Part shown: one piece after another, positions 1-64,000 of the stretch
Numbering within the stretch: position 1 is the stretch's first letter
Layout: each line of letters starts with the position of its first letter
Assembly: GCA_965215155.1 (NCBI GenBank)
Contig: CBDCCY010000002.1
Span: forward strand, 559,698-623,697
Source of the DNA: Vicinamibacterales bacterium
GTDB lineage: Bacteria; Acidobacteriota; Vicinamibacteria; Vicinamibacterales; UBA8438
DNA: 64,000 nucleotides
Direction of reading: 5' to 3'
Made by a program: the position numbers and the translations under genes
Notes under the pieces: model-generated
What the model was told of the DNA's origin: nothing
The model's input: the letters and a program-made list of their open reading frames with translations, nothing else
Databases searched by the model: none

Positions 1-720
1 TCGATGGGCCTCGCGGCCGAAGCGGTCGTCGAGCGCTACGGCGTCAGCCGCGAGGACCAGGACAGCTTCGCGGCCGGCAGCCACCAGAAGGCGGCCGCGG
101 CCATCGACGCCTGCTGGTTCAAGGACGAGATCCTGCCGGTGGAGATCCCGCAGCGGCGCGGCGATCCGATCCGACTGGAGTACGACGAGGGCGTGCGGCC
201 CGATTGCACCGCCGCGTCGCTCGGGCGGCTGCGGCCGGCGTTCAAGAAGGACGGCGGCACCGTGACGGCCGGAAACGCGCCCGGCGTGAACGACGGCGCG
301 GCGGCGGTCGTGGTCATGGCGGCAGAGAAGGCGGAGGCGCTCGGGGTGGAGCCGCTGGCCCGCATCGTCGGCCAGGCCGTGACCGGCCGGCCGGCCAAGT
401 GGCTGCTGATGACCCCGGTCGAGGCGGTTCGGAAGGTGCTGGCGAAGGTCGGCTGGCGCCTCGACGACGTCGACCTGATCGAGCTCAACGAGGCCTTCTC
501 GGCCCAGGCGGTCGCGGTCATCCGCGAACTCGGCGCGGATCCCGCCCGCGTCAACGTCAACGGCGGCGCGGTCGCCCTCGGCCATCCGATCGGCGCGAGC
601 GGCGCCCGCATCCTGACGACGCTGCTCTACGCGCTCCGGAACCGCGGTCTGAAGCGGGGCATCGCCACGCTCTGCCTGGGCGGCGGGAACGGCGTGGCCC
701 TCGCGGTCGAGCGCGTCTGA
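1..720 (+). CDS. acetyl-CoA C-acetyltransferase (thiolase), 5' end cut by window edge
   Basis: ORF 4..720. C-terminal thiolase signatures [28 protein letters not shown] and CLGGGNGVA. The reading frame is open from base 1. Confidence 0.9.
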
Positions 721-743
721 CCTCGGTCACGCATCGTCCGGCG

Positions 744-1817
744 TCAGTCACGCATCGTCCAGAAGGCGATGCCCCCGGCCTGCTTGCCGACGTTGGCGGT
801 GCCGACGCGCTCGCCCGTCGGCACGTGGTAGACCTCGACCGTGCCCGGCTCGCTGCCGACGCCTTCCAGCGTGACGAAGGCGTACCGGCCGTCCGGCGTG
901 ATGACGACCCCGTGCGGAATGGTGCGCGTGGTCGCGACGCGCGCGCGTTCCTCGCCGGTCGCGAGATCCCAGAAGCCGACGGCGGCTCCCCCCTTGTAGG
1001 TGGCCACCAGCGTCGACCCGTCGGGAGTCACGTCGAGGTTGTACGGCCCCGCCCCGGTCTCGAACGTCCGGTCCACCGTCCACGTCGCGAGGTCGACTTC
1101 GAAGATGCGCGCCACGTTGTTCCCGGTGACGTAGACCTTGCCGCCCGCCGTCGGGGCGGTCACCCAGGTCGGCTGCACGCCGGCGCCGAGCGGGAGGCGG
1201 CGGCGCACCGCGAACGCGAGCGCGTCGACCTCGACCAGTTCGGAGTCCATCATGTTGACGGAGTAGTGGCGCGTCCCGTTACGGTCGAAGCGCGACCCGT
1301 GCGGCATGACGCCGGTCGGGATGCGGGCGACCTCGATCATCGTCTCCGCTTCCACGGCGGAGATCGTGCTCGGCTCCATCGCCCCGTGCAGGTTGAAGTT
1401 GACGACGTACAGCAGGCCGGTTGCCGGCGAGACCGCGAGCGTGGCCGGGAACAGGCCGAGGGTGACGTCGCCGGCCCACAGGTCGGTACCCGTCTCGTAC
1501 TTGTGCACGGAACCGAACGGGAAACCGTGCGCGATGGCGACGTACCAATGGCGGCCGTCGGGGCTCACGGTGATCCCGTGCGGCCCCTCGGTCTCGGTCG
1601 GATAGCTGCCCACCGTCACCGTCTTCACGACCTCCACGCCGCCCGGGCCGTAGCGGACGACGGAGACCTCGTCGTCCGACTCGGCGCAGACGTACACGTA
1701 GTAGCTGTGCGGCGGCGTCCCGGGCGTGGCCCCGGCGCTCTCCGGAGCGGCGGCGGCACCCGTGAGGACGGCCGCGAGCAGGGTCGCCGCCCGACGGCCG
1801 GCGCGCGGAGTCGTCAT
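744..1817 (-). CDS. exported YVTN-type beta-propeller repeat protein
   Basis: Frame of ORF 744..2417, with the start moved to ATG 1817, which gives the signal-like MTTPRAGRRAATLLAAVLTGAAAA. Recurrent PHG..SPDG and TPDG motifs. The longer ORF head is Arg/Ser-rich junk. Confidence 0.7.
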   Translation of the reverse strand: MTTPRAGRRAATLLAAVLTGAAAAPESAGATPGTPPHSYYVYVCAESDDEVSVVRYGPGGVEVVKTVTVGSYPTETEGPHGITVSPDGRHWYVAIAHGFPFGSVHKYETGTDLWAGDVTLGLFPATLAVSPATGLLYVVNFNLHGAMEPSTISAVEAETMIEVARIPTGVMPHGSRFDRNGTRHYSVNMMDSELVEVDALAFAVRRRLPLGAGVQPTWVTAPTAGGKVYVTGNNVARIFEVDLATWTVDRTFETGAGPYNLDVTPDGSTLVATYKGGAAVGFWDLATGEERARVATTRTIPHGVVITPDGRYAFVTLEGVGSEPGTVEVYHVPTGERVGTANVGKQAGGIAFWTMRD

Positions 1818-1827
1818 CGCTGCACCC

Positions 1828-3900
1828 CTACTGCGGCTCGCCGATGATGCGCGCAGGCCCGCTGCGCTCCACGAGCCGCACGGCCCACAAGCCGCTGTTG
1901 TAGTCCGTGAAGAAGATGTGGCCCTTGTACGGCTGCGGTCCCCAGACGAACGGGGCGTTGGCGACGAAGCCATCCGGATCGAAGGGCACGAACATCGCGA
2001 TCTCGCGGCCCTGCCGGTACAGGTCGCCGAGGAGCTCGCCGGAGACGTCGACGACGCGGAGGCCGCCCGGATAGTAGTAGCCCACGTAGAGGACGTCGTC
2101 CTCCACCCAGAGGTTGTGCGACCCGGCCTCCGGAACCTGATAGCGCGCCACCTCGCGCGGGTCGTCCCAGTCGCTCCAGTCGATGACATGGATCCAGCCG
2201 GCGGTTCGCATCGGCGTACCGCCGCCCTCGTCCCGCTCGACGCCCGAGGCGCCGTAGGGGTACGCCTCGTCGCCCGCGAAGAGGTAGAACGTACCGGTGG
2301 AGCGGCTCTTGTAGGGAAACGCGGCATGGTTCCAGCCGCTCGGATAGGCGTAGCGCCCGAGCTCGACCGGCCTCTGCGGCGTTCCGCCCCGGCCGCCGCC
2401 GCCGACGTCGAACGCAACGACCCCGTCGGTCCAGTTGGAGGAGAAGGCCACGCCGTCGGTCACCCAGACGTCGTGGACGGCATGACCGGGCGTGTCGAGC
2501 TCGACGCGCCCCACGCGCTCCGGGTTCCGGGGATCCTCGATGCTGACGATGTCGTAGCGGCGCCCGGCGCTCAGGGCATAGACGTGGTCCTCGTCGATGA
2601 AGACGTTGTGGACGCCCCCCGTCAACTGATCGGTGAACTCCGACAGCACCGGCACGCCCTCCCGCGGGTTGCCGACGCCGAGGACGACGAAGCCGTTGCG
2701 CCGATTGGATGCACCCTCGCGGCTGATGACCGCGATGTCCCCCGCCGCCGACACCTTCACGTCGTTCACCGAGCGCGCGTCGACCTGCGGTGCATGGAGC
2801 CTCTCGATCCGCGACGGATCGGTGACGTCCCAGACGTAGGCGTGGCCGTCGGCGCCCCACGTGCCGGTGATCGCGTAGTCGCGGCCGTCCGTCCCTTCCC
2901 AGACCCACAGATCCGACGAACGGCGATCGAGCACCCGGCCGCGGCCGACCACCTCGATGCCCCGGCGGACGTCCCGCGGCGTAATCGCTACCGTCTTCGT
3001 CGCCGAATGGGCTCCCGTGGTTGCCACTACCGTGTACGTGCCGGACCTCTCCGCCACGAACCGTCCGTCCTCGCTGATGTGGGCCGGCGAGCCGGCCGCG
3101 ATGATCCCGGGCGCGGTCTCGCCGCCGACCGCGAACTGGACCGGCATTCCCCGGACGGCCAGCCCGCGCGCGTCGCGGGCGGAAGCCGTGAAGCGGATCA
3201 CGTCCCCCGTCCGACCGCCCTCCGCGCTGGCGTCGAGATCGAGAGCGGTCGTGGGGTTGTCCTCGACCTCGATCGACAGGGTATCGAGCACGTCCCCGGC
3301 CCGGGCGGTGATGTCGACGGCTCCGGGGCGGCCGAGCGTCAGGAAGCCGAACCCGTCGATCGCGGCCGTTCGAGAATCGCTGCTGCCGAAAACGACCGGG
3401 ACATCGTCGCGCGTCGTGCCGGTCGCGTCGACGACCGTCGCCCGCACGCGGGGTCGGGTGCCGACGTAGAACCTCGGGGGAACGTCGTGGAACGACACGC
3501 GCTCCACCGGCGGCAGCGGCACCGTGACGGCAATCTCGGCTCGGGCCCGCATCTCCCCCCGCGGGCTCCGGTCCGTCGGATCGGCCGGCACGAGCGCGAC
3601 GAGCGTGAACTCGCCGGGGCGGTAGGCCTCCACCTCACCGGCCTGCGTGACCCCTACACTGGCGCGCGCACGGGAGTAGAAGACGACCGTTGCGTCGTCG
3701 ACGACGTCGCCGTCGGCATCGCGGACCGTCGCGGCCAGCGTCTGCTTCCCCCCGACCTCCAGCGTCACGGACTCCGGCTCGACGGTCACCGTCCAGGCCC
3801 GTTCCTCGCCCTCCTGCTGTCCCGTCGCCGCACCTGCCGGAAGCGGAGCCGAGAGAAAGGCCGCGGCGGCCAGCAACGCGGCGCAGCGGGATCCTGTCAC
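1828..3900 (-). CDS. exported protein with N-terminal Ig-like (Big_2-type) repeats and a LVIVD-type propeller
   Basis: Frame of ORF 1828..3972. GTG 3900 is preceded by AGGAGGAG. Signal peptide CAALLAAAAFLSAPLPAGA. Ig-like repeats are followed by motifs such as DIVSIEDPRNP and LRVVDVSGE. Confidence 0.65.
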   Translation of the reverse strand: MTGSRCAALLAAAAFLSAPLPAGAATGQQEGEERAWTVTVEPESVTLEVGGKQTLAATVRDADGDVVDDATVVFYSRARASVGVTQAGEVEAYRPGEFTLVALVPADPTDRSPRGEMRARAEIAVTVPLPPVERVSFHDVPPRFYVGTRPRVRATVVDATGTTRDDVPVVFGSSDSRTAAIDGFGFLTLGRPGAVDITARAGDVLDTLSIEVEDNPTTALDLDASAEGGRTGDVIRFTASARDARGLAVRGMPVQFAVGGETAPGIIAAGSPAHISEDGRFVAERSGTYTVVATTGAHSATKTVAITPRDVRRGIEVVGRGRVLDRRSSDLWVWEGTDGRDYAITGTWGADGHAYVWDVTDPSRIERLHAPQVDARSVNDVKVSAAGDIAVISREGASNRRNGFVVLGVGNPREGVPVLSEFTDQLTGGVHNVFIDEDHVYALSAGRRYDIVSIEDPRNPERVGRVELDTPGHAVHDVWVTDGVAFSSNWTDGVVAFDVGGGGRGGTPQRPVELGRYAYPSGWNHAAFPYKSRSTGTFYLFAGDEAYPYGASGVERDEGGGTPMRTAGWIHVIDWSDWDDPREVARYQVPEAGSHNLWVEDDVLYVGYYYPGGLRVVDVSGELLGDLYRQGREIAMFVPFDPDGFVANAPFVWGPQPYKGHIFFTDYNSGLWAVRLVERSGPARIIGEPQ

Positions 3901-4132
3901 GTCGCCCTCCTCCTGATCGTGTCCGCGCACGGAACGCGGGCCACGCGCGCCGCCTCGGCGCCCGGGCCTCACGCAGGATCAGCGTAACATCCCTTGAGGA
4001 TTTCCGCCGGCTGCAGTTCCTGCCCGGCGGGGCGGCGACGGAGCATGCGAGAATTGCATCGCGGAGCCCATGGGGCGAAAGTCCGCCTCTCGGGTAAGGC
4101 ATTTGTAATCACTCATATAGGGTTTCCTGACG

Positions 4133-4161
4133 TAGACGTTTTCGCTTCTCCGTGGTATGGT
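4133..4161 (+). promoter_or_regulatory. candidate sigma70-type promoter upstream of recA (TAGACG-N17-TGgTATGGT)
   Basis: Lies in a local low-GC patch 4100-4165. A -35-like TAGACG, a 17-nt spacer and an extended -10 TGGTATGGT sit about 60 nt before the recA ATG. Pattern match only. Confidence 0.3.
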
Positions 4162-4220
4162 ACGGCTCTCGCATCAGTCGTGGCGAGTCGCCGCGACCCG
4201 CGGCGCGAACGGGAGCCAGC

Positions 4221-5288
4221 ATGCCGACACCGACCGACCGTCTCGAACGGGAGCGAACCAAGGCCATCGACATCGCCGTCGGCCAGATCGAAAAGCAGTT
4301 CGGCAAGGGCTCGATCATGCGGTTGGGCCAGGACGGCGCCCTGACGGGCGTCACCAGCATCTCGACCGGGGCGATAAGCATCGATTACGCGCTCGGCGTC
4401 GGCGGTGTGCCCCGTGGCCGCGTGGTCGAGATCTACGGTCCGGAGGCATCCGGCAAGACGACGCTCGCCCTCCAGGTGATCGCCCACGCGCAGAAGCGCG
4501 GCGGCAACGCGGCGTTCGTCGACGCCGAGCACGCGCTCGACCCGACCTACGCGACCCGCCTCGGGGTCGACCTCGACAACCTGCTCGTCTCGCAGCCGGA
4601 CCACGGCGAGCAGGCCCTGGAGATCGTCGAGGTCCTCGTCCGCTCCGGAGGCGTCGACGTAGTGGTCGTCGACTCGGTTGCCGCGCTCGTGCCCCGCGCC
4701 GAGATCGAGGGCGAGATGGGCGAGGCCCAGGTCGGCCTCCAGGCGCGCCTGATGTCCCAGGCCCTGCGCAAGCTGACCGGCGTCGTCGCGAAATCGAAGA
4801 CGTGCCTCATCTTCATCAACCAGCTTCGCGAAAAGATCGGCGTCATGTTCGGCAACCCCGAGACCACGACCGGGGGACGCGCCCTGAAGTTCTACTCGTC
4901 CGTCCGGATCGACATCCGCCGGATCGGCGCCATCAAGGACGGGGAGCGCGTGGTCGGGGGCCGCACGCGCGTCAAGGTGGTCAAGAACAAGGTGGCTCCG
5001 CCGTTCCGGGTGGCCGAATTCGATGTCGTGTACGGGGAAGGGATTTCCCGCGAAGGCGACCTCCTCGACCTTGCCGTCGACCGGCGGATCGTCGAGAAGA
5101 GCGGCGCCTGGTTCTCGTACGACGGCGAGCGGCTCGGCCAGGGACGCGAGAACGTGAAGGGACTGCTCCGCCAAAAGCCGGAACTCTTCCAGGTGATCGA
5201 GCAACGCGTCCGGGCGGATCTGGGCCTCCAGGGCGAGGCCCCGGCGGCGCAGCCGGCCGCGGCACCCGCCCTGGAGTCTGCGCGGTAG
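4221..5288 (+). CDS. recA: recombinase RecA
   Basis: Frame of ORF 4152..5288. Start at ATG 4221 ([36 protein letters not shown]). Walker [10 protein letters not shown]. Conserved [22 protein letters not shown]. Confidence 0.97.
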
Positions 5289-5328
5289 AAGGGCGCGGCC
5301 GCCCGCCGCCGAAGGGCGCGCGGTCGAG

Positions 5329-5745
5329 CTACGGCGGAGACCCGGGGGGTTGCGGCGTCCGCTTCACTACGAACACCAGTTCGCCGGGCCGCATCAGGCC
5401 CAGTTCCTCACGCGCGACCGCCTCGATCGCGCGCGGGTCCTCGCGCAGCCGGCGGACCTGTTCGCGCAGCGCCGCGTTTTCCCGCCGGATGTCCGCAATG
5501 CTTGCGGTCAAGGCGCCATGCGCCCGACCCGCCGTCAGTCTGGCAAACAGGCCGCTCTCTCCGGCCAACGCGTTCGCGACGAGCATGCTGGCTACGAAGA
5601 TGAGCAGCCAGCGCGTCCTCCGGCGCTTCAGGTTGCGTCGAGCGACGCCGACGAGGGGGGCGGCCGGGTCGGGCGGCTCGTCGACCGATTCGGGCTGGCC
5701 CACCGGGGCGAGCCCCGACAGGCCCAGAGTGCTCAGCTTACTCAC
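5329..5745 (-). CDS. septum formation initiator (FtsB/DivIC-like) protein
   Basis: Tail of ORF 5329..7260. GTG 5745 overlaps the upstream stop as GTGA. One TM segment (WLLIFVASMLVANALA) followed by the coiled coil IADIRRENAALREQVRRLREDPRAIEAVAREELGL. Confidence 0.65.
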   Translation of the reverse strand: MSKLSTLGLSGLAPVGQPESVDEPPDPAAPLVGVARRNLKRRRTRWLLIFVASMLVANALAGESGLFARLTAGRAHGALTASIADIRRENAALREQVRRLREDPRAIEAVAREELGLMRPGELVFVVKRTPQPPGSPP

Positions 5746-7253
5746 GGCGAAGAAGGGTACTCCATCGTGAACGGGTCCGGCAGCGGGATTCGGGTCGGCG
5801 CGCCGTCGGCCAATCGGTCGAGCGTGTAGTCCGGGTTGTCCGGGTCGCCCTCCGCAATCGTCGCCAGGTCGCCGACGACGAGAAGGACGAGCTGGTCGGG
5901 GTGCAGGTACTCGCGCGCCACACGGAGGACGTCGTCGGCCGTCACGGCGGCGATCCGCTCGCGGTAGGTCGCGATGTACGACGGATCGCGCCCGGTGTAC
6001 TCGTCGTTGGCGAAGAGGCCGGCCGTGGACGCGGCGCTCGAGAAGTTGCGGCTGAACGTCTCGACGAACGAGGCAATCGAGGTGTTGAGCTCCGCCTCCG
6101 AGACCGGTTCGGACCGGATGCGCTCGATCTCCTCCAGCACGATGGCTGCGGCGCGCGCGACGGTCTCGCTCCGCGACTGGAAGCTGGCGCGGAACGTCCC
6201 CTCGTAGTACGTGCCGAGCGCGAAGGACGAGTAGGCCCCGTAGGCCAGTCCCTCGTCGGACCGAATCCGGGTCAGCAGGCGGGCGCTGAAGCCGCCGCCG
6301 CCCAGGATGTCGTTCATCACGATCAAGGCGTAGCGGTCGGGGTTGTCGCGCGTCGTGCCGAGGTGCCCGATCGATACGCGCCCCTGGTTGACGTCGTCCT
6401 TGTCGACGACGTACAGGCCGCTCTGCGGCTGGTGGTTCGGCAACGGTACGGCGGCGACGGCCGCGGCGGTCGCGGGCCAACCGTCGAGGCGGGCCTCGAT
6501 CCTCGGCAGGATCTCCTCCGGCTCGACGTCGCCGGAGATCGCGAAGACGAAGCGGCCCGGGTGGTAGTGCTCGCGGTGGAACGCGACCAGGTCGTCGCGC
6601 GTGATGCCGTCCACGTCCGCCTGCGTGACCGGCCGCGTCGTGAAGTGTCCGTCCCCGCGCAACAACCGGCGCCACTCCCGCTGCTCGATGCCCTGCGTGC
6701 TGTCGTTCCGCCGTTCCATCTGCTGCAGGAGCTGGCTCTTCGCCAGGTCGAGCCGATCCGGGTCGAACCGCGGCGAGCGCAGCATCTCGAAGAAGAGATC
6801 GAGCGTCTGGTCGAGGTCCTTCGTGAGGCAGTTCATGCTGGCGCGCCCGACGGTGTCGTCGATGCCGGAGCGCAGGTTCGCAGCCAGGAACGCCACCTCC
6901 TCGTCGAAATCCCCGGGTGCGAGGCCGGCCGTGCCGCCGGCGCGCATCTGGCCGCCGACGAGCGACGCCAGCCCGGCCTTGCCGGGCGGCTCCAGGTAGG
7001 AGCCGGTGCGCACGAGCACGCTGACGGTGACCAGCGGCAGCGTGTGGTCCGGAACGACGAACGCAACGACACCGTTCGACAGGACGTGCCGGTGGCTCGC
7101 CGCGTCGGGCGGGTCGAACTCCAGCGGCTCGAAGTGGAGGTCGCTGGGATGGGCCGGAATCGGTTGGGCGCCGGCAGGCGCCGGCGGCCACACGGCAAGC
7201 GCGAGCAGGCAAGCGGCCGCAAGCGCGCCGCGGAACGGACGCGCGCCCGTCAT
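5742..7253 (-). CDS. M16-family peptidase, non-catalytic type (no HxxEH)
   Basis: ORF 5742..7253. Signal peptide. M16 fold motifs are present but the zinc motif is absent. The start overlaps the upstream gene stop (ATGA at 7250-7253). Confidence 0.8.
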   Translation of the reverse strand: MTGARPFRGALAAACLLALAVWPPAPAGAQPIPAHPSDLHFEPLEFDPPDAASHRHVLSNGVVAFVVPDHTLPLVTVSVLVRTGSYLEPPGKAGLASLVGGQMRAGGTAGLAPGDFDEEVAFLAANLRSGIDDTVGRASMNCLTKDLDQTLDLFFEMLRSPRFDPDRLDLAKSQLLQQMERRNDSTQGIEQREWRRLLRGDGHFTTRPVTQADVDGITRDDLVAFHREHYHPGRFVFAISGDVEPEEILPRIEARLDGWPATAAAVAAVPLPNHQPQSGLYVVDKDDVNQGRVSIGHLGTTRDNPDRYALIVMNDILGGGGFSARLLTRIRSDEGLAYGAYSSFALGTYYEGTFRASFQSRSETVARAAAIVLEEIERIRSEPVSEAELNTSIASFVETFSRNFSSAASTAGLFANDEYTGRDPSYIATYRERIAAVTADDVLRVAREYLHPDQLVLLVVGDLATIAEGDPDNPDYTLDRLADGAPTRIPLPDPFTMEYPSSP

Positions 7254-9010
7254 CGTTCACCTCCGAGCTCCGCGAGACGCCGCTCGAGCAACTCCTGCAG
7301 CGCGTCGGCCATGTCCTGGCTCTCCGGCGGCAACTGGGCGCGCATCTGATCCGCCTGCGCGAGGAACTGGCGCAACTGCTCCTCCCCCATCTGCCCCATC
7401 ATGGCCCGCAACTGCTCCACCTGCTGCCGCTCCTCGTCGCTCAGGCCCGCCAGCAGCGGATCCGGCTCGGCGTCGTCGCCGCCTTCCCGGTAGTAGACGG
7501 CGACCGCGCGCGACTCCGGCGTGAAGTACTTCTGCGCGACGCGCATGACGTCGGCCGCGGTGACGGCGTCGTAGAGCGCCGGATCCGAGTTGATGTGTTC
7601 CCAGCCTCGATTGCCCTCCCGTATCAGCAACTGCATCATCAACTGGAAGTTGCCCTGGAGGCCGCGGAAGTTGCCCGCCGCGTTCTGATTCTTGACCTTC
7701 TGGAGCTCCCGGTCCCCGACGGGCTCGGTCTTCAGCCGCTCGAGCTCCGCGTAGATCGCCTGCTCGACCTCTTCGGGCGTCCGCCCCTGCCGCGCCGTGC
7801 CGCGCAGCTCGAACATGCCCTCGAAGCTGAATCCCGCCTGGCCGCCCGACGCCCGGGTGGCGACCTCCTGCTCCTCGACGAGCGCCTTGTAGAGCCGCCC
7901 CGTGCGGCCGTTCAGGAGTTGCCCGAGGACGACCAGGGCCGGCTCGTCGACGTGGCCGTCGCGCACCGAGTGGTAGCGGATCGCCACCTGCAGGTTGGTG
8001 TCGGCATGGGCCACCATGCGCGTCTCGGCGAGCTGCGGCATCTCCCGCGTCCGGGGTTCCTGCGGCGGGCGCGCGCCGCGCTCGAGCCGGCCCAGGTAGC
8101 GCTCGGCGAGCGCGATCGCCTGGTCCGGGTCGAAGTCGCCGACGAGCGCCGCCGCGAGGTTGTTGGGCGCGTAGTAGACGTCGAAGAACGCCAGGGCCTC
8201 GTCGCGCGTGAGGCCTTCGAGGTCGCTCGGCCAGCCGATGACCGGCGTGGCGTAGGGCGAAGACTGCCAGAAGAGCGAGTTGAACTGTTCCTCGAACTTC
8301 CCTATCGGCGTGCTGTCGATCCGCAGCCGCCGCTCCTCGTGCACGACCGACCGCTCGGCGTAGAACTCGCGGAAGACCGGGTTGGCGAGCCGGTCGCTCT
8401 CCATCCAGAACCAGAGCTCGAGCTTGTTGGCCGGGACGTTGACGAAGTAGATCGTGAAGTCGTAGCTGGTCCCGGCGTTCATGCCCGACGCGCCCTGGCC
8501 GGTGTAGATGCGGCTGAAGTCCTCCTTGATCAGCAGATCGCTCTGCCGGGCCAGCAGCTCCTCGAACTCCGCCAGCAGCTCCTGATGCCGCGGCGTGCGC
8601 ACGGCGGGGTCGTCCGCGTCCTCGATCTGCCCCAGCTCGTAGGCCCGCTCCAGCTCCATCTGGGCGCTCTGGATCGCCGCCCGCAACTCGTCGAGGCGGG
8701 CGATGATCTGCAGGTCCTCCTCGATGTTCCGGGTGCCTATCGTCCGCGTCCCCTTGAACATCATGTGCTCGAAGAGGTGCGCCACGCCGGTGATGCCCGG
8801 CCGCTCGTAGACCGATCCGACCTTCGCGATCCAGCCCGCCGCGACGTTGGGGTCGCCGGGGCGCGGCACGAGCAGCAGGGTCAGGCCGTTGTCGAGCGTG
8901 TGCTCGATGACCTGCACGTCCTGCGCCGCGGCCGGGCCGGCGACGAGGACGGCGGCAAGCGTGAGCGCCGAGGGCAGGCGCCGCGACATCCGTGAGATCC
9001 TCTGCGACAT
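7250..9010 (-). CDS. M16-family zinc peptidase (pitrilysin-like), catalytic type
   Basis: Frame of ORF 7250..9061. Start at ATG 9010 (MSQRISRMSRRLPSALTLAAVLVAGPAAAQ). HxxEH zinc motif within GVAHLFEHMMFKG. Confidence 0.85.
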   Translation of the reverse strand: MSQRISRMSRRLPSALTLAAVLVAGPAAAQDVQVIEHTLDNGLTLLLVPRPGDPNVAAGWIAKVGSVYERPGITGVAHLFEHMMFKGTRTIGTRNIEEDLQIIARLDELRAAIQSAQMELERAYELGQIEDADDPAVRTPRHQELLAEFEELLARQSDLLIKEDFSRIYTGQGASGMNAGTSYDFTIYFVNVPANKLELWFWMESDRLANPVFREFYAERSVVHEERRLRIDSTPIGKFEEQFNSLFWQSSPYATPVIGWPSDLEGLTRDEALAFFDVYYAPNNLAAALVGDFDPDQAIALAERYLGRLERGARPPQEPRTREMPQLAETRMVAHADTNLQVAIRYHSVRDGHVDEPALVVLGQLLNGRTGRLYKALVEEQEVATRASGGQAGFSFEGMFELRGTARQGRTPEEVEQAIYAELERLKTEPVGDRELQKVKNQNAAGNFRGLQGNFQLMMQLLIREGNRGWEHINSDPALYDAVTAADVMRVAQKYFTPESRAVAVYYREGGDDAEPDPLLAGLSDEERQQVEQLRAMMGQMGEEQLRQFLAQADQMRAQLPPESQDMADALQELLERRLAELGGER

Positions 9011-11706
9011 GGTGCAAGACTCCACCGCGTGAGTGTGGCACAGTCGCCGAGCCGACGCCAAGCTGCGGACCCTTGCCCGGCGCCGCCCGGTGCGGTATGT
9101 TGGTAGTTCTCTCCGCTCGCGGTCAGCGACCCGCGCCGAGGTAGCTCAGTTGGTAGAGCACATGACTGAAAATCATGGTGTCGCCAGTTCGATTCTGGCC
9201 CTCGGCACCACCCTTTCCCTTTCGAGCGGCCCTTGGTGAACCGAGGGCTGCTGCTGCCCGCCGGGACCTTGAACGTCCGGCCAACCACGGCCTCCGCCAC
9301 CCGGCCGCCCACGGCGTCGGCCCGCGACTGGGTTCCGCGGCGTTGCGATTCGCCCGGTCTGGGCATTCGGTAGCCGACGCCCCGCTCATTGCGGACGTAG
9401 GCCGGGTTGGCCGCGTCGTCCCCCAGCTTGCGGCGCAGGCTCTTCACGATGGCCCGTACCACCCTCGGGTCGCCCGAGCCCCGATTGCGCCTCCCCCACG
9501 CCCGGCCCAGCAGCGATTCGTACGTCACGACCCGTCCGGCACTGGTCGAGAGCACGCGGAGCACCTCGAACTCGGTGACCGTCAAGGTCACGGGGCGGTC
9601 GGCCACGGTCACGCGGCGTTCCTCGTAGTGAATCGCCAGGTCCCCCAGCAGGAATGGCTCCGGCTCGACCCGACGGCGCAGCGCCGAGCGCACTCGCGCC
9701 GTCAGCTCCGACGGAGAGAACGGCTTGACGATGTAGTCGGCAGCTCCCGCATCCAGCGCCCGGACGATGGTCTCGTCCCTACCGTAGGCCGAGATGAAGA
9801 TGACCGGCAGATCCTCGAGCTCGCGCACGCCTTCCATCAACTTGATGCCGTCGGTGTCCGGCAGCACCAGGTCCATCAGGACGAGCCGGGGCTCGTACGT
9901 CCTGACGAGGCCGGGCAGCGCCTCCGGGTCGCCGGTCACGACTGGAGCATAGTCCGCCTCGACCAGGGCGTCCCGAACGTACCCCAACGAGTGCGGGTCG
10001 TCGTCGACCACGAGGATGCGCGTACGCTCCTTCCCCTTGCGGGCGCGGCGCGAGCGGCCCGGAACGGAGCCGGCGGAGTCGGCGGGTGCCTCGGCCACCG
10101 GCAGGGTGAATGTGAACCGCGTGCCGCGCCCCGCCCCGCCGCTCTCCGCCCAGATGCGGCCTCCGTGCGCCTCTACCAGCCCCTTGCATATGGCCAGGCC
10201 CAGGCCGGAGCGACCGAGCCGACCCTCGCCCCTTCCGGCAGCCGCGCTGTCGTACTTGCGGAACAGGTGCGGCAGCCGGTCCGGCGGCACGCCGCGGCCC
10301 CGGTCGGCAACCGAGACCGCCACATGCAGGCCGTCACGCACGGCGGCGATCCGGATCGGAGACGACTCGGGAGAATGCCGCGATGCGTTCGAGAAGAGGT
10401 TGCTGAGGACCTGGACGATGCGTCCCGAGTCGGCCATCACCCGCGGCAGGTCCTCCGGCAGGTCAATGTCCAGAACGTGCTCGCCGCCGCCGCCGAGGAA
10501 GGTGTTCCTGGCCTGGTCCACCACGCGGGCCACCTCCGTCGGCTCGGGCGAGACCGACAGCGTGCCCGTCTCGATGCGCCCCTGGTCCAGCAGATCGCCG
10601 ATCAGCCCGAGCATCTGGTCGGCCTGCTCGTCGATGACCCGGAAGAACTGTCGCGTCTCCGCCAGATCCGGGGCCCGCGACGCGCCCAACACGGCGACTG
10701 CCGAGCCCTTGATGGAGCTCAGCCGCGTTCGCAGCTCGTGGCTCACCATCCCCAGGAACTCGGCCCGCTGGCGCTCCAGTTCCTGCAGCGGCGCCAGGTC
10801 CTGCATGGTGACCACCATCGACTCGACCGTGCCATCGGCCGAGCGGATCGGCGTCGCGTTGACCAGCGTCGTCACGCTCCGGCCGTCAGGGACGGTCAGC
10901 GTGATCTCCTCGGCGCGCACCGTCTCGGGGCTGCTCAGTTGCCCCGCCATCGGGAACTCCGTCAGGGTGACCTCGCGCCCGTCGCCGCGGCGGCAGGTAA
11001 TCACGTCGAGCAGCTCCTCCACCGCGCCCCCCGGCATACGCAGGCGCTCGACGATCCGCCGGGCCTCCCGGTTGAACGATACGGGCCTGCCGCTCCCGCC
11101 GTCGAAGACGACGACGCCTACCGGCGAGGTTTCGACCAGAGCCTCCAGGTCGGCCCTGGCCCGCCGCTCGTCCCGGTGCGTGCGGGCGTTGGCGATGGCC
11201 GTCGCGGCCTGCGACGCGAACAGGACCAGAACCTCCTCGTCGGCGCTCGTGAACTCCGGTCCGCCCTCCTTCTCGCCGAGAAAGAAATTGCCGCCGTGCA
11301 CGTCGCGGTGGCGCATAGGCGTGCACTGCATCGTCTTCGACACAATCAGCTCGGTCGAGAAGCCGAGTTCCCGGACATAGGCCAGCAGGTCGGGCACTCT
11401 CAACGGCTCCCGCAGGTCCCGGAAGTGCGCGAACAGGCGCAGCCCGTCGGGCCACTCGACCATTGCCGCGTGCTGGCGGGGCGTCAGGCCGGCGCTGACG
11501 AGGTCTTGCGGCTCTCCGGCGTCGTCGACTGTCGCGATCAAGCCGTAGCGGGCGCCGGTCAGCGCGCGGGCGCTGTCGACGATCTCCCGCAGGACGGTCT
11601 CGAGGTCGAGGCTGGCGCTGACGCGCAGGACGGCTGCGCACAGGTTCGAGATGCGGTCCTCGAGCGTCTCGATCCGTCGGCGCAGTTCATCGGGACTCTC
11701 CTTCAC
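8881..11706 (-). CDS. soluble hybrid sensor histidine kinase fused to a complete OmpR-type response regulator (GAF-PAS-HisKA-HATPase-REC-wHTH), with an anomalous 160-codon tail
   Basis: Frame of ORF 8881..12219. GTG 11706 is preceded by AAGGAGGGG. H-box MVSHELRTRLSS, G-box SGLGLAICKGLVEAHGG, REC ILVVDDD...LVLMDLVLPDTDG, wHTH ending GVGYRM at about 9364. The frame then stays open through antisense tRNA-Phe to 8881. Confidence 0.75.
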   Translation of the reverse strand: MKESPDELRRRIETLEDRISNLCAAVLRVSASLDLETVLREIVDSARALTGARYGLIATVDDAGEPQDLVSAGLTPRQHAAMVEWPDGLRLFAHFRDLREPLRVPDLLAYVRELGFSTELIVSKTMQCTPMRHRDVHGGNFFLGEKEGGPEFTSADEEVLVLFASQAATAIANARTHRDERRARADLEALVETSPVGVVVFDGGSGRPVSFNREARRIVERLRMPGGAVEELLDVITCRRGDGREVTLTEFPMAGQLSSPETVRAEEITLTVPDGRSVTTLVNATPIRSADGTVESMVVTMQDLAPLQELERQRAEFLGMVSHELRTRLSSIKGSAVAVLGASRAPDLAETRQFFRVIDEQADQMLGLIGDLLDQGRIETGTLSVSPEPTEVARVVDQARNTFLGGGGEHVLDIDLPEDLPRVMADSGRIVQVLSNLFSNASRHSPESSPIRIAAVRDGLHVAVSVADRGRGVPPDRLPHLFRKYDSAAAGRGEGRLGRSGLGLAICKGLVEAHGGRIWAESGGAGRGTRFTFTLPVAEAPADSAGSVPGRSRRARKGKERTRILVVDDDPHSLGYVRDALVEADYAPVVTGDPEALPGLVRTYEPRLVLMDLVLPDTDGIKLMEGVRELEDLPVIFISAYGRDETIVRALDAGAADYIVKPFSPSELTARVRSALRRRVEPEPFLLGDLAIHYEERRVTVADRPVTLTVTEFEVLRVLSTSAGRVVTYESLLGRAWGRRNRGSGDPRVVRAIVKSLRRKLGDDAANPAYVRNERGVGYRMPRPGESQRRGTQSRADAVGGRVAEAVVGRTFKVPAGSSSPRFTKGRSKGKGWCRGPESNWRHHDFQSCALPTELPRRGSLTASGENYQHTAPGGAGQGSAAWRRLGDCATLTRWSLAPCRRGSHGCRGACPRRSRLPPSSSPARPRRRTCRSSSTRSTTA
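9135..9210 (+). tRNA. tRNA-Phe (anticodon GAA), CCA encoded
   Basis: Hand-folded 76-nt cloverleaf. Acceptor GCCGAGG/CCTCGGC, D arm GCTC-AGTTGGTA-GAGC, anticodon arm CATGA-CTGAAAA-TCATG, T arm GCCAG-TTCGATT-CTGGC, discriminator A, then CCA. Confidence 0.93.
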
Positions 11707-11825
11707 TATCCCCTCCTTGCCGGACGTGGCGCGCGCCTTCCCGCCGCGAGTTGCCACATATTCACATAAAGATCGCCATGCCGTCTCTCGCCGTCGCCCA
11801 CAAATCACACGCCTCTGAGATGCTA

Positions 11826-12983
11826 GTGTCCAACGCCTGAAGTTCTTGACCAGTAGAATCGGCTCGTGGTACGGTCGGCCCGGAAGCGAGGAGGGCCGTG
11901 CCGAACCATTACACACGAGAGGTCCCGGAGGTCTCGGACGCACAGCGCGAGGAACTGGAGGGTTGGCTGCGCCGGCGCAATACCGCGCAGGCTCTGGCCC
12001 TGAGGGCACGCATCGTGCTGCAGAGCGCCGCGGGACGGAGCGACCAGGTCGTGGCGCAGGCTCTGGGCACGACGCGGGCCACGGTCGGCAAGTGGCGGCG
12101 GCGGTTCCTGCGCAACGGCTGCGACGGCTTGCTGGACGAACCACGGCCGGGCGCGCCGCGCCGGGTGTCGGACGAGGACGTCGAACGGGTCGTGGTCCGG
12201 ACGCTGGAGACGACCCCACGGGGGGCGACGCATTGGAGCCGGGAGTCGATGGCCCGAGCCTGCGGGCTGAGCGCTTCGACCGTCGGCCGCGTGTGGCGCG
12301 CGTTCGCGCTCAAGCCCCATCGCAGCGAGACCTTCAAGCTGTCGCGAGACCCGTTGTTCATCGAGAAAGTGCGCGATATCGTGGGGCTGTACCTGCATCC
12401 GCCGGAGCGAGCGGTGGTGCTGTGTGTGGATGAGAAGTCGCAGATCCAGGCGTTGAACCGTACCCAGCCGGTGTTGCCGATGCGTCCGGGAGCACCGGAG
12501 CAGCGGACACACGACTATCGACGGCACGGCACGACCTCGTTGTTCGCGGCCCTGAACACCGCCACCGGCGAGGTGATCGGCAGGTGCTTTCGGAAGCACC
12601 GCTCGGTGGAGTTCAAGCGCTTCCTCGCCGTGATCGACAAGGCGGTGCCGCCCGACCTCGACATCCACCTGGTGCTGGACAACTACGGCACGCACAAGAC
12701 GGCGATGATCCACGACTGGCTGGCACGGCGTCCTCGGTATCACCTGCACTTCACGCCCACGAGCGCATCGTGGCTCAACCAGGTAGAGCGTTGGTTCGCC
12801 GAGATCACCCGGCAGCAGATCCGGCGTGGAACCCATCGCAGCACCCAAGCACTCGAGGCGGCGATCAAGGAGTACCTGGCGGTCTACAACGAAGACCCCA
12901 AGCCCTTCGTCTGGACGAAGACCGCCGAGCAGATCCTGGAATCCCTGAAGCGTTACTGCTCACGTATTTCTGACGGTGCACAC
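11826..12983 (+). mobile_element. IS630-family insertion sequence, copy 1 (intact), 1158 bp
   Basis: Ends GTGTCCAACGCC... and ...GGTGCACAC form imperfect inverted repeats. The element is flanked by TA at 11824-25 and 12984-85 inside a reconstructed CTAG target. A second copy lies at 31565..32720. Confidence 0.85.
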
Positions 12984-12986
12984 TAG
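11898..12986 (+). CDS. IS630-family DDE transposase
   Basis: ORF 11898..12986, 362 aa. N-terminal HTH followed by a DDE region ([32 protein letters not shown]). The stop TAG (12984-86) is supplied by the duplicated target TA plus the flanking G. Confidence 0.9.
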
Positions 12987-13249
12987 CAGGCCGTGGACGA
13001 AGGTCTTCCCGGCAGCAGGAGCGGCAGCCGTTGATGGAGCGCCGTAGCCCCTGTCCCCGGCGGATTCGGCGATCGACGCCTCAGGAGCGCGAATCGGATC
13101 GCGATCGGAGGCTCCAGAAGCGGCTCAGGGCGAGTTCGGCGGGCTTGCGGCTCGGTGGAATGAACCGGACACCGTCGGACACGTACCGGTAGCAGCGGGA
13201 GTCCCTGTTGCCCTCCCAGCCCGGGACCGGCAGTCGCAGCCTGCCGGAC

Positions 13250-15189
13250 TCACCGGGAGCCGGGCGCCAGCGACGTGAAGGCCCCCAGCGCGAAGACCCA
13301 GGGATAGAGCGCCTCGGAGTACCAGAGCTTCGCGAAGTACAGCCCGATGGGCTTCGGGGCGATCCGCCGCCCGCCGTCGGTGGCGTCGATCAACCAACGC
13401 ACACCGCCGGTGACGGCCGCGCCGAGACCGGGAACGGCGGCGGCACGCGGGAGGCGCCGGAGGGTCTCCAGCGCCGAGACCGCGACCGCCGTCTCCTCGA
13501 TGGACGGCGGCACGCCGAGCGCGCCACCCCAGCCCCCGTCGGTTCCCTGCGCGCCGACCAGCCAGCGGGCGGCGCGGACCTCGGTCGCGAGCGCCGCTTG
13601 GGCGTCGGGCAGGGCGGCGAGCCCCTCCAGCACCCGCGCCGTCCCGTAGACCGGATTGGCGTCGTCCGGGGCGCTCTGGTTGCCGAACCAGAGCGGAATC
13701 CAGGACCCGTCCGGCCGCTGCGCCCGCTCCAGGAACCGGATGGCCCGCCGCATGGCGCGCTCGGTGCGCAGCCGCAGAGCGGCCGGCAATGCCCCCCGCC
13801 ACGCGCTCCAGGCCCGTAGCGTGTGCGCGGTCAGGTCGGGGCTGCTGCGGTCGAACGGCAGCGCTCCCCAACCGCGGCAGAAGGTCGGGATGCCGCCGTC
13901 CGCGTTCTGCAGATCGAGGAGCCAGCCGATCCCGGCGCAGGCGGCCCGGCGGTGCTCCGCAGCGTCGGCGTCGAGCGCGTGGAGCGCGAGCAGCGCCCCC
14001 GGCGTGTCGTCGGCGTCCGGCACTCCCCCCGGCAGGTCGGTCCAGGCCCAGCCACCGGGGGCGGCGTCGGTGTAGACGTGTCGTTCCCGGTACTGCTGAT
14101 CGAGCAGCCAGCGGCTGAGTGCTTCGATTCCCCGGGGGCCGAGCCGAGCCCGCCAGTCCGGGCGACGAGACAACGCGTTGACGCTGAGCGTCGTAACCCA
14201 GGTGGCCAGGTTCGTATCGATGGGCCAGCTTCCGTCGGCGCGCGCCGAGCGCTCCAGGAACGCCACGCCGCGATCCACCACCGGATGGGCCGCTTCTCCG
14301 GCCGCCACGAGACTCATGACGACGAAGCTCGTGAGCGGCGTCGCCTCCAGGAAGCCTCCTCCCCGCGGCTGGATCGCCTCCAGCCGGCGCAGGGTCCGGC
14401 GGCGCGCCGCCCGGCGCACGAGGCGCGCCAGCGGGTTGCGCGTGGGGCGCTGCCGGTGACGCGCCTGCCCGATGGCGATCAGGGCCGGGAGGGCGTAGCT
14501 GACGACCGGAAGCCGCAACCAGCGGTAGAAGGCCGGCGGCACCGCGGCCAGCTCGTACGGGAGCTGCGGCACATGTCGCCATCCGCTGCCGATCCTGCCG
14601 CTCTCGTCCCGCGGCGCACGCCCCCCCCCCCTGCGTACCCTCGCAGCAACCCGGCCAGCGCGAGCACGGTGAGGATCGGGACCGAGAACGTGCGGTCCTT
14701 GCCGTAGCGCCGGCTGATCGTGCGCGCGAGCGGTTGCGGCTCCAGGCTGCCGGCGTCGCGCAGCATACGGTTGCGGACACGCTCGAGCGCCGCGCGGTGT
14801 GCAGCGTCGCCGTTGCCGGCGATGGTCAGCGCGGCCCAGACCAGGGCGGTCGTGCTGACGTTGCTCGGACTGTCGGTCGTATCGCCCCAGCCGCCATCCG
14901 CGCCCTGCGTCGCGACCAGCCACGCGAGGCCGTTGCGGACCAGCTCTTCGAGCGCCCGGCGGGGCCGGTCGCGGCCGACCAGTGCGAGCGCGATCGCGGC
15001 CGTGGCGGTCGCCAGCGCGGACGACGACAGCTCCCCGGTCCAGTGGCCGTCCGGCGTGCGGGCCCCGAGCGACCTCGCGATCAATCGCTCGAGCGTGTCG
15101 CGGCACTCCGCGGGCCGGACCGTCGCCGGGGGGTCCGTCGCGGGAGGAACGCTCGCCGCCGACGCCGGCGGATCCGGATTTCCGCTCAC
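13250..15189 (-). pseudogene. class II terpene cyclase (squalene-hopene-cyclase-like), frameshifted in a G11 run
   Basis: The N-terminal part is in the frame of ORF 14479..15798, starting at GTG 15189 (GTGA overlap with the upstream stop). The C-terminal part is in the frame of ORF 13250..15106. DxDDT-type motif DADDTPGALLAL and QW-like repeats. The frames switch at C11 (plus strand) 14621-14631. Confidence 0.75.
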
Positions 15190-16064
15190 AGGCTCAGGTG
15201 CCCCAGCGCGAGCAGGGCATAGAAGGTGTACTCGCAGTCCTGCACGTCGTCGCCCCAGTTGCCGTAGAAGCCCCCGGTGTTGGTCCAGAGACTGTCGACG
15301 AAGTCGAGGCAGGACTCCTTGAGCGGCTCGAGCGGCGTGTGCGCGCCGGCGAGCGCGTGGAGCGCGGTGGCGGTGGAGAGCAGGTCGGGGATGGGCGTCG
15401 CCGCCGACGCACAGAACCCGCCCCCCGGCAGGTGACGAGCACGGAGCCACGCGACGGCCCGCGGATCGGCGGGACGGGCAAGGCGCCGCTGGACGGTCAA
15501 CGCGGCCGCGGTCGGGGGCGTCAGGCCGTCCGCCGAGCCCGGCCGATTGCCGTAGCCGCCGTCCGCCGCGCGCAGCGCGGCCAGGGAATCGGCAAGCCGA
15601 TCGGGCTCGGCGAGCGGGACGCCCAGGTCCTCGTAGGCCCCGAGGGCCAGGAAGGAACCGTACGCGGTCCCGTGTTCCGACCCGCCGGTCGGGCTGTAGC
15701 CGCCGTCCGGCGTGCGATAGGCCTCGAGCCGTTCGACGAGCGCGCCCGCCGGCGCCTCGCCCGCGGCACCGATGTCGGCCCAGCAGCGGGCGAGGCACGC
15801 GGTGTGCACGAAGTCGAGCTCGGCCGGGTCGTCGTGGCGCTCCAGGTAGCGCCGCACCCCTGCGGACGGCAAGGTGCGCCGCAGTGCCGTCAGCGCCTCG
15901 AGTCCGAAGACGGTGTAGTAGAGGTCGCTCGCGCCGCCGCGATCCTGGAAGCCGCCGTCCGGATTCAGCCGTGCCGCAAGGAACTCCGCCGTCAGGTCCG
16001 CCGCGTCACCGAGCAGCGTCGGCGACAGCCTGGCCACCTGCAGCATTTCGAGCCTCAAACTCAC
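15186..16064 (-). CDS. prenyltransferase/squalene-oxidase-repeat (alpha/alpha-toroid) protein
   Basis: ORF 15186..16064. Repeated PDGGF/ADGGY/LPGGGF/NTGGFYG motifs with aromatic spacing typical of the toroid repeat. The start is uncertain, since the ORF overlaps the upstream gene end by 59 nt. Confidence 0.6.
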   Translation of the reverse strand: MSLRLEMLQVARLSPTLLGDAADLTAEFLAARLNPDGGFQDRGGASDLYYTVFGLEALTALRRTLPSAGVRRYLERHDDPAELDFVHTACLARCWADIGAAGEAPAGALVERLEAYRTPDGGYSPTGGSEHGTAYGSFLALGAYEDLGVPLAEPDRLADSLAALRAADGGYGNRPGSADGLTPPTAAALTVQRRLARPADPRAVAWLRARHLPGGGFCASAATPIPDLLSTATALHALAGAHTPLEPLKESCLDFVDSLWTNTGGFYGNWGDDVQDCEYTFYALLALGHLSL

Positions 16065-17775
16065 TGCACCAGCCCTGGATCTCGACGCTGAAGATCTTGC
16101 CCACGACCCGGCGCAGCAGTCCCTTGAGGCTGGGGTTGGTCAGGCCGGGCAGACAGCGGATCGCCTCCTCCTTGTAGCCTTCCATCAGGCGGCGGCTGCG
16201 GCCGGCGGCGTCGAAGCGCTCGAGCAGCTCGCGCACCTCGTTGGAGCGGCCGCCGACGGCCTGCTCGCGACGCCACGCGGCCTCGAGCACCGACCGCGCC
16301 TCGGGCTCGGACTTCGCCTGCTCGTAGCCGACGGCGAGCGGCAGGGAGGGGCGCAGGGCCGCCACGTCGTCCGGCGCGTCGGCGGACGGCTCGAAGTCGT
16401 CGAGGTCGTCCCGGATCTGATAGGCGATGCCCAGCGCGTCGCTGTAGGCCCGCAGCTTGTCGAACACCTCCGGCTCGGCCCGGGCGCAGGCCGCGCCGAG
16501 CTCGAGCGCGACGCCGAACGCGGGCGCGGTCTTCTGCCGGAAGATCTGCAGCACCTGCTGCGAGCCGAGAGGCCGCGGGCGGCGCGCCCAGGCGAGCTCC
16601 TCGCCCTGTCCGAGACAGAGGGTGCGGTGCCCGCGGGCCGCGATGGCCATCATCTCGGCGCGGGTCTCCGGCGCGAAGTCGCACTCCGCAAGCAGCCGGT
16701 AGCCCTCGCCCACGAGGAGATCGCCCACGTTCAGCGCCGCCGGGACTCCGTGCGAGGCATGCAGCGTCGGCTCGCCGTAGCGGAGCGCGTCGCCGTCCTC
16801 GATGTCGTCGTGCACCAGGGAAGCCTTGTGGAAGCACTCCACCGCCACCGCCACCTTCCTGAGCGCGTCCGGAGGCGACGTGTGCGGGTCGTCCTGAAGG
16901 GCCTGATGCACGCAGACCGTGAGGAACGGACGCCAGCGCTTGCCGGCGCGGGTCAGCTCGCCGCGGGCCAGCGTCTCCGTCTCGCCCTCGGGCGGGCCGC
17001 CGAACAGCTCGTCGAGCGCCGCCGGGGCGAACCAGCTCTCGACGTCCTTGCGCAGCGCGTCGAGATCGAGCCGCCGGGTCCGGTCGTCGCTCGTGGCGTG
17101 GATGAAGTCCCAGACCCATTCGACGTCGACGCCGGTGTCCTTGCAGTCGTCCTGCAGCAGCGGGATCGCCACGCCGGGGATGGCCGCCGCCTCCATGTAG
17201 GGGAAAGCGCGCTCGAGCACCGAGAGGCAGCTCACGCCGACGATCGCCTCGATCTTGCCGGTCTGGATGAGCGCCATCACCAGCGCCGAGCCCTCCGCGA
17301 CGAGCACCGCGTAGCCGAGCTTCTCGGCTTCCTCCTGCAGGTCCTGGATGGTGCACAGGCCGCACTGCTTGCAGAGCAGGCCGAACTCCTCGAACGGGGC
17401 GGGGCAGCGATCCTCCACCCGCAGGCACTTCGGCAGCAGCAGCAGGCGCCGGTCGTAGGGGACGGTGGCGAGATGCTCGCGCCACGTCTCGTTGCCGAGC
17501 AGCACGCCGAGGTAGTCGAGGTACTTGGCGTCGATGCCGTGCGCCCGCGCGATCTCCTCGGAGCGGGTGCGCAGCTCGTCCAGCACCAGCGGCGGCGTGA
17601 TCTCGCTCTGCCGCGCCGCCACGTAGGCCCGGACCTGCTGCAGCATCACCTCGCGCTCCGTCCGGGTCTGCGGGATGTTGTCCTGCGGCGGCCGCATGGC
17701 CGTCGGCGGCACGGCGCGAGGGAGGGTTACGACCGGCAGTGGGTAACTCACGGGCCCTTCCGTTGATGTCGGCAT
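16006..17775 (-). CDS. DUF116-like Cys-rich domain fused to a polyprenyl (trans-isoprenyl) diphosphate synthase
   Basis: ORF 16006..17775. The N-terminal half has LLLLPKCLRVEDRCPAPFEEFGLLCKQCGLCTI and VGVSCLSVLE (DUF116 pattern). The C-terminal half has both Asp-rich motifs, LVHDDIEDGD and QIRDDLDDF. The start codon choice is uncertain. Confidence 0.75.
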   Translation of the reverse strand: MPTSTEGPVSYPLPVVTLPRAVPPTAMRPPQDNIPQTRTEREVMLQQVRAYVAARQSEITPPLVLDELRTRSEEIARAHGIDAKYLDYLGVLLGNETWREHLATVPYDRRLLLLPKCLRVEDRCPAPFEEFGLLCKQCGLCTIQDLQEEAEKLGYAVLVAEGSALVMALIQTGKIEAIVGVSCLSVLERAFPYMEAAAIPGVAIPLLQDDCKDTGVDVEWVWDFIHATSDDRTRRLDLDALRKDVESWFAPAALDELFGGPPEGETETLARGELTRAGKRWRPFLTVCVHQALQDDPHTSPPDALRKVAVAVECFHKASLVHDDIEDGDALRYGEPTLHASHGVPAALNVGDLLVGEGYRLLAECDFAPETRAEMMAIAARGHRTLCLGQGEELAWARRPRPLGSQQVLQIFRQKTAPAFGVALELGAACARAEPEVFDKLRAYSDALGIAYQIRDDLDDFEPSADAPDDVAALRPSLPLAVGYEQAKSEPEARSVLEAAWRREQAVGGRSNEVRELLERFDAAGRSRRLMEGYKEEAIRCLPGLTNPSLKGLLRRVVGKIFSVEIQGWCSEFEARNAAGGQAVADAAR

Positions 17776-17832
17776 TTGTCGCGCCTGGCGTAGAAATTGA
17801 CTGGTTGCGGGCCCGGAAGTCCGGGTCGCCCG

Positions 17833-18797
17833 CTAGCTGTAGGCCCCGAACCCGAAGAACCAGTGCTTCTTGGCGAACGCGTACGCCCAGTGCTCCTCCG
17901 GGATCTCGTTGCCCGGGTCGTACTGGCTGCTCCGCGGCGTCAACTCCGCCAACTCCGCGGACGCCGTCTGCCGCTGCGTCGTATCCCGCGCCCCGTGGCG
18001 CGCCACGAGCTCGCGGACCAGATCCGGGCGTTCCAGCACGATGCAGCCGCGCGTGGTCCGCGCCGCCGTCTCGCGGAAGTCCTTGAGGAACGACGAATTC
18101 GTCATCGTCTCGTAGACGCTCGGCCGATCATGGACGGTCTCGGTCGCGAACTGGATGATCGGACACGGCTCGATGTCCCCGTACGGACTGATGTGGTGGC
18201 TGACGCCGGTGGCCATCGGGCAGAGCGCCTGTCCCTCGTCGTCCCAGTAGGCGTCGACGATGGCGATCGGCAGCTTCGCGCGCATGCCGACGATGAAGCG
18301 GCGCACGCGGAGCACCTCCTCGGGGGTCAGCGCGATCTCGGCCGTCGGCTGCGGGCCGACGACGCGGTACGTGTGGAACCAGGCGTAGTGGACGCCGAGG
18401 TCGATGAGCCGCCGCAGCCACGATTCCTGCACCAGGTCGTCGATGTTCGTCTTGCACACGCTGGTGGCCACGCCCGTCACCAGGCGATTCCGGGTGCACG
18501 CTTCCAGCCCCGCCAGCGACTTGTCGAGGACGGCCGTCCGGCCGCGGCGCTCGTCGCTCACCACGCTGGTCCCCTCGATGCTGACCAGCGGGGTCACGTT
18601 GCCCAGGCGCCGCAACTCGGCCGCCCGCGCGTCGTCGATCAGGTGGCCGTTGGTGAAGAGCTGGAAGTAGCAGTCCGGGTGCGCTGCGAACAGGTCGAAC
18701 AGGTCGGGGTGCAGCAGCGGCTCGCCCCCCAGGATGCCGAAGTAGCTGTTGCCGTGCCGCTTGGCGTCGCCGACGATGCGGTCGAGCTCGTCGATCT
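17833..18797 (-). pseudogene. radical SAM enzyme, C-terminal about 320 codons only (5' part displaced to 40393..40587)
   Basis: Frame of ORF 17833..18615, which stays open upstream to about 18797 and reads EIDELDRIVGDAKRHGNSYFGILGGEPLLHPD...FTNGHLI...VSIEG. There is no CxxxCxxC here. Upstream of 18797 the frame is antisense junk. Confidence 0.7.
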
Positions 18798-18800
18798 CGG

Positions 18801-19583
18801 ATGACCTGGGCGGAGGCCCGCGGGGCGTTCGCCTACTACCTGCCCGACCTCCCGCTGCTCGGCGGCACGGTGCGCGACCGCGCCATGCGCTGGCTCGAGC
18901 CGGAGAACTTCGGGTACGCCCGCTTCGATCGGAACAATCCGGAGGGGTTCTACCGTCGCACCAAGAACCAGACAGGGGAAGTGGCGGCGCGCGCGGATCA
19001 GCTCGACCCGCAGTGGCGGCTGGTCATAGAGCACCCCGAAGGCGGGCGCCTCTCGGGCATGCAGGTGACGCGCGACACCGTCCTGAAGCGGGCGGCGGCC
19101 GACCAGATACGCGCCGACTGGCTCAAGCAGGGCATCCTGACGGCGGCGTTCGCCGCACGCGGCGCCGGCCTGTCCGTAGGAAGCTGCTCTTCCATCGTCG
19201 GCCCGGCGGGCGAGCGCTACGGCTGGAAGATCGGGTGGCCGGTGAGTCAGGCCTGCGCGCTTGCCCAGGAGTGGGTGCTCCTGTTCGTTCCGCTCGCCGG
19301 CGTGATGATTGTCCTCGCCTGGCGGCGCCGGGACATCGCCTCGGCCCTGCTGCTGGCGCCCATCGTCTACGGCTTCGGCATCCACGCGGTGGCGACGCAC
19401 TTCATCGAGCGCTACTCGCGGCCCCTTATCCCGGTCCTGGTGGTGGTGGCCGCGCTGGCGGCCCAGGAAGGCTGGCGCCGGTTCCAGGGCGCCCGGCAGC
19501 GGCGGCGGGCCGGCGGAGCCGGCAGCCAGCCCGCGGCCGGAGTCGGCGACCGGACACGGGCGGCCGGCGTCACCGATCGCTGA
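18801..19583 (+). CDS. membrane protein, possibly the C-terminal part of a GT-C (family 39/83-like) glycosyltransferase; possibly 5'-truncated
   Basis: ORF 18801..19583. A soluble region is followed by two C-terminal TM helices and HFIERYSRPLIPVLVVVAALA. It abuts the truncated radical SAM fragment back-to-back and is followed 10 nt later by a GT2 gene. Confidence 0.35.
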   Translation: MTWAEARGAFAYYLPDLPLLGGTVRDRAMRWLEPENFGYARFDRNNPEGFYRRTKNQTGEVAARADQLDPQWRLVIEHPEGGRLSGMQVTRDTVLKRAAADQIRADWLKQGILTAAFAARGAGLSVGSCSSIVGPAGERYGWKIGWPVSQACALAQEWVLLFVPLAGVMIVLAWRRRDIASALLLAPIVYGFGIHAVATHFIERYSRPLIPVLVVVAALAAQEGWRRFQGARQRRRAGGAGSQPAAGVGDRTRAAGVTDR

Positions 19584-19593
19584 CCCCGAGACG

Positions 19594-20529
19594 ATGTCGC
19601 AAGCATCCCATCCGGCGGGACGCCGCCCCGAATCGCTGCTGGTGATAATCCCGGCATTCAACGAGGAGGAGTCCATCGGTGAGGTGGTGGCCGGGGTCCG
19701 GGAGTGCGCCGGCCGCCTGGCCGAGTCGGGACTCCGGATGCAGGTCTGCGTCATCGACGACGGCTCCACCGACGACACGGCCGGGGCCGCGCGTACGGCC
19801 GGCGCCGATCAGGTCCTGGTCCACGGCCGCAACCTCGGGTGCGGCGCCGCCGTCCGCAGCGGGCTGCTCCACGGCCGCCAGCAAGGGGCCGACATCGCGG
19901 TCAAGCTGGACGGCGACGGCCAGCACGACCCGGCGGACATCCCCGAGCTGCTCCGTCCCATCCTCGAGGACCGCGCCGACGTCGTCTACGGGAACCGGTT
20001 CTCGCGCATCACTTACCGCATGCCCTTCGTGCGGCGCGTCGGCAACTCGCTCTTCCGCGGGTTGATGCGCTGGCTGACCCACTGGGACGTCAAGGACTCG
20101 CAGCCCGGCATGTTCGCCGTCAACGACGCCTACCTGCAGGTCTGCTTCATCCCCGGCGACTACAACTACACCCAGCAGGTGCTGCTGGACGCCTACCTGA
20201 AGGGGATGCGGTTCGACTGGGCGCCGATAGCGTTCCACCGGCGGAAGGCCGGCGAGTCGTTCGTCTCGCTCAAGTACCCGTTCAAGGTGCTGCCGCAGAT
20301 CCTGATGCTGATGGTCCTCGTCCGCCCGCTCAAGGTCTTCCTGCCGGTGGCGGCGTTCTTCCTGGCGGCCGCCGGCATCGTCTTCGTGGTGGAGCTGGCG
20401 CTCTGGTTCGCCGGGTACACGGCGCGGCCGGTCGAGAACTCCAACCTCGTGCTGGGCATGGCCATGTTCGGCCTGAACACCGGGTTCTTCGGGCTGCTCG
20501 CCGAGATCGTCGTGCGCCGCACGTCGTAG
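19594..20529 (+). CDS. family 2 glycosyltransferase (polyprenol-phosphate sugar transferase-like) with C-terminal TM helices
   Basis: Frame of ORF 19309..20529, ATG 19594. LLVIIPAFNEEESIG, VIDDGSTDDT and KLDGDGQHDP (DxD region), then two TM helices. Confidence 0.8.
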   Translation: MSQASHPAGRRPESLLVIIPAFNEEESIGEVVAGVRECAGRLAESGLRMQVCVIDDGSTDDTAGAARTAGADQVLVHGRNLGCGAAVRSGLLHGRQQGADIAVKLDGDGQHDPADIPELLRPILEDRADVVYGNRFSRITYRMPFVRRVGNSLFRGLMRWLTHWDVKDSQPGMFAVNDAYLQVCFIPGDYNYTQQVLLDAYLKGMRFDWAPIAFHRRKAGESFVSLKYPFKVLPQILMLMVLVRPLKVFLPVAAFFLAAAGIVFVVELALWFAGYTARPVENSNLVLGMAMFGLNTGFFGLLAEIVVRRTS

Positions 20530-20572
20530 GCGCATTCGCCTGAGCCCCAGCACCCACCGCCCCAGTGACCTT

Positions 20573-20599
20573 GCGCGCCCTCACGGGCGCGTTGGGAGT
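20573..20599 (+). repeat. partial copy of a dispersed REP-like element (GCGCGCCCTnnCGGGCGCGTTGGGAGT)
   Basis: Near-identical to 42956-42985 and, in inverse orientation, to 62325-62357. It sits just after the GT2 stop and is cut off by the transposase fragment. Confidence 0.6.
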
Positions 20600-20602
20600 T
20601 TC

Positions 20603-21220
20603 CTCCGAAGCTCACCTCGGCGGCGGTCCATCCCACCCGCCGCGTGACGGCGGGCGATAGCGAGGTACCGTGCAGACCCAGGGCCTGGTCGCGCGGGCAC
20701 ACCCCCTTGCGGCAGGCGTCACAGTGGTAGTAGGCGCGCTGCAGGGTCACCGGCCCCAACAGCGTGGTGAACGTCTTCGGGCGACGGCCGGCGTAGCGCG
20801 CCCGCCGGCCGCAGGCGCACGCGGTGGTCGAACCCGAATGGTCGGAATCGTCCGCGTTGCAGCGCTGCGCCATCCACTGCGCGGCGATGTCGAGGCTGCG
20901 GTGACGGACTGCCTGCTCCAGCGCTTCGAAATCCGCCGCGTCGACGGGCCCGGGACCGATGAGCGCATCGACTTCGGCCCCGATGGCGGCTACGAGCGCT
21001 GCGCCCGAGCCGCTTCCAAGGCCCGGTCCGCCGTGGCGAGCGCGCGGCGGCGAACCGTCTGCACGAACGTCTCGAAGTCCTGCGGAGTCCCGCTCCTCTG
21101 GCTCAGGAACGCGTCGAGGTCGGCTTCCACCGCCGACCGCAAGGCGGCGAACAGCTCCTTCCGGGAGCCCCCTTTTTCCGCCGCGTCAGCAATCCGTTCC
21201 GGCATCTGCGCCTCGGGCAT
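20603..21220 (-). pseudogene. ISKra4-like (zinc-ribbon type) transposase, N-terminal fragment, frameshifted and 3'-truncated
   Basis: ORF 20990..21220 (MPEAQMPERIADAAEKGG...FETFVQTVRRRAL) continues in another frame as ...FEALEQAVRHRSLDIAAQWMAQRCN...CACGRRARYAGRRPKTFTTLLGPVTLQRAYYHCDACRKGVCPRDQALGL...AAEVSF. Similarity stops at about 20603. Confidence 0.5.
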
Positions 21221-21445
21221 GGTCGGAGTCCTCCCTACCCGACGTATCGGTCGATCAGCGCTCGCTCGATACCCCGTACGGCAAGACCCTCAACTTTCTT
21301 GTCGTGCACCCAGGAGGCGGACGGGGAAGAGGCAGAAGCATGGGAGGATCGAGGGATCGCGGACAATCAGATGGGGGCACGGACGGAGAACAGGCCGGAG
21401 GCGGAGAGCACGGACGACACGATGCGCAGCAGGGCAGCGACGGTG

Positions 21446-21775
21446 AGAGTGTGATCCAACCTGTCGTCTGATCACAACAAGGACCGAGGCGAACTTACAC
21501 CGATGATGCCGCAGTAAGGGTGTAAGGAGGACAGGCGGCCGAACTTACACTTCCAGTCACACCTGAACTTACACCCGGCAACCAGCCAAGTCGTTTCCTA
21601 TCAACAGATTCCCACATCACAGACCCACCCCCACGTGCAGACAAAAGGGTCGGGTGGGAGTAGGGGAGCGACCACGCGGAAACCTGGCGGTTTCCGGCCC
21701 CCGCCGGTGCTCCTCCGTCACACCTGCGGGGTCGCGGTCGCTCCCCTTGAAATTGTCCCTCCAGGAAGGGTGAGA
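21446..21775 (+). repeat. repeat X, uninterrupted copy (X-A): hairpin, AACTTACAC iterons and an 84-nt multi-hairpin block
   Basis: Matches 26696-26848 plus 29678-29852 at most positions by eye. Contains TGTGATC-N13-GATCACA (21450-21476), AACTTACAC at 21492, 21542 and 21566, and an inverted GTGTAAG at 21520. Confidence 0.8.
21663..21746 (+). other. 84-nt structured block inside X-A (outer 11-bp stem enclosing two hairpins); function unknown
   Basis: GGGGAGCGACC...GGTCGCTCCCC outer stem. Inner GGAAACC-tggc-GGTTTCC hairpin. Inner CCCCGC...GCGGGG hairpin. The paralogous block is 29744-29827, where the third stem is a perfect 12 bp. Confidence 0.4.
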
Positions 21776-22321
21776 ACCTGCCGTCTCCGCCGGCCGGCCG
21801 GCTCGCGTCGCTCGCCAGCGTCGGGCCATGAACGCTGCCCCGCCTGCGGCGCTCTCCGGCAGCGCGTGCAGGTCGGGCGGAGCCGGCCGGCGGCTTCCAC
21901 CAGAGGCGGGTAGCTACGGGACGGCCGGCGTGTCAACGCGCTTCGCACGTTCTCCGCTGCGCTTCGACCCTGTCGGGTGACACACCGTCCGCCCCTCCGC
22001 TCAGACAGCCGTTGTGGGCCTTGCGGCCCGGCCTGGACGGGAACCGTCCCGTCGTCCCACTCGGCTCGCCCGCGGATGGACCCCCGATGCGGAAAAATGC
22101 GGGCGGCGAGATTTTTCTTTGCCCGTGCAGGTCGCTTCATAGAGTGCGGAAAGGTGCTCATCCGGTCCTGTCCAGTCTCAGCAGGTCGGAAGGCGCCCAG
22201 AAGGGTCTAATCCGTGCAAAGTGCTGCATTGCATGGGTTTGCGCTGTTTGTGGTACGTTGTTCTCCGAACCGCGGGGCGTGATATCGCCGCGCAATCCCG
22301 CCATCTCAAGGAGGGCTGAAG

Positions 22322-22570
22322 ATGACCACGAACCGAGACTTCACCCGCCGGCGTGCGAGCGTCGGAAACCCCCTGCCCAGGCTGCTCACCCTGCGCGACG
22401 TGACCGAGCTGACGGCCCTGTCCCGCTCGGCCGTCTACGCGCTGATGAGCGAGTCCAGGTTCCCGAAGCCGCTCCGCGTCGGCAGCCGCGCCGTCCGGTG
22501 GGTCGAGCACGAGGTGCTCGACTTCATCGCCACCCGCCCCCGCGCCGGCTCGGAGCGGCCCACTCGGTAA
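22322..22570 (+). CDS. AlpA-family HTH regulator/excisionase
   Basis: ORF 22322..22570 preceded by AAGGAGGG. LLTLRDVTELTALSRSAVYALMSESRFPKPLRVGSRAVRWVEHEVLDFI matches the AlpA/prophage CP4-57 regulator pattern. Confidence 0.8.
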   Translation: MTTNRDFTRRRASVGNPLPRLLTLRDVTELTALSRSAVYALMSESRFPKPLRVGSRAVRWVEHEVLDFIATRPRAGSERPTR

Positions 22571-22575
22571 CGGCC

Positions 22576-24477
22576 ATGCTCGACCTGCTCGACCGCCTGG
22601 AGGGCGTCAGGGAGTCGGGTGCGGGCTGGACCGCGCGATGCCCGGCGCATGCCGACCGCCGGGCATCGCTCGCGGTCGGCCGCGGCGACGACGGCCGCTG
22701 GCTCCTGAAGTGCCACGCCGGCTGCGCGTTCGGCGCCGTCGTCGGCGCGCTCGGCATCGACGCCCGCGACCTCTTCCCCTCGAACGGACACCGCCACCCG
22801 CCCGCGCGGCGGGAGGCGGCCGTCTACGACTACGACGGCGTGTTCGAGGTGGTCCGCTACGAGCCGAAGGACTTCCGGCAGCGGCGGCCGGACGGGCGAG
22901 GCGGCTACCTGTGGAACCTCGACGGCATCACGCCGCGGCTCTATCGCCTGAACGACCTGGCCGGCCGCGATGCGGCCGTCGTGGTCGAGGGCGAGAAGGA
23001 CGTGGACCGGCTGTGGTCGCTCGACCTGCCGGCGACCTGCAACGCGGGCGGAGCCGGCCAGTGGAGGTCCACGCATGCCGAGCAGCTCAAGGTTGCCGGC
23101 GTGCGGTCGGTGGTCGTCGTTCCCGATGCCGACGACGCGGGCCGGAGACATGGTCAGGCGGTTGCGCGAGCGTGCGCAGCGGCCGGACTGCGGGCGCGGA
23201 TCGCCGCGCTGCCCGACGGACCCAAGGACATCTGCGCGTACCTTGACGACGGTCACGACAAGCGCGAGCTGGCGGAGGTGATCGCCGCTGCCGAGTCGTA
23301 CGACGGGGCCGCCGACCTGCCGGCCGGGGTCGTGCGGTTGAGTGACGCCGATGTCGAGGGTACGGCGGCCGAGGGACCGCCGGCCGTCGCGCGGCTGATC
23401 GCCCACGCGGGGCGGGTCACGTTGCTGCACGCGCGGGAGAAGGCCGGCAAGAGCACGCTGATCGGCGCCGCGGTGGCCGCCGTCACCCGCGGGCGGTCGT
23501 TCCTGGGCATGCCCACCGTTGCGGGCGACGTGCTGTGGGTCGGCGAGGAGGCGGCCTCGGATGTCAAGGCGCGGCTGTTCCAGTGGGACGCGGACCTGGA
23601 ACGGGTGTACTTCGTCGGCCGGCCGAGCCGGGACCTGGAGCACGAGGCGTCGCTGCGACGGCTGGTCGAGCGGCTGCGGCCGGTGTGGGTCGTCATCGAC
23701 ACCTGGTCGCACTACCTCCAGGTCCATCGCGTGAAGGACACGGCCGGCCCCGGCGAGCAGGGGCTGCTGATCGGCGAGGTCGTCAGTCTGGCCCGCGAGT
23801 CCGGGTCGGCGTTCGCCGTCTCGCACCACAACCGGAAGAACCCCAGCGCCAGCGCCGAGTCCGGCGACGCGGAGGGCGAGTACCGGGACTCGACGGCGAT
23901 CGGCGCGGCCGTGGACATGATCGTGTCGTTGAGCCGGGCGAAGATGCCGCGGGCGCGGCGCCTCACGCCGTCCGGCCGCTGGCCCGAGGAGCCGCTGACC
24001 GTCGTCCTCGAGCCGGGCGTCGGCTACGAGCTGGCGCCGGACCTGGAGGAGGACGAACAGGCCCGTGCGGACGGCAAGCCGCCGGCCCGCCCGCTCCCGG
24101 AACGCGCGCTGCTGCACCTGCTCCGGTGCGATCCGCTGGCCCGGCCTCATGCGAGCACCCTGGCCGACGCGCTCGATTGCAGCGGACGGCGGTACCAGGA
24201 CCTGCGCGCGGCGCTCGATGCGCTGCTCGACGACGGGCTCGTCGACCACGCCCAGCGCCCTGGCGCGACGAAGCAGCGGGACCGGGGCTACGCACTGACC
24301 GCCGAAGGCCGCGAGCGGGCCGAGGCTCTCCGCGACCAGTCGATTTCCGCGATTTCCACCAAGGGAAACGGGGCGGAAACGCTCGGGAACACGCCGGGAA
24401 ATCCAACTCGATTTCCATTTCCGCGATTTCCCCCCCAGGGGGTGGGCGGAAATGGAAATGGAAATCGAACTGCTTGA
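22576..24477 (+). CDS. bifunctional primase (zinc-binding + Toprim) / RecA-like AAA (RepA/AAA_25-type) replication protein
   Basis: Frame of ORF 22012..24477, ATG 22576, 5 nt after the alpA stop. CPAHADRRASL...KCHAGC; Toprim VVVEGEKDVD...VVPDADDAGRRHG; P-loop-like AREKAGKSTL. The last about 45 codons run through the iteron array. Confidence 0.75.
   Translation: MLDLLDRLEGVRESGAGWTARCPAHADRRASLAVGRGDDGRWLLKCHAGCAFGAVVGALGIDARDLFPSNGHRHPPARREAAVYDYDGVFEVVRYEPKDFRQRRPDGRGGYLWNLDGITPRLYRLNDLAGRDAAVVVEGEKDVDRLWSLDLPATCNAGGAGQWRSTHAEQLKVAGVRSVVVVPDADDAGRRHGQAVARACAAAGLRARIAALPDGPKDICAYLDDGHDKRELAEVIAAAESYDGAADLPAGVVRLSDADVEGTAAEGPPAVARLIAHAGRVTLLHAREKAGKSTLIGAAVAAVTRGRSFLGMPTVAGDVLWVGEEAASDVKARLFQWDADLERVYFVGRPSRDLEHEASLRRLVERLRPVWVVIDTWSHYLQVHRVKDTAGPGEQGLLIGEVVSLARESGSAFAVSHHNRKNPSASAESGDAEGEYRDSTAIGAAVDMIVSLSRAKMPRARRLTPSGRWPEEPLTVVLEPGVGYELAPDLEEDEQARADGKPPARPLPERALLHLLRCDPLARPHASTLADALDCSGRRYQDLRAALDALLDDGLVDHAQRPGATKQRDRGYALTAEGRERAEALRDQSISAISTKGNGAETLGNTPGNPTRFPFPRFPPQGVGGNGNGNRTA
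24335..24470. repeat. iteron-like array of GATTTCC/GGAAAT(C) motifs ending in a 59-bp imperfect palindrome (24409-24467) with a C7/G5 centre
   Basis: CGATTTCCATTTCCGCGATTTCCCCCCCAGGGGGTGGGCGGAAATGGAAATGGAAATCG, with at least 10 motif copies across the interval. Lies between the convergent primase and integrase genes. Confidence 0.75.
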
Positions 24478-24536
24478 GGGTCGATCTCTGGGCGGAGTCG
24501 GGGGCCACGGACCCCACGTCACGGAATCGGAATCCG

Positions 24537-25784
24537 TCACCGGCGCAGGGGGATGACCTGCCCCCGCTCCTCACCGAGATAGGCGCCCCAATCGTCCATG
24601 AGGCGTCGGCGGCGCGCGAACAGGTCGGACCGCGCGTAGGCCGCCTCGACCTGATTCCGCACCTTGTGGGCCAGCGCCGCCTCGACGACCTCACGCGGGT
24701 GGTCGGTCTCTTCGGCCGCCCAGTCCCGGAAGCTGGACCTGAAGCCATGCGGCACCGCCGCGATGCCCAGGTCCCGGATGAGCTTCGAGACCGCGGCGTC
24801 ATCGAGCGCCTTCCCGCGGACGCTCGGAAAGACCAGCCCGGCGAACTCGGGCCGGGTCGCGACGCCGCGGAGCTGCTCCGACTCGCGCAGGACCCCGGCC
24901 GCCCGGCCGCACAGCGGCACCCGGTGCTCGCGTTGCGCCTTCATCCGCGCCGCCGGAACCGTCCACACCCGCGCGACAAGGTCGACCTCGTCCCACGTCG
25001 CCCCCCGCGCCTCGCCGGACCTCGCGGCCGTCAACACGAGAAACTCGAAGGCCAGCTTCGTCCCGAGCCACGCATCCGAGCGCTGAACGGCCGCAACCGC
25101 GGCGGCGACCTCGCCGTGCGGCAGCGCCGCCCGGTGCTGCACGAGCACGGGACGCTTCGGCAGCGCCGCCGTGACCGCGTCGCCGGCTGGATTGTCGCTG
25201 CGGTAGCCCTGCGCGATGGCCCACCGCATGACCGTGCCGATGCGATGGCGCACCGACCGCGCCATCGCGTGCTTGCGCGTCCAGATGGGCAGCAGGACCG
25301 TCATGACGTCGGCCGTCGTCACCTGGTCGACGCTCTTGCCGCCGAGGTGCGGAAGCACATGGTCGCGCAGGCTCGCCCGCCACTGCTTCGGGGTCTTGCC
25401 GGCCCGCCACGCCTCCCCGTGGATGGCGATCACCTGCTCGACCGCCTCCTCGAACGTCGGGATCCCCTCGGAGCGGCGCCGGTCCGCGAGCGGGTCTCCG
25501 CCCTCGCGGGCGGCCTTGCGGTTGGCGAGCGCCTTCTCGCGGGCCTCGGCCAACGACACCAGCGCGTAGCTGCCGAGACCGAGCGCGCGGGACCGCCCGC
25601 GGATGACCAGCCGTTGCACCCAGCGGCGCGCCCCGGACGGGTCGACGTGCAGATAGAGGCCATTCCCGTCAGCGTAGCGGCCCGCCTCGGCGACCGAACG
25701 GCAGAAGGCGGCGGAGAGCGCCTTGTCGGGATGGCGGCCCCTGCGCTTGGTGGCTCGGGGTTTCCTGGGCAGGTCCATCGTCAT
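24537..25784 (-). CDS. int: P4-type tyrosine integrase (DUF4102-like N-terminus + phage integrase catalytic domain)
   Basis: ORF 24537..25784. GNGLYLHVDPSGARRWVQRLVIRGR (arm-binding type N-terminus). Catalytic LTAARSGEARGATWDEVDL, HGFRSSFRDWAAE and VEAAYARSD. Confidence 0.88.
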   Translation of the reverse strand: MTMDLPRKPRATKRRGRHPDKALSAAFCRSVAEAGRYADGNGLYLHVDPSGARRWVQRLVIRGRSRALGLGSYALVSLAEAREKALANRKAAREGGDPLADRRRSEGIPTFEEAVEQVIAIHGEAWRAGKTPKQWRASLRDHVLPHLGGKSVDQVTTADVMTVLLPIWTRKHAMARSVRHRIGTVMRWAIAQGYRSDNPAGDAVTAALPKRPVLVQHRAALPHGEVAAAVAAVQRSDAWLGTKLAFEFLVLTAARSGEARGATWDEVDLVARVWTVPAARMKAQREHRVPLCGRAAGVLRESEQLRGVATRPEFAGLVFPSVRGKALDDAAVSKLIRDLGIAAVPHGFRSSFRDWAAEETDHPREVVEAALAHKVRNQVEAAYARSDLFARRRRLMDDWGAYLGEERGQVIPLRR

Positions 25785-25916
25785 CTATCCCATTCCCAAT
25801 TCTCTCGCGGAATATAGCGAAAGTGTGGAGACGGGTCAAGACGACGGAGCGGGAGTAGTGGCCTTTTACTACGGTATTCAGTGCGTATTTCGCAGCACGG
25901 CGCGGAACGGCGCTGG

Positions 25917-26117
25917 ATGGCGAAAGTCGGCTTTCGGTCCTCGTTCCGGGACTGGGCGGCCGAGAAGACCGACCATCCGCGCGAGGTCATCGAGGCGGCG
26001 CTGGCGCACGCGGTCGGCAACAAGGTCGAGGCGGCGTACGCAAGGTCGGACCTGTTCGAGCGGCGGCGGACTCTGATGAACGACTGGGCGGCCTACGTCG
26101 ATCGGGGTCGGCCGTGA
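25917..26117 (+). pseudogene. C-terminal remnant of a second, related integrase gene in inverted orientation
   Basis: Part of ORF 25881..26117. KVGFRSSFRDWAAEKTDHPREVIEAALAHAVGNKVEAAYARSDLFERRRTLMNDWAAYV parallels the last about 65 residues of the intact integrase. Diverged at DNA level (roughly four fifths identical by eye). Confidence 0.75.
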
Positions 26118-26147
26118 TGGCGATCAGCGAGTTGGCCACGACCGCCG

Positions 26148-26295
26148 CGGTTCGATTTCCATTTCCATTTCCGCCCACCCCCCAGGGGGGAAATCGTGGA
26201 AATGGAAATCGAGTTGCGCTTCCCGTCGAGTTCCGGTGCGCTTCCGGCCTGTTTCCATTGGGGAAATCGAGGAAATCGCCTGGCGAGGCGAACCA
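26148..26295. repeat. inverted second copy of the iteron array/palindrome (palindrome 26153-26211)
   Basis: GTTCGATTTCCATTTCCATTTCCGCCCACCCCCCAGGGGGGAAATCGTGGAAATGGAAATCGAGTT is the near-exact reverse complement of 24404-24470. Further GGAAATCG/GTTTCC motifs continue to about 26295. Confidence 0.75.
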
Positions 26296-26473
26296 CACCG
26301 GCCGCCGGCGTGGTGTTGGGGCAACTACGGGCCGGAAGCCAGCTTCCGGCCCGTGGACGGACCGGCAGCCCACCACGTCCCTCGAACCCACGGTCGAACA
26401 CGGCAGCTCCGAGCCCTCGGGTACAGTGGGTCCAGTGATACGAGCCAGAGCAGCGGAACGGAGTCGCGGAGAT

Positions 26474-26530
26474 GCGTTTACCGTTTACGCGTTTCCACCC
26501 CCCCCTGTGGAAACGGTAAACGCGTAAACG
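26474..26530. repeat. second palindrome built from GTTTAC(C/G) units around a C-run
   Basis: GCGTTTACCGTTTACGCGTTTCCACCCCCCCCTGTGGAAACGGTAAACGCGTAAACGG. Same architecture as the GGAAAT palindrome (repeat arms, homopolymer centre). Confidence 0.6.
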
Positions 26531-26695
26531 GATGGGAGGCGCCGCCTCGGCGAGCGCAAGACTCGTGCTACCGATCCGGTTGGGAGACGACGGTCACGGA
26601 GATCAACGGGAACGGACGCGGCGAACGTGACGGAGACCGGGCGCGGGATGAGAATCGAGGTCACGAAGGGACGACGATGGAGACTGGGAACGGGA

Positions 26696-26848
26696 CGAGA
26701 GTGTGATCCACTCCGCGGCCCGATCACAGCCAGGACCGAGGCGAACTTACACCGATGGTGCCGCAGTAAGGGTGTAAGGAGGATAGGCGGCCGAACTTAC
26801 ACCCCCAGTCACACCTCAACTTACACTCGATAACCAGCCAAGTCCTTT
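26696..26848 (+). repeat. repeat X, copy B, left part (ends at the ISKra4-like insertion)
   Basis: Collinear with 21446-21597 of X-A, including the hairpin (26702-26728) and three AACTTACAC iterons. Terminates in AAGTCCTTT, the duplicated target. Confidence 0.8.
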
Positions 26849-26915
26849 GGGTGCGGCTCTTCTTCGTCGGCGGTCCAGAGATGTCCAAGGGTTGCTGCGA
26901 GCAGCAGGGCAAGAG

Positions 26916-28529
26916 CTACTTGACCCGTCGAAGACGGGGGGAGGAGGGCGGTGGGGACGGCTCGGTGACGGGTGGTGCTATCCCGTCAGCATAACGTTGG
27001 GCGTGGTTCCGTTCGTACTCGCGCGCCTCGTGGAAGTCCCAGTAGGCATCGAAGTCGCCGCTGGCTCGTAACGCTCGCAGCTTCAGGACCGCCTCGGCGC
27101 CGACCAGCCGCCAGCGGGCGCCGGTCAACTCCATCCGGTCGCGGACCAGGTGCCGGCACGCCCCCTCGATCACCCCCGTGGCGATGGGATAGCCCGCCGC
27201 GAGGTAGCGGTCGTAGTGTAGATACGGCCCATACTTCAGCAGGTAGTCGGCGCACGTGTCGACCGGCTTGCGGAGGTCGGGCGGCAGGCGGGCGACGGTG
27301 GCCGCTCGGCGCATTGCCGCCGCCACCCACCGGGCCTTGCCTTCGAGAATGCGTCGCACCCGCGTCCAAGCCCAGTATTCCCGCTCGAGGCTCTCCTCGC
27401 GATGGAACACCTGTGCCGCCTTCCAGACGTACTCGACCACGTGGATGATGTCGAGCACCACCGTGACGTCGACGCCGTACGCGGCGGCGCCCGCCTCCAC
27501 GAGGTCGAGCTGCATCTCGGCGCCGTCGACGAGCACGACCCAGCTCTTGACGCGCTCGGGGTCCCGGCGGTCCGCTTCCAGCAGCGCCTCCGCGACCACC
27601 TCCGCCGGCTCCCGTTCGAGGCTCGCCCAGACCCGTTTCGCCACCGGGCGAGGTCGCACGAGCGGGGGCCTGGACTTCTTCGTCCGGGTCCTGGCCACCG
27701 GCGAGCGGGGCATCAGGCTCTGCAGGAACTCCTCCGGGCTCCGCACGAACGGCGCGACCGTGTAGACGGCGGCCACCGTCGCCATGCGCTTCGCGTGCTT
27801 CTTCTCACCCGGCTGGAGACGCGGGAACCAGGCGAGCTGCTCGCGTTGCCGCCGGCGCCGCTCCGCCGCCCGCCGCGTCGCCTCGCGCAGGTCCTCGCGG
27901 TGCAGCACCACGCCCTTGCCGTCGAACGTGAGCACCAGAACCGACCCCTCCGGCGACGGCTCGCCCGCCGCCGCGCGGCGCGCCTCGTAGAAGGCGTCGA
28001 AGTCCTCCGCCGCGCGAGCTGCCAACTGTTCCGCCTGCCGCTTCGGCACCTCCGCTCCGGTATGGCGAGACAGATCGAACAGCGCTTCGTCGAACGACCG
28101 CGACGCGGCCGCCTCCGCCACCCGCCGGCGCACCTCGAGCGAGTACCGCTCCGGCGGCAGGTTGAGCGACGCATCCAGCGGATGCAGACTCTCGTGACCC
28201 GCACGCGCGTAGCCCACGCGCTCGACTTCCACCGTGCCGAAGGTCGTCTCCAGGTGTCGTTCGTGCACGCGCCGTTCCCCGCGCTCGACCCCATCGGCCC
28301 CCGCGACCGGACCGGCCGCCTCTCCCGGGCTGCGCTGGTCGAGGTGCCCCTGCAGGAGCTTGCGCAGCAACTCCTGGCCCCGCCGATTCAGCTCCCGTTC
28401 CAGGTCGCTCTCACTCATCTGCTGCGCTTCGCGCGACGAGAGGTAGGCTTTGGCATCCGCGTATACGGCGTCCGCCGCCGCATACGGCGCCGGGTCGGAG
28501 GGAGCGCCGCGGTCGGCGACGACTCGCAT
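26916..28529 (-). CDS. ISKra4-family transposase
   Basis: ORF 26916..28529, 537 aa. C-terminal pattern GYPIATGVIEGACRHLVRDRMELTGARWRLVGAEAVLKLRALRASGDFDAYWDFH is typical of this family. The start is 3 nt after the DUF4338 stop. Confidence 0.8.
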   Translation of the reverse strand: MRVVADRGAPSDPAPYAAADAVYADAKAYLSSREAQQMSESDLERELNRRGQELLRKLLQGHLDQRSPGEAAGPVAGADGVERGERRVHERHLETTFGTVEVERVGYARAGHESLHPLDASLNLPPERYSLEVRRRVAEAAASRSFDEALFDLSRHTGAEVPKRQAEQLAARAAEDFDAFYEARRAAAGEPSPEGSVLVLTFDGKGVVLHREDLREATRRAAERRRRQREQLAWFPRLQPGEKKHAKRMATVAAVYTVAPFVRSPEEFLQSLMPRSPVARTRTKKSRPPLVRPRPVAKRVWASLEREPAEVVAEALLEADRRDPERVKSWVVLVDGAEMQLDLVEAGAAAYGVDVTVVLDIIHVVEYVWKAAQVFHREESLEREYWAWTRVRRILEGKARWVAAAMRRAATVARLPPDLRKPVDTCADYLLKYGPYLHYDRYLAAGYPIATGVIEGACRHLVRDRMELTGARWRLVGAEAVLKLRALRASGDFDAYWDFHEAREYERNHAQRYADGIAPPVTEPSPPPSSPRLRRVK

Positions 28530-28532
28530 CGC

Positions 28533-29423
28533 TCAAGGCTCCCGCAGCCGCCGCTGCGCATCCCGAACCAGAGGATAGACCAGGACCGTCTTGGGCGCCG
28601 CGCCGGCACGACGGCCGTGCCGGTCCATGCGCCCGCGACCGCTCGTCGCGCCCAACGCGACCCAGTTGGCGGCACGGTAGCAACCCCCGTGGTGGCGGCG
28701 CGCGTCCACCAGCGTCTCCACCAGCCACGGCTCGAGGTGGTACCGGCGCGCCCAGTCCGCCACCAACCGACCGAGGCCACGCGCCAACACCGCGCTGGCC
28801 AGGTTCTTCACCCCGACCCACGGCAGCAACAGGAAGCGGCTGTTGTTGACCACCCGCTGCAGATTCCGCGCCCGCGTCCCATCGTCCCAGCCCACCCAGC
28901 GGTCCCGCACCGCCATGCGCCACGCCGGGCTCGAGAACTGCAGGCAGCCCACCACCGCGCGGACCGGCTTCGACGCATACACCAGATACCGCAGGTGCGC
29001 GCCGAACGGAACCGTGTGCCCCAGGTAGTGGTAGCGACCCACCAGCTCCCGGAACAGCAGCCGCTGCGCGGGCTCCTGCACCAACTCGACCTCCAGCGGC
29101 TCGATGTCGCGGACGCTCCCGACGAGCGAACGTCCCGGCTCCCCCACCGCCGTCCGGGGAACGCGGGTCACCGAACCGACCACGCGCCCCCGCCGCTTGT
29201 CCGGCAGCATCAGCGCCCCCTCCGCGTCGAGCCGTTCCAGGAACTCCCGGCACTCCCGCGCCTTCAGCCTCCCGTTCGGACGCCGCCACCGCAACAGCTC
29301 GCACACCGTGCGCGCCAGCTCCATCCGGCTCAAGCCCGAGCAATCCCGCACGACCTCGCGCATCAGCGTCACCTCGCGGTCGCTGAACGCACGTCCCGAG
29401 AAACTCGTCGTCGCCACGGCCAT
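28533..29423 (-). CDS. DUF4338 domain protein (same domain as Druantia DruA), IS passenger/accessory gene
   Basis: Frame of ORF 28533..29525, likely start ATG 29423 (MAVATTSFSGRAFSDREV). Motifs GRYHYLGHTVPFGAHLRYLV, VVNNSRFLLLPWVGVKNLAS and GGCYRAANWVALGATSGRGR. Confidence 0.75.
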   Translation of the reverse strand: MAVATTSFSGRAFSDREVTLMREVVRDCSGLSRMELARTVCELLRWRRPNGRLKARECREFLERLDAEGALMLPDKRRGRVVGSVTRVPRTAVGEPGRSLVGSVRDIEPLEVELVQEPAQRLLFRELVGRYHYLGHTVPFGAHLRYLVYASKPVRAVVGCLQFSSPAWRMAVRDRWVGWDDGTRARNLQRVVNNSRFLLLPWVGVKNLASAVLARGLGRLVADWARRYHLEPWLVETLVDARRHHGGCYRAANWVALGATSGRGRMDRHGRRAGAAPKTVLVYPLVRDAQRRLREP

Positions 29424-29668
29424 CGCGGGAAGGCGTCTCCCTTCCCACCACACCGTAGCAAGCGCCGCGCGAAATGTCCAGGGGCGCCGGAGAAACAGGC
29501 CACAGCGCCTCAGCGCCGTGGTCACCGGCTCCGGTCGGCTGCTCGAAGGGCCCGGTGGGGACGCTGGTCCGGTGCTGTCCCCGCCAGAATGCCCCCAACT
29601 GAGAGGGGGCGCGGAGATAAACCACTATCAGTCAATGAGATAGCTCTCTACGGAAAAGAGCCGCACCC

Positions 29669-29852
29669 AAGTCCTTTCATATCAACAGATTCCCACATCA
29701 CAAACCCGCCCCCACGTACAGACAAAAGGGTCGGGGGGGAGTAGGGGAGCGACCACGCGGAAACCTGCCGGTTTCCGGCCCCCGCAGGTGTTCCTCCGTC
29801 ACACCTGCGGGGTCGCGGTCGCTCCCCTGGAATTGTCCCTCCGGGAAGGGGG
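29669..29852 (+). repeat. repeat X, copy B, right part (resumes after the IS)
   Basis: Collinear with 21589-21775 of X-A, including the 84-nt hairpin block (29744-29827). Diverges from X-A after GTCCCTCC(A/G)GGAAGGG. Confidence 0.8.
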
Positions 29853-29918
29853 GACAGGCGCTTGCAGCGCCTGCACGGGCCGGCTGCCATGCTCTGCCCG
29901 TGTCCGAAGGCACCCTGA

Positions 29919-30225
29919 CGGAAGGCGGCGCTCGTCGAGGAGGTGGCCGACGCCGCCGGCCTCACGAAGAAGCGCGCCGAGATCATCGTCGACACCCTGT
30001 TCGACAGCATCGCCGAGGCGCTCCGCCACGGGGAGAGGTCGAAGTCCGCGGCTTCGGCAGTTTCCGTCTCCGGCGGCGCGCGCCGCGCCGGGGCCGCAAC
30101 CCCAGGACGGCGACCGGGTGGACGTGCCGTCGAAGCACGTCGCCTACTTCACGTCCGGCAAGGAGCTGAAGGAGCTGATCAACCGGGACCCGGCCCTGCC
30201 GGTGCCGCCGCCGTTGTCCGAGTAG
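29919..30225 (+). pseudogene. IHF/HU-family DNA-binding protein gene with no start codon and two 1-bp frameshifts
   Basis: Three frames join to read RKAALVEEVADAAGLTKKRAEIIVDTLFDSIAEALRHGER / VEVRGFGSFRLRRRAPRRGRNPRT / GDRVDVPSKHVAYFTSGKELKELIN. Each shift is a missing G in a short G run (near 30034 and near 30108). An in-frame TGA lies immediately upstream. Confidence 0.75.
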
Positions 30226-30282
30226 CTGGCGTCGAAGCGTCGCTCCGTCGTCCGCGGCCGGTCCGGTCGCACGGCGCCCGCC

Positions 30283-30395
30283 AACGCGCGTGGACAGCCT
30301 CTGCGAGGGGCGTGTCAAGACTCGATCAAGCGCCGTTACGTAACGCTACTCAAATGAACGCGCGTGGATAGCCTCTGCGAGCGGCGTGTCAAGAC
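30283..30395 (+). repeat. two 39-bp direct repeats (37/39 identical), 74-bp period, in the intergenic region upstream of the GT2 gene
   Basis: AACGCGCGTGGA(C/T)AGCCTCTGCGAG(G/C)GGCGTGTCAAGAC at 30283-30321 and 30357-30395. Each carries TTGACA on the minus strand. Confidence 0.7.
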
Positions 30396-31561
30396 GCTGC
30401 GGTCTTCCGCGGGATCTGTTAGGACGGTGACGGAAACTACGTTGCCACGTTCGCGGGCGCGAGCCCCGGAATCACGGGCCTGGGGCGTCACGCCAGTTGG
30501 CAAAGTTGTATCGATCGCTGTCCTTACGGTATCCTTTCCGATACAGCCCGCGCGTGCCGCGGCCGCTCTCTCGCTACCGAGCGAGAACGCTTGAGCGGGG
30601 GGCGGGGCCGTTGTGGGCAACGCGAATCATGGTTTCTCCACGTCATCCCGTCGAACCCGACGTTCGCGCCGGAGACCCGGAAATCCGTCCGAGCGGCCTC
30701 GCGACGCCGTTCCCATCGGTGTCGGTCATTCTCCCGGCCCGCGACGCCGAGGAGAGCATCGGGAAGGCGCTCGACTCGGTGTTGGCTCAGGACTACAACG
30801 GTTCGGTGGAGGTGATCGTTGCCGACGGGTCCGACAACACCGCCACGTCGGACCTGGTTCGGCGGCTGTATCCGACGGTGACACTGATTCCCAATCCGCA
30901 ACGTGTCATCGGGTATGGCATCCAGGCGGCGTTGCGGGTGGCGACCGGAGAGATCGTCGCACGCTGCGACGCCCATACGACCTGGCCGCCTGGATACCTG
31001 CACCGGGCGGTAGAGACGCTGCAGAGAACCGGGGCGGCCAACGTCGGCGGCCGACAACGACCGGTCGGCACCACGTTCTTCGAGCGCGCGGTGGCGCTGG
31101 CGATGACCACGCCGCTGGGGACGGGGCCTGTTCGCTACCGGCTGGGGGGCCTCGAGGGCCCCGTCGAGACCGTCTACCTCGGCGTGTACCGACGTGACAG
31201 GCTGGCCGCGGTGGGCAGTTACGCCCCCGACATGGTCCGGGGCGAGGACTATGATCTCAATACCCGGCTGCGGATGCACGGGGAAACGGTGTGGTTCGAT
31301 CCCGAGCTCGTGGTCGACTATCGGCCGCGCGGCACCCTGCGGGACCTCGTCCGACAATATTTTGGCAACGGCCGTTGGAAGCGGGTGGCGTTGCTACGAC
31401 AACCGACGGCGCTGCTGCCCCGGCACGGCGGCGGCTTGCTGCTGCCCCGGCACGGCGCCGGCCCGCTGCTGCTGCTTGGGTTGGCGGCCTCCGCGGTCCT
31501 CTTCTGGGCCGGCGCTCCTGGGGCGGCGGCGTTGCCGCTCACGTATGTAGTCACCTTGGCC

Positions 31562-32648
31562 CTAGTGTGCACCGTCAGAAATACGTGAGCAGTAACGCTT
31601 CAGGGATTCCAGGATCTGCTCGGCGGTCTTCGTCCAGACGAAGGGCTTGGGGTCTTCGTTGTAGACCGCCAGGTACTCCTTGATCGCCGCCTCGAGTGCT
31701 TGGGTGCTGCGATGGGTTCCACGCCGGATCTGCTGCCGGGTGATCTCGGCGAACCAACGCTCTACCTGGTTGAGCCACGATGCGCTCGTGGGCGTGAAGT
31801 GCAGGTGATACCGAGGACGCCGTGCCAGCCAGTCGTGGATCATCGCCGTCTTGTGCGTGCCGTAGTTGTCCAGCACCAGGTGGATGTCGAGGTCGGGCGG
31901 CACCGCCTTGTCGATCACGGCGAGGAAGCGCTTGAACTCCACCGAGCGGTGCTTCCGAAAGCACCTGCCGATCACCTCGCCGGTGGCGGTGTTCAGGGCC
32001 GCGAACAACGAGGTCGTGCCGTGCCGTCGATAGTCGTGTGTCCGCTGCTCCGGTGCTCCCGGACGCATCGGCAACACCGGCTGGGTACGGTTCAACGCCT
32101 GGATCTGCGACTTCTCATCCACACACAGCACCACCGCTCGCTCCGGCGGATGCAGGTACAGCCCCACGATATCGCGCACTTTCTCGATGAACAACGGGTC
32201 TCGCGACAGCTTGAAGGTCTCGCTGCGATGGGGCTTGAGCGCGAACGCGCCACACGCGGCCGACGGTCGAAGCGCTCAGCCCGCAGGCTCGGGCCATCGA
32301 CTCCCGGCTCCAATGCGTCGCCCCCCGTGGGGTCGTCTCCAGCGTCCGGACCACGACCCGTTCGACGTCCTCGTCCGACACCCGGCGCGGCGCGCCCGGC
32401 CGTGGTTCGTCCAGCAAGCCGTCGCAGCCGTTGCGCAGGAACCGCCGCCGCCACTTGCCGACCGTGGCCCGCGTCGTGCCCAGAGCCTGCGCCACGACCT
32501 GGTCGCTCCGTCCCGCGGCGCTCTGCAGCACGATGCGTGCCCTCAGGGCCAGAGCCTGCGCGGTATTGCGCCGGCGCAGCCAACCCTCCAGTTCCTCGCG
32601 CTGTGCGTCCGAGACCTCCGGGACCTCTCGTGTGTAATGGTTCGGCAC
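31562..32648 (-). pseudogene. IS630 transposase, frameshifted (2-bp deletion in a GCGCGCG run)
   Basis: ORFs 32115..32648 and 31562..32194 together equal the copy 1 protein. Copy 1 reads GTGTGGCGCGCGTTCGCG and copy 2 reads GTGTGGCGCGTTCGCG (about 32258-32262). Confidence 0.85.
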
Positions 32649-32720
32649 GGCCCTCCTCGCTTCCGGGCCGACCGTACCACGAGCCGATTCTACTGGTCAA
32701 AAACTTCAGGCGTTGGACAC
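31565..32720 (-). mobile_element. IS630-family insertion sequence, copy 2, 1156 bp, inverted relative to copy 1
   Basis: Same termini as copy 1. TA at 31563-64 and 32721-22. The reconstructed target is GCC-CTAG-TGT inside the GT2 gene. Differs from copy 1 by a 2-bp deletion and at least one substitution. Confidence 0.85.
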
Positions 32721-32877
32721 TAGTGTCTCTGGTGGTCGGCGTTCGTCGCCGTTCGTGCGCCGCGTTGCTGCTCCCGCTGGTCTTGGCGACGATGCATCTG
32801 AGCTGGGCGGTCGGTTTCTTTACCCCGTTGGGGCGCCGGGGTCGCGGCCGGCGACCGACGCGGTCGGCGGAACCGCG

Positions 32878-34029
32878 ATGAAGTCGGAGCAGGGTCGCGG
32901 CGATCGATGGCCGAAGATTCTGATCGTCGGTCCGCTAGGCTCCGGGGAGTCCGCCACCAACGTGATTGGAGGGAACAAGGTTTCGTGCGACGACCTGGTC
33001 CATGAATTGGAGATGCGAGGTTTCGAGCTGGATATGGTCGATACCTCGGGACGCGTGACCAATCTCCCCCGCTGGAAAGTCCAGGCGAGTCGTCTTGCGA
33101 GGTTCCTGCGGATGGTCCGAGGTGTCGTGAAGAAGATCCGGCACTCGCAGCTCGTCTTCGTGTTCATTGCTCCCTCTTCCGCGACGGTCGTCGCTTCGTC
33201 GGCCTGGATTCTCTGCAGAATAGCCCGTCGCCCCTTGGTGCTGCGGTTGTCCGGGGCCGATCTCGATTCCGTGTATTGCAAGTACGGTGCCCCGGCCCGC
33301 TGGCTGGCGGATCGCACCTGGATGCGCTGTTCGCTGATGTACGTCGAAACACAGCGGTTGCGCCGGATCTTCGACAACCGAACCAGTTGTCGCTGGTTGC
33401 CCAACATAAGGAACGTCGAGGCGCATGCTGCGGTCGGGCGCGAGGAGCGTCACAAGAAGGAGATCCGCAAGCTGATCTTCATCTCCCGACTGCACATGGA
33501 CAAGGGGCTGGCCGAGGCGCTCCGTGCTTGCCGCGACTTGCCGGACCACTGTCATCTCCAGGTGTTCGGACCACGCATGTCCGACACGGACTTTTCCCTG
33601 TTCGCGGGGCATCCCAGGGCGAGCTACTGCGGCGTTCTGCAGCCCGAGGAGGTGCCGCAGGTCATGCGCGACCATGACGTGCTGCTGTTTCCCAGCTACT
33701 ACCCGATGGAGGGTTATCCCGGCGTCATCATCGAGGCCTTTCAGTGCGGCTTGCCGGTCATCGCCGCCAGGTGGCGAGACGTTCCGGAACTCGTCGAGCA
33801 TGAGGAGAACGGCCTGGTGGTGGAACCGCGCTCCGCTGCGGCCGTGCGGTCTGCAATCGAACGGTTGCTGAACGATCCCGGTCTGTATCGGCGGCTTTGC
33901 GAGGGTGCGCGGCGGCGCGGCGACGACTTCCGCAGCAAGAACTGGTTCGGGCCCGTCGCCGAGGACCTGCGCGCGCTGACGCTGGGTACTGGGGCGATAG
34001 CGACCGGAACGTATCTCTCGAAGCGGTGA
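32878..34029 (+). CDS. family 4 (GT-B) glycosyltransferase
   Basis: Frame of ORF 32713..34029, ATG 32878. C-terminal GT4 signature DVLLFPSYYPMEGYPGVIIEAFQCGLPVIAARWRDVPELVEHEENGLVV. Confidence 0.8.
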   Translation: MKSEQGRGDRWPKILIVGPLGSGESATNVIGGNKVSCDDLVHELEMRGFELDMVDTSGRVTNLPRWKVQASRLARFLRMVRGVVKKIRHSQLVFVFIAPSSATVVASSAWILCRIARRPLVLRLSGADLDSVYCKYGAPARWLADRTWMRCSLMYVETQRLRRIFDNRTSCRWLPNIRNVEAHAAVGREERHKKEIRKLIFISRLHMDKGLAEALRACRDLPDHCHLQVFGPRMSDTDFSLFAGHPRASYCGVLQPEEVPQVMRDHDVLLFPSYYPMEGYPGVIIEAFQCGLPVIAARWRDVPELVEHEENGLVVEPRSAAAVRSAIERLLNDPGLYRRLCEGARRRGDDFRSKNWFGPVAEDLRALTLGTGAIATGTYLSKR

Positions 34030-34066
34030 GCAGCCCCGATCGGCAACACAGGCGCGGCTGGAGCGC

Positions 34067-35422
34067 TCAGCGGGCGCCGAGGACAACGCGGAATGTCCGC
34101 CAGGCGTGGACGGCGTCGTCAGGCCGCGGCAGCCAGATTGAAGGCCAGCGCATGCGAGCAGCTATTCCGAACGCCGCCGCGAGCAGGATGAGTCGGCAGA
34201 TCATGCCCAGGGTCAGCCCCCAGGCAGCGGCCGCTACGCCGACCGCCGGATAGAGCACGGAAATCGCAACAAGATTCGCCGCCAGTCCCAGGGAGAAAGC
34301 GCAGGAACAGACGCCCGGGCGATCGATACCCTTGAAGTATGTTCCGAGTATGCCGGCGCAGGCACAGGCGAGCACTCCGGGGGCGAGGATCCACAGCAGC
34401 GGGACTACCGGCAGGAAGGCTCCGGGGAACAGGATTCGAACCAGCGGCGTGCTGATCGCGAGCAGGAGGAGAATCGCGGCCACGGTACTGCACGACACGA
34501 CCCGCAGGCAGAGCGCCGTCAAATCCGGGCGGCCGCTGCCTGCGATGCGGGGCAGCAGCGCGTTGCCGACCGCGTCGGAGATCATGCGAAGCCGGAACAT
34601 GAGCGCGTGCGCGGTTGCGAACAGGCCGATTTCCGCCGGGCTCGCGATCAGCCCGAGAAGGAGAACGCCCGCGCTCATTTCTAGCTCGCCGGCTATGCCC
34701 GCGGGGTGAAATCGCAGACCGTACGCGATGACTCGCGTGGAGACGGTGCGGAGCGGATTCACCAGAACCAGCCCGTGATGGCGCCGCAGGTACCACGCGC
34801 ACAAGGCCACGGTGCAACCGTGCGCGGCGGCGACCGCGAGCACGGCGCCGTCCACGCCGAGTCCCGATAGCCGCACGAGGACAAGAAGAACGAGGGCGTT
34901 CACGGCGAGGTGAAGCAGGGTGAACACCGCGAGACGTCCGAAGTGGCGGAGGGCCGCGAGTTGACGCTCCATGGCGCCCGAGAACGCCATGAGCGGAACC
35001 AGGGCAAGCGCCAAAAAGAAGGTACGCGTGTCCGCCTGCTGAAAGAAGGCCATCTCACCGTGGACCAACGGGATCGCCAGGGAGACGGCCAGGGCTCCGC
35101 CGACGAGGCAGATCGCGAGGGCGGCGCCGACGCCTTCCGAGACGGTCGCCTGTCTCGTGATGACGAAGTACTGCGCGCCTTCTCGCGCCCCCGGCGTGAA
35201 GAGCACGCTGAGAAAACTCGCGAACACGACGCACAGGGCGAAGCTGCCGCGGCCTGCCGGCAACAGCATGTAGGCCAGAAGACTCTGGATCGCGAGGCCC
35301 ACGACGACCTTGCCGACACGGGTCGCGAACACGATGGCTGCGTCCCGCCCGCCGGTCGTGTGCGGACGTCGTGGTGTATGGGGCTTTTCCGGTGTCACGG
35401 CTGCGACGTTTTCTGGCGCCAC
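34067..35422 (-). CDS. polysaccharide flippase (Wzx/MOP superfamily-like) multi-pass membrane protein
   Basis: ORF 34067..35422. About 12 hydrophobic segments, with the N-terminal pattern typical of oligosaccharide flippases. The start is uncertain. Confidence 0.6.
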   Translation of the reverse strand: MAPENVAAVTPEKPHTPRRPHTTGGRDAAIVFATRVGKVVVGLAIQSLLAYMLLPAGRGSFALCVVFASFLSVLFTPGAREGAQYFVITRQATVSEGVGAALAICLVGGALAVSLAIPLVHGEMAFFQQADTRTFFLALALVPLMAFSGAMERQLAALRHFGRLAVFTLLHLAVNALVLLVLVRLSGLGVDGAVLAVAAAHGCTVALCAWYLRRHHGLVLVNPLRTVSTRVIAYGLRFHPAGIAGELEMSAGVLLLGLIASPAEIGLFATAHALMFRLRMISDAVGNALLPRIAGSGRPDLTALCLRVVSCSTVAAILLLLAISTPLVRILFPGAFLPVVPLLWILAPGVLACACAGILGTYFKGIDRPGVCSCAFSLGLAANLVAISVLYPAVGVAAAAWGLTLGMICRLILLAAAFGIAARMRWPSIWLPRPDDAVHAWRTFRVVLGAR

Positions 35423-35577
35423 GCCAGTTGCTCGAACAACGCGACGTACGCGTCGGCGGCTTTCTCGGGTGAGAAGTCGGCGGCTCGCGCCCGCAGCGCT
35501 TTCTCCGGCGGGTGCTCGCCGCGCAGGGTCTTGACCAACTGTATTCGGTTAGCGGGTGATTTCCCAATAGACACGGG
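35395..35577 (-). pseudogene. C-terminal remnant of a glycosyltransferase gene
   Basis: Tail of ORF 35395..36087. Only ...NRIQLVKTLRGEHPPEKALRARAADFSPEKAADAYVALFEQLA looks protein-like. Upstream sequence switches to IS66-related DNA at about 35580. Confidence 0.4.
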
Positions 35578-35840
35578 CTGAGAGTGGACTTGGAGTGCGG
35601 AGGTTTCAGCGCGTCGACGCGGTGGCTGGAACCGACAGTGTGTTCGCGCGGCTTGCCTCCCCCGTCGCGATGCCACGGACACCGAACGCCAAGCCGGCGC
35701 GCGGGAGCATCGGCGCCGATTTCTCCGTGAAGTCCGGTGGCGACCGCGGGCTGCCGCGGGCGGTGCGGTCGTCCGCCTCCTGCGGCGGGGCGCCACGGGG
35801 ACCGGTCGCCCGTCGAGGTCGTATGTCGGACGTTGCCGGC

Positions 35841-36353
35841 CTACGGGAGCGGCGGCGGAAGGCCGAGGAGCTCGGGGACAACGGGCTCGACCGCGCGCAA
35901 CATCGCGGCGATCAGCGGAGGCAGGTCGAGGCCGCGTTGGCGCGCGGTGCGCACGACGCTGGCCAGGACCTGCTGGGTGTCGGCGCCGTGGCGGGTGCGG
36001 TTGCCGCCGCACACCTTGCGGATGACCACGGCGGGCCGGAGGGCCTGTTCGGCGCGCCAGTTGGTGGCGTCGAGCGAAGGGTCCCACAAGAATAGGAACA
36101 CAGCCGGGAATTCGGTGGCCAGGTGCGCCGCGAAACGCTCGGCGTCGTCCAGCGGCGGCGGGGCGTCGACCAGCCGCCCGAGCCGGGCCGTGAGTCGGCC
36201 GCGGGCCGTGGCCATCCCGTGCTCGCTCAGCGCTCCCGCGTTGCAGCGGTCCCGCAGGTCGAGACCGGCCCGCAGGACCGCCGCCACGTCGCCCGCCCAG
36301 GGACTGTTCGGATAGTCCTCCCGGAGCTGCTTGCAGCGTTGTAACAGGTGATT
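35841..36353 (-). pseudogene. IS66-family transposase (TnpC), 3' fragment downstream of the RIT insertion
   Basis: ORF 35841..36287 extended upstream reads NHLLQRCKQLREDYPN...FLFLWDPSLDATNWRAEQALRPAVVIRKVCGGNRTRHGADTQQVL. It continues the HQTCLNH ending of the fragment at 39740..40392. Confidence 0.75.
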
Positions 36354-36462
36354 CTTATTCCGATATCGGAATAAGAACCACTATGCCGATGTCAGGATTA
36401 TTCCGATGTTGGTGCAGACGCCCCTGTTGTTGGCGGCATCTGCACCAAACTGATCGGCATAA

Positions 36463-37452
36463 TCACAGCCCTTCGAGAAAGGCCAGGAGCGCGTCGGATG
36501 GTTGATAGCGGCCCCCGCGGACTTCGGCTGGGGTGGTCCTTGCGAGCGCCCGTTCCTTCAGGGCGAGGTCGGCATGGATGTAGATGTCGGTGGTGCGGAC
36601 GTGTTCGTGTCCGAGCCACAGGGCGATGACGGTGTTGTCGACCCCGGCGTGCAGCAACCGCATGGCTGCGGTGTGACGCAGCGTGTGCGGGGTGACGGTC
36701 TTCTCGCGGAGCGATGGGCAGGCGTGGGCCGCAGCAGCCACGTGCGTCGTGACGCGTTGCGCGAGGGCGTCTCGGCTGAGCGGTTTGCCTGTCCGCGTAG
36801 GGAAGACTGGTGCCTCTGGTGAGCTGGCGCATTCGGCCAGCCAGGCACGCAGGGCGGCGGCCACCGGCTTGGTGAGCGGAGTGACCCGGTGCTTGCGCCC
36901 TTTTCCAAGGCAGTGGACGTGCGCACCTCGCGCCAAGTGCAGGTCCGTGCAGCGCAGGCCGGTGAGTTCGGCGGCGCGCAATCCGGTCTGGATCGCGAGC
37001 GCGAGGAGAGTGTGGTCGCGGCGCCCGGTCCACGTGGTGCGGTCGGGGGCGGCGAGCAGGGCGTCGACTTCGAGGTCGGACAGGAAGGTCACGAGCCCAC
37101 GTGGACCGCGCGTGGGGGGCATCGCGAGTACGCGGGCAATGACGGCTGCCTGCTCGGGATGCTCCAGTGCGGCATAGCGGAACAGGGCATGAATGGCCGA
37201 CAACCGCGCGTTGCGGGTGCGCGCGGTGTTCGCGCGGTCGTGCTCGAGGTGGGCCAGGAATCGTCCGATGAGGGGTGCGTCGAGATCGCCGAGTTCCAGG
37301 TCCGAGGGGGCCTTGGCGAGGTGGACCGCGGCAAAGCGGACGAGCATCCGCCACGCGTCGCGGTAGGCAGCGACCGTGTGCGGGCTGGCGTGGCGCTGGT
37401 GCACGAGCCGCTCGGTGAAGAACGCCTGGAGCGTGGGAGCAAGGGCGCTCAT
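36463..37452 (-). CDS. tyrosine recombinase, third gene of the trio (RitC position)
   Basis: Frame of ORF 36463..37737. ATG 37452 overlaps the upstream stop (ATGA). Catalytic region HTLRHTAAMRLL and GHEHVRTTDIYIH. Confidence 0.8.
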   Translation of the reverse strand: MSALAPTLQAFFTERLVHQRHASPHTVAAYRDAWRMLVRFAAVHLAKAPSDLELGDLDAPLIGRFLAHLEHDRANTARTRNARLSAIHALFRYAALEHPEQAAVIARVLAMPPTRGPRGLVTFLSDLEVDALLAAPDRTTWTGRRDHTLLALAIQTGLRAAELTGLRCTDLHLARGAHVHCLGKGRKHRVTPLTKPVAAALRAWLAECASSPEAPVFPTRTGKPLSRDALAQRVTTHVAAAAHACPSLREKTVTPHTLRHTAAMRLLHAGVDNTVIALWLGHEHVRTTDIYIHADLALKERALARTTPAEVRGGRYQPSDALLAFLEGL

Positions 37453-38375
37453 GCTGAGGCCCCCAGATGGCGTTCGAGGCGGTCTGAGGCCAACTGCATC
37501 AATGCCGGTGCCGCCGACAGGTACCAGTATGTGTACTTGGGGTCGGCGTGCCCGAGATAGGTGGCCAGGAGCGCGATTCGCGCCGCCGGATTCTGGCCCT
37601 GTCGGTAGGCGTCGAGCAGCGTGCACGTCGCGAACCGATGTCGGATGTCGTGCAGCCGTGGCCGACAGGCGGCTGCGTGCGGCCGGAGGCCCGCGCGCTG
37701 GACCAGGGTGCGGAACGTCTGCTGTACATTGCGGCACAGCAGCCTCGTGCCCGCGGTAGAAACGAACAGCGCGGCGGTGTCCCGGGCCGCCAGCCGGTCC
37801 GCGCGGAGCAGATACTGCTGGACCGCGGCGCTGGCTGTGGGGTGCAGCGGAAGTGCACGGGACTTGTCGAATTTGCCGTGGCGGACGGTGATCAGCCCCT
37901 GCTCGGCGTCGAAATCGTGCCGATCGAGCGCGATGGCTTCACCGACGCGCATCCCGGTCACGACCAGCAGACCGATCAGGGTCCGATACGTTGCGGCCCG
38001 ATGCCCGGTGCGCAGCCCCGATGTGGCGACCAGCAGGGCCGCGATGTCTTCGTCGGTGTAGGGGTACGGCGTGGCGCGCTGGGCGCGCGCCTGCAACAGG
38101 TCGGCGGGCGGTATCTCGGTTGCCGGGTCGATCGTGCGCACGAAGGTCGCGAAGCCGCGGACGACGGTGAGTCGGCTGGCCCACCACGCCCTCGGGTCCT
38201 TCCCGGCGGGGAGTGTCGCCCAGGCGAGGGCGGTCTCGGTGCGCAGGCGCGTCTCCCCGCGGTCTTCGAGATAGGTCAGGAATTGCGCGAGGAGCTTCTC
38301 CGCGCGCGCCAAGCGGTAGCCCAGCGCCCGGCGCATCGTCAGATAGTCGGCCAGGGCTTGACGCAGGAAGGTCAT
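37449..38375 (-). CDS. tyrosine recombinase, second gene of the trio (RitB position)
   Basis: Frame of ORF 37449..38393. ATG 38375 overlaps the upstream stop (ATGA). HDIRHRFATCTL and LGHADPKYTYWYL. Confidence 0.8.
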   Translation of the reverse strand: MTFLRQALADYLTMRRALGYRLARAEKLLAQFLTYLEDRGETRLRTETALAWATLPAGKDPRAWWASRLTVVRGFATFVRTIDPATEIPPADLLQARAQRATPYPYTDEDIAALLVATSGLRTGHRAATYRTLIGLLVVTGMRVGEAIALDRHDFDAEQGLITVRHGKFDKSRALPLHPTASAAVQQYLLRADRLAARDTAALFVSTAGTRLLCRNVQQTFRTLVQRAGLRPHAAACRPRLHDIRHRFATCTLLDAYRQGQNPAARIALLATYLGHADPKYTYWYLSAAPALMQLASDRLERHLGASA

Positions 38376-39592
38376 GCTGCACCTCCAGGCCACGCGCGTG
38401 CGATCGTGCGCAGGGCGTCATGGTCGACCTTCGCGTAGATCGCCGTGGTCTGCAGGCGGGCGTGACGCAGGAAGTGCTGGATCTCGGACAGGGGGGCGCC
38501 CGCTCGGAGCAGTTGCGTTGCCGCGAAATGACGCAACCGATGTGCGTGGACGACGCCGAGGCCGGCTCGCTGCGCGGCGGCGGCCACAATCTGCGTGACC
38601 CCGGTCGGGCTCAACGGGCCCAGAGGCGCGACCAGGCGGACGAAGACGGTGCGCCCCTGCGCCCGGGTCGGCCGTTGGCGGAGATATGCGGCCACCGCGT
38701 TGCCCACATCGGTCGGGAGAGGCATGCGCTCGGCCCGATTCCCCTTGCCGTGTACGACGACCTCGCCGGCGCGCCAGTGCACGTCGTCGAGACGCAGGGT
38801 CGCCACTTCGGCGGCCCGCAGGCCGAGGCGGGCCAGCGTGGTGATGACCGCAAAGTCGCGGCGCCCTCCCAGCGTCCGGGGGTCGCACGCGGCGAGCAGT
38901 CGCCGGACGTGGTCGGGCTCGAGGCGCGGCGGAAGCGCCACCAGTCGTCGGCCGGCTACCGACGGGACGGCCGTCGCCAGCGAACGCTGGACCACCCCGG
39001 TGACATGCAGGAAGACCAGCAGCGAGCGCAGTGCGGTCGACGTCAGTTGCGCGGCCCGGCGGGATTGCTCGGCACAGCGCGCCACCATGAACGCAGTCAC
39101 GTCGGCCTCACCGAGTTGCTCGAGGTCCAGCCCGAGGCCGTCGGCCGAGATGCAGCCGCGCAGAAAGGGGCGGACCGCATCGACGTAGCCCTGGGCGGTG
39201 GCTTCGCCCAGACCCCGTTCCACGGTGAGGTAGTGCCGGTAGAGCACCAGGGTCTTGTCCACGGGCCCTGTCGGGATGGGCGTCGTCGCAGGCGGGATCG
39301 CGCCACGAGCCCGGAGGTACGTCAGCAACGGGCGCAGCGCCTTGCCCGTCAGATGCCTCTTGTAGCCGGCCTTCTGCCGTGCTTGCAGAAACTGCTGCGT
39401 TCGCTCTGGCAGGTCGCCGATGTCGAGGCCTCTTGCCTGCAGCCACCGGCTGACGGCCGACGCCAGAGACAACTGCGTCCGCAGCGAGCGCGGTGTGTAG
39501 CCTTGCTGCGCAAGCTCCGTCGCGAAGCCCGCCGCGAACGGCTTGAGCGAACCAGCGATGGCGACGACGGGAACGCGTGACGGATCACTCAT
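38372..39592 (-). CDS. tyrosine recombinase, first gene of the trio (RitA position)
   Basis: ORF 38372..39592. HRLRHFAATQLL and LRHARLQTTAIYAKV. SAM-like N-terminal domain. Confidence 0.8.
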   Translation of the reverse strand: MSDPSRVPVVAIAGSLKPFAAGFATELAQQGYTPRSLRTQLSLASAVSRWLQARGLDIGDLPERTQQFLQARQKAGYKRHLTGKALRPLLTYLRARGAIPPATTPIPTGPVDKTLVLYRHYLTVERGLGEATAQGYVDAVRPFLRGCISADGLGLDLEQLGEADVTAFMVARCAEQSRRAAQLTSTALRSLLVFLHVTGVVQRSLATAVPSVAGRRLVALPPRLEPDHVRRLLAACDPRTLGGRRDFAVITTLARLGLRAAEVATLRLDDVHWRAGEVVVHGKGNRAERMPLPTDVGNAVAAYLRQRPTRAQGRTVFVRLVAPLGPLSPTGVTQIVAAAAQRAGLGVVHAHRLRHFAATQLLRAGAPLSEIQHFLRHARLQTTAIYAKVDHDALRTIARAWPGGAA

Positions 39593-39739
39593 GAGAGCCT
39601 CCTCTCTCGTGGGTCGTGAGAGAAGAGTCTCCGTCCGTCAGCGCGCGGTGATTATCCGGATCGTCTCGTCGAAGACGCCCTGCACGACCGGGACATCAGG
39701 GCGGACATCGGAATAATCCCGACATCGGCATAGTGGTTC

Positions 39740-40392
39740 AGACACGTTTGGTGCAGGCCGTCGTAGCAGCGATACGGCGCCCATCCGTCGCGCACGAGCA
39801 CGCCGACGTAGTCGGTCCCCAGCACCGTGGCGGCATCGGCGAACCCGCGGCCGGGGCAGATGGCGTAGACCGTCGTCTCCGGCGTGACGAACGTCCACAG
39901 CCAATGGCGCTCGCCGCCGACGCGCCAGCCCGTCTCGTCCGGCGTGACCACGGGCGCGTTGCGGACCTGCTCGCACAGTTCCGTGTAGGCCGGCGCGGCG
40001 GCACGGGCCGCCCGGTGCAGCACGTGGGCCAGCCCGCCCGGCGTCACCTGCAGCCCGAACGTGGTCCGCAGCAGGTGCGCGACCTTCGCCAGCGGCACCC
40101 CCATCTCCGTGTGCAGCTCGACCAACAGCGCCACGACCGCGGGACCGAGCTGCACGCCCGCCGCCCCCAGCGCGTCCGAGGTCTGCAGCTCGTGGCGGCC
40201 CTGCACCCGCCGCTGACACCGCGTGCAGTGACCAACCTCGATGGCAAAGCGCCGCACCACCGGGCGCACCACCGGCAGGTCTTCCTGATACTGCGACGCC
40301 TCGCGGGTCCTTTCGACCGCGCCGCCGCAGTCCGGACATTCCCTCGGAATCGGCGCCGCGTGGGTCTCGTCGACCTGCGCCGGACGCCGGCG
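39740..40392 (-). pseudogene. IS66-family transposase (TnpC), middle fragment, lacking about the first 100 codons
   Basis: Part of ORF 39652..40587. PRECPDCGGAV...GHCTRCQRRV...VVTPDETGWRVGGERHWLWTFVTPETTVYAICPGRG...VLVRDGWAPYRCYDGLHQTCLNH. Fused upstream in-frame to radical SAM sequence. Confidence 0.75.
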
Positions 40393-40587
40393 GCAGCCAT
40401 GGCAGCGCAACTGGCAGCCCGAGATGACCGAGATGAAGAGGAACGGCGGGAAGTGCTCGCCCCGCTTGAGCCGCCGCTTGTAGAGCTGCACGGAGCGGAC
40501 GCCCTTGACGCCCATGTTCCAGACCAGCTTGCGCAGGGCGCGCGGGTCGGGCTCCGTCAGCATCCGCCGGGCGAGTCCGAGCACCAC
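40393..40587 (-). pseudogene. radical SAM enzyme, N-terminal about 65 codons with the CxxxCxxC motif (rest at 17833..18797)
   Basis: Start of ORF 39652..40587: MVLGLARRMLTEPDPRALRKLVWNMGVKGVRSVQLYKRRLKRGEHFPPFLFISVISGCQLRCHGC. Similarity then switches to IS66 TnpC. The start is 4 nt after the upstream gene stop. Confidence 0.7.
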
Positions 40588-40591
40588 CTGG

Positions 40592-41494
40592 TCAGCCCTC
40601 CTGCCGCGCCGCCGCGGCGTCGATGGCGGCCTGGGCGCGCGCCTTGGCCGCCTCGGCCTTGGCCTGGATGTCCTCGAGGGTCGGCAGGCTCGCCAGCACC
40701 TCGGCCGGAATGTCGAGGTTCTCCTGCAGCTTGACGAGGCACTTCTGGCGCTCCTTGAGCGCCCGCTCCTCGTCGCGCTCCTTCGAGAAGCGCGACTTCG
40801 CCTTCGCGCTCCGGTCGCGCAGCGCGGCGTAGATGTCGCCGCCGAGCAGGGCCGAGATATCGACCTTCATCGCCTCCCGGCGCACGTCCTCCGCCTGGAT
40901 CTCGCCGCCGTGAATCGGCCCGTGGCGGTACTTGGGGAAGAGGATCGCCACCTCGGGGCAGACGCGAGAGCAGGCGGGGCAGTCGGTCTTGCAGTTGTCG
41001 TGGTTCTGGACCTGGATCTGGCCGCCCTTCGAGACGCCGTAGACGTCGAAGAGACAGAAGCTGAGGCACTGCATGCAGTTGGTGCAGCGGTCGAAGTCGA
41101 TGACCGGGAACCAGGGCTTCCAGGCGCCCGGCTCGCGGACGTCGCACTCGGCCCGGATGGCGTCCACCAGGGCCGCCACCGCGTCCGGCGTCCGGCCGCC
41201 GATGTCCCGGAACCACACACGGCCGCCGGAATCGGCGGCGGCCTCCGCGGGCTGCGGCTCCGTGAAGCGGCCCAGCACGGCCAGCACGTTCCCGTTGTCC
41301 TTCACCGCGGGCTTCACCGCGCGCGGGGGCGCGCCTGCCGCACCACCCGCCCCGATCCGCGTCACGCGGTAGCCCTTGTCGAGCAGCGTCTGCAGCACGT
41401 CGAAGCGATGCGCCGCGTCCAGCGGCTTGGCCCCGCGGCCTTCGTACAGCGCCACCCGCAGCACGGGCAGCGACAGGGCGCCGGCGCCGCTCAT
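40592..41494 (-). CDS. 4Fe-4S dicluster ferredoxin-domain protein with N-terminal and C-terminal extensions
   Basis: Frame of ORF 40592..41809. ATG 41494 overlaps the upstream stop (ATGA). CTNCMQCLSFC and CKTDCPACSRVCP cluster motifs. Lys/Glu-rich coiled C-terminus. Confidence 0.7.
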   Translation of the reverse strand: MSGAGALSLPVLRVALYEGRGAKPLDAAHRFDVLQTLLDKGYRVTRIGAGGAAGAPPRAVKPAVKDNGNVLAVLGRFTEPQPAEAAADSGGRVWFRDIGGRTPDAVAALVDAIRAECDVREPGAWKPWFPVIDFDRCTNCMQCLSFCLFDVYGVSKGGQIQVQNHDNCKTDCPACSRVCPEVAILFPKYRHGPIHGGEIQAEDVRREAMKVDISALLGGDIYAALRDRSAKAKSRFSKERDEERALKERQKCLVKLQENLDIPAEVLASLPTLEDIQAKAEAAKARAQAAIDAAAARQEG

Positions 41495-41856
41495 CGGTCG
41501 CCGCCTCCATCGTCCCGGTTCAGCATCGCCTCCGCCACGGCCTCGGCCGTCTCTTCGCGCATGTTGAGAATCGTCGCCCTTTCCTTGTCCAGCGGCGTCC
41601 CGGCCGACGAGAAGAGCCAGCGCACCGCGCGCGGGTAGCAGGCGGCAATCGTCACCTCGCGCCCCCCCGCAATCTCCGCCAGCCGCGGATCCCGCCGCGC
41701 CGACATCTCGCACAGATCGGGCACGGCGTCGAAATCGGCCCCGGACGCCGCCAGCGCCTCCAGCGCCCCGTCCTTCACCTTGCGCGGCACCACGCGGGCG
41801 TAGGCGCAACGGCAGTAGACCAGGTTGGGCGCGGCGGTCGCTTCGGAATCGGCCAT
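41491..41856 (-). CDS. small four-cysteine protein of unknown function
   Basis: Frame of ORF 41491..41955. ATG 41856 overlaps the upstream stop (TGATG). MADSEATAAPNLVYCRCAYARVVP...VPDLCEM...IAACYPRAV. No family recognised. Confidence 0.5.
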   Translation of the reverse strand: MADSEATAAPNLVYCRCAYARVVPRKVKDGALEALAASGADFDAVPDLCEMSARRDPRLAEIAGGREVTIAACYPRAVRWLFSSAGTPLDKERATILNMREETAEAVAEAMLNRDDGGGDR

Positions 41857-43082
41857 CACACCGTCGCCAGACGATAGGTGGGGGTCGGCCGGGACGGCCG
41901 GAAGTGCTCGATGTGCTCGATCTCGGCCCGGCGGTCCGGTCCCGCCGCCTCCCACGCGGAGAACGCCGCGAGCGCCGCCTCGCGCAGCCGCGGAGGCTCG
42001 TGCTCGGCGCGCAGGTTGACGATCAGCTCCGCCGCATCGACCGGCTCCTTGAGCGAGTGGGCGAGCTCGGCCCGCCGATCGCCCGCGACCAGGTTGAGGA
42101 CCGCGATGTCCGCGGGCAACTCGTCCGCCGTCAGCGTCATCTTGAGGTGGGCGATCTCCCCCGCGCCGACGGCATCCGCCATGCCCGCCGCGAGGTCGCG
42201 AAGCAGCGCGTTTCCGTCGAACGGCACCGCGGACGACACGCGCACCGTGGCGTTCAGCCAGCCGAGCAGGGCTTCGCCCTCGGCGTAGGCATCGTAGTCC
42301 ACTTCCGGCGCCGTCCCGAGACCCATCGCGCCGCGGGTCACCCGCTCCACCCAGGGTCCCAGCCCGTCGCCCTCGCGCGCCGACATCGCCAGCACCTCCG
42401 CCTGCGGATAGCGCTCCTCCAAAGCATCGCGCAACCGCCCGAGGCGCGCCCCATCCAGCAGATCGACCTTGTTGACCACGATGACGTCCGCCTCCGCGAG
42501 CTGCCGGTCGTATACGTAGCGCACCTTCTGCGAGAACGAACGGCCTGTCTCCAGCCTCAGCACCCGCAGGGCGCGGAGCGGATCGACGAGCACGCTCAGC
42601 GGCGCGATCTCGAAGGCGTCACCGTACATCCGGCGCAACGGATAGCTGACGGCGGCCCTGAGGTCGGTGCAGCTCCCGACCGGCTCGGCAAGGAATACGT
42701 CCGGGCGCGCCTCTGCGTTCAGTCGGTCCGCGGCCTCCATCAAGGTGTTGAACCGGCAACAGAAGCAGCCGCCGGTGATCTCCTCCACCGGAAAGCCCTG
42801 CGCGCGGGCCAGCGCGGTGTCGACGAGCCCGACGCTCTGGTCGTTGGTGATCAGCCCGACCCGCCGTCCGCGGTCGGTCAGCAGGCGCGCGAGCCGGACG
42901 ATGGCCGTCGTCTTGCCGGCCCCGAGGAAGCCGCCGACCATGACGTAGCGCGCTCGCGCGCCCTGGCGGGCGCGTTGGGAGTCTGCGCTCGCGCGAAGCA
43001 CCCTTGACGAGCGTTCTGCGGCGCAGACTCCTGGCGCGCCGTCCGGCGCCGTCGTCCCGCGTTGCGTCTCGTCTCCCGTCAT
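41856..43082 (-). CDS. G3E-family P-loop GTPase, COG0523/CobW-like (GCxCC motif)
   Basis: ORF 41856..43082. GGFLGAGKTT, EITGGCFCC and VVNKVDLL. The N-terminal about 45 codons are encoded by a REP-like element, so the true start may be internal. Confidence 0.75.
   Translation of the reverse strand: MTGDETQRGTTAPDGAPGVCAAERSSRVLRASADSQRARQGARARYVMVGGFLGAGKTTAIVRLARLLTDRGRRVGLITNDQSVGLVDTALARAQGFPVEEITGGCFCCRFNTLMEAADRLNAEARPDVFLAEPVGSCTDLRAAVSYPLRRMYGDAFEIAPLSVLVDPLRALRVLRLETGRSFSQKVRYVYDRQLAEADVIVVNKVDLLDGARLGRLRDALEERYPQAEVLAMSAREGDGLGPWVERVTRGAMGLGTAPEVDYDAYAEGEALLGWLNATVRVSSAVPFDGNALLRDLAAGMADAVGAGEIAHLKMTLTADELPADIAVLNLVAGDRRAELAHSLKEPVDAAELIVNLRAEHEPPRLREAALAAFSAWEAAGPDRRAEIEHIEHFRPSRPTPTYRLATV
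42956..43031 (+). repeat. REP-like composite element (GCGCGCCCTGGCGGGCGCGTTGGGAGTCTGCGC ... GCGCAGACTCC)
   Basis: 11-bp inverted repeat GGAGTCTGCGC/GCGCAGACTCC separated by about 30 nt, plus the GCGCGCCC-N4-GGGCGCG hairpin. Same family as 20573-20599, 47942-48109 and 62281-62357. Confidence 0.6.
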
Positions 43083-43555
43083 TCCCCGTCACCCTCGCGG
43101 CGGCTCTCCAGCATGCGATCGATGGTCGCGTCGAGCACGTGCACGTACTCGTCGACGTCCAGGCTGGCCGGATCCGGCGACCCCTCGACGGCGTAGAGCC
43201 AGCCCTCGTCGTACGGTGCGGACTCGACGAGCGTGATGTCGGCGTCGAGCGCCGCGTTGGCTCCGCCGAAGCGGCCCGACGCCACGGCGTAGATGTCCGA
43301 GACGGCCTTGAATCCCTCGATCGAGCCGATCCGCTGCCCCAGTTGCACAGGCTCGCCCGGCGCCAGCGCGAAGGAGCATTCTACTAGGTCGCCCAGCATG
43401 CGGGTGGCGAAGGTGGTCAGGCCGACGCGCCAGCCGCCGGCGGCCGCCCGGGTGAGCCAGTAGTGCGACCGCGTGAACCGGTGGCCGGCGGGCAGGCGCG
43501 TCGCGAACCGGGAACGCCGGTAGCGGACGAAGCGGCTCGCGGGCGGCGTCGTCAT
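43079..43555 (-). CDS. glycine-cleavage H-protein-like lipoyl-carrier domain protein
   Basis: Tail of ORF 43079..44689. ATG 43555 overlaps the upstream stop (ATGA). HYWLTRAAAGGWRVGLTTFATRMLGDLV and IGSIEGFKAVSDIYA, with the lysine at the lipoyl-attachment position. Confidence 0.75.
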   Translation of the reverse strand: MTTPPASRFVRYRRSRFATRLPAGHRFTRSHYWLTRAAAGGWRVGLTTFATRMLGDLVECSFALAPGEPVQLGQRIGSIEGFKAVSDIYAVASGRFGGANAALDADITLVESAPYDEGWLYAVEGSPDPASLDVDEYVHVLDATIDRMLESRREGDGE

Positions 43556-44754
43556 GACGGCCGCGGCGTCGCGGGGACGGCGCCGGCCAGCAGAGCGCCG
43601 GTCATCGCCTCCAGATCGGGCGGGTCCGAGAGATGGCACCACGAGAGCCGCACGGCGCCGGCTTCCTCGTCCGGCGGGAGGCCCATCGCGGCCAGCACGT
43701 GGCTGCAGGTGTACGCCTGCGAGGTGCAGGCGGCGCCGTCCGAAATGGCGACCAGCCCGGCCCACGCCTCGATGAGGGCGTCCTTGTCCCAGCCCGGGAT
43801 CGAGAGATTGACGATGTACGGCAGCCGGCGCTGGGGATCGCCATGCACGCGCGGCGCGAGCGGCGCCAGTCCCGCGAGCAGGCGCTCCCCGAACGCGGCG
43901 GCCGCGGCGAGCCGCGCGTCGTGCTCGTCGAGAGCCAGTTCGGCGGCCTTGCCGAACGCGGCAATCAGGCCGACCGGCAGCGTGCCGGGCCGCAACCCCA
44001 GCTCCTGCCCCCCGCCGTACAGCAGGGGCGTCAGCGGGGGACGGGCGCCGCCCCGATGCCGGGCGAGCAGGGCGCCGACGCCCTTGGGGCCACAGATCTT
44101 GTGGCCGCTGGCGCTGATCAGGTCGACCCGCGGGTGCCGCAGCGCGTCGAGCGCCTTGCCGAATCCCTGCGCGGCATCGACGTGCAGGATGGCCGGCGAG
44201 CCGGCGAGCCGGTCGGCGATTTCCGCAATCGGCTGCTCGACGCCGGTCTCGTTGTTCACGTGCATCACGGATACGAGCAGCGTGTCGGGTCGCACCGCCG
44301 CGACCACGCGTTCCGGGTCGATCCAACCCCCGGGCTCCGCATCCAGCAGCGAAAGCTCGAACCCGCGCGAGGCGAGCACGCGCAGGGGCTCCAGCACGGC
44401 GTGGTGCTCGATCTTCGTGCCGACGAGGTGCATGCGCCGCTCCCCGCGCCCGTACGACTCCAGGCCGAGGATGGCGAGGTTGTTGGACTCCGTGGCGCCG
44501 CTCGTGAAGACGACCTCGTTGCGGCGGACGCCGGCTACCCGGGCTACGTGGGCGCGAGCCCGCTCCACCGCCTGCCGCGCGGTCCGACCGTAGTCGTGCG
44601 TCCGGCTTCCGGCGTTTCCGAAGTCCACCTCGGCATAGCGGCGGAGTTCCGCCTGCACCCGCGGGTCGAGGGGGCAGGTGGCAGCGCAATCCAGATAGAC
44701 TGGCCCGGACCGGTCAGGCGGTGGCACGGTGGCTCCGGATTGTACCCGCAGCAT
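43552..44754 (-). CDS. class V aminotransferase, NifS/IscS-like cysteine desulfurase
   Basis: Frame of ORF 43552..45438, ATG 44754. YLDCAATCPLDPRV, FTSGATESNN, PLP-lysine motif SASGHKICGPKGVGAL and LRPGTLPV. Confidence 0.8.
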   Translation of the reverse strand: MLRVQSGATVPPPDRSGPVYLDCAATCPLDPRVQAELRRYAEVDFGNAGSRTHDYGRTARQAVERARAHVARVAGVRRNEVVFTSGATESNNLAILGLESYGRGERRMHLVGTKIEHHAVLEPLRVLASRGFELSLLDAEPGGWIDPERVVAAVRPDTLLVSVMHVNNETGVEQPIAEIADRLAGSPAILHVDAAQGFGKALDALRHPRVDLISASGHKICGPKGVGALLARHRGGARPPLTPLLYGGGQELGLRPGTLPVGLIAAFGKAAELALDEHDARLAAAAAFGERLLAGLAPLAPRVHGDPQRRLPYIVNLSIPGWDKDALIEAWAGLVAISDGAACTSQAYTCSHVLAAMGLPPDEEAGAVRLSWCHLSDPPDLEAMTGALLAGAVPATPRPS

Positions 44755-44793
44755 CGGCGCCCCGCAGTCCTGCGGGCCGGTGGCCGGTCGCCC

Positions 44794-45522
44794 ATGCGCT
44801 TCGAGGACCACGGCTCGGTTCCGCCCGAGCGCGGCCTGGCAATCGAGATCGACGCGTTGCGCGCGCTGGCACGGGCCTCCGCGCGACGGCCGCTGCCCCC
44901 CCAGAGGGAGCCGCTCGCACCGGCGGAGCCGGTCGGCCCGACCGCGTCGCGGCCCTGGGATGCGCGGCTGGGCGCGCAGGCCGCCGAGCGTCTGCTGGTC
45001 TGGGAATCGGCGCGCCCCGCCGTGGTCCTGCCGCGGCTGGGCAATCCGCACCGGTGGGTCCGCGCAACCGCGTGTGCCGCGCTCGACGTCCCGCTGCTCC
45101 ACCGGGACTCGGGAGGCGGGGCGGTGGTCGTCGGACCCGGATGCTTGAGCTTCGCCCTGGTCCTGTCGCTCGATGCGCGCCCCCGGCTGGCGGATGTCGC
45201 GCGCAGCTACGACTGGCTGCTCGCCCGGGAGGCCGGCGCCCTGGCCCTCGGTGGAATCGCCGTCCGCTCGACCGACCTCGCCCTCCGCGATCGGAAGTTC
45301 GCGGGGCACGCCCAGCGCCGGGTCGGCGGCGCTCTGCTGCACCACGGAGTGCTGCTCTACGACTTCGACCTCGACTTGATCGGCCGGCTGCTGGCCGAAC
45401 CCCCGCGTGCACCGGAGTGGCGCCGGTCCCGGAACCACCGCGAGTTTCTGACCAACGTGCCCCTGTCACGGTCCGCGATCGTGCGCCGCCTGCAGCATCT
45501 CCCGACCGCCCTGCAGCGGTGA
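44794..45522 (+). CDS. lipoate/octanoate-protein ligase family (LplA/LipB BPL_LplA_LipB domain) protein
   Basis: Tail of ORF 43633..45522, ATG 44794 (start uncertain). RDSGGGAVVVGPGCLSFALVL and DLALRDRKFAGHAQRRVGGALLHHGVLLYDFDL. Divergent from the desulfurase gene with a 39-bp gap. Confidence 0.65.
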   Translation: MRFEDHGSVPPERGLAIEIDALRALARASARRPLPPQREPLAPAEPVGPTASRPWDARLGAQAAERLLVWESARPAVVLPRLGNPHRWVRATACAALDVPLLHRDSGGGAVVVGPGCLSFALVLSLDARPRLADVARSYDWLLAREAGALALGGIAVRSTDLALRDRKFAGHAQRRVGGALLHHGVLLYDFDLDLIGRLLAEPPRAPEWRRSRNHREFLTNVPLSRSAIVRRLQHLPTALQR

Positions 45523-45526
45523 ATTC

Positions 45527-45597
45527 GTGCTCCGCAAGCACGGCCGTGCGGCCGCGTTCCGCTGCTGGACGGCCGCGTTTCGCTGCCGGCGGAGCAC
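45527..45597. terminator. nested inverted-repeat structure between convergent genes (possible bidirectional terminator)
   Basis: GTGCTCCGC...GCGGAGCAC 9-bp arms enclosing the GCACGGCCGTGC palindrome and a duplicated CGGCCGCGTT(C/T)CGCTGC. No T-tract. Confidence 0.3.
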
Positions 45598-45708
45598 GTC
45601 CGGAAGAAGCGCGCGGACCGGCTCGCCGCCACCGTGCGGGCATCGCGCTCGATCGCGCCCGACCGGGGAACGGGCGCGGGGCTCGACCGGCGCCGACGAC
45701 TGACGGGT

Positions 45709-47847
45709 TCAGCGGATCGCGTCCTCGGGGAGCCGCAGCGCCACCAGCGCCCCAGGCTGCCCGCGCCGGGCGCTCCCCGCCTGCATCAGGACGTACTGCA
45801 CCCCGCGGTGCAGGTAGGTCAGCATGCCGTACTGGCCGGGGATCGGGACCTCGACGCTGGCCAGCACCTCCCCCGTGCGCTTGTCGCGCGCCCGCAGCAA
45901 CGGACGCCCGCTCTCGCCGAGTTCCGCCTCGCCCCGGAGGTCCTCTGTCGTCTGCACCAGCAGCTCGCCCATGACCATCTGGATCGAGCGCCCACTGCCG
46001 CCGAGGTTGGGGAGGTCGACGCCGGCCAGCCGGGGATGGTCGCGGAATCGCTCGGGCGTCTCGCCGATCGGGACGTCCCACAGCTTCTCGCCGGTGTTCA
46101 TGTCGTAGGCCGCCAAGGCCTGGAACAGCGGCCGGTAGAACGGCAGGCCGTCGATCGTGGCCGGGAACTCGGCCGGGCCGCCGGGGGCCCAGGCGGCCAC
46201 CGTCGTGCCGGTGGTGGGCGTGTGCCGCTCGCGGCCCCGCCAGGCCTCGGCCGACAACCCCGGCAACCCGCGCTCCACGTCCACTCCGTTGGTGGGCACC
46301 AGGAACCGCGGCGCGCTGCACACCCGGTTGTGCGGCGCGTACAGGATGCCCGTGGTCGGGTCGGCGACCGGCGGATGGTAGATGTTGAGCCCGCCCATGC
46401 ACCCGATCACGTTGCGGTAGTCGTTGTCGTGCGGATACGGGAGCGGCGGCACGTAGAGCCCGCCGGCCCGGAACTCGCTCAGGATCTCGAGCGCTTCCTG
46501 CTTCAGCTCCGGCGTGAAGTCGAGGACGTAATCCTCGGTCAGGCCGTCGACCACGATCGGGTCGAGCGGCTCGGGGCGCGTGGGGTACGGCTGCGTGGAC
46601 GCAGTGTAGTTGCCCGGCACCTGCGTCTGCATGACGGGGCGCTCCTCGATCGGCCAGAGCGGCTCGCCCGTGGCCCGGTTGAAGGCGAACACCAGCCCCT
46701 GCTTCGTGTTCTGGACGAGCGCCGGCACCCGCTCGCCGTCGACGGTCAAGTCCAGCAGGATCGGCGCGGTCGGCAGGTCGTAGTTCCACTGGTCGCTGCG
46801 GTGGATCTGGAAGTGCCACCGCCGCTCGCCGGTCGCCACATCCAGAGCGAGGACGCTCCCTCCGAACAGGTTGTGGCCCGGCCGGTGGCCCGTGTAGGAC
46901 TGGACCGTCGAGGCGTTGGTGACCAGGTAGACGAGCCCCAGCTCGGGGTCGGCCGACGCCGGCGCCCACGTCGACATGTCGCCCGACCAGCGCCAGGCGT
47001 CGTTCTCCCAGGTCTCGTGGCCGAACTCTCCGGGCCGGGGAATGACGTGGAATTTCCAGAGCACCGCGCCGCTCCGGGCGTCGATGCCCAGGATGTCGCC
47101 CGGCACGTTCTCGATCCGCGTCTGGTCGTAGCTCGGCTCGTGACCCACGAGCACCACGACCACGCCGTTGACCACGATCGGCGGCGACGAGGCGGTGACC
47201 ATACCGAGCTGCCGGGGAATCCCGTGATCCGGGTCGTAGGGGCCGTCCCACGCCAGCCAGGGGGCCCAGTCGGCGACGAGGGGCGGGATGAGATCGACGA
47301 CGCCGGTGGGCGAGAAGCTGTCGATCCCGACCTCGGCACCCCACCCCTCGAGCGGACGCCCGGTCCGGGCGTCGAGCGCCCAGAGGAAGAACGCGGGCGA
47401 GGTTACGAAGACGACGCCTCTTCCGTCCACTTCCGCATAGGCGACCCCCTTGCCGAAGTCGGTGCGCGGCGAGCGGAGGTAGCGCATCGTCTCCGGCTCG
47501 CGGAAGGTCCAGCGCGTCTCGCCGGTGGCGGCGTCGATCGCCACCACCTGGCGCCGTTGGCCGGCGACGGTGTAGAGGACGCCGTCGGCAAAGACCGGGG
47601 TGGCCCGCACGGTGTACTCGACGCCGGGTCCGAAGTTGTCGCCGCGCCAGATCCAGGCCACCTCGAGGTCGGCGAAATTGCCGGCGTCGATCTGCGTGAG
47701 CCAGGGATTGGAGCGGGTGTGGCCGGCGTCGCCGCCCAGGTAGCGCCACTGGCCGTCCTCGACGCCCGGAAGCTGCGCGGCGCCCGGGGACGCCAGCCCC
47801 AGCATGAAGACTGCGGCCAGGAGGCCGGCCGTACGACATCGCGTCAT
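45709..47847 (-). CDS. PQQ-dependent dehydrogenase (quinoprotein beta-propeller), exported
   Basis: Frame of ORF 45709..48246, ATG 47847 (MTRCRTAGLLAAVFMLGLASPGAAQ). Propeller W-motifs (ATGETRWTF, ARSGAVLWKF, ATGERRWHFQ, NTGEKLWD). Confidence 0.75.
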   Translation of the reverse strand: MTRCRTAGLLAAVFMLGLASPGAAQLPGVEDGQWRYLGGDAGHTRSNPWLTQIDAGNFADLEVAWIWRGDNFGPGVEYTVRATPVFADGVLYTVAGQRRQVVAIDAATGETRWTFREPETMRYLRSPRTDFGKGVAYAEVDGRGVVFVTSPAFFLWALDARTGRPLEGWGAEVGIDSFSPTGVVDLIPPLVADWAPWLAWDGPYDPDHGIPRQLGMVTASSPPIVVNGVVVVLVGHEPSYDQTRIENVPGDILGIDARSGAVLWKFHVIPRPGEFGHETWENDAWRWSGDMSTWAPASADPELGLVYLVTNASTVQSYTGHRPGHNLFGGSVLALDVATGERRWHFQIHRSDQWNYDLPTAPILLDLTVDGERVPALVQNTKQGLVFAFNRATGEPLWPIEERPVMQTQVPGNYTASTQPYPTRPEPLDPIVVDGLTEDYVLDFTPELKQEALEILSEFRAGGLYVPPLPYPHDNDYRNVIGCMGGLNIYHPPVADPTTGILYAPHNRVCSAPRFLVPTNGVDVERGLPGLSAEAWRGRERHTPTTGTTVAAWAPGGPAEFPATIDGLPFYRPLFQALAAYDMNTGEKLWDVPIGETPERFRDHPRLAGVDLPNLGGSGRSIQMVMGELLVQTTEDLRGEAELGESGRPLLRARDKRTGEVLASVEVPIPGQYGMLTYLHRGVQYVLMQAGSARRGQPGALVALRLPEDAIR

Positions 47848-47941
47848 CGTGATCCTCCGCGTCCCTCCCGGATCCCGGGTGGACTGACCGGGATGGCCCC
47901 GACGTGGACGCCGACGCGCGCCCGACGCTTCGCCGGCCCCG

Positions 47942-48109
47942 CCTCGCCCGCCAATCGTCGCCTGGCGGCTCCGCCTGGCGCCCAGCCAGGCCTGCAGGAG
48001 TCCGCGCCGCCTTGCGCCGCAGACTCCTCGCCCGCCAATCGTCGCCTGGCGGCTCCGCCTGGCGCCCAGCCAGGCCTGCAGGAGTCCGCGCCGCCTTGCG
48101 CCGCAGACT
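47942..48109 (+). repeat. perfect tandem duplication of an 84-bp REP-like unit
   Basis: 47942-48025 equals 48026-48109 base for base. The unit contains GCCTGGC...GCCAGGC and AGGAGTCCGCGCCGCCTTGCGCCGCAGACTCCT hairpins. Intergenic. Confidence 0.9.
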
Positions 48110-48110
48110 C

Positions 48111-49559
48111 CTACTGCGAGTCGTCCTCCGCGGCGGCCGCCGCGCGATCCGCAGCCAGATCCTCGTACTCGGCGTCTTCGAGATAGGTGATGCCGATCCA
48201 GGCGTGGGACATCTCGTCGACGCCGCGCGCGCCGAACACCACCCACTGGTCGGGGTCGGGGTTGATCCGGTTGGCCGCCGTGTTATCCCACTTCGCGCGC
48301 AGCATCAGGACCGTACCCTTCGGGAGCAGCGGCTGCGCGTCGTCGTCGTAGACGTAGGCGATCTGCCAGTTGTGGTCGTAGCGGTTGACGCTGCTGAGCA
48401 GCTCGCGCCGGCCGTCCGGATAGAGCGCCGCCATCGACATCTCGGTACCCCGCATGTGCATGTGGGGCCGGAAGCTCTGGATCAGCGCCGGCCGGTCCAG
48501 GACGTACTGGTCCTCGAGCACGAGGTGCCCGTGCGGCGGGATGAGGATGTCGCTGGCCCGCAAGCGCTCACGGTGCGTGCCGTCGACGTAGAACTGCCGC
48601 TCGCCGACGGTCACCCGGGCCGGCGCCTCGCCCTCGGGATAGAGCCACACGCCGACCTCTGCGACCTCCGTCACCTCCTCGCCCACGGGGAAGTAGTGGA
48701 GGCTGAAGCGGACCGTGCCCGGCCCCGGCGGCAGCAGCTTGCCGACCCCCTCCGGCAGGATGTCCCACCGCTTGCCGATCCCCATCCCCACCAGCCGCAC
48801 CGACGGCGGCCGCTCCTCCCCCTCGGCCGGCTCCGCACTCCGCAGCACGGCGTGGCCGTGGTGCGTGACTCTCATGCCGAGCGGGTAGGACGGCTTGAAC
48901 TCGGCCGCGCGGATGTAGCGGGGCACGTCGAAGCCCTCGAACTCCAGCTCCGGCGACCACCACTGGTCCTGGCCGTTGGCCACCACGTGGTAGGGCGTCG
49001 AGCGCACGACGAAGTCGGGCGGGCGGCCCAGGGTGGCCTCCACCTCCCAGGCGTCGGCAGGCAGGAACGCCAGCGGCTCGGGCAGATCGGCGGGTTCGCC
49101 CCGGGGTGCGCCCGCGTCCACCCACCGGACCACGGTGTCGATCTCGTCCGCCGTCAGCGAGATGTCGTTCTTGTAGTCCTGTATGCCCACGGTCGGATCG
49201 AGGTGCCAGGGGGGCATCAGGCGCCGCGCCACCCGATCCCGGATGCTGCGCGCCCAGGGGCGCACGTCGCGATACGTGAGCAGCGACATCGGCGCAATGC
49301 CGGCGGGCTGGTGGCAGTGCTGACACGAGCGCTGCAGGATCGGCGCGACGTCCCGGCTGAACGTCGGCGCGGCGTCGGCCGCCCCGAAGACGGCCGTGGT
49401 GCCGCCCTGTGCCAGGACCCCGCCAGCAGCCGCCACGAGCAGCAACGCCGCAAGCCCCGATACGGCCGCCGGCCGTCCGTGCCGCCATCCCGTAACCGGG
49501 CTCTCGCCACCGGCTGCCCGATCGCTCCGTGCAACCACCCACCTGCGCGCCGTGCCCAT
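48111..49559 (-). CDS. exported c-type cytochrome domain fused to a copper-monooxygenase-like (DBH/PHM-type) domain
   Basis: Frame of ORF 48111..50018, ATG 49559. Heme motif CQHCH. His clusters VTHHGHAV and FRPHMHMRGTEMS. Confidence 0.6.
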   Translation of the reverse strand: MGTARRWVVARSDRAAGGESPVTGWRHGRPAAVSGLAALLLVAAAGGVLAQGGTTAVFGAADAAPTFSRDVAPILQRSCQHCHQPAGIAPMSLLTYRDVRPWARSIRDRVARRLMPPWHLDPTVGIQDYKNDISLTADEIDTVVRWVDAGAPRGEPADLPEPLAFLPADAWEVEATLGRPPDFVVRSTPYHVVANGQDQWWSPELEFEGFDVPRYIRAAEFKPSYPLGMRVTHHGHAVLRSAEPAEGEERPPSVRLVGMGIGKRWDILPEGVGKLLPPGPGTVRFSLHYFPVGEEVTEVAEVGVWLYPEGEAPARVTVGERQFYVDGTHRERLRASDILIPPHGHLVLEDQYVLDRPALIQSFRPHMHMRGTEMSMAALYPDGRRELLSSVNRYDHNWQIAYVYDDDAQPLLPKGTVLMLRAKWDNTAANRINPDPDQWVVFGARGVDEMSHAWIGITYLEDAEYEDLAADRAAAAAEDDSQ

Positions 49560-49603
49560 GGTCTGCCTCTCTCTCGCCGGGTCTCCCAGTCGGCCGTCAG
49601 CGG

Positions 49604-50491
49604 TCACGGAGCGACCGCGATCGGCACGAACCCGTTGGTCCAGCAGCACTGGAACTCGAACTCCCGAACCACGTTGAACGCCAGCACCCGCAGCAGATAC
49701 GCGCCCGGCTCGGAGAAGGTCACCGCCGTGGTCACCTCCGCCCCGCCCTCCTGCGCCCAGGCGTCCGCCTCGACACGGGCGGTCCGCGCGGCGAAGGTAG
49801 CGTCGCCGGGACCCTGGTGCTTGAACCACTTGACGTTGATCGGACGCCTGTCCGCCGCGGCAACGGCGTCGCGGCCCACCCAGGCTCGAAGAACGAGCGG
49901 CACCCCCACCTGCGCCTGCCGCGCCTCGCCGGTGATCCCGTGCGGGCCGCGCCCGGCTCGCCCGCCGGACGCCCAGGCGACGAGCGGCGACATGCTCGAG
50001 CGACCGGGGAACTCCCACCCGGCCAGCTCGTAGGCAGGGCTGGTCAGCCGCCCCGGCACGGAGAGCGTCTGTCCGCGCGTGCGAAGCGTCCAGACCACGT
50101 CGCGGTCGCCGAAGTCGGCCGGCACCGTCACGGTGAAGGCGCCCCAGTGGCGCCGATCCTGGTCGGGGACGGGCTCGAAGCGGGTCGGCTGCCGCCCGTC
50201 GAGCTCGGCCGGCGCGATGAAGTTGTCAGGTCCCAGCGGGACTTCCAGCGTCTCCTCGGTGTTCACGTTGAAATAGCCGAACGACAGCTCGAAGGTGCCG
50301 TCGGGGTTCCGGTACCACCCCTCGAAGATCGGCACGACGGGACCGCCCGACGGCCGCAACAACTGGACCTCGAACTGCGTCTCGCCCGGGTTTGCCACCC
50401 GCCGCTCCGACGCCCGCTGCGCGGCGAGCCCCGCCGTACCCAGCGCCATCGTCGCCGCGAGGGCGACCGCCCGCGGTCCAATCCGTTGCAT
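49604..50491 (-). CDS. exported hypothetical protein
   Basis: ORF 49604..50527, likely start ATG 50491 (MQRIGPRAVALAATMALGTAGLAAQ). No family recognised. Strong third-position GC. Confidence 0.5.
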   Translation of the reverse strand: MQRIGPRAVALAATMALGTAGLAAQRASERRVANPGETQFEVQLLRPSGGPVVPIFEGWYRNPDGTFELSFGYFNVNTEETLEVPLGPDNFIAPAELDGRQPTRFEPVPDQDRRHWGAFTVTVPADFGDRDVVWTLRTRGQTLSVPGRLTSPAYELAGWEFPGRSSMSPLVAWASGGRAGRGPHGITGEARQAQVGVPLVLRAWVGRDAVAAADRRPINVKWFKHQGPGDATFAARTARVEADAWAQEGGAEVTTAVTFSEPGAYLLRVLAFNVVREFEFQCCWTNGFVPIAVAP

Positions 50492-50903
50492 CGTGTCCCG
50501 CCACGCCCCGGCCGGACCGGAAGCCACCTCGTCGAACGGAGGGCCCCATCATAGCGCATGGTCCGTCCCCTCTTCGGGCGTCGTCCTGCCGTCCTCCACG
50601 CGGCGGGCGGTACTACACGGGGCGACAGCGGCTCGAAGTCGAGTGCGGACGCGGTTCCAGGTCGCGCGGGGGCCGCTCCCGCGCCCACCGCCTCGTCGTG
50701 TGAAGTGCCGCACCCGCGAGCCGCTTGACACCCGCGTTCACGGGGATGAAGATGCCGGGGAGGCCGCAGGGTTCCGTGTCTCGCACAGCACGGGCGCGTT
50801 CCGCGGTCCGGCGGCCGCGCGTGCCGACGCCGGTCAGGTCCGCCGCCCGCTCGAGCGTACCGGGACACGCGGCGCCGCGGAGGACGTCCGACTCGGAGGG
50901 TCG

Positions 50904-51308
50904 ATGGCGTTTGGCGAGGACGTGAAACGCGCCGCCTATCGGCGGGCCAACGGACAGTGTGAGTGCATGCGCCAGTCCTGCATGGCGCACTACGCGGGCC
51001 GATGTACGAGATCGTTGGCGGATGGATGGCGCGCTCACCGCGTCGATCCGGACGGCCCGGAATCGATGGACAACTGCGAAGCGCTCTGCATTCCCTGCTA
51101 CGAGGCGGAGAGCGCCAGACTTCCGCCGGCCCGATTCCGACCCAGGCGGCACTCCATGCCCGACGCGACCCCGCGACCCCACGCCCCGGAGGCTACTTCG
51201 ATCCGCGGTGGTGCCGGCGTGGTCGGAGGCCCGGCACGCGTCGACCGGAACGTAGGCGACGCGCCCCGCACTGCGCCCCCGCCCGCGCGCGGCGACCCGG
51301 ACGACTGA
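50904..51308 (+). CDS. small HNH-like nuclease-motif protein with a Pro/Arg-rich tail
   Basis: Tail of ORF 50295..51308, ATG 50904. RRANGQCECMRQSC...HRVDPDGPESMDNCEALCIPCY resembles the C-C...H...N...C-C HNH arrangement. Confidence 0.4.
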   Translation: MAFGEDVKRAAYRRANGQCECMRQSCMAHYAGRCTRSLADGWRAHRVDPDGPESMDNCEALCIPCYEAESARLPPARFRPRRHSMPDATPRPHAPEATSIRGGAGVVGGPARVDRNVGDAPRTAPPPARGDPDD

Positions 51309-51462
51309 CTCCACAGCGCACGCTACGCGCCTGCTGCACGATGCCGGTCCCACTGCTCGGTTCGGGGAGGCGGGATTGCGCGGGCGGAGAAGCGGCGACG
51401 GAAGGAAGCTGCTACGGCTCCGAGGCGCTGCGAAGGTCGACGACCCGCCCGGTGCGGTGGAG

Positions 51463-52179
51463 CTACAGTACCAGGCGACCGCCGAGCTGCATGTCCCGCA
51501 GCCGGAACTTCTTCTTGATCTCGGTGAGGGGGCCGAGCCTGGTGATGAACTCGACGTCACGGTCGTCGAGCGTGATGCCATCGGTGCGCGGGAACCGGAA
51601 GAGAGCGCGGATCGACTGATCGTCGTCTCGCTGCAGGACGATCTCGTCCGCTGCGATGGGCGGCCCGTTCCGTCGTTTCAGCATCGTCTCGGCCTTGACC
51701 CCATCGATCATGCGGCCGAGCAGAGCGAACGGGGACGGCAACCCGACTACCGCCACGGTGTAGAAGGGATCATCCTCGGCGAGGAAGTCCCTGCCGTCCG
51801 GCGGGACCGGCGCGCCGCGGCCGATTACGGCCCGGACGACCGCCTGGCGCACCGGGAGGGCGTTGATCCACAGGACGGTAACGGCCGTGCGCCGGATGCC
51901 GGCGAACTGCTGCGCATCGGCCTCGCCGGGCCGCGGAGGTGCGCCCGCCCCCCCGAAGCCGAAGGGGTCGGGGGCGAGGTAGTAGCCGCTTGCCGACTCT
52001 TCCCGCAACCCGCCCATCACGATGTTGACCCGCTTCGCCCACGGCGAATCGGTCAGCATCTTGCGGACTTCCTTGTCCGACCAGGTGGTGAAGTCCCTCG
52101 CGTCCCAGAAGTCGGCGGCGACGAGGGCCACCCCGGCCAGGAGCCAGACACCGAGGGTGATGCTCACCGGGCGTCGCAT
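51463..52179 (-). CDS. exported protein of unknown function, tandem paralog 1
   Basis: Frame of ORF 51463..52290, ATG 52179. ADFWDARDFTTWSDKEVRKMLTDSPWAKRVNIVMGG and the C-terminal KKKFRLRDMQLGGRLVL are shared with the next gene. Confidence 0.6.
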   Translation of the reverse strand: MRRPVSITLGVWLLAGVALVAADFWDARDFTTWSDKEVRKMLTDSPWAKRVNIVMGGLREESASGYYLAPDPFGFGGAGAPPRPGEADAQQFAGIRRTAVTVLWINALPVRQAVVRAVIGRGAPVPPDGRDFLAEDDPFYTVAVVGLPSPFALLGRMIDGVKAETMLKRRNGPPIAADEIVLQRDDDQSIRALFRFPRTDGITLDDRDVEFITRLGPLTEIKKKFRLRDMQLGGRLVL

Positions 52180-52291
52180 GGCCACTCGTCGCTCCGGGCT
52201 CGCTCCGACCGTCAGCGGCGACCGCCGCACGGACCGTACCCCGGCCGCGAGACGCCCGCCTCCACCGCGGCGCGGACCGGTGTCAGGCAAG

Positions 52292-53002
52292 TTACAGCAG
52301 GAGACGACCGTCGACCTGCATGTCCCGCAGGCGGAACTTCCGCTTGATCTCGGTTATGGAACCGAACTTGGTGCTGAACTCGACCTCGCGGTCGTCGAGG
52401 GTGAGCGGCTCGTCGCGCGGGAACATGAACATCACCCGGATCGACTGGTCCTCTTCCCGCAGGAACCCGATGTCGATGGGCGGGATCGGAGCCCTGTCCT
52501 CGGGCTTCAGCGTCGTCTCGGCCAGTACTTCGTTGACCATCTGCCCGAGCACCTGGAAGGCCGGCGGCAGACCGAGCACCGCTACGGTGTAGAACGGGTC
52601 CTCCTCCGACAGGAACTGCCGGCCCTCCGGAGGGACCGGAGCGTCGCGCCCGATGAGGCCCCGGACCAGTGCCCGTCGGACCGGCAGGGAGTTGATCCAG
52701 ACGACGGAGACTCTCGTGCGCCGGATGCCGCCGAACCCGTCGCCTCCGCGGCCGCCGCCCCGCACCGCACCCCCGCCGCCCCCGACGCCGAAGCCGCCGC
52801 CGGTGAACTGGCTGTCCTGCTCCTCCTGGAGCCCGCCCATCACGATGTTGACCTGCTTGGCCCACGGCGAGTCGGTCAGCATCCTCTGGACCTCGCGGTC
52901 CGACCAGTTCGTGAACTCCTTGTCCTCCCAGAAGTCGGCGGCCACGAGAGCCGCGCACGCCACGAGCCAGACGCCGAGCGTCCCGATCAGCTTGCCTCGC
53001 AT
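52292..53002 (-). CDS. exported protein of unknown function, tandem paralog 2
   Basis: Frame of ORF 52292..53128, ATG 53002 preceded by AAGGAGG. ADFWEDKEFTNWSDREVQRMLTDSPWAKQVNIVMGG ... KRKFRLRDMQVDGRLLL. Confidence 0.6.
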   Translation of the reverse strand: MRGKLIGTLGVWLVACAALVAADFWEDKEFTNWSDREVQRMLTDSPWAKQVNIVMGGLQEEQDSQFTGGGFGVGGGGGAVRGGGRGGDGFGGIRRTRVSVVWINSLPVRRALVRGLIGRDAPVPPEGRQFLSEEDPFYTVAVLGLPPAFQVLGQMVNEVLAETTLKPEDRAPIPPIDIGFLREEDQSIRVMFMFPRDEPLTLDDREVEFSTKFGSITEIKRKFRLRDMQVDGRLLL

Positions 53003-53198
53003 CCCCGTCCTCCTTGCTCTCTCCTGGTCACCCGGCGCAGGGCATGACCGCGAGGCGCCCACGGAAGGCCGCCGGCGCGGCCGCGCTCCCGGCAATGGGA
53101 GCCACTGCTCGTAGCGTATCGGAAACACCGATCGTCGGTCCAGAGGCCCCCGCCGGCGGAGCCTGGCAACTGCACGGACGCCGGTCTCGACGCCGCGC

Positions 53199-54113
53199 TC
53201 ACGGGTCGAGCCGCCGGTCGGGAAACAGCCGCGTCAGACCGATGCCCGCCCGCTCGACGCGGACCGTCACGGTATCCCCCGGCGGATCGGGGCGTTCGTA
53301 GACCACCCGGTACCGGCTCGACAGGTCCTCGTGGCGGATCCCCATGTCGGTCGCCAGGGCCGCCATGGCCTCCGCCATCGCGGTAGCGATGACGACGGAG
53401 GTGTACCGTCCGCCCGTGTCGCCCGCCAGGTCGGGGGCCAGCCCGCTTACCGACCCGTCGGTGTCGCGCCCCCGGACGTACCAGTGGACCACGTGCACGA
53501 TCACCCCGGCGGCCCGCAGGCGGTTGATGAACCGCACGTACCGCCGGTCGTTCATGAATCCGCTCGCCTCGCCGGTGCTGGTGACCAGGGCGACGAAGAC
53601 CGGCCACGCCTCGTCGCCGCCGTAGCGCCGCTCCAGAGTCTCGCGGATCCCGTCCGCGAGGCGCACACCGCCCGTTTCGTCCGGGAAGAGGGACGCGCCC
53701 GCGGACAACAGGGCCGCGCGATCCGTAGTGAACTCGACGTGCTGGCGGACGTGTCCGCCGATGGTGAACAGGCCGACTTGGTGTGGGGGCGGCAGCGACT
53801 CCAGGAACGCCGCGACCGCGTCGCGGAGCGCGTTGACGGCATGGCCGGCCCGAATCGACTCGCCATTGTCGACCAGGAGCGCGACCCGCATCGGCTCCGT
53901 GCCCGCCGTGGCCGACACGACCCGCGCGCGGCGCCCGCCCTCGAAGACGCGAAACTCCTCGGGCGCGAGGTCGGCCAGCGGCCGGCCGAGCACGTCCAGC
54001 ACGCGAACGTAGACGACGTTCCGGTCCTGCGCGAACGCAACCGGGGCGGCCGCGAGACCCGCGGCGAGGACGAGAACGCCGGCCGCCATCCGAGCCCCTG
54101 CCTGGCGCGGCAT
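53199..54113 (-). CDS. VWFA-related exported protein (TIGR03436-like), tandem paralog 1 of 4
   Basis: Frame of ORF 53199..54224, ATG 54113. Shared pattern V.V.D..GRP..DL...EF.V.E.G....V......EPM...LLVDNG...FTIGG...YERPDPPG. Confidence 0.65.
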   Translation of the reverse strand: MPRQAGARMAAGVLVLAAGLAAAPVAFAQDRNVVYVRVLDVLGRPLADLAPEEFRVFEGGRRARVVSATAGTEPMRVALLVDNGESIRAGHAVNALRDAVAAFLESLPPPHQVGLFTIGGHVRQHVEFTTDRAALLSAGASLFPDETGGVRLADGIRETLERRYGGDEAWPVFVALVTSTGEASGFMNDRRYVRFINRLRAAGVIVHVVHWYVRGRDTDGSVSGLAPDLAGDTGGRYTSVVIATAMAEAMAALATDMGIRHEDLSSRYRVVYERPDPPGDTVTVRVERAGIGLTRLFPDRRLDP

Positions 54114-54297
54114 CGTCGATCCTCTCACCCGCCGCAGTCGTCGCACCGACTCGCCGCCGCGGCAAGCCGAGGCACCGGATCCTGCGGGCGGGACCGCAGT
54201 GCGATCGGATGGGCGCGCGCCCACAATCGTCGCCTGACGGCTTCGCTCGGTGCCCGGTCAATCCTGCGGCGTCCGCGCCGGTCCACGGCGCAGACGC

Positions 54298-55212
54298 CTA
54301 CCGGTCCAGGTCTCGATCCGGATACAGGCGCACGCCGACCGCCGGGCGCGTCACGCGGACCCGGACGCGCCGCCCCGGCGGATCGGGGCGCTCGTAGACC
54401 AGGACGTAGCGACTCGACATCTCTTCGTAATGGGCGCCCAGTTCAGCTCCGAGCTCCGCCATCGCGTTGACCATGCCGGTGGCTACCGCGAGCGAGCGGT
54501 AGCGGCCGCCGGTGTTCCCGGTCAGGTTGACGGCGAAGCTCGTCGCCGAGTCGGGCCGGTCGCGCCCCGCCGCCGACCACTGCACGACGTGAATCATCAC
54601 GCCAGCCGCGCGCAGATCGTTCACGAATCGCAGGAAGCGCCGATCGTTCATGAAGGCGCTCGCCTCGGGGGCATCGCTCAGGAGCGCCACGAAGACCGGC
54701 CAAGCCTCGTCCCCGTCGTAGCGCCGGTCGAGCGTCTCCCGGATCGCGTCGACGAACCGGACGCCGCCCGCCTGGTCGGTGAAGATGCTGCGCCCGGTTT
54801 CGATCAGCTCCTCCCGGTCGGTGGTGAAGTCGACGAGCCGACGCACCTGGCCGCCGATCGTGAACAAGCCGACGGCATGCTGCGGCGGCAGGGCCTCGAG
54901 GAAAGCGGCCACTGCGTCGCGTAGCGGATTGACGGCCTGACCGGCCCGCATCGCGTCGCCGTTGTCGACCAGCAGGGAGATCTTCATCGGCTCGGAGCCG
55001 TTGCGGACGGCAACGACGCGCCCTTCGCGCCCGCTCTCCTCGACCTCGAACTCGTCCTGCGTCACGTCTGCCACCGGCCGGCCGGCCAGGTCCATCACGT
55101 GCACGTAGCCGACCCGGACCTCTTGCGCGGACGCAAGCGGGACGGCGAGCCCGACGACGACGCTCACGACCAGGACCGTGCGCCGTGCGCGCCGGCTCAT
55201 CCTTCCGACCAT
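54298..55212 (-). CDS. VWFA-related exported protein, tandem paralog 2 of 4
   Basis: Frame of ORF 54298..55269, ATG 55212 preceded by GAAGGAG. Same pattern as 53199..54113. Confidence 0.65.
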   Translation of the reverse strand: MVGRMSRRARRTVLVVSVVVGLAVPLASAQEVRVGYVHVMDLAGRPVADVTQDEFEVEESGREGRVVAVRNGSEPMKISLLVDNGDAMRAGQAVNPLRDAVAAFLEALPPQHAVGLFTIGGQVRRLVDFTTDREELIETGRSIFTDQAGGVRFVDAIRETLDRRYDGDEAWPVFVALLSDAPEASAFMNDRRFLRFVNDLRAAGVMIHVVQWSAAGRDRPDSATSFAVNLTGNTGGRYRSLAVATGMVNAMAELGAELGAHYEEMSSRYVLVYERPDPPGRRVRVRVTRPAVGVRLYPDRDLDR

Positions 55213-55294
55213 GGTTCGACTCCTTCGTCGATCGCGTCCTGCGTCGATCGTGTCCCGCATCAGGAGCAAGCGCAGCGCGGCACCCGCCTGCCGA

Positions 55295-56320
55295 TCAAGG
55301 GTCGATCGCGCGGTCGCGGTACAACTGCAGCGCGACAGCGGGCCGCGTTACCCGCATCATGACTCTCCGTCCAGGGGGGTCCGGCCGCTCGTAGGTCAGC
55401 ATGTAGCGAGTCGACACCTCGTCGTAGTGGGCCCCGATGTCGGCCGCAAGGTCCGTCATGGCGCCGACCATGCCGGTCGCCGCGGCGACAGAAACGTATC
55501 GCCCCCCGGTGACCTCGGTGAGGCTGAGGGCGATCGTGTGTGTTGCCGACGTCCCGCGGCCGCCCGCGTCCCGATCCACGAGCGACCGCCGTCCGCGCTC
55601 GGCGAATCTCTCCCCGGAAGGACCGGCTGCGCCGAACGCGCCCACGCCGAATCCCTCCTCCCGCAGCACGCGGCGGGCGCTGTTCCACTGCACGACGTGA
55701 ACGATCGCGCCGCGTGCCCGCAGCGACTCGACGAAACGCCGGTACCGCCGCTCGTTCAGGAACGCGCTCGCCTCCCCGGAGTCGGTGATCAGGGCGACGA
55801 AGACCGGCCACACCTCGTCCTCGTCGTAGCGGCGCTCGAGGGTCTCCCGGATCGAGTCCACGAAGCGGACGCCGTCGGTCTCGTCGGTGAAGAGCCCCCT
55901 GGCTCGTTCGACGAGCTCCCCGCGGTCCGTCGTGAAGTCAGCGACCTGGCGAATCTGGCCGCCGATGGTGAACAGGCTGACGAGGTGCTGCGGCGGAAGC
56001 GTCTCGAGGAATCCCGCAACGGCGTCCCGCATCGGATTGACGGCCTGGCCGGCGCGCATCGCCTCGCCGTTGTCGACGAGCAACGCGACCCGCATCGGCT
56101 CGGTGCCGACGCGCACCGACACCACCCGGCCCGGGACCCGGTCCTCCGCCACCTGAAACTCCTCCGGTGCGAGGTCGGTCACCGGTTGCCCCTGCTGGTC
56201 CAGGACCTGGACGTAGGCCACGCGCTGCTCCTGGGCCGCGGCCCCGCCCGCGAGAGCGATGCACGCGATCGCCGCCGCCACGACCGTCCACGCTCGCACG
56301 CTGCGGATTCGATACGCCAT
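55295..56320 (-). CDS. VWFA-related exported protein, tandem paralog 3 of 4 (carries an extra about 35-residue insert)
   Basis: Frame of ORF 55295..56413, ATG 56320. Same pattern, plus an insert around VLREEGFGVGAFGAAGPSGERFAERGRRSLVDRD. Confidence 0.65.
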   Translation of the reverse strand: MAYRIRSVRAWTVVAAAIACIALAGGAAAQEQRVAYVQVLDQQGQPVTDLAPEEFQVAEDRVPGRVVSVRVGTEPMRVALLVDNGEAMRAGQAVNPMRDAVAGFLETLPPQHLVSLFTIGGQIRQVADFTTDRGELVERARGLFTDETDGVRFVDSIRETLERRYDEDEVWPVFVALITDSGEASAFLNERRYRRFVESLRARGAIVHVVQWNSARRVLREEGFGVGAFGAAGPSGERFAERGRRSLVDRDAGGRGTSATHTIALSLTEVTGGRYVSVAAATGMVGAMTDLAADIGAHYDEVSTRYMLTYERPDPPGRRVMMRVTRPAVALQLYRDRAIDP

Positions 56321-56446
56321 GAGTCCTACCCTTTCCTGTTCGCCCGGGATCGTCCCGGACCGCCGGGTGCTTCCACGTCGCTCGGATTCGGTGCGCCGGT
56401 CGCCGACCGCCATCGTCCTCCCGTGTTCCGTGCAAGGTCCTCGCCG

Positions 56447-57361
56447 CTACGGCATGCTCCGGTCACCGAAGAGCTGCAGGTTGACCCCGGGGCGGGTCAC
56501 GCTCACGGACACGCTCTGCCCCCCCGGATCGGGACGCTCGTAGATCACGCGGTAGCGTATCGACGCCTGCTCCCAGTGGGTCGCCATGTCGGCCGCGAGC
56601 TGTCGGAGGATGTCCTCATATGCGGTCGCGGCTGCTATCTGCGCGTACCGGCCGCCGGTGTTCTCGGCCAGGTTGATGGCATAGCCGGTTGAAGTCTGCG
56701 CCCGCGTGCCCCCGGCCCCGCGCGAGCTCCAGAGTACGGAATGTACGGTCACGCCGCCGGCGAGCAAGTCTCCGACCCAGCCCATGAAACGGTCCTCGTT
56801 CATGAATGCGCTCTGCTCGATCCCATCGGTCAGGATCGCGACGAAGATGGGCCACGCTTCGTCACCGTCGAACCGCCGATCCCAGGTCTCCCGAACGCCG
56901 TCGATGAAGCGGACGCTGCCGGCGTTGTCGACGTGCAGGTCCGCGACCTCCTCGAGCAGCTCGGCCCGGTCGGTCGTGAAGCCGACGCGCCGGAACACCT
57001 GGCCGCCGATCGTGAACAGCCCGATCTCGTGCTCGGGCGGGATCGTCTCGATGAACCCCGTGACCGCGGCGCGCAGGGGGTTGATCGCCTGCCCCATGCT
57101 GATTCGGCGCCCGTTGTCGACCAGCAGGGCGATCTTCATCGGCTCGGTCCCGACCTCGGCCGAGACGACCTCGGCGGCGTTCCCGTCCTCGCTGACCTGG
57201 AACTCCTCCGGCGTGAGATCGGTCACCGGTTGGCCCGTCTGGTCGATGACCGCCGCGTAGATCAGGCCGAGCTCCTGGGCCGATGCGGCGCCCGCCAGAC
57301 CGATTCCCGCCAGGCAGGCGGCTACCGCGACCGCCGCGCGCAGCGTAACGAAACGACGCAT
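56447..57361 (-). CDS. VWFA-related exported protein, tandem paralog 4 of 4
   Basis: 3' part of the 1183-aa ORF 56447..59998, ATG 57361 preceded by AAGGAGG (MRRFVTLRAAVAVAACLAGIGLAGAASAQ). The rest of the long ORF is antisense to hisC and the hydrolase gene. Confidence 0.65.
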   Translation of the reverse strand: MRRFVTLRAAVAVAACLAGIGLAGAASAQELGLIYAAVIDQTGQPVTDLTPEEFQVSEDGNAAEVVSAEVGTEPMKIALLVDNGRRISMGQAINPLRAAVTGFIETIPPEHEIGLFTIGGQVFRRVGFTTDRAELLEEVADLHVDNAGSVRFIDGVRETWDRRFDGDEAWPIFVAILTDGIEQSAFMNEDRFMGWVGDLLAGGVTVHSVLWSSRGAGGTRAQTSTGYAINLAENTGGRYAQIAAATAYEDILRQLAADMATHWEQASIRYRVIYERPDPGGQSVSVSVTRPGVNLQLFGDRSMP

Positions 57362-57529
57362 GCTCGACCTCCTTGCATTCGCGGCGTTCCCGCGATTCCT
57401 CATCGCGTGCCGCTCCGACTCTCCGGACCTCTCCAACTCGCCGCGCGGGCGGTGGACCGGGTTCGCCCACAGTATATAGGCCGGCCCCGCGGTTCGAGCC
57501 CGTTCGCCGCTACAATGACGCAGGCCCGC

Positions 57530-58582
57530 ATGTCGCTCTTCCGACCGGCGATCGACGCTCTCGACGGCTATGTGCCGGGCGAGCAGCCGGACCAGCCGGA
57601 CGTCGTCAAGCTCAATACCAACGAGAACGCGTATCCGCCGAGCCCGCGGGCGCTCGAGGCGCTGCGCGCGGTCGACGCGGACCTCCTGCGGCGCTATCCG
57701 CACCCTGCCGCCGACGAGTTCCGCCGGAGCGCCGCGGCGGCGCTCGGCATCGAGCCGGGGTGGATTCTGGCCGGCAACGGAAGCGACGACCTGCTGACGA
57801 TGCTGATGCGCGCCGTCGCCGCCCCCGACCGCGCGGTCGCGTACCCCGCCCCCACATATGTGTTGTACCGCACGCTGGCCGCGATGCAGGAAGCGCCGGT
57901 CATCGAGACGCCGTTCGACGACGCGTATACGCTGCCGCTGGACGCCCTGGCGCGGGCCGCGGCGGCGCTCACGATCGTCGCCAACCCCAACAGCCCCTCC
58001 GGCACGGCGGCCCCCCTCGACGCACTCGACGCGCTGGCGGCGCGGCTCGACGGCGTGCTCGTCATCGACGAAGCCTACGTGGAGTTCGGCGACGGCTCGG
58101 CCCTCGATCTCGTTCGCAGATGCGACCGGGTCGTCGTGCTGCGAACGCTCTCGAAGAGCCACGGGTTGGCCGGCCTGCGCCTCGGATTCGCCGTCGCCCA
58201 GCCGTCGCTCCTCGCCGGGCTCGCCAAGGTCAAGGACAGCTACAACGTCGATGCCGTCGCGGCGCGCGTGGGGGCCGCCGCCATCCGCGACGTCGACTAC
58301 ACGCGTGGCACGGTGGCCCGCATTCGAGGCGCGCGGCGGCGACTGACCGCCTCGCTCACCGCTCTCGGGTTCCGCGTCTGGCCGAGCCAGGCCAACTTCG
58401 TGCTCGCCCGCCCCCCGGACGGGGGGGCCCGGCGCCTGCACGAGGGCCTGCGGTCCCGAGGCATCCTCGTCCGCTACTTCGACGAGCCCCGCCTGGCCGA
58501 TACGCTGCGCATCACGGTGGGGACCGAGGCGCAGAACGAGCACCTGACGGCGACCCTGGCCGCCCTGCTGCGGCCGTCGTGA
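57530..58582 (+). CDS. hisC: histidinol-phosphate aminotransferase
   Basis: Frame of ORF 56741..58582. MSLFRPAIDALDGYVPGEQ...KLNTNENAYPPSP...NPNSPSG...DEAYVEF...RTLSKSHGLAGLRLG. The alternative ATG 57515 lies within a TACAAT box. Confidence 0.88.
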   Translation: MSLFRPAIDALDGYVPGEQPDQPDVVKLNTNENAYPPSPRALEALRAVDADLLRRYPHPAADEFRRSAAAALGIEPGWILAGNGSDDLLTMLMRAVAAPDRAVAYPAPTYVLYRTLAAMQEAPVIETPFDDAYTLPLDALARAAAALTIVANPNSPSGTAAPLDALDALAARLDGVLVIDEAYVEFGDGSALDLVRRCDRVVVLRTLSKSHGLAGLRLGFAVAQPSLLAGLAKVKDSYNVDAVAARVGAAAIRDVDYTRGTVARIRGARRRLTASLTALGFRVWPSQANFVLARPPDGGARRLHEGLRSRGILVRYFDEPRLADTLRITVGTEAQNEHLTATLAALLRPS

Positions 58583-58723
58583 AAGCCTGCCGCGCGGGCA
58601 CGACGCTTCACCGCACGACGCTATAATGCGCCCCTGCGCCCGCCGCGGGTGGCGCGGGCGCCGGCATCGGCATCGGCAATGGCTCGCGGCCCGCTCCGCC
58701 GCCGGCCCGGGAAGGAACTCCAG

Positions 58724-59791
58724 ATGCTCCGCTCTTGCCTTGCGGCCGCGGTCGGCGTCCTGATCATTCCGGCTGGCCCGATCGGCAGTGCCGCCGGGAA
58801 CCCCACCGAAGGCTCCGCGCCGACCGCCGCGGTCGGGCAGTCCGACGTCGACCGCTACGAGCTCGACCGGGCGCGCAAGGTTCGCCGCGACCGCACGCTG
58901 CGCACGCTGAGCGAGGGCGTGCTCAGGATGCGGAAGCTCACCTACCGCAGCCGCATCGGTGACCTGGACATTCCCTTCTACCTGTTCGAGCCGCTGGAAC
59001 TGCGCCGGGACCGGGGCCACGCGGCCCTCATCTGGATTCACGGGGGCGTGCACGGAGACTTCGATCCGTCCTACTTCCCGTTCGTCAAGGAGGCGGTCGA
59101 CCGAGGCTACGTCGTGCTCGCGCCCGAGTACCGCGGCAGCACGGGCTACGGCCGTCGCCACCACGAGGCGATCGACTACGGCGGCTTCGAGGTCGACGAC
59201 TGCCTGACCGCCCTGGACTACCTGCGCGCCGAGCTCCCGCACGTCGATCCGGAACGCGTGGGCGTGATCGGGTGGAGTCATGGGGGCTTCATCGCGCTCC
59301 ACTCGGTCTTCCGCGACCAGACGTCGTTCCGGGCCGCCGCGGCCCTCGTGCCGGTCACCAACCTGGTGTTCCGCCTCTCCTACAAGGGCCCCCGCTATGC
59401 ACGCCACTTCATCAGCCAGCCCCGCATCGGCGGCCCGGTGTACGCACGGCGGGACGTCTACGTCGAGCGCTCGCCGCTCTACCACGTCGACCGGCTCGCG
59501 ACGCCGCTCCTCGTGCATGTGGCGGACAACGACCGGGACGTCAACTTCGTCGAGGCGCAGCAGCTCATCCATGCGCTCGAGTACCTGAAGCCGAAGCTGG
59601 CCGAGACGCGCATCTACCGCGACCCGCCCGTCGACGAGTTCGGGGGCGGACACCGCTTCAACCGGCGCGTCGACCGCGCGAACGGCTACCGGCGGGTCGA
59701 CAGCCCGCACCAGCGGGACTCCTGGAACCGCATCTGGACGTTCCTCGAGTGGCACCTCCGCCCGTACCGGACGACACCCCTCGCCCGGTGA
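58724..59791 (+). CDS. exported alpha/beta hydrolase, S9 prolyl-oligopeptidase/dienelactone-hydrolase type
   Basis: Frame of ORF 58649..59791, ATG 58724 after GGAAGGAA. Nucleophile elbow GWSHGG. IWIHGGVHG. Catalytic-type D and H downstream (VADNDRDV, GGGHRF). Confidence 0.75.
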   Translation: MLRSCLAAAVGVLIIPAGPIGSAAGNPTEGSAPTAAVGQSDVDRYELDRARKVRRDRTLRTLSEGVLRMRKLTYRSRIGDLDIPFYLFEPLELRRDRGHAALIWIHGGVHGDFDPSYFPFVKEAVDRGYVVLAPEYRGSTGYGRRHHEAIDYGGFEVDDCLTALDYLRAELPHVDPERVGVIGWSHGGFIALHSVFRDQTSFRAAAALVPVTNLVFRLSYKGPRYARHFISQPRIGGPVYARRDVYVERSPLYHVDRLATPLLVHVADNDRDVNFVEAQQLIHALEYLKPKLAETRIYRDPPVDEFGGGHRFNRRVDRANGYRRVDSPHQRDSWNRIWTFLEWHLRPYRTTPLAR

Positions 59792-59878
59792 ACCGCGACG
59801 CCTCCCCGACCGGGTCGCCGACGGGCGGCTGCCGGCCCCCTCAAGCCCGGCGCGCGACGGCCGATACGTCCACCAGAG

Positions 59879-60142
59879 ATGGTGCACTTTGCGAGACGGC
59901 GGTTGGGCCGGCGGGAGCAGCTCACCGTGCGCACCGCTCCGACGCTCAGCGGCCACCGCATCGTCGTCGGCCATCCGGATGGCCGGCGGGTGGTGCACGA
60001 CTTCCCCGACTACTCCGCCCGCTATCTCGGCACGATCGCGATTCAGGCGGAGTTGCTCCGGGACGGGTGGAGACCGGTGCGACCGCCCCGGCGTCGGACC
60101 GCCGCGGTCTGCGGCCGGCCCGTCGGCGCCGCGCGGACGTGA
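59879..60142 (+). CDS. hypothetical small protein
   Basis: ORF 59879..60142 fills an otherwise empty gap. Third-position GC bias is consistent with coding. No motif recognised. Confidence 0.3.
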   Translation: MVHFARRRLGRREQLTVRTAPTLSGHRIVVGHPDGRRVVHDFPDYSARYLGTIAIQAELLRDGWRPVRPPRRRTAAVCGRPVGAART

Positions 60143-60180
60143 GCCGCGGCCGGCCGGGTACGACGCGGATCGAACCGACG

Positions 60181-60807
60181 ATGGGCGCGTCGCGGCTCAT
60201 CGCGCTGGACGTCGCGCTCCTGCTGCCCCGCGCGGCGGCGGTCTCGTTGGGGCGGCTGAACGCTCGGCTTCGGCCTCCGCCCGCAGGTTTCGCCTTCGAC
60301 GACACCCACCTGCCCCACGTCACGCTCGTCCAGCAGTTCGTCCGGGCGGCCGACCTGGACGTCGTTCTGCCCGCGCTCGGCGGGGTCGCCTCGCGGATGC
60401 CACCGATCCGGCTGCGCAGTGTCGGGCTGCGCCGCGGCCGCACGACCACGAGCCTCGGAGTCGACGGAGGGGCCGCGCTCCGCCGCCTGCACTATCACCT
60501 CCTTGAGCGTCTCGAGCCCCATGCGGCGCCGCCGGCCGGTGCCTCGGCGTTCGTGGCCGAGGGCGAGCCCCCCCGCGACGGCGACATCGACTGGGTCGCG
60601 CACTTTCGCACGCAGGCGGCGGGAGCACGCTTCGAGCCGCACGTCACCCTGGGCGTCGGCGCGCTCGGCGTCGCCGCGCCGCGGATCGCGTTCACGGCCA
60701 CCGAGCTGGCGGCCTGCCATCTCGGCCGCTTCTGCACCTGCCGGCGTGTCCTGGGCGCATGGGGACTCGGGGGCTCGGCGGAGGCGCCCGCGGAGTCCGC
60801 ATCGTGA
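60181..60807 (+). CDS. 2H phosphoesterase superfamily protein (LigT/2'-5' RNA ligase-like)
   Basis: Tail of ORF 59272..60807, ATG 60181. Two HxT motifs, HVTLV and HVTLG, at the expected spacing. Confidence 0.65.
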   Translation: MGASRLIALDVALLLPRAAAVSLGRLNARLRPPPAGFAFDDTHLPHVTLVQQFVRAADLDVVLPALGGVASRMPPIRLRSVGLRRGRTTTSLGVDGGAALRRLHYHLLERLEPHAAPPAGASAFVAEGEPPRDGDIDWVAHFRTQAAGARFEPHVTLGVGALGVAAPRIAFTATELAACHLGRFCTCRRVLGAWGLGGSAEAPAESAS

Positions 60808-61217
60808 CGGTCGCCCTGGTGGGGCTGGCCGCGGTGGGGCTGCTCATCGCGTCGTACTTCACGGCGGTCGCCTATCGCTGGATGCGGCCGGACGCGCGCT
60901 GGATCCCCCCTTTCTGCCGCCTGGGCGAGGCGACGTGCGCGTCGATCGTCTTCACCCCCGCGGCCCGCGTGTTCCGCGTGCCCAACTCGCTGCTGGGCCA
61001 GCTCTACTACGCCTCGCTGCTCGCCGGCGCGCCGGCCGGCGCCCTCGACGAGCCGCGGCTGCGGCTCGTCTGGCTCGCGGCGAGTCTCGTCACGGTCGGC
61101 CTGGGCGCGTACCTGACGTGGTCGCTGCTGTTCGTGATCCGCGTCGCCTGCGTGCTCTGCTTCACGTCGCACGCGATCAACGCGGTTATCCTCGGCCTGC
61201 TGCTCCTGGGGATCTGA
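60804..61217 (+). CDS. vitamin K epoxide reductase (VKOR) family membrane protein
   Basis: Frame of ORF 60759..61217. GTG 60804 overlaps the upstream stop (GTGA). FCRLGEATCASIV and CVLCFTSHAIN cysteine pairs in a 4-TM layout. Confidence 0.65.
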   Translation: MTVALVGLAAVGLLIASYFTAVAYRWMRPDARWIPPFCRLGEATCASIVFTPAARVFRVPNSLLGQLYYASLLAGAPAGALDEPRLRLVWLAASLVTVGLGAYLTWSLLFVIRVACVLCFTSHAINAVILGLLLLGI

Positions 61218-61262
61218 CCGACCGGTTCCCCCGATGCGGCAAGCTGCGTGCGGGAGGCTCCC

Positions 61263-62282
61263 ATGAATGAGCAGCAGTGGTACGTGGCGCCGCACGGCAA
61301 TCAGATCGGACCGATTCCCCGCTCGGAGGTCGAGTCGATGCTGCGGAACGGCAGCATCGACGGCGACACCCACGTGTTCCGCCCGGGGCTGAGCGGCTGG
61401 ATGCGGCTGCGCGACGTGCCGCAACTCGCCGGCGCGGTGGCACCGGTGGACGCCGCGGTCGTGCCGCACCCGCCCGGCCGGGCCGCGCACGAGATCGACT
61501 TTCGGATCGAGGGCACGGAGATGCAGTTCGTCGAGGTGGCCCTCGATCCCGGCGAAAGTGCGGTGGCCGAGGCCGGGGCCATGATGTACATGACGTCCGG
61601 CATCCGCATGGAGACCGTCTTCGGCGACGGGAGCGAGCGCAGGCAGTCCGGCATCGTCGGCACGCTCCTCGGTGCCGGCAAGCGCCTCCTCACCGGCGAG
61701 AGCCTGTTCATGACCGTGTTCACGAACGAAGGCCCGGGACTGCAGCGCGTCGCGTTCACCGCCCCGTACGCGGGGAAGATCCTGCCGATGGACCTTGCGA
61801 CCCTCGGCGGCGAGCTCGTCTGCCAGCGGGACGCGTTCCTCAGCGCCGCGAAGGGCGTGTCGATCGGCATCGCGTTCCAGAAGAAGATCGGGGCCGGCCT
61901 GTTCGGCGGCGAGGGGTTCATCATGCAGCGGCTCGAGGGCGACGGCCTCACCTTCGTGCACGCCGGCGGCACGGTCAAGCTGCTGGAACTCGGGCCCGGC
62001 GAGACGCTGCGCATCGACACCGGCTGCCTCGTGGCGCTCGAGCCGCGGGTCAGCTACGACGTGCAGTTCGTGGGCGGCATCAAGAGCGCGCTGTTCGGCG
62101 GCGAAGGCATCTTCTTCGCGACGCTCTCCGGCCCCGGGCGCGTCTGGCTGCAGTCGCTCCCGCTGAGCCGGCTGGCCGACCGCATCTACAAGGCCGCGCC
62201 GCAGACCGGCGGGCGGCGCCAGGGAGAGGGTTCCGTGCTCGACCACCTCGGCGGCCTCGGCAACCTCATCGACGGCCGCTAG
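61263..62282 (+). CDS. GYF_2 (DUF4339)-like N-terminal domain fused to an AIM24/DUF124 family domain
   Basis: Frame of ORF 61248..62282, ATG 61263. QWYVAPHGNQIGPIPRSEVESMLRNGSIDGDTHVFRPGLSGWMRL followed by AIM24-type GESLFMTVF...GEGFIMQRLEGDG...GEGIFFATLSGPGRVWLQSLP. Confidence 0.7.
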   Translation: MNEQQWYVAPHGNQIGPIPRSEVESMLRNGSIDGDTHVFRPGLSGWMRLRDVPQLAGAVAPVDAAVVPHPPGRAAHEIDFRIEGTEMQFVEVALDPGESAVAEAGAMMYMTSGIRMETVFGDGSERRQSGIVGTLLGAGKRLLTGESLFMTVFTNEGPGLQRVAFTAPYAGKILPMDLATLGGELVCQRDAFLSAAKGVSIGIAFQKKIGAGLFGGEGFIMQRLEGDGLTFVHAGGTVKLLELGPGETLRIDTGCLVALEPRVSYDVQFVGGIKSALFGGEGIFFATLSGPGRVWLQSLPLSRLADRIYKAAPQTGGRRQGEGSVLDHLGGLGNLIDGR

Positions 62283-62357
62283 GAGTCTGCGTCGCAGAAC
62301 CTGCCATCGGGGACTCCGTGCCAGCGCAGACTCTCAACGCGCCCGTCAGGGCGCGCC
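62281..62357 (-). repeat. REP-like composite element, inverse orientation
   Basis: AGGAGTCTGCGTCGCAGA ... CGCAGACTCTCAACGCGCCCGTCAGGGCGCGCC is the reverse-complement pattern of 42956-42990. It starts at the stop codon of the AIM24-like gene. Confidence 0.6.
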
Positions 62358-62471
62358 AGGAGCGCCGTTGGCGGTCGGGTCGTACGATATAGTGTGCGTT
62401 CGGCCGGCGGGCGGGCGCCCCCGGCCACCGCCCGCGGGGCGGCGATTCGGAGGGGTCCAGACAAGACGAGG

Positions 62472-62930
62472 ATGCAAATGAAGGCACGACGGCTCGGACG
62501 ATGGAACGGAACGGTCACGGTGGCGTCGCTGGCGCTGGTCGCCGCGGGGGCATTCTGGAGCGGCACGGCGGCGCAGGATCGCACCGTCTGGGACGGCGTC
62601 TTCACCGAGGAGCAGGCGACGCGCGGCATGGCCACCTACGAGCAGGAATGCTCGCAGTGCCACCTCGAAGACCTGCTCGGCGACGGGATCGCTCCGGCGC
62701 TGATCGGCGCCCCGTTCCATTTCCGGTGGAGCGATCTGTCCGTCGGCGACATGCTCGTCGCCATCCGCACGACGATGCCGCAGGGTGCGCCGGCCAGCCT
62801 GAGCCCGCGGGCGTACGCCGACATCGTCGCCTACATGCTGAAGGTCAACGACTTCCCCGCCGGCGACACGGAGCTCCCGACCAGCGTCGACGACCTCGAG
62901 GGCATCATCATCGTCGAAGACGCTCCCTGA
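62472..62930 (+). CDS. exported monoheme c-type cytochrome
   Basis: Frame of ORF 62394..62930, ATG 62472. Signal peptide, heme motif CSQCH, distal Met region TTMPQG. Confidence 0.7.
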   Translation: MQMKARRLGRWNGTVTVASLALVAAGAFWSGTAAQDRTVWDGVFTEEQATRGMATYEQECSQCHLEDLLGDGIAPALIGAPFHFRWSDLSVGDMLVAIRTTMPQGAPASLSPRAYADIVAYMLKVNDFPAGDTELPTSVDDLEGIIIVEDAP

Positions 62931-63087
62931 AGGAGCACGGCACCGACAACCGACAACGCGGCGGTGCGAGGGCCGGAGAGCGGCCCGGCCCTCGCACCGC
63001 CCCGCACCTCCCGCGTTCCAGCCGCAACCGGATTGCCTGCCCACCCCGCTGCCGGCTCCGGCACGGCCGGATGACCCGGAGCCTGCG

Positions 63088-63984
63088 TCAGAGCGGCGAG
63101 TCGGGCAGTCGGCGGGCCTTCGGGCCGTCGTACACGTGCCGGGCCGGGTCTATCGACCGCATGGCTGCCTCCCGCCGCTGCTCCTCGAGCGAGTGCGCGA
63201 CGAGTCCGGGAACGCGCGCGATCGTGAACAGCATCGTCGCGGTCTCGGCATCGAAACCGATGTCGCCGCAGACGGCTGCGATCGCCCCGTCGACGTTCAG
63301 CGACACGGGGGCCTTGCCCGACGCGGTGCGGCGCCCGTTCAACTCCTGCTCGAGGGCGCGCGCGAGTTGCGTGTAGGCGCCGTCGACGTCGAGCTCGAAG
63401 GACAACTGCAGCAGCCGGGCCGCGCGCGGGTCGCGCGAGTGGTGGCGATGGCCGAACCCCGGGGGCGCGTCGCCCGTGGGAGTCTCCGTCCAGTGGTCGA
63501 GCAGACGGCGCGCCGCGTCGTCGGGCGAGACCCAGTCGTCGACCAGGGCGATGCCCTCCTCGAGGAATCGGAGGCAGGCCCCGATGCTGCCGCCGCCTCC
63601 GAGCCGGGAGCCCAGCGCGAGCACGCCGGCGGCCGTCGCCGCCCGCGGCGGAGCCCCGGTGCCCGCGACGGTACGCGCCGCGAGCGTCGACGGGGGCTGG
63701 ACGCCGTGATCTATGGCGGAGACGAGCAACGCCTCCATCAGGCGGCCGAACGCGGGCGACGGCGGCTCTCCGGCGAGGAGCAGGTAGATCGCCTCGCCGA
63801 ACGAGAGACGTCCCATGACCTCATCGAGCCGGTAGCCGCGGACGAGGATGCTGTCGGGGCCGATGCGGGTGATTGCCGTTCCCCAGGCGTCCGCCGCCTC
63901 GCCGCCGCCCTGCGGGGACCCGCCGGCGGCGGGCGGCCGGTCGCCGGGCGTCGGCGCAGGCGGAGCCGGGTCGCTTGGGGCCAC
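63088..63984 (-). CDS. citrate-synthase-fold protein, citryl-CoA lyase-like
   Basis: ORF 63088..63984. GFGHRHHSRDPRA and NVDGAIAAV...ARVPGLVAHSLEE motifs of the citrate synthase family in a short (about 300 aa) form. The Pro/Ala-rich N-terminus makes the start uncertain. Confidence 0.6.
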   Translation of the reverse strand: MAPSDPAPPAPTPGDRPPAAGGSPQGGGEAADAWGTAITRIGPDSILVRGYRLDEVMGRLSFGEAIYLLLAGEPPSPAFGRLMEALLVSAIDHGVQPPSTLAARTVAGTGAPPRAATAAGVLALGSRLGGGGSIGACLRFLEEGIALVDDWVSPDDAARRLLDHWTETPTGDAPPGFGHRHHSRDPRAARLLQLSFELDVDGAYTQLARALEQELNGRRTASGKAPVSLNVDGAIAAVCGDIGFDAETATMLFTIARVPGLVAHSLEEQRREAAMRSIDPARHVYDGPKARRLPDSPL

Positions 63985-64000
63985 GGATAGCCTCTCTTTC

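Follow-up and report, generated by a model that had tools for sequence, protein, structure and literature searches.

The locus analysed here raises two questions: what is the block of about 3.38 kb that interrupts an IS66-family transposase gene, and how did it come to lie at that particular codon? An earlier note had read it as a recombinase-in-trio (RIT) element. By the window we mean the whole 64-kb stretch of DNA analysed.

Three recombinases of the RIT type

The three tyrosine recombinase genes reported in the earlier note (406, 308 and 329 aa) are all present, on the minus strand: ritA (38372-39592), ritB (37449-38375) and ritC (36463-37452). They are chained as described by ATGA overlaps, the ATG of ritB overlapping the ritA stop codon at 38372-38375 and that of ritC the ritB stop codon at 37449-37452 (tcat on the forward strand, that is, stop/start on the minus strand). 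A GGAGG ribosome-binding site can be read upstream of the ritA ATG. Pfam detected Phage_integrase in all three products (E = 4.6e-30 in RitA, together with a SAM-like domain at 117-195, 1.5e-23 in RitB and 7.9e-32 in RitC); NCBIfam gave only a marginal match, to GmtY. The catalytic set is R259, K283, H351, R354, H377 and Y386 in RitA, unchanged in 31 homologues; R143 (GMR143), K168, H242-x-x-R245, H276 and Y285 in RitB; and R159, K184, H256-x-x-R259, H282 and Y291 in RitC. Judged from these residues, the R-K-H-R-H-Y active site is complete in each of the three proteins. The element carries only these three tyrosine recombinases and codes for no DDE, HUH or serine enzyme.

A RitA with two sequential core-binding domains is a RIT trait (Smyshlyaev 2021). 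Both domains are present in the AlphaFold2 model of our RitA, as four-helix bundles at residues 17-95 and 110-197, of which Pfam found only the second. Residues 11-210 have 10-residue block-mean pLDDT values of 69-92, mostly above 80, while the catalytic domain was modelled poorly (mean pLDDT 67.8). RitC proteins are characterized by an extra conserved C-terminal helix (Smyshlyaev 2021); here, a 38-aa tail follows the catalytic Tyr291 and ends in RYQPSDALLAFLEGL, the counterpart in pHG1 RitC being RYRPADELLGFLNGL, and the two have the motif RYxPxDxLLxFLxGL in common.

The comparison with the RitA, RitB and RitC subfamilies that the earlier note had proposed gave a clean sorting. In BLASTP against the published pHG1 RIT, matching pairs scored 235 (A-A), 209 (B-B) and 345 bits (C-C) and cross pairs at most 70. 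The ritA product reached 235 and 192 bits against pHG1 RitA proteins and at most 70 against RitB and RitC, the ritB product 209 and 210 bits against RitB proteins and at most 42 against the others, and the ritC product 345 bits against RitC and at most 70 against the others. Across 17-19 trios from several phyla (54 proteins), the within-position minima were 191/175/331 bits and the cross-position maxima 93/72/93. The order ritA-ritB-ritC, co-oriented and adjacent, is also that of pHG1 and of these 17-19 other trios. Short gene overlaps of 4-8 bp have been described in RITs (PMC3414803; PMC2864759), as have a palindrome that adjoins ritC and inverted repeats 28-34 bp in length (Van Houdt 2012, PMC3414803; Idola 2023, PMC10214605). 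With an insert of 3378 bp plus a 7-mer, a 35-bp inverted repeat and a palindrome beside ritC, our element agrees with the known size of RITs, about 3.5 kb, and with their ends, and the claimed match to the published architecture is borne out by gene order, 4-bp overlaps, size, terminal inverted repeats and palindrome alike. The three recombinases fall into the three subfamilies, and none of the copies compared shows the inverted repeats not to be termini. We conclude that the segment 36355-39732, together with one copy of the 7-mer, belongs to the RIT family as an intact element and lies in a 5'-truncated IS66-family transposase gene.

The interrupted IS66 gene

Both halves of the IS66 gene lie on the minus strand. 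The upstream part (39740-40412) ends in ...GLHQTCL(NH) and matches an intact relative, L042, at 94.7% over 681 bp in blastn. The downstream part (35549-36347) continues tnpC from LLQRCKQL... to a stop codon at 35841-35843, followed by about 290 bp of IS66 3' sequence; its match to L042 (89% over 806 bp) extends as far as window position 35549. Pfam matched zf-IS66 in the upstream part and DDE_Tnp_IS66 (E = 1e-31) in the rejoined protein. The flanks had been said to read through as ...GLHQTCLNH/LLQRCKQL... (the slash marks the insertion point); intact relatives, which at this site read GLHQTCLNHLLQRCKQL, have exactly this protein sequence, and the joined tnpC, once aligned to intact IS66 as the earlier note suggested, is 96% identical to the 489-aa P0001. 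IS66 homology begins near 40412, at about codon 95 of 489. Since the first ~95 codons and everything upstream are missing, the host is an IS66 remnant and not an intact IS. The reading as one mobile element nested in another holds for the reconstructable target within an IS66-family gene, but the host copy is itself 5'-truncated. A RIT with ATGA overlaps that interrupts an IS66-family transposase gene is already known from the archetype, ritA1B1C1 in Cupriavidus metallidurans CH34 (Janssen 2010, PMC2864759), so that the nested situation is not new in kind.

The insertion point, previously placed to within a few bases, can be fixed on L042, where the two flanks overlap by exactly 7 bp (3957-3963). 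The element follows immediately on the His codon in the conserved motif C-L-N-H/L-L-Q-R, and the inserted DNA is 36355-39732. L042 reads CTG AAT CAC CTG, with GAATCAC occurring once, whereas the 7-mer is present three times in the window, at each junction and as an inverted copy between palindrome and inverted repeat. The junction 7-mers differ at one position: the target-type copy (GTGATTC at 36348-36354; GAATCAC on the gene strand) runs into the downstream half of tnpC, and the element-type copy (GTGGTTC at 39733-39739; GAACCAC on the gene strand) into the upstream half, where it forms the codons Asn-His. The latter is the exact reverse complement of the internal 7-mer, GAACCAC at 36375-36381.

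Structure of the ends

The 35-bp inverted repeats with one mismatch (36375-36409 and 39705-39739) were found as claimed. The mismatch, an A at 36394, is absent from seven sibling copies and is thus a private mutation of the window copy. Complementarity runs on to 95 nt at 74% (36375-36469 and 39645-39739), and the 35-bp repeats are the outer part of composite ends of about 95 bp. Within the 64 kb, a 19-nt tip of the repeat is confined to these two places, and 100 shuffles gave an expectation of 0; the subterminal repeat noticed earlier, TATKCCGATRTC, occurs six times within one mismatch, always at the element ends, against 0.15 expected. The ritC-side end (36382-36469) consists of motif S1 (36382-36393), motif S2 (36398-36410), a GC-rich hairpin (36411-36446) and an inverted S3 (36452-36462) that adjoins the ritC stop codon. 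The ritA-side end (39645-39732) holds a degenerate S3 (39652-39662), S2 (39704-39716) and S1 (39721-39732); located upstream of ritA, it probably also contains the ritA promoter or operator. The S1-S2-hairpin-S3 layout recurs in an alignment of 13 ends from 7 copies.

The additional perfect 20-bp palindrome that had been noted at the left end, TTATTCCGATATCGGAATAA, lies at 36355-36374. It is made of two inverted 13-bp end motifs overlapping at GATATC (TTATTCCGAT/ATCGGAATAA) and forms the centre of a 34-bp palindrome with one mismatch (36348-36381, GTGATTCTTATTCCGAT/ATCGGAATAAGAACCAC). Its self-complementary 6-bp centre is GATATC, GCGCGC or GCTAGC depending on the lineage. The palindrome is missing from intact IS66 and belongs to the inserted DNA. 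The inverted repeats thus bound the conserved interior, as had been proposed, but the insert also takes in the palindrome and an inverted target 7-mer. Together with its two flanking 13-bp motifs, the internal 7-mer makes up a complete 13-7-13 site at 36362-36393.

Related copies and their targets

There is no second RIT copy in the 64-kb window. Elsewhere, window positions 36376-39735 recur in seven sibling copies at 99.8-99.9% identity. The majority occupy this codon in a second IS66 variant, where flank identity drops to 84-87%. This difference between interior and flanks indicates independent, site-specific insertion. In genome OZ242205.1, the block common to two copies (L004 and L007) is exactly 3386 bp long, palindrome included, and 99.8% identical, and it lies between unrelated flanks; the non-IS66 target of L004, GCAG-GTGTGTG-AGG, resembles the IS66 target GCAG-GTGATTG-AGG. 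The palindrome also recurs in relatives from several lineages. To the extent that alignments of such copies can tell, they show a lineage that was recently mobile and chooses its IS66 site specifically.

Other lineages have inserted after a His codon as well: in a different IS66 subfamily (RQRCLAH/LIRK), in IS256 (QRCQVH/KLRN; one genome has at least 10 such copies) and in the gene for a group II intron protein (GRKH/KARSG). Where RitA identity is 63-70%, lineages occupy corresponding His codons in different genes, and the internal 7-mer matches in each case; it co-varies with the target (CAATCAC, CAAGCA, AGTACA, GGCNCAT, ATCGGC). In the 28 copies where a palindrome adjoins the inverted repeat, the flank outside it consists of the 7-mer and then target sequence. 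Of these 7-mers, 27 end in CAY, the exception being that of L003 (TGCCTTC), and the palindrome-side flank is the downstream half of the target gene in the 26 copies with an identified target gene. Among the junction 7-mers, the outer 4 nt track the flank, while CAC/TATGCC is constant. The ritABC interior is found in both orientations; in the pairs L006/L007 and L010/L011, interiors that are 100% identical are inverted relative to the flanks. Five copies (L002, L041, L058, L070 and L078) have no adjacent palindrome, and the outer 7-mers of L028 do not match. Contigs L067 and L068 carry the palindrome at both ends and may be assembly chimeras or reciprocal recombinants.

A possible mechanism and its alternatives

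The explanation that we consider likely for these observations as a whole is an intact, site-choosing RIT in IS66 that moves through a loxP-like 13-7-13 site. Movement would be conservative recombination by tyrosine recombinases and not DDE-type transposition. Each end carries inward-pointing putative 13-bp binding motifs (TTATKCCGATRTC), and joining of the two ends in an excised circle would create a 54-bp perfect palindrome holding two inverted 13-7-13 sites, each made of motif, 7-bp crossover region GTGGTTC and motif, as in loxP or FRT. The predicted circle junction reads ...GACATCGGCATA-GTGGTTC-TTATTCCGATATCGGAATAA-GAACCAC-TATGCCGATGTC... All that a target would need for recombination with either site is a similar 6-7-bp sequence with CAY at its end, and the unused site would stay inside the integrated form as the palindrome with its inverted 7-mer. 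With one 7-mer contributed by the target and two by the circle, the integrated form would end up with three, as observed. That either site can be used, or that the internal site and the far junction later recombine and so invert the interior, would account both for the two orientations of the interior and for a palindrome that is always on the downstream side of the target. Precise excision would restore the IS66 reading frame. Several observations speak against the proposal. Copies without an adjacent palindrome would have to be products of recombination between copies, and the outer 7-mers of L028 do not agree with each other. Among the sequences examined, we saw neither a circular junction nor an empty donor site, and circle junctions were likewise not found in an earlier study (Nielsen 2017, PMC5737581).

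The single difference between GAATCAC and GAACCAC may be what remains of the segregation of a heteroduplex overlap. The A/G change might just as well have arisen by later mutation or reflect a polymorphism of IS66 (compare L055, with GAACCAC at its downstream junction). Two cases, the window and L004, underlie the heteroduplex reading.

Recurrence at one codon might instead reflect inheritance and not choice, if a single ancient RIT insertion had spread as a composite IS66::RIT mobilized in trans by intact IS66, with no target specificity at all. The same caveat was raised for Tn6049::RIT (Van Houdt 2012, PMC3414803), and it would suit both the many related copies at the same IS66 codon and the near-identical IS66 flanks within one genome, for example L008/L023 or L011-L013 with their host element. 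We nevertheless regard it as very unlikely, given the near-identical interior in two divergent IS66 variants, the pair L004/L007 in which only the 3386-bp element is common, and the lineages with 63-70% RitA identity at His codons of other genes. We give still less credence to a transposon that acts by staggered cut and repair, with the 35-bp inverted repeats as true termini and the direct 7-mers as an ordinary target-site duplication. A 7-bp direct repeat with one mismatch does surround the insertion and terminal inverted repeats are present, but the only enzymes encoded are tyrosine recombinases with seemingly complete active sites, and such enzymes make no DNA. Repair duplication also fails to explain the third, inverted 7-mer and the 20-bp palindrome inside the insert, which co-vary with the target, and the junction 7-mers of one copy can differ at 1-2 positions (the window; L004).

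Another possibility is a folded single strand or hairpin-ended linear form, in which the ~95-nt inverted ends and the 34-bp palindrome pair into the recombination substrate, by analogy with CTX-phage/XerCD, integron attC or telomere-resolvase-like cutting of the palindrome. Exonuclease-protected RIT DNA has been seen while circle junctions were not found, and hairpin intermediates were proposed (Nielsen 2017, PMC5737581); the perfect palindrome with its self-complementary centre and a subterminal GC-rich hairpin kept more in form than in sequence would fit this proposal. Against it, breakpoints with flanking DNA are at the 7-mers and not at the palindrome centre, the 7-mers exactly delimit the palindrome, which never runs on into the flank, and covariation in the hairpin is weak (compensatory changes in 4 of 9 pairs; covariation term -0.48 kcal/mol). 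A duplex 13-7-13 site accounts for the same features with no extra assumptions, and we consider a folded intermediate unlikely.

Comparison with known systems

The closest known elements, ritA1B1C1 of CH34 and the pHG1 RITs (PHG134-136, PHG129/130; Van Houdt 2009 and 2012; Janssen 2010; Ricker 2013), have the same A-B-C tyrosine recombinase genes on one strand with ATGA overlaps and are of similar size (~3.4-3.5 kb). Their terminal inverted repeats measure ~28-35 bp, and one end adjoins a palindrome. As here, an IS66-family transposase gene is the insertion site in both CH34 (PMC2864759) and pHG1, and the pHG1 RIT likewise has an end motif, TTATGCCG, at 17-bp spacing with a third copy inverted. 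In contrast, the relatives of our RIT are found in Vicinamibacterales (Acidobacteriota) whereas the known RITs compared are from Proteobacteria, the RitA proteins are only ~39% identical between our element and pHG1, and the insertion codon in IS66 is CLNH/LLQR here versus PISNNAV/ENQ in pHG1. These differences are of lineage, not of kind.

Tn554 and SE/GInt resemble RITs in using several tyrosine recombinases jointly and in site-specific insertion without a repair-made duplication. In these elements, a junction sequence of 6-7 bp can travel from the donor to the new site and junctions need not match (PMC10214605), much as in the window and L004. However, they lack terminal inverted repeats or a palindrome of the RIT type and carry a non-recombinase helper (TnpC, Srap/GinD, Tfp), whereas a RIT consists of three recombinases with apparently complete catalytic sets and nothing else.

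Cre/loxP and FLP/FRT use two inverted ~13-bp binding motifs around an asymmetric 7-8-bp crossover region, and the asymmetry of this spacer sets directionality. The RIT counterpart would be GATATCGGAATAA-GAACCAC-TATGCCGATGTC at 36362-36393. Unlike loxP or FRT, the RIT target has no recognizable binding arms and two sites are fused back to back; unlike with Cre and FLP, the ends carry extra direct motif copies (S2, S3) and three different recombinases replace one. The proposed mechanism offers no reason for three recombinases, which we count against it. Integrases of the Tn916/CTnDOT type tolerate non-identical crossover or coupling sequences, giving junctions that differ from each other. RITs share this tolerance, but Tn916 and CTnDOT are large conjugative elements with one integrase, Xis and arm-type sites, and the RIT is a minimal 3.4-kb element.

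Implications

It is tempting, if only tentatively, to suggest that RITs are specialized parasites of other mobile elements, in which each lineage has a fused pair of loxP-like sites with a 6-7-bp crossover region that co-evolved with a conserved His-codon site (NNNNCAY) of a gene for a transposase or intron protein. Such sites may be C-x-x-H/L-L-R in IS66, C-x-x-H/K-x-R-N in IS256 and R-K-H/K in group II introns. If so, a RIT could integrate either way round, invert in place, excise precisely and ride on a multi-copy host. We found no description of this target logic or site architecture in the RIT literature accessible to us, which did not include Ricker 2013. RITs are widespread, yet they make up one of a handful of prokaryotic transposon classes that no experiment has been able to move (PMC10214605), and the same source gives "not tested" for the specificity of their targets. 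Our copy and its relatives define a predicted donor site (13-7-13, doubled as the 54-bp palindrome), a natural target (~20 bp around CTGAAYCAC/CTG in IS66 tnpC) and predicted products that include both orientations, which is enough to design a recombination assay in vivo or in vitro. For genome annotation, RITs break transposase and intron genes at fixed codons and cause inversions between copies.

Identity of the trio

The element in the window is a canonical RIT. Its three ORFs, ritA (38372-39592, 406 aa), ritB (37449-38375, 308 aa) and ritC (36463-37452, 329 aa), all on the minus strand, form a chain in which the stop codon of one gene overlaps the start codon of the next within ATGA (38372-38375 and 37449-37452), as direct reading of the sequence confirms. 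Pfam Phage_integrase matches all three products (E-values of 1e-23 to 1e-31), identifying them as tyrosine recombinases. NCBIfam contains no RIT-specific models, and the three proteins fall far under its XerC/XerD cut-offs. The earlier note had proposed comparing the trio with the RitA, RitB and RitC subfamilies, and by bit score it sorts into all three. Against the literature-named RITs of plasmid pHG1, RitA scored 235 and 192 bits with the pHG1 RitA proteins, RitB 209 and 210 bits with the RitB proteins and RitC 345 bits with RitC, with all cross pairs at or below 70 bits. A wider comparison of 17-19 trios (Acidobacteriota, Alphaproteobacteria, Betaproteobacteria and Actinomycetota) gave a within-position minimum (191/175/331 bits) above the cross-position maximum (93/72/93).

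The R-K-H-x-x-R-H-Y set is complete in all three proteins, and the RitA catalytic residues are unchanged across 31 homologues. The AlphaFold model of RitA contains two successive four-helix bundles (residues 17-95 and 110-197; block-mean pLDDT 69-92, mostly above 80), which are, as modelled, the two core-binding domains regarded as the RitA hallmark (Smyshlyaev et al., PMC8138268). In RitC, 38 residues follow the catalytic Tyr, and this tail ends in a motif also present in pHG1 RitC.

Anatomy of the ends

The end structures described from the sequence alone all stood, some proving longer than first described. The 35-bp inverted repeats (36375-36409 and 39705-39739, one mismatch) are read directly, and the repeat extends to 95 nt at 74% complementarity. 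A 19-nt tip of the repeat is confined to these two arms within the window; shuffles gave an expectation of none, and no further RIT copy was found in the window. The subterminal repeat TATKCCGATRTC occurs six times, always at the element ends, against 0.15 expected. The palindrome TTATTCCGATATCGGAATAA is present at 36355-36374; its true length is 34 bp (36348-36381), because the 20-bp core is flanked by mutually reverse-complementary 7-mers with one mismatch.

Alignment of 13 ends revealed a common layout spanning about 95 bp: the 7-mer, two copies of a 13-bp motif, S1 (TATGCCGATRTC) and, 17 bp inward, S2 (TTATGCCGATRTC), then a hairpin and an inverted third copy, S3. The inner pHG1 RIT (PHG134-136) was set aside in this comparison for its different end motifs and its location in a rearranged ‘maze’. 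The hairpin, GC-rich and imperfect, separates S2 from S3 at each end (36411-36446 in the window, equivalent position in other copies). Its form is kept better than its sequence (GCAGACGCC...GGCGTCTGC), with weak compensatory changes, and it may be a terminator, an operator or an accessory-protein site. The sole promoter-like match in a promoter/terminator scan of the region (39690-39717, plus strand; GGGACA, 16 nt, AATAAT) has no clear meaning; it sits in the ritA-side end and is directed out of the element, towards the upstream half of IS66 and antisense to it.

The interrupted IS66 gene

The flanks, as had been claimed, rejoin into a transposase of the IS66 family (Pfam DDE_Tnp_IS66, E=1e-31), with 96% identity to the intact 489-aa protein P0001. 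Every close intact relative has GLHQTCLNHLLQRCKQL at the insertion point, and therefore no residue was gained or lost at the junction. The intact DNA at the target reads CTG AAT CAC CTG; in blastn comparisons, the two window flanks share exactly 7 bp of it, GAATCAC. Read along the gene strand, the upstream IS66 half is followed by GAACCAC, the element from TATGCC through ritA, ritB and ritC to GGCATA, then GTGGTTC, the palindrome TTATTCCGAT|ATCGGAATAA, GAATCAC and the downstream IS66 half. The 7-mer is thus found three times, twice directly at the junctions and once inverted internally; the downstream junction copy is target-type (AAT), and the upstream one equals the internal copy (AAC). The insertion point, which the earlier note had placed to within a few bases, is defined, the inserted DNA being 36355-39732 (3378 bp).

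The window IS66 copy is itself damaged, as homology to an intact copy (L042) starts only at about 40412, near codon 95. Upstream, the frame runs on into about 62 unrelated codons (MVLGLARRML...ISGCQLRC; 40413-40587, minus strand) resembling the start of a radical-SAM protein, with a single weak match (HpnH, E=0.13). The remainder of this putative gene is absent downstream of IS66, and the locus has therefore undergone a deletion or rearrangement.

Related copies and site choice

RitA relatives with 69-80% identity are encoded at about 20 loci in Vicinamibacterales genomes. Exact-sequence look-ups returned no record for the window RitA and RitC or for the proteins P0121 and P0243, and a match for the cluster member P0241. 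A cluster mate of the window RitA is encoded at seven more places in two ENA assemblies; ENA ERZ25068511 is one example of a sample with this lineage. The interiors of these seven siblings are 99.8-99.9% identical to window 36376-39735, and most occupy the same codon in a second IS66 variant (QSCVNH|LLRRCK, the bar marking the insertion point; 7-mer CAACCAC), whose flanking DNA is just 84-87% identical to the window flanks. The same element therefore entered homologous sites of diverged hosts, and simple co-inheritance, which could otherwise explain siblings at one codon, is ruled out. Two copies in genome OZ242205.1, L004 and L007, have exactly 3386 bp in common at 99.8% identity between unrelated flanks, so that the mobile unit includes the palindrome. 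The non-IS66 target of L004, GCAG-GTGTGTG-AGG, is similar to the IS66 target GCAG-GTGATTG-AGG.

Other lineages occupy analogous positions: that of P0203 in another IS66 subfamily (RQRCLAH|LIRK, 7-mer GGCNCAT), that of P0160, with at least 10 copies in one genome, in an IS256-family transposase (QRCQVH|KLRN, 7-mer AGTACAC), and L010-L013 in a group II intron protein (GRKH|KARSG, 6-mer CAAGCA). In each case the internal 7-mer agrees with the local target. Among the siblings, the outer four bases of the junction 7-mer track the flank (GAAC, CAAC, TCTG, GCGA) and CAC|TATGCC is invariant, which places the crossover in or beside CAY.

A scan of JGI metagenomes with the 26-nt internal site gave no matches, and the 19-nt inverted-repeat tip gave nine, all by chance, with the rest of the repeat missing. 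Many RitA relatives come from contigs of 3.2-3.7 kb, about one RIT length, which suggests multi-copy elements whose ends interrupt short-read assemblies.

Orientation and a possible mechanism

Copies L006 and L007, as well as L010 and L011, have interiors that are 100% identical yet inverted relative to their flanks, and the IS256-targeting lineage shows both interior orientations inside one genome. In all 28 copies with the palindrome directly beside the inverted repeat, the outer flank opens with a 7-mer and continues as target sequence. This 7-mer has a CAY ending in 27 cases (the exception, L003, has TGCCTTC), and the outer flank is the downstream half of the target gene in all 26 with an identified target gene.

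The internal site at 36362-36393 comprises a 13-bp motif, a 7-bp asymmetric spacer and an inverted 13-bp motif, an architecture shared with loxP and FRT. If the ends of the element were joined, a second site, its mirror image, would arise beside it, forming a 54-bp perfect palindrome; the predicted circle junction is GACATCGGCATA-GTGGTTC-TTATTCCGATATCGGAATAA-GAACCAC-TATGCCGATGTC, and excision would leave the restored IS66 site CTGAAYCACCTG. Either 13-7-13 site could then recombine conservatively with a target 7-mer, and of the three resulting 7-mer copies one would be target-derived and two circle-derived. Such recombination would account for the retained palindrome, for the occurrence of the interior in both orientations with the palindrome always on one side, and for the lack of any duplication made by a polymerase. 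Where the overlap is not identical, exchange of strands at its two edges would, after replication, yield one element-type and one target-type junction; the window fits this pattern, and L004 is its mirror image. We consider the chances of this conservative mechanism to be roughly even. Neither a circle junction nor an empty donor site was seen among the copies compared, and some of these copies have no adjacent palindrome; Nielsen et al. (PMC5737581) were unable to find circles, and RIT movement has never been reproduced (PMC10214605).

Comparison with known RITs

RITs are already known, also inside an IS66-family transposase gene; the archetype, ritA1B1C1 of Cupriavidus metallidurans CH34, interrupts such a gene and has ATGA overlaps (PMC2864759). 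Published targets also include a Tn6049-like transposase gene and radC, and Van Houdt et al. described an inverted repeat of 28-29 bp together with a palindrome next to ritC (PMC3414803). In view of these reports, our finding extends a familiar type of element to a new host group. The comparison adds the exact element boundary, a concrete recombination-site model and evidence on two points: that the choice of a His-codon site in genes belonging to other mobile elements is site-specific, and that orientation switches. Parts of this, including the target and site architecture, may already be present in Ricker et al. 2013 (Plasmid 70:226).

The pHG1 RIT shares the S1/S2/S3 pattern and the junction palindrome with the window but is inserted at another IS66 codon, PISNNAV|ENQ. 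In the pHG1 ‘maze’ of recombinases (L040, 5735-15350), a structure whose two limits are inverted ritA-ritB ends interrupts the IS66 transposase gene at PISNNAV|ENQIRP, and the palindrome GCGGTTCATGCCGCT|AGCGGCATGAACCGC lies at one junction. The pHG1 7-mer GCGGTTC resembles GTGGTTC of the window.

Atypical copies and nested modules

Five copies (L002, L041, L058, L070 and L078) are without an adjacent palindrome. L002, L070 and L078 have the target's upstream half on both sides, and L067 and L068 have the palindrome and the target's downstream half on both sides. The two groups resemble the reciprocal outcomes of an inversion involving a pair of RIT copies; the short metagenome contigs among them are possibly assembly chimeras of two orientation states. 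L067 and L068, with a palindrome at both ends, were considered as circle junctions and rejected, since both ends run into IS66 downstream sequence, which makes them recombinants or assembly chimeras.

Several sibling and related copies carry a module of about 2.5 kb exactly between palindrome and inverted repeat, inside the internal 7-mer (L052, 3296-5860; L053, 9218-11776; L054, L056 and L057; also L001 and L017). Its products are a tyrosine recombinase of 289 aa and an IS91-type Y2 transposase of 402 aa; it occurs in either orientation and has variable junction 7-mers (GTGCAGA, CAACCAT, GCGACAC). Possibly the module is a second element targeting the RIT site, or DNA captured via that site. 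In L006, a 2.78-kb insertion within the rit genes (about 8040-10820) has a 10-bp repeat at its limits and is presumably a further insertion sequence.
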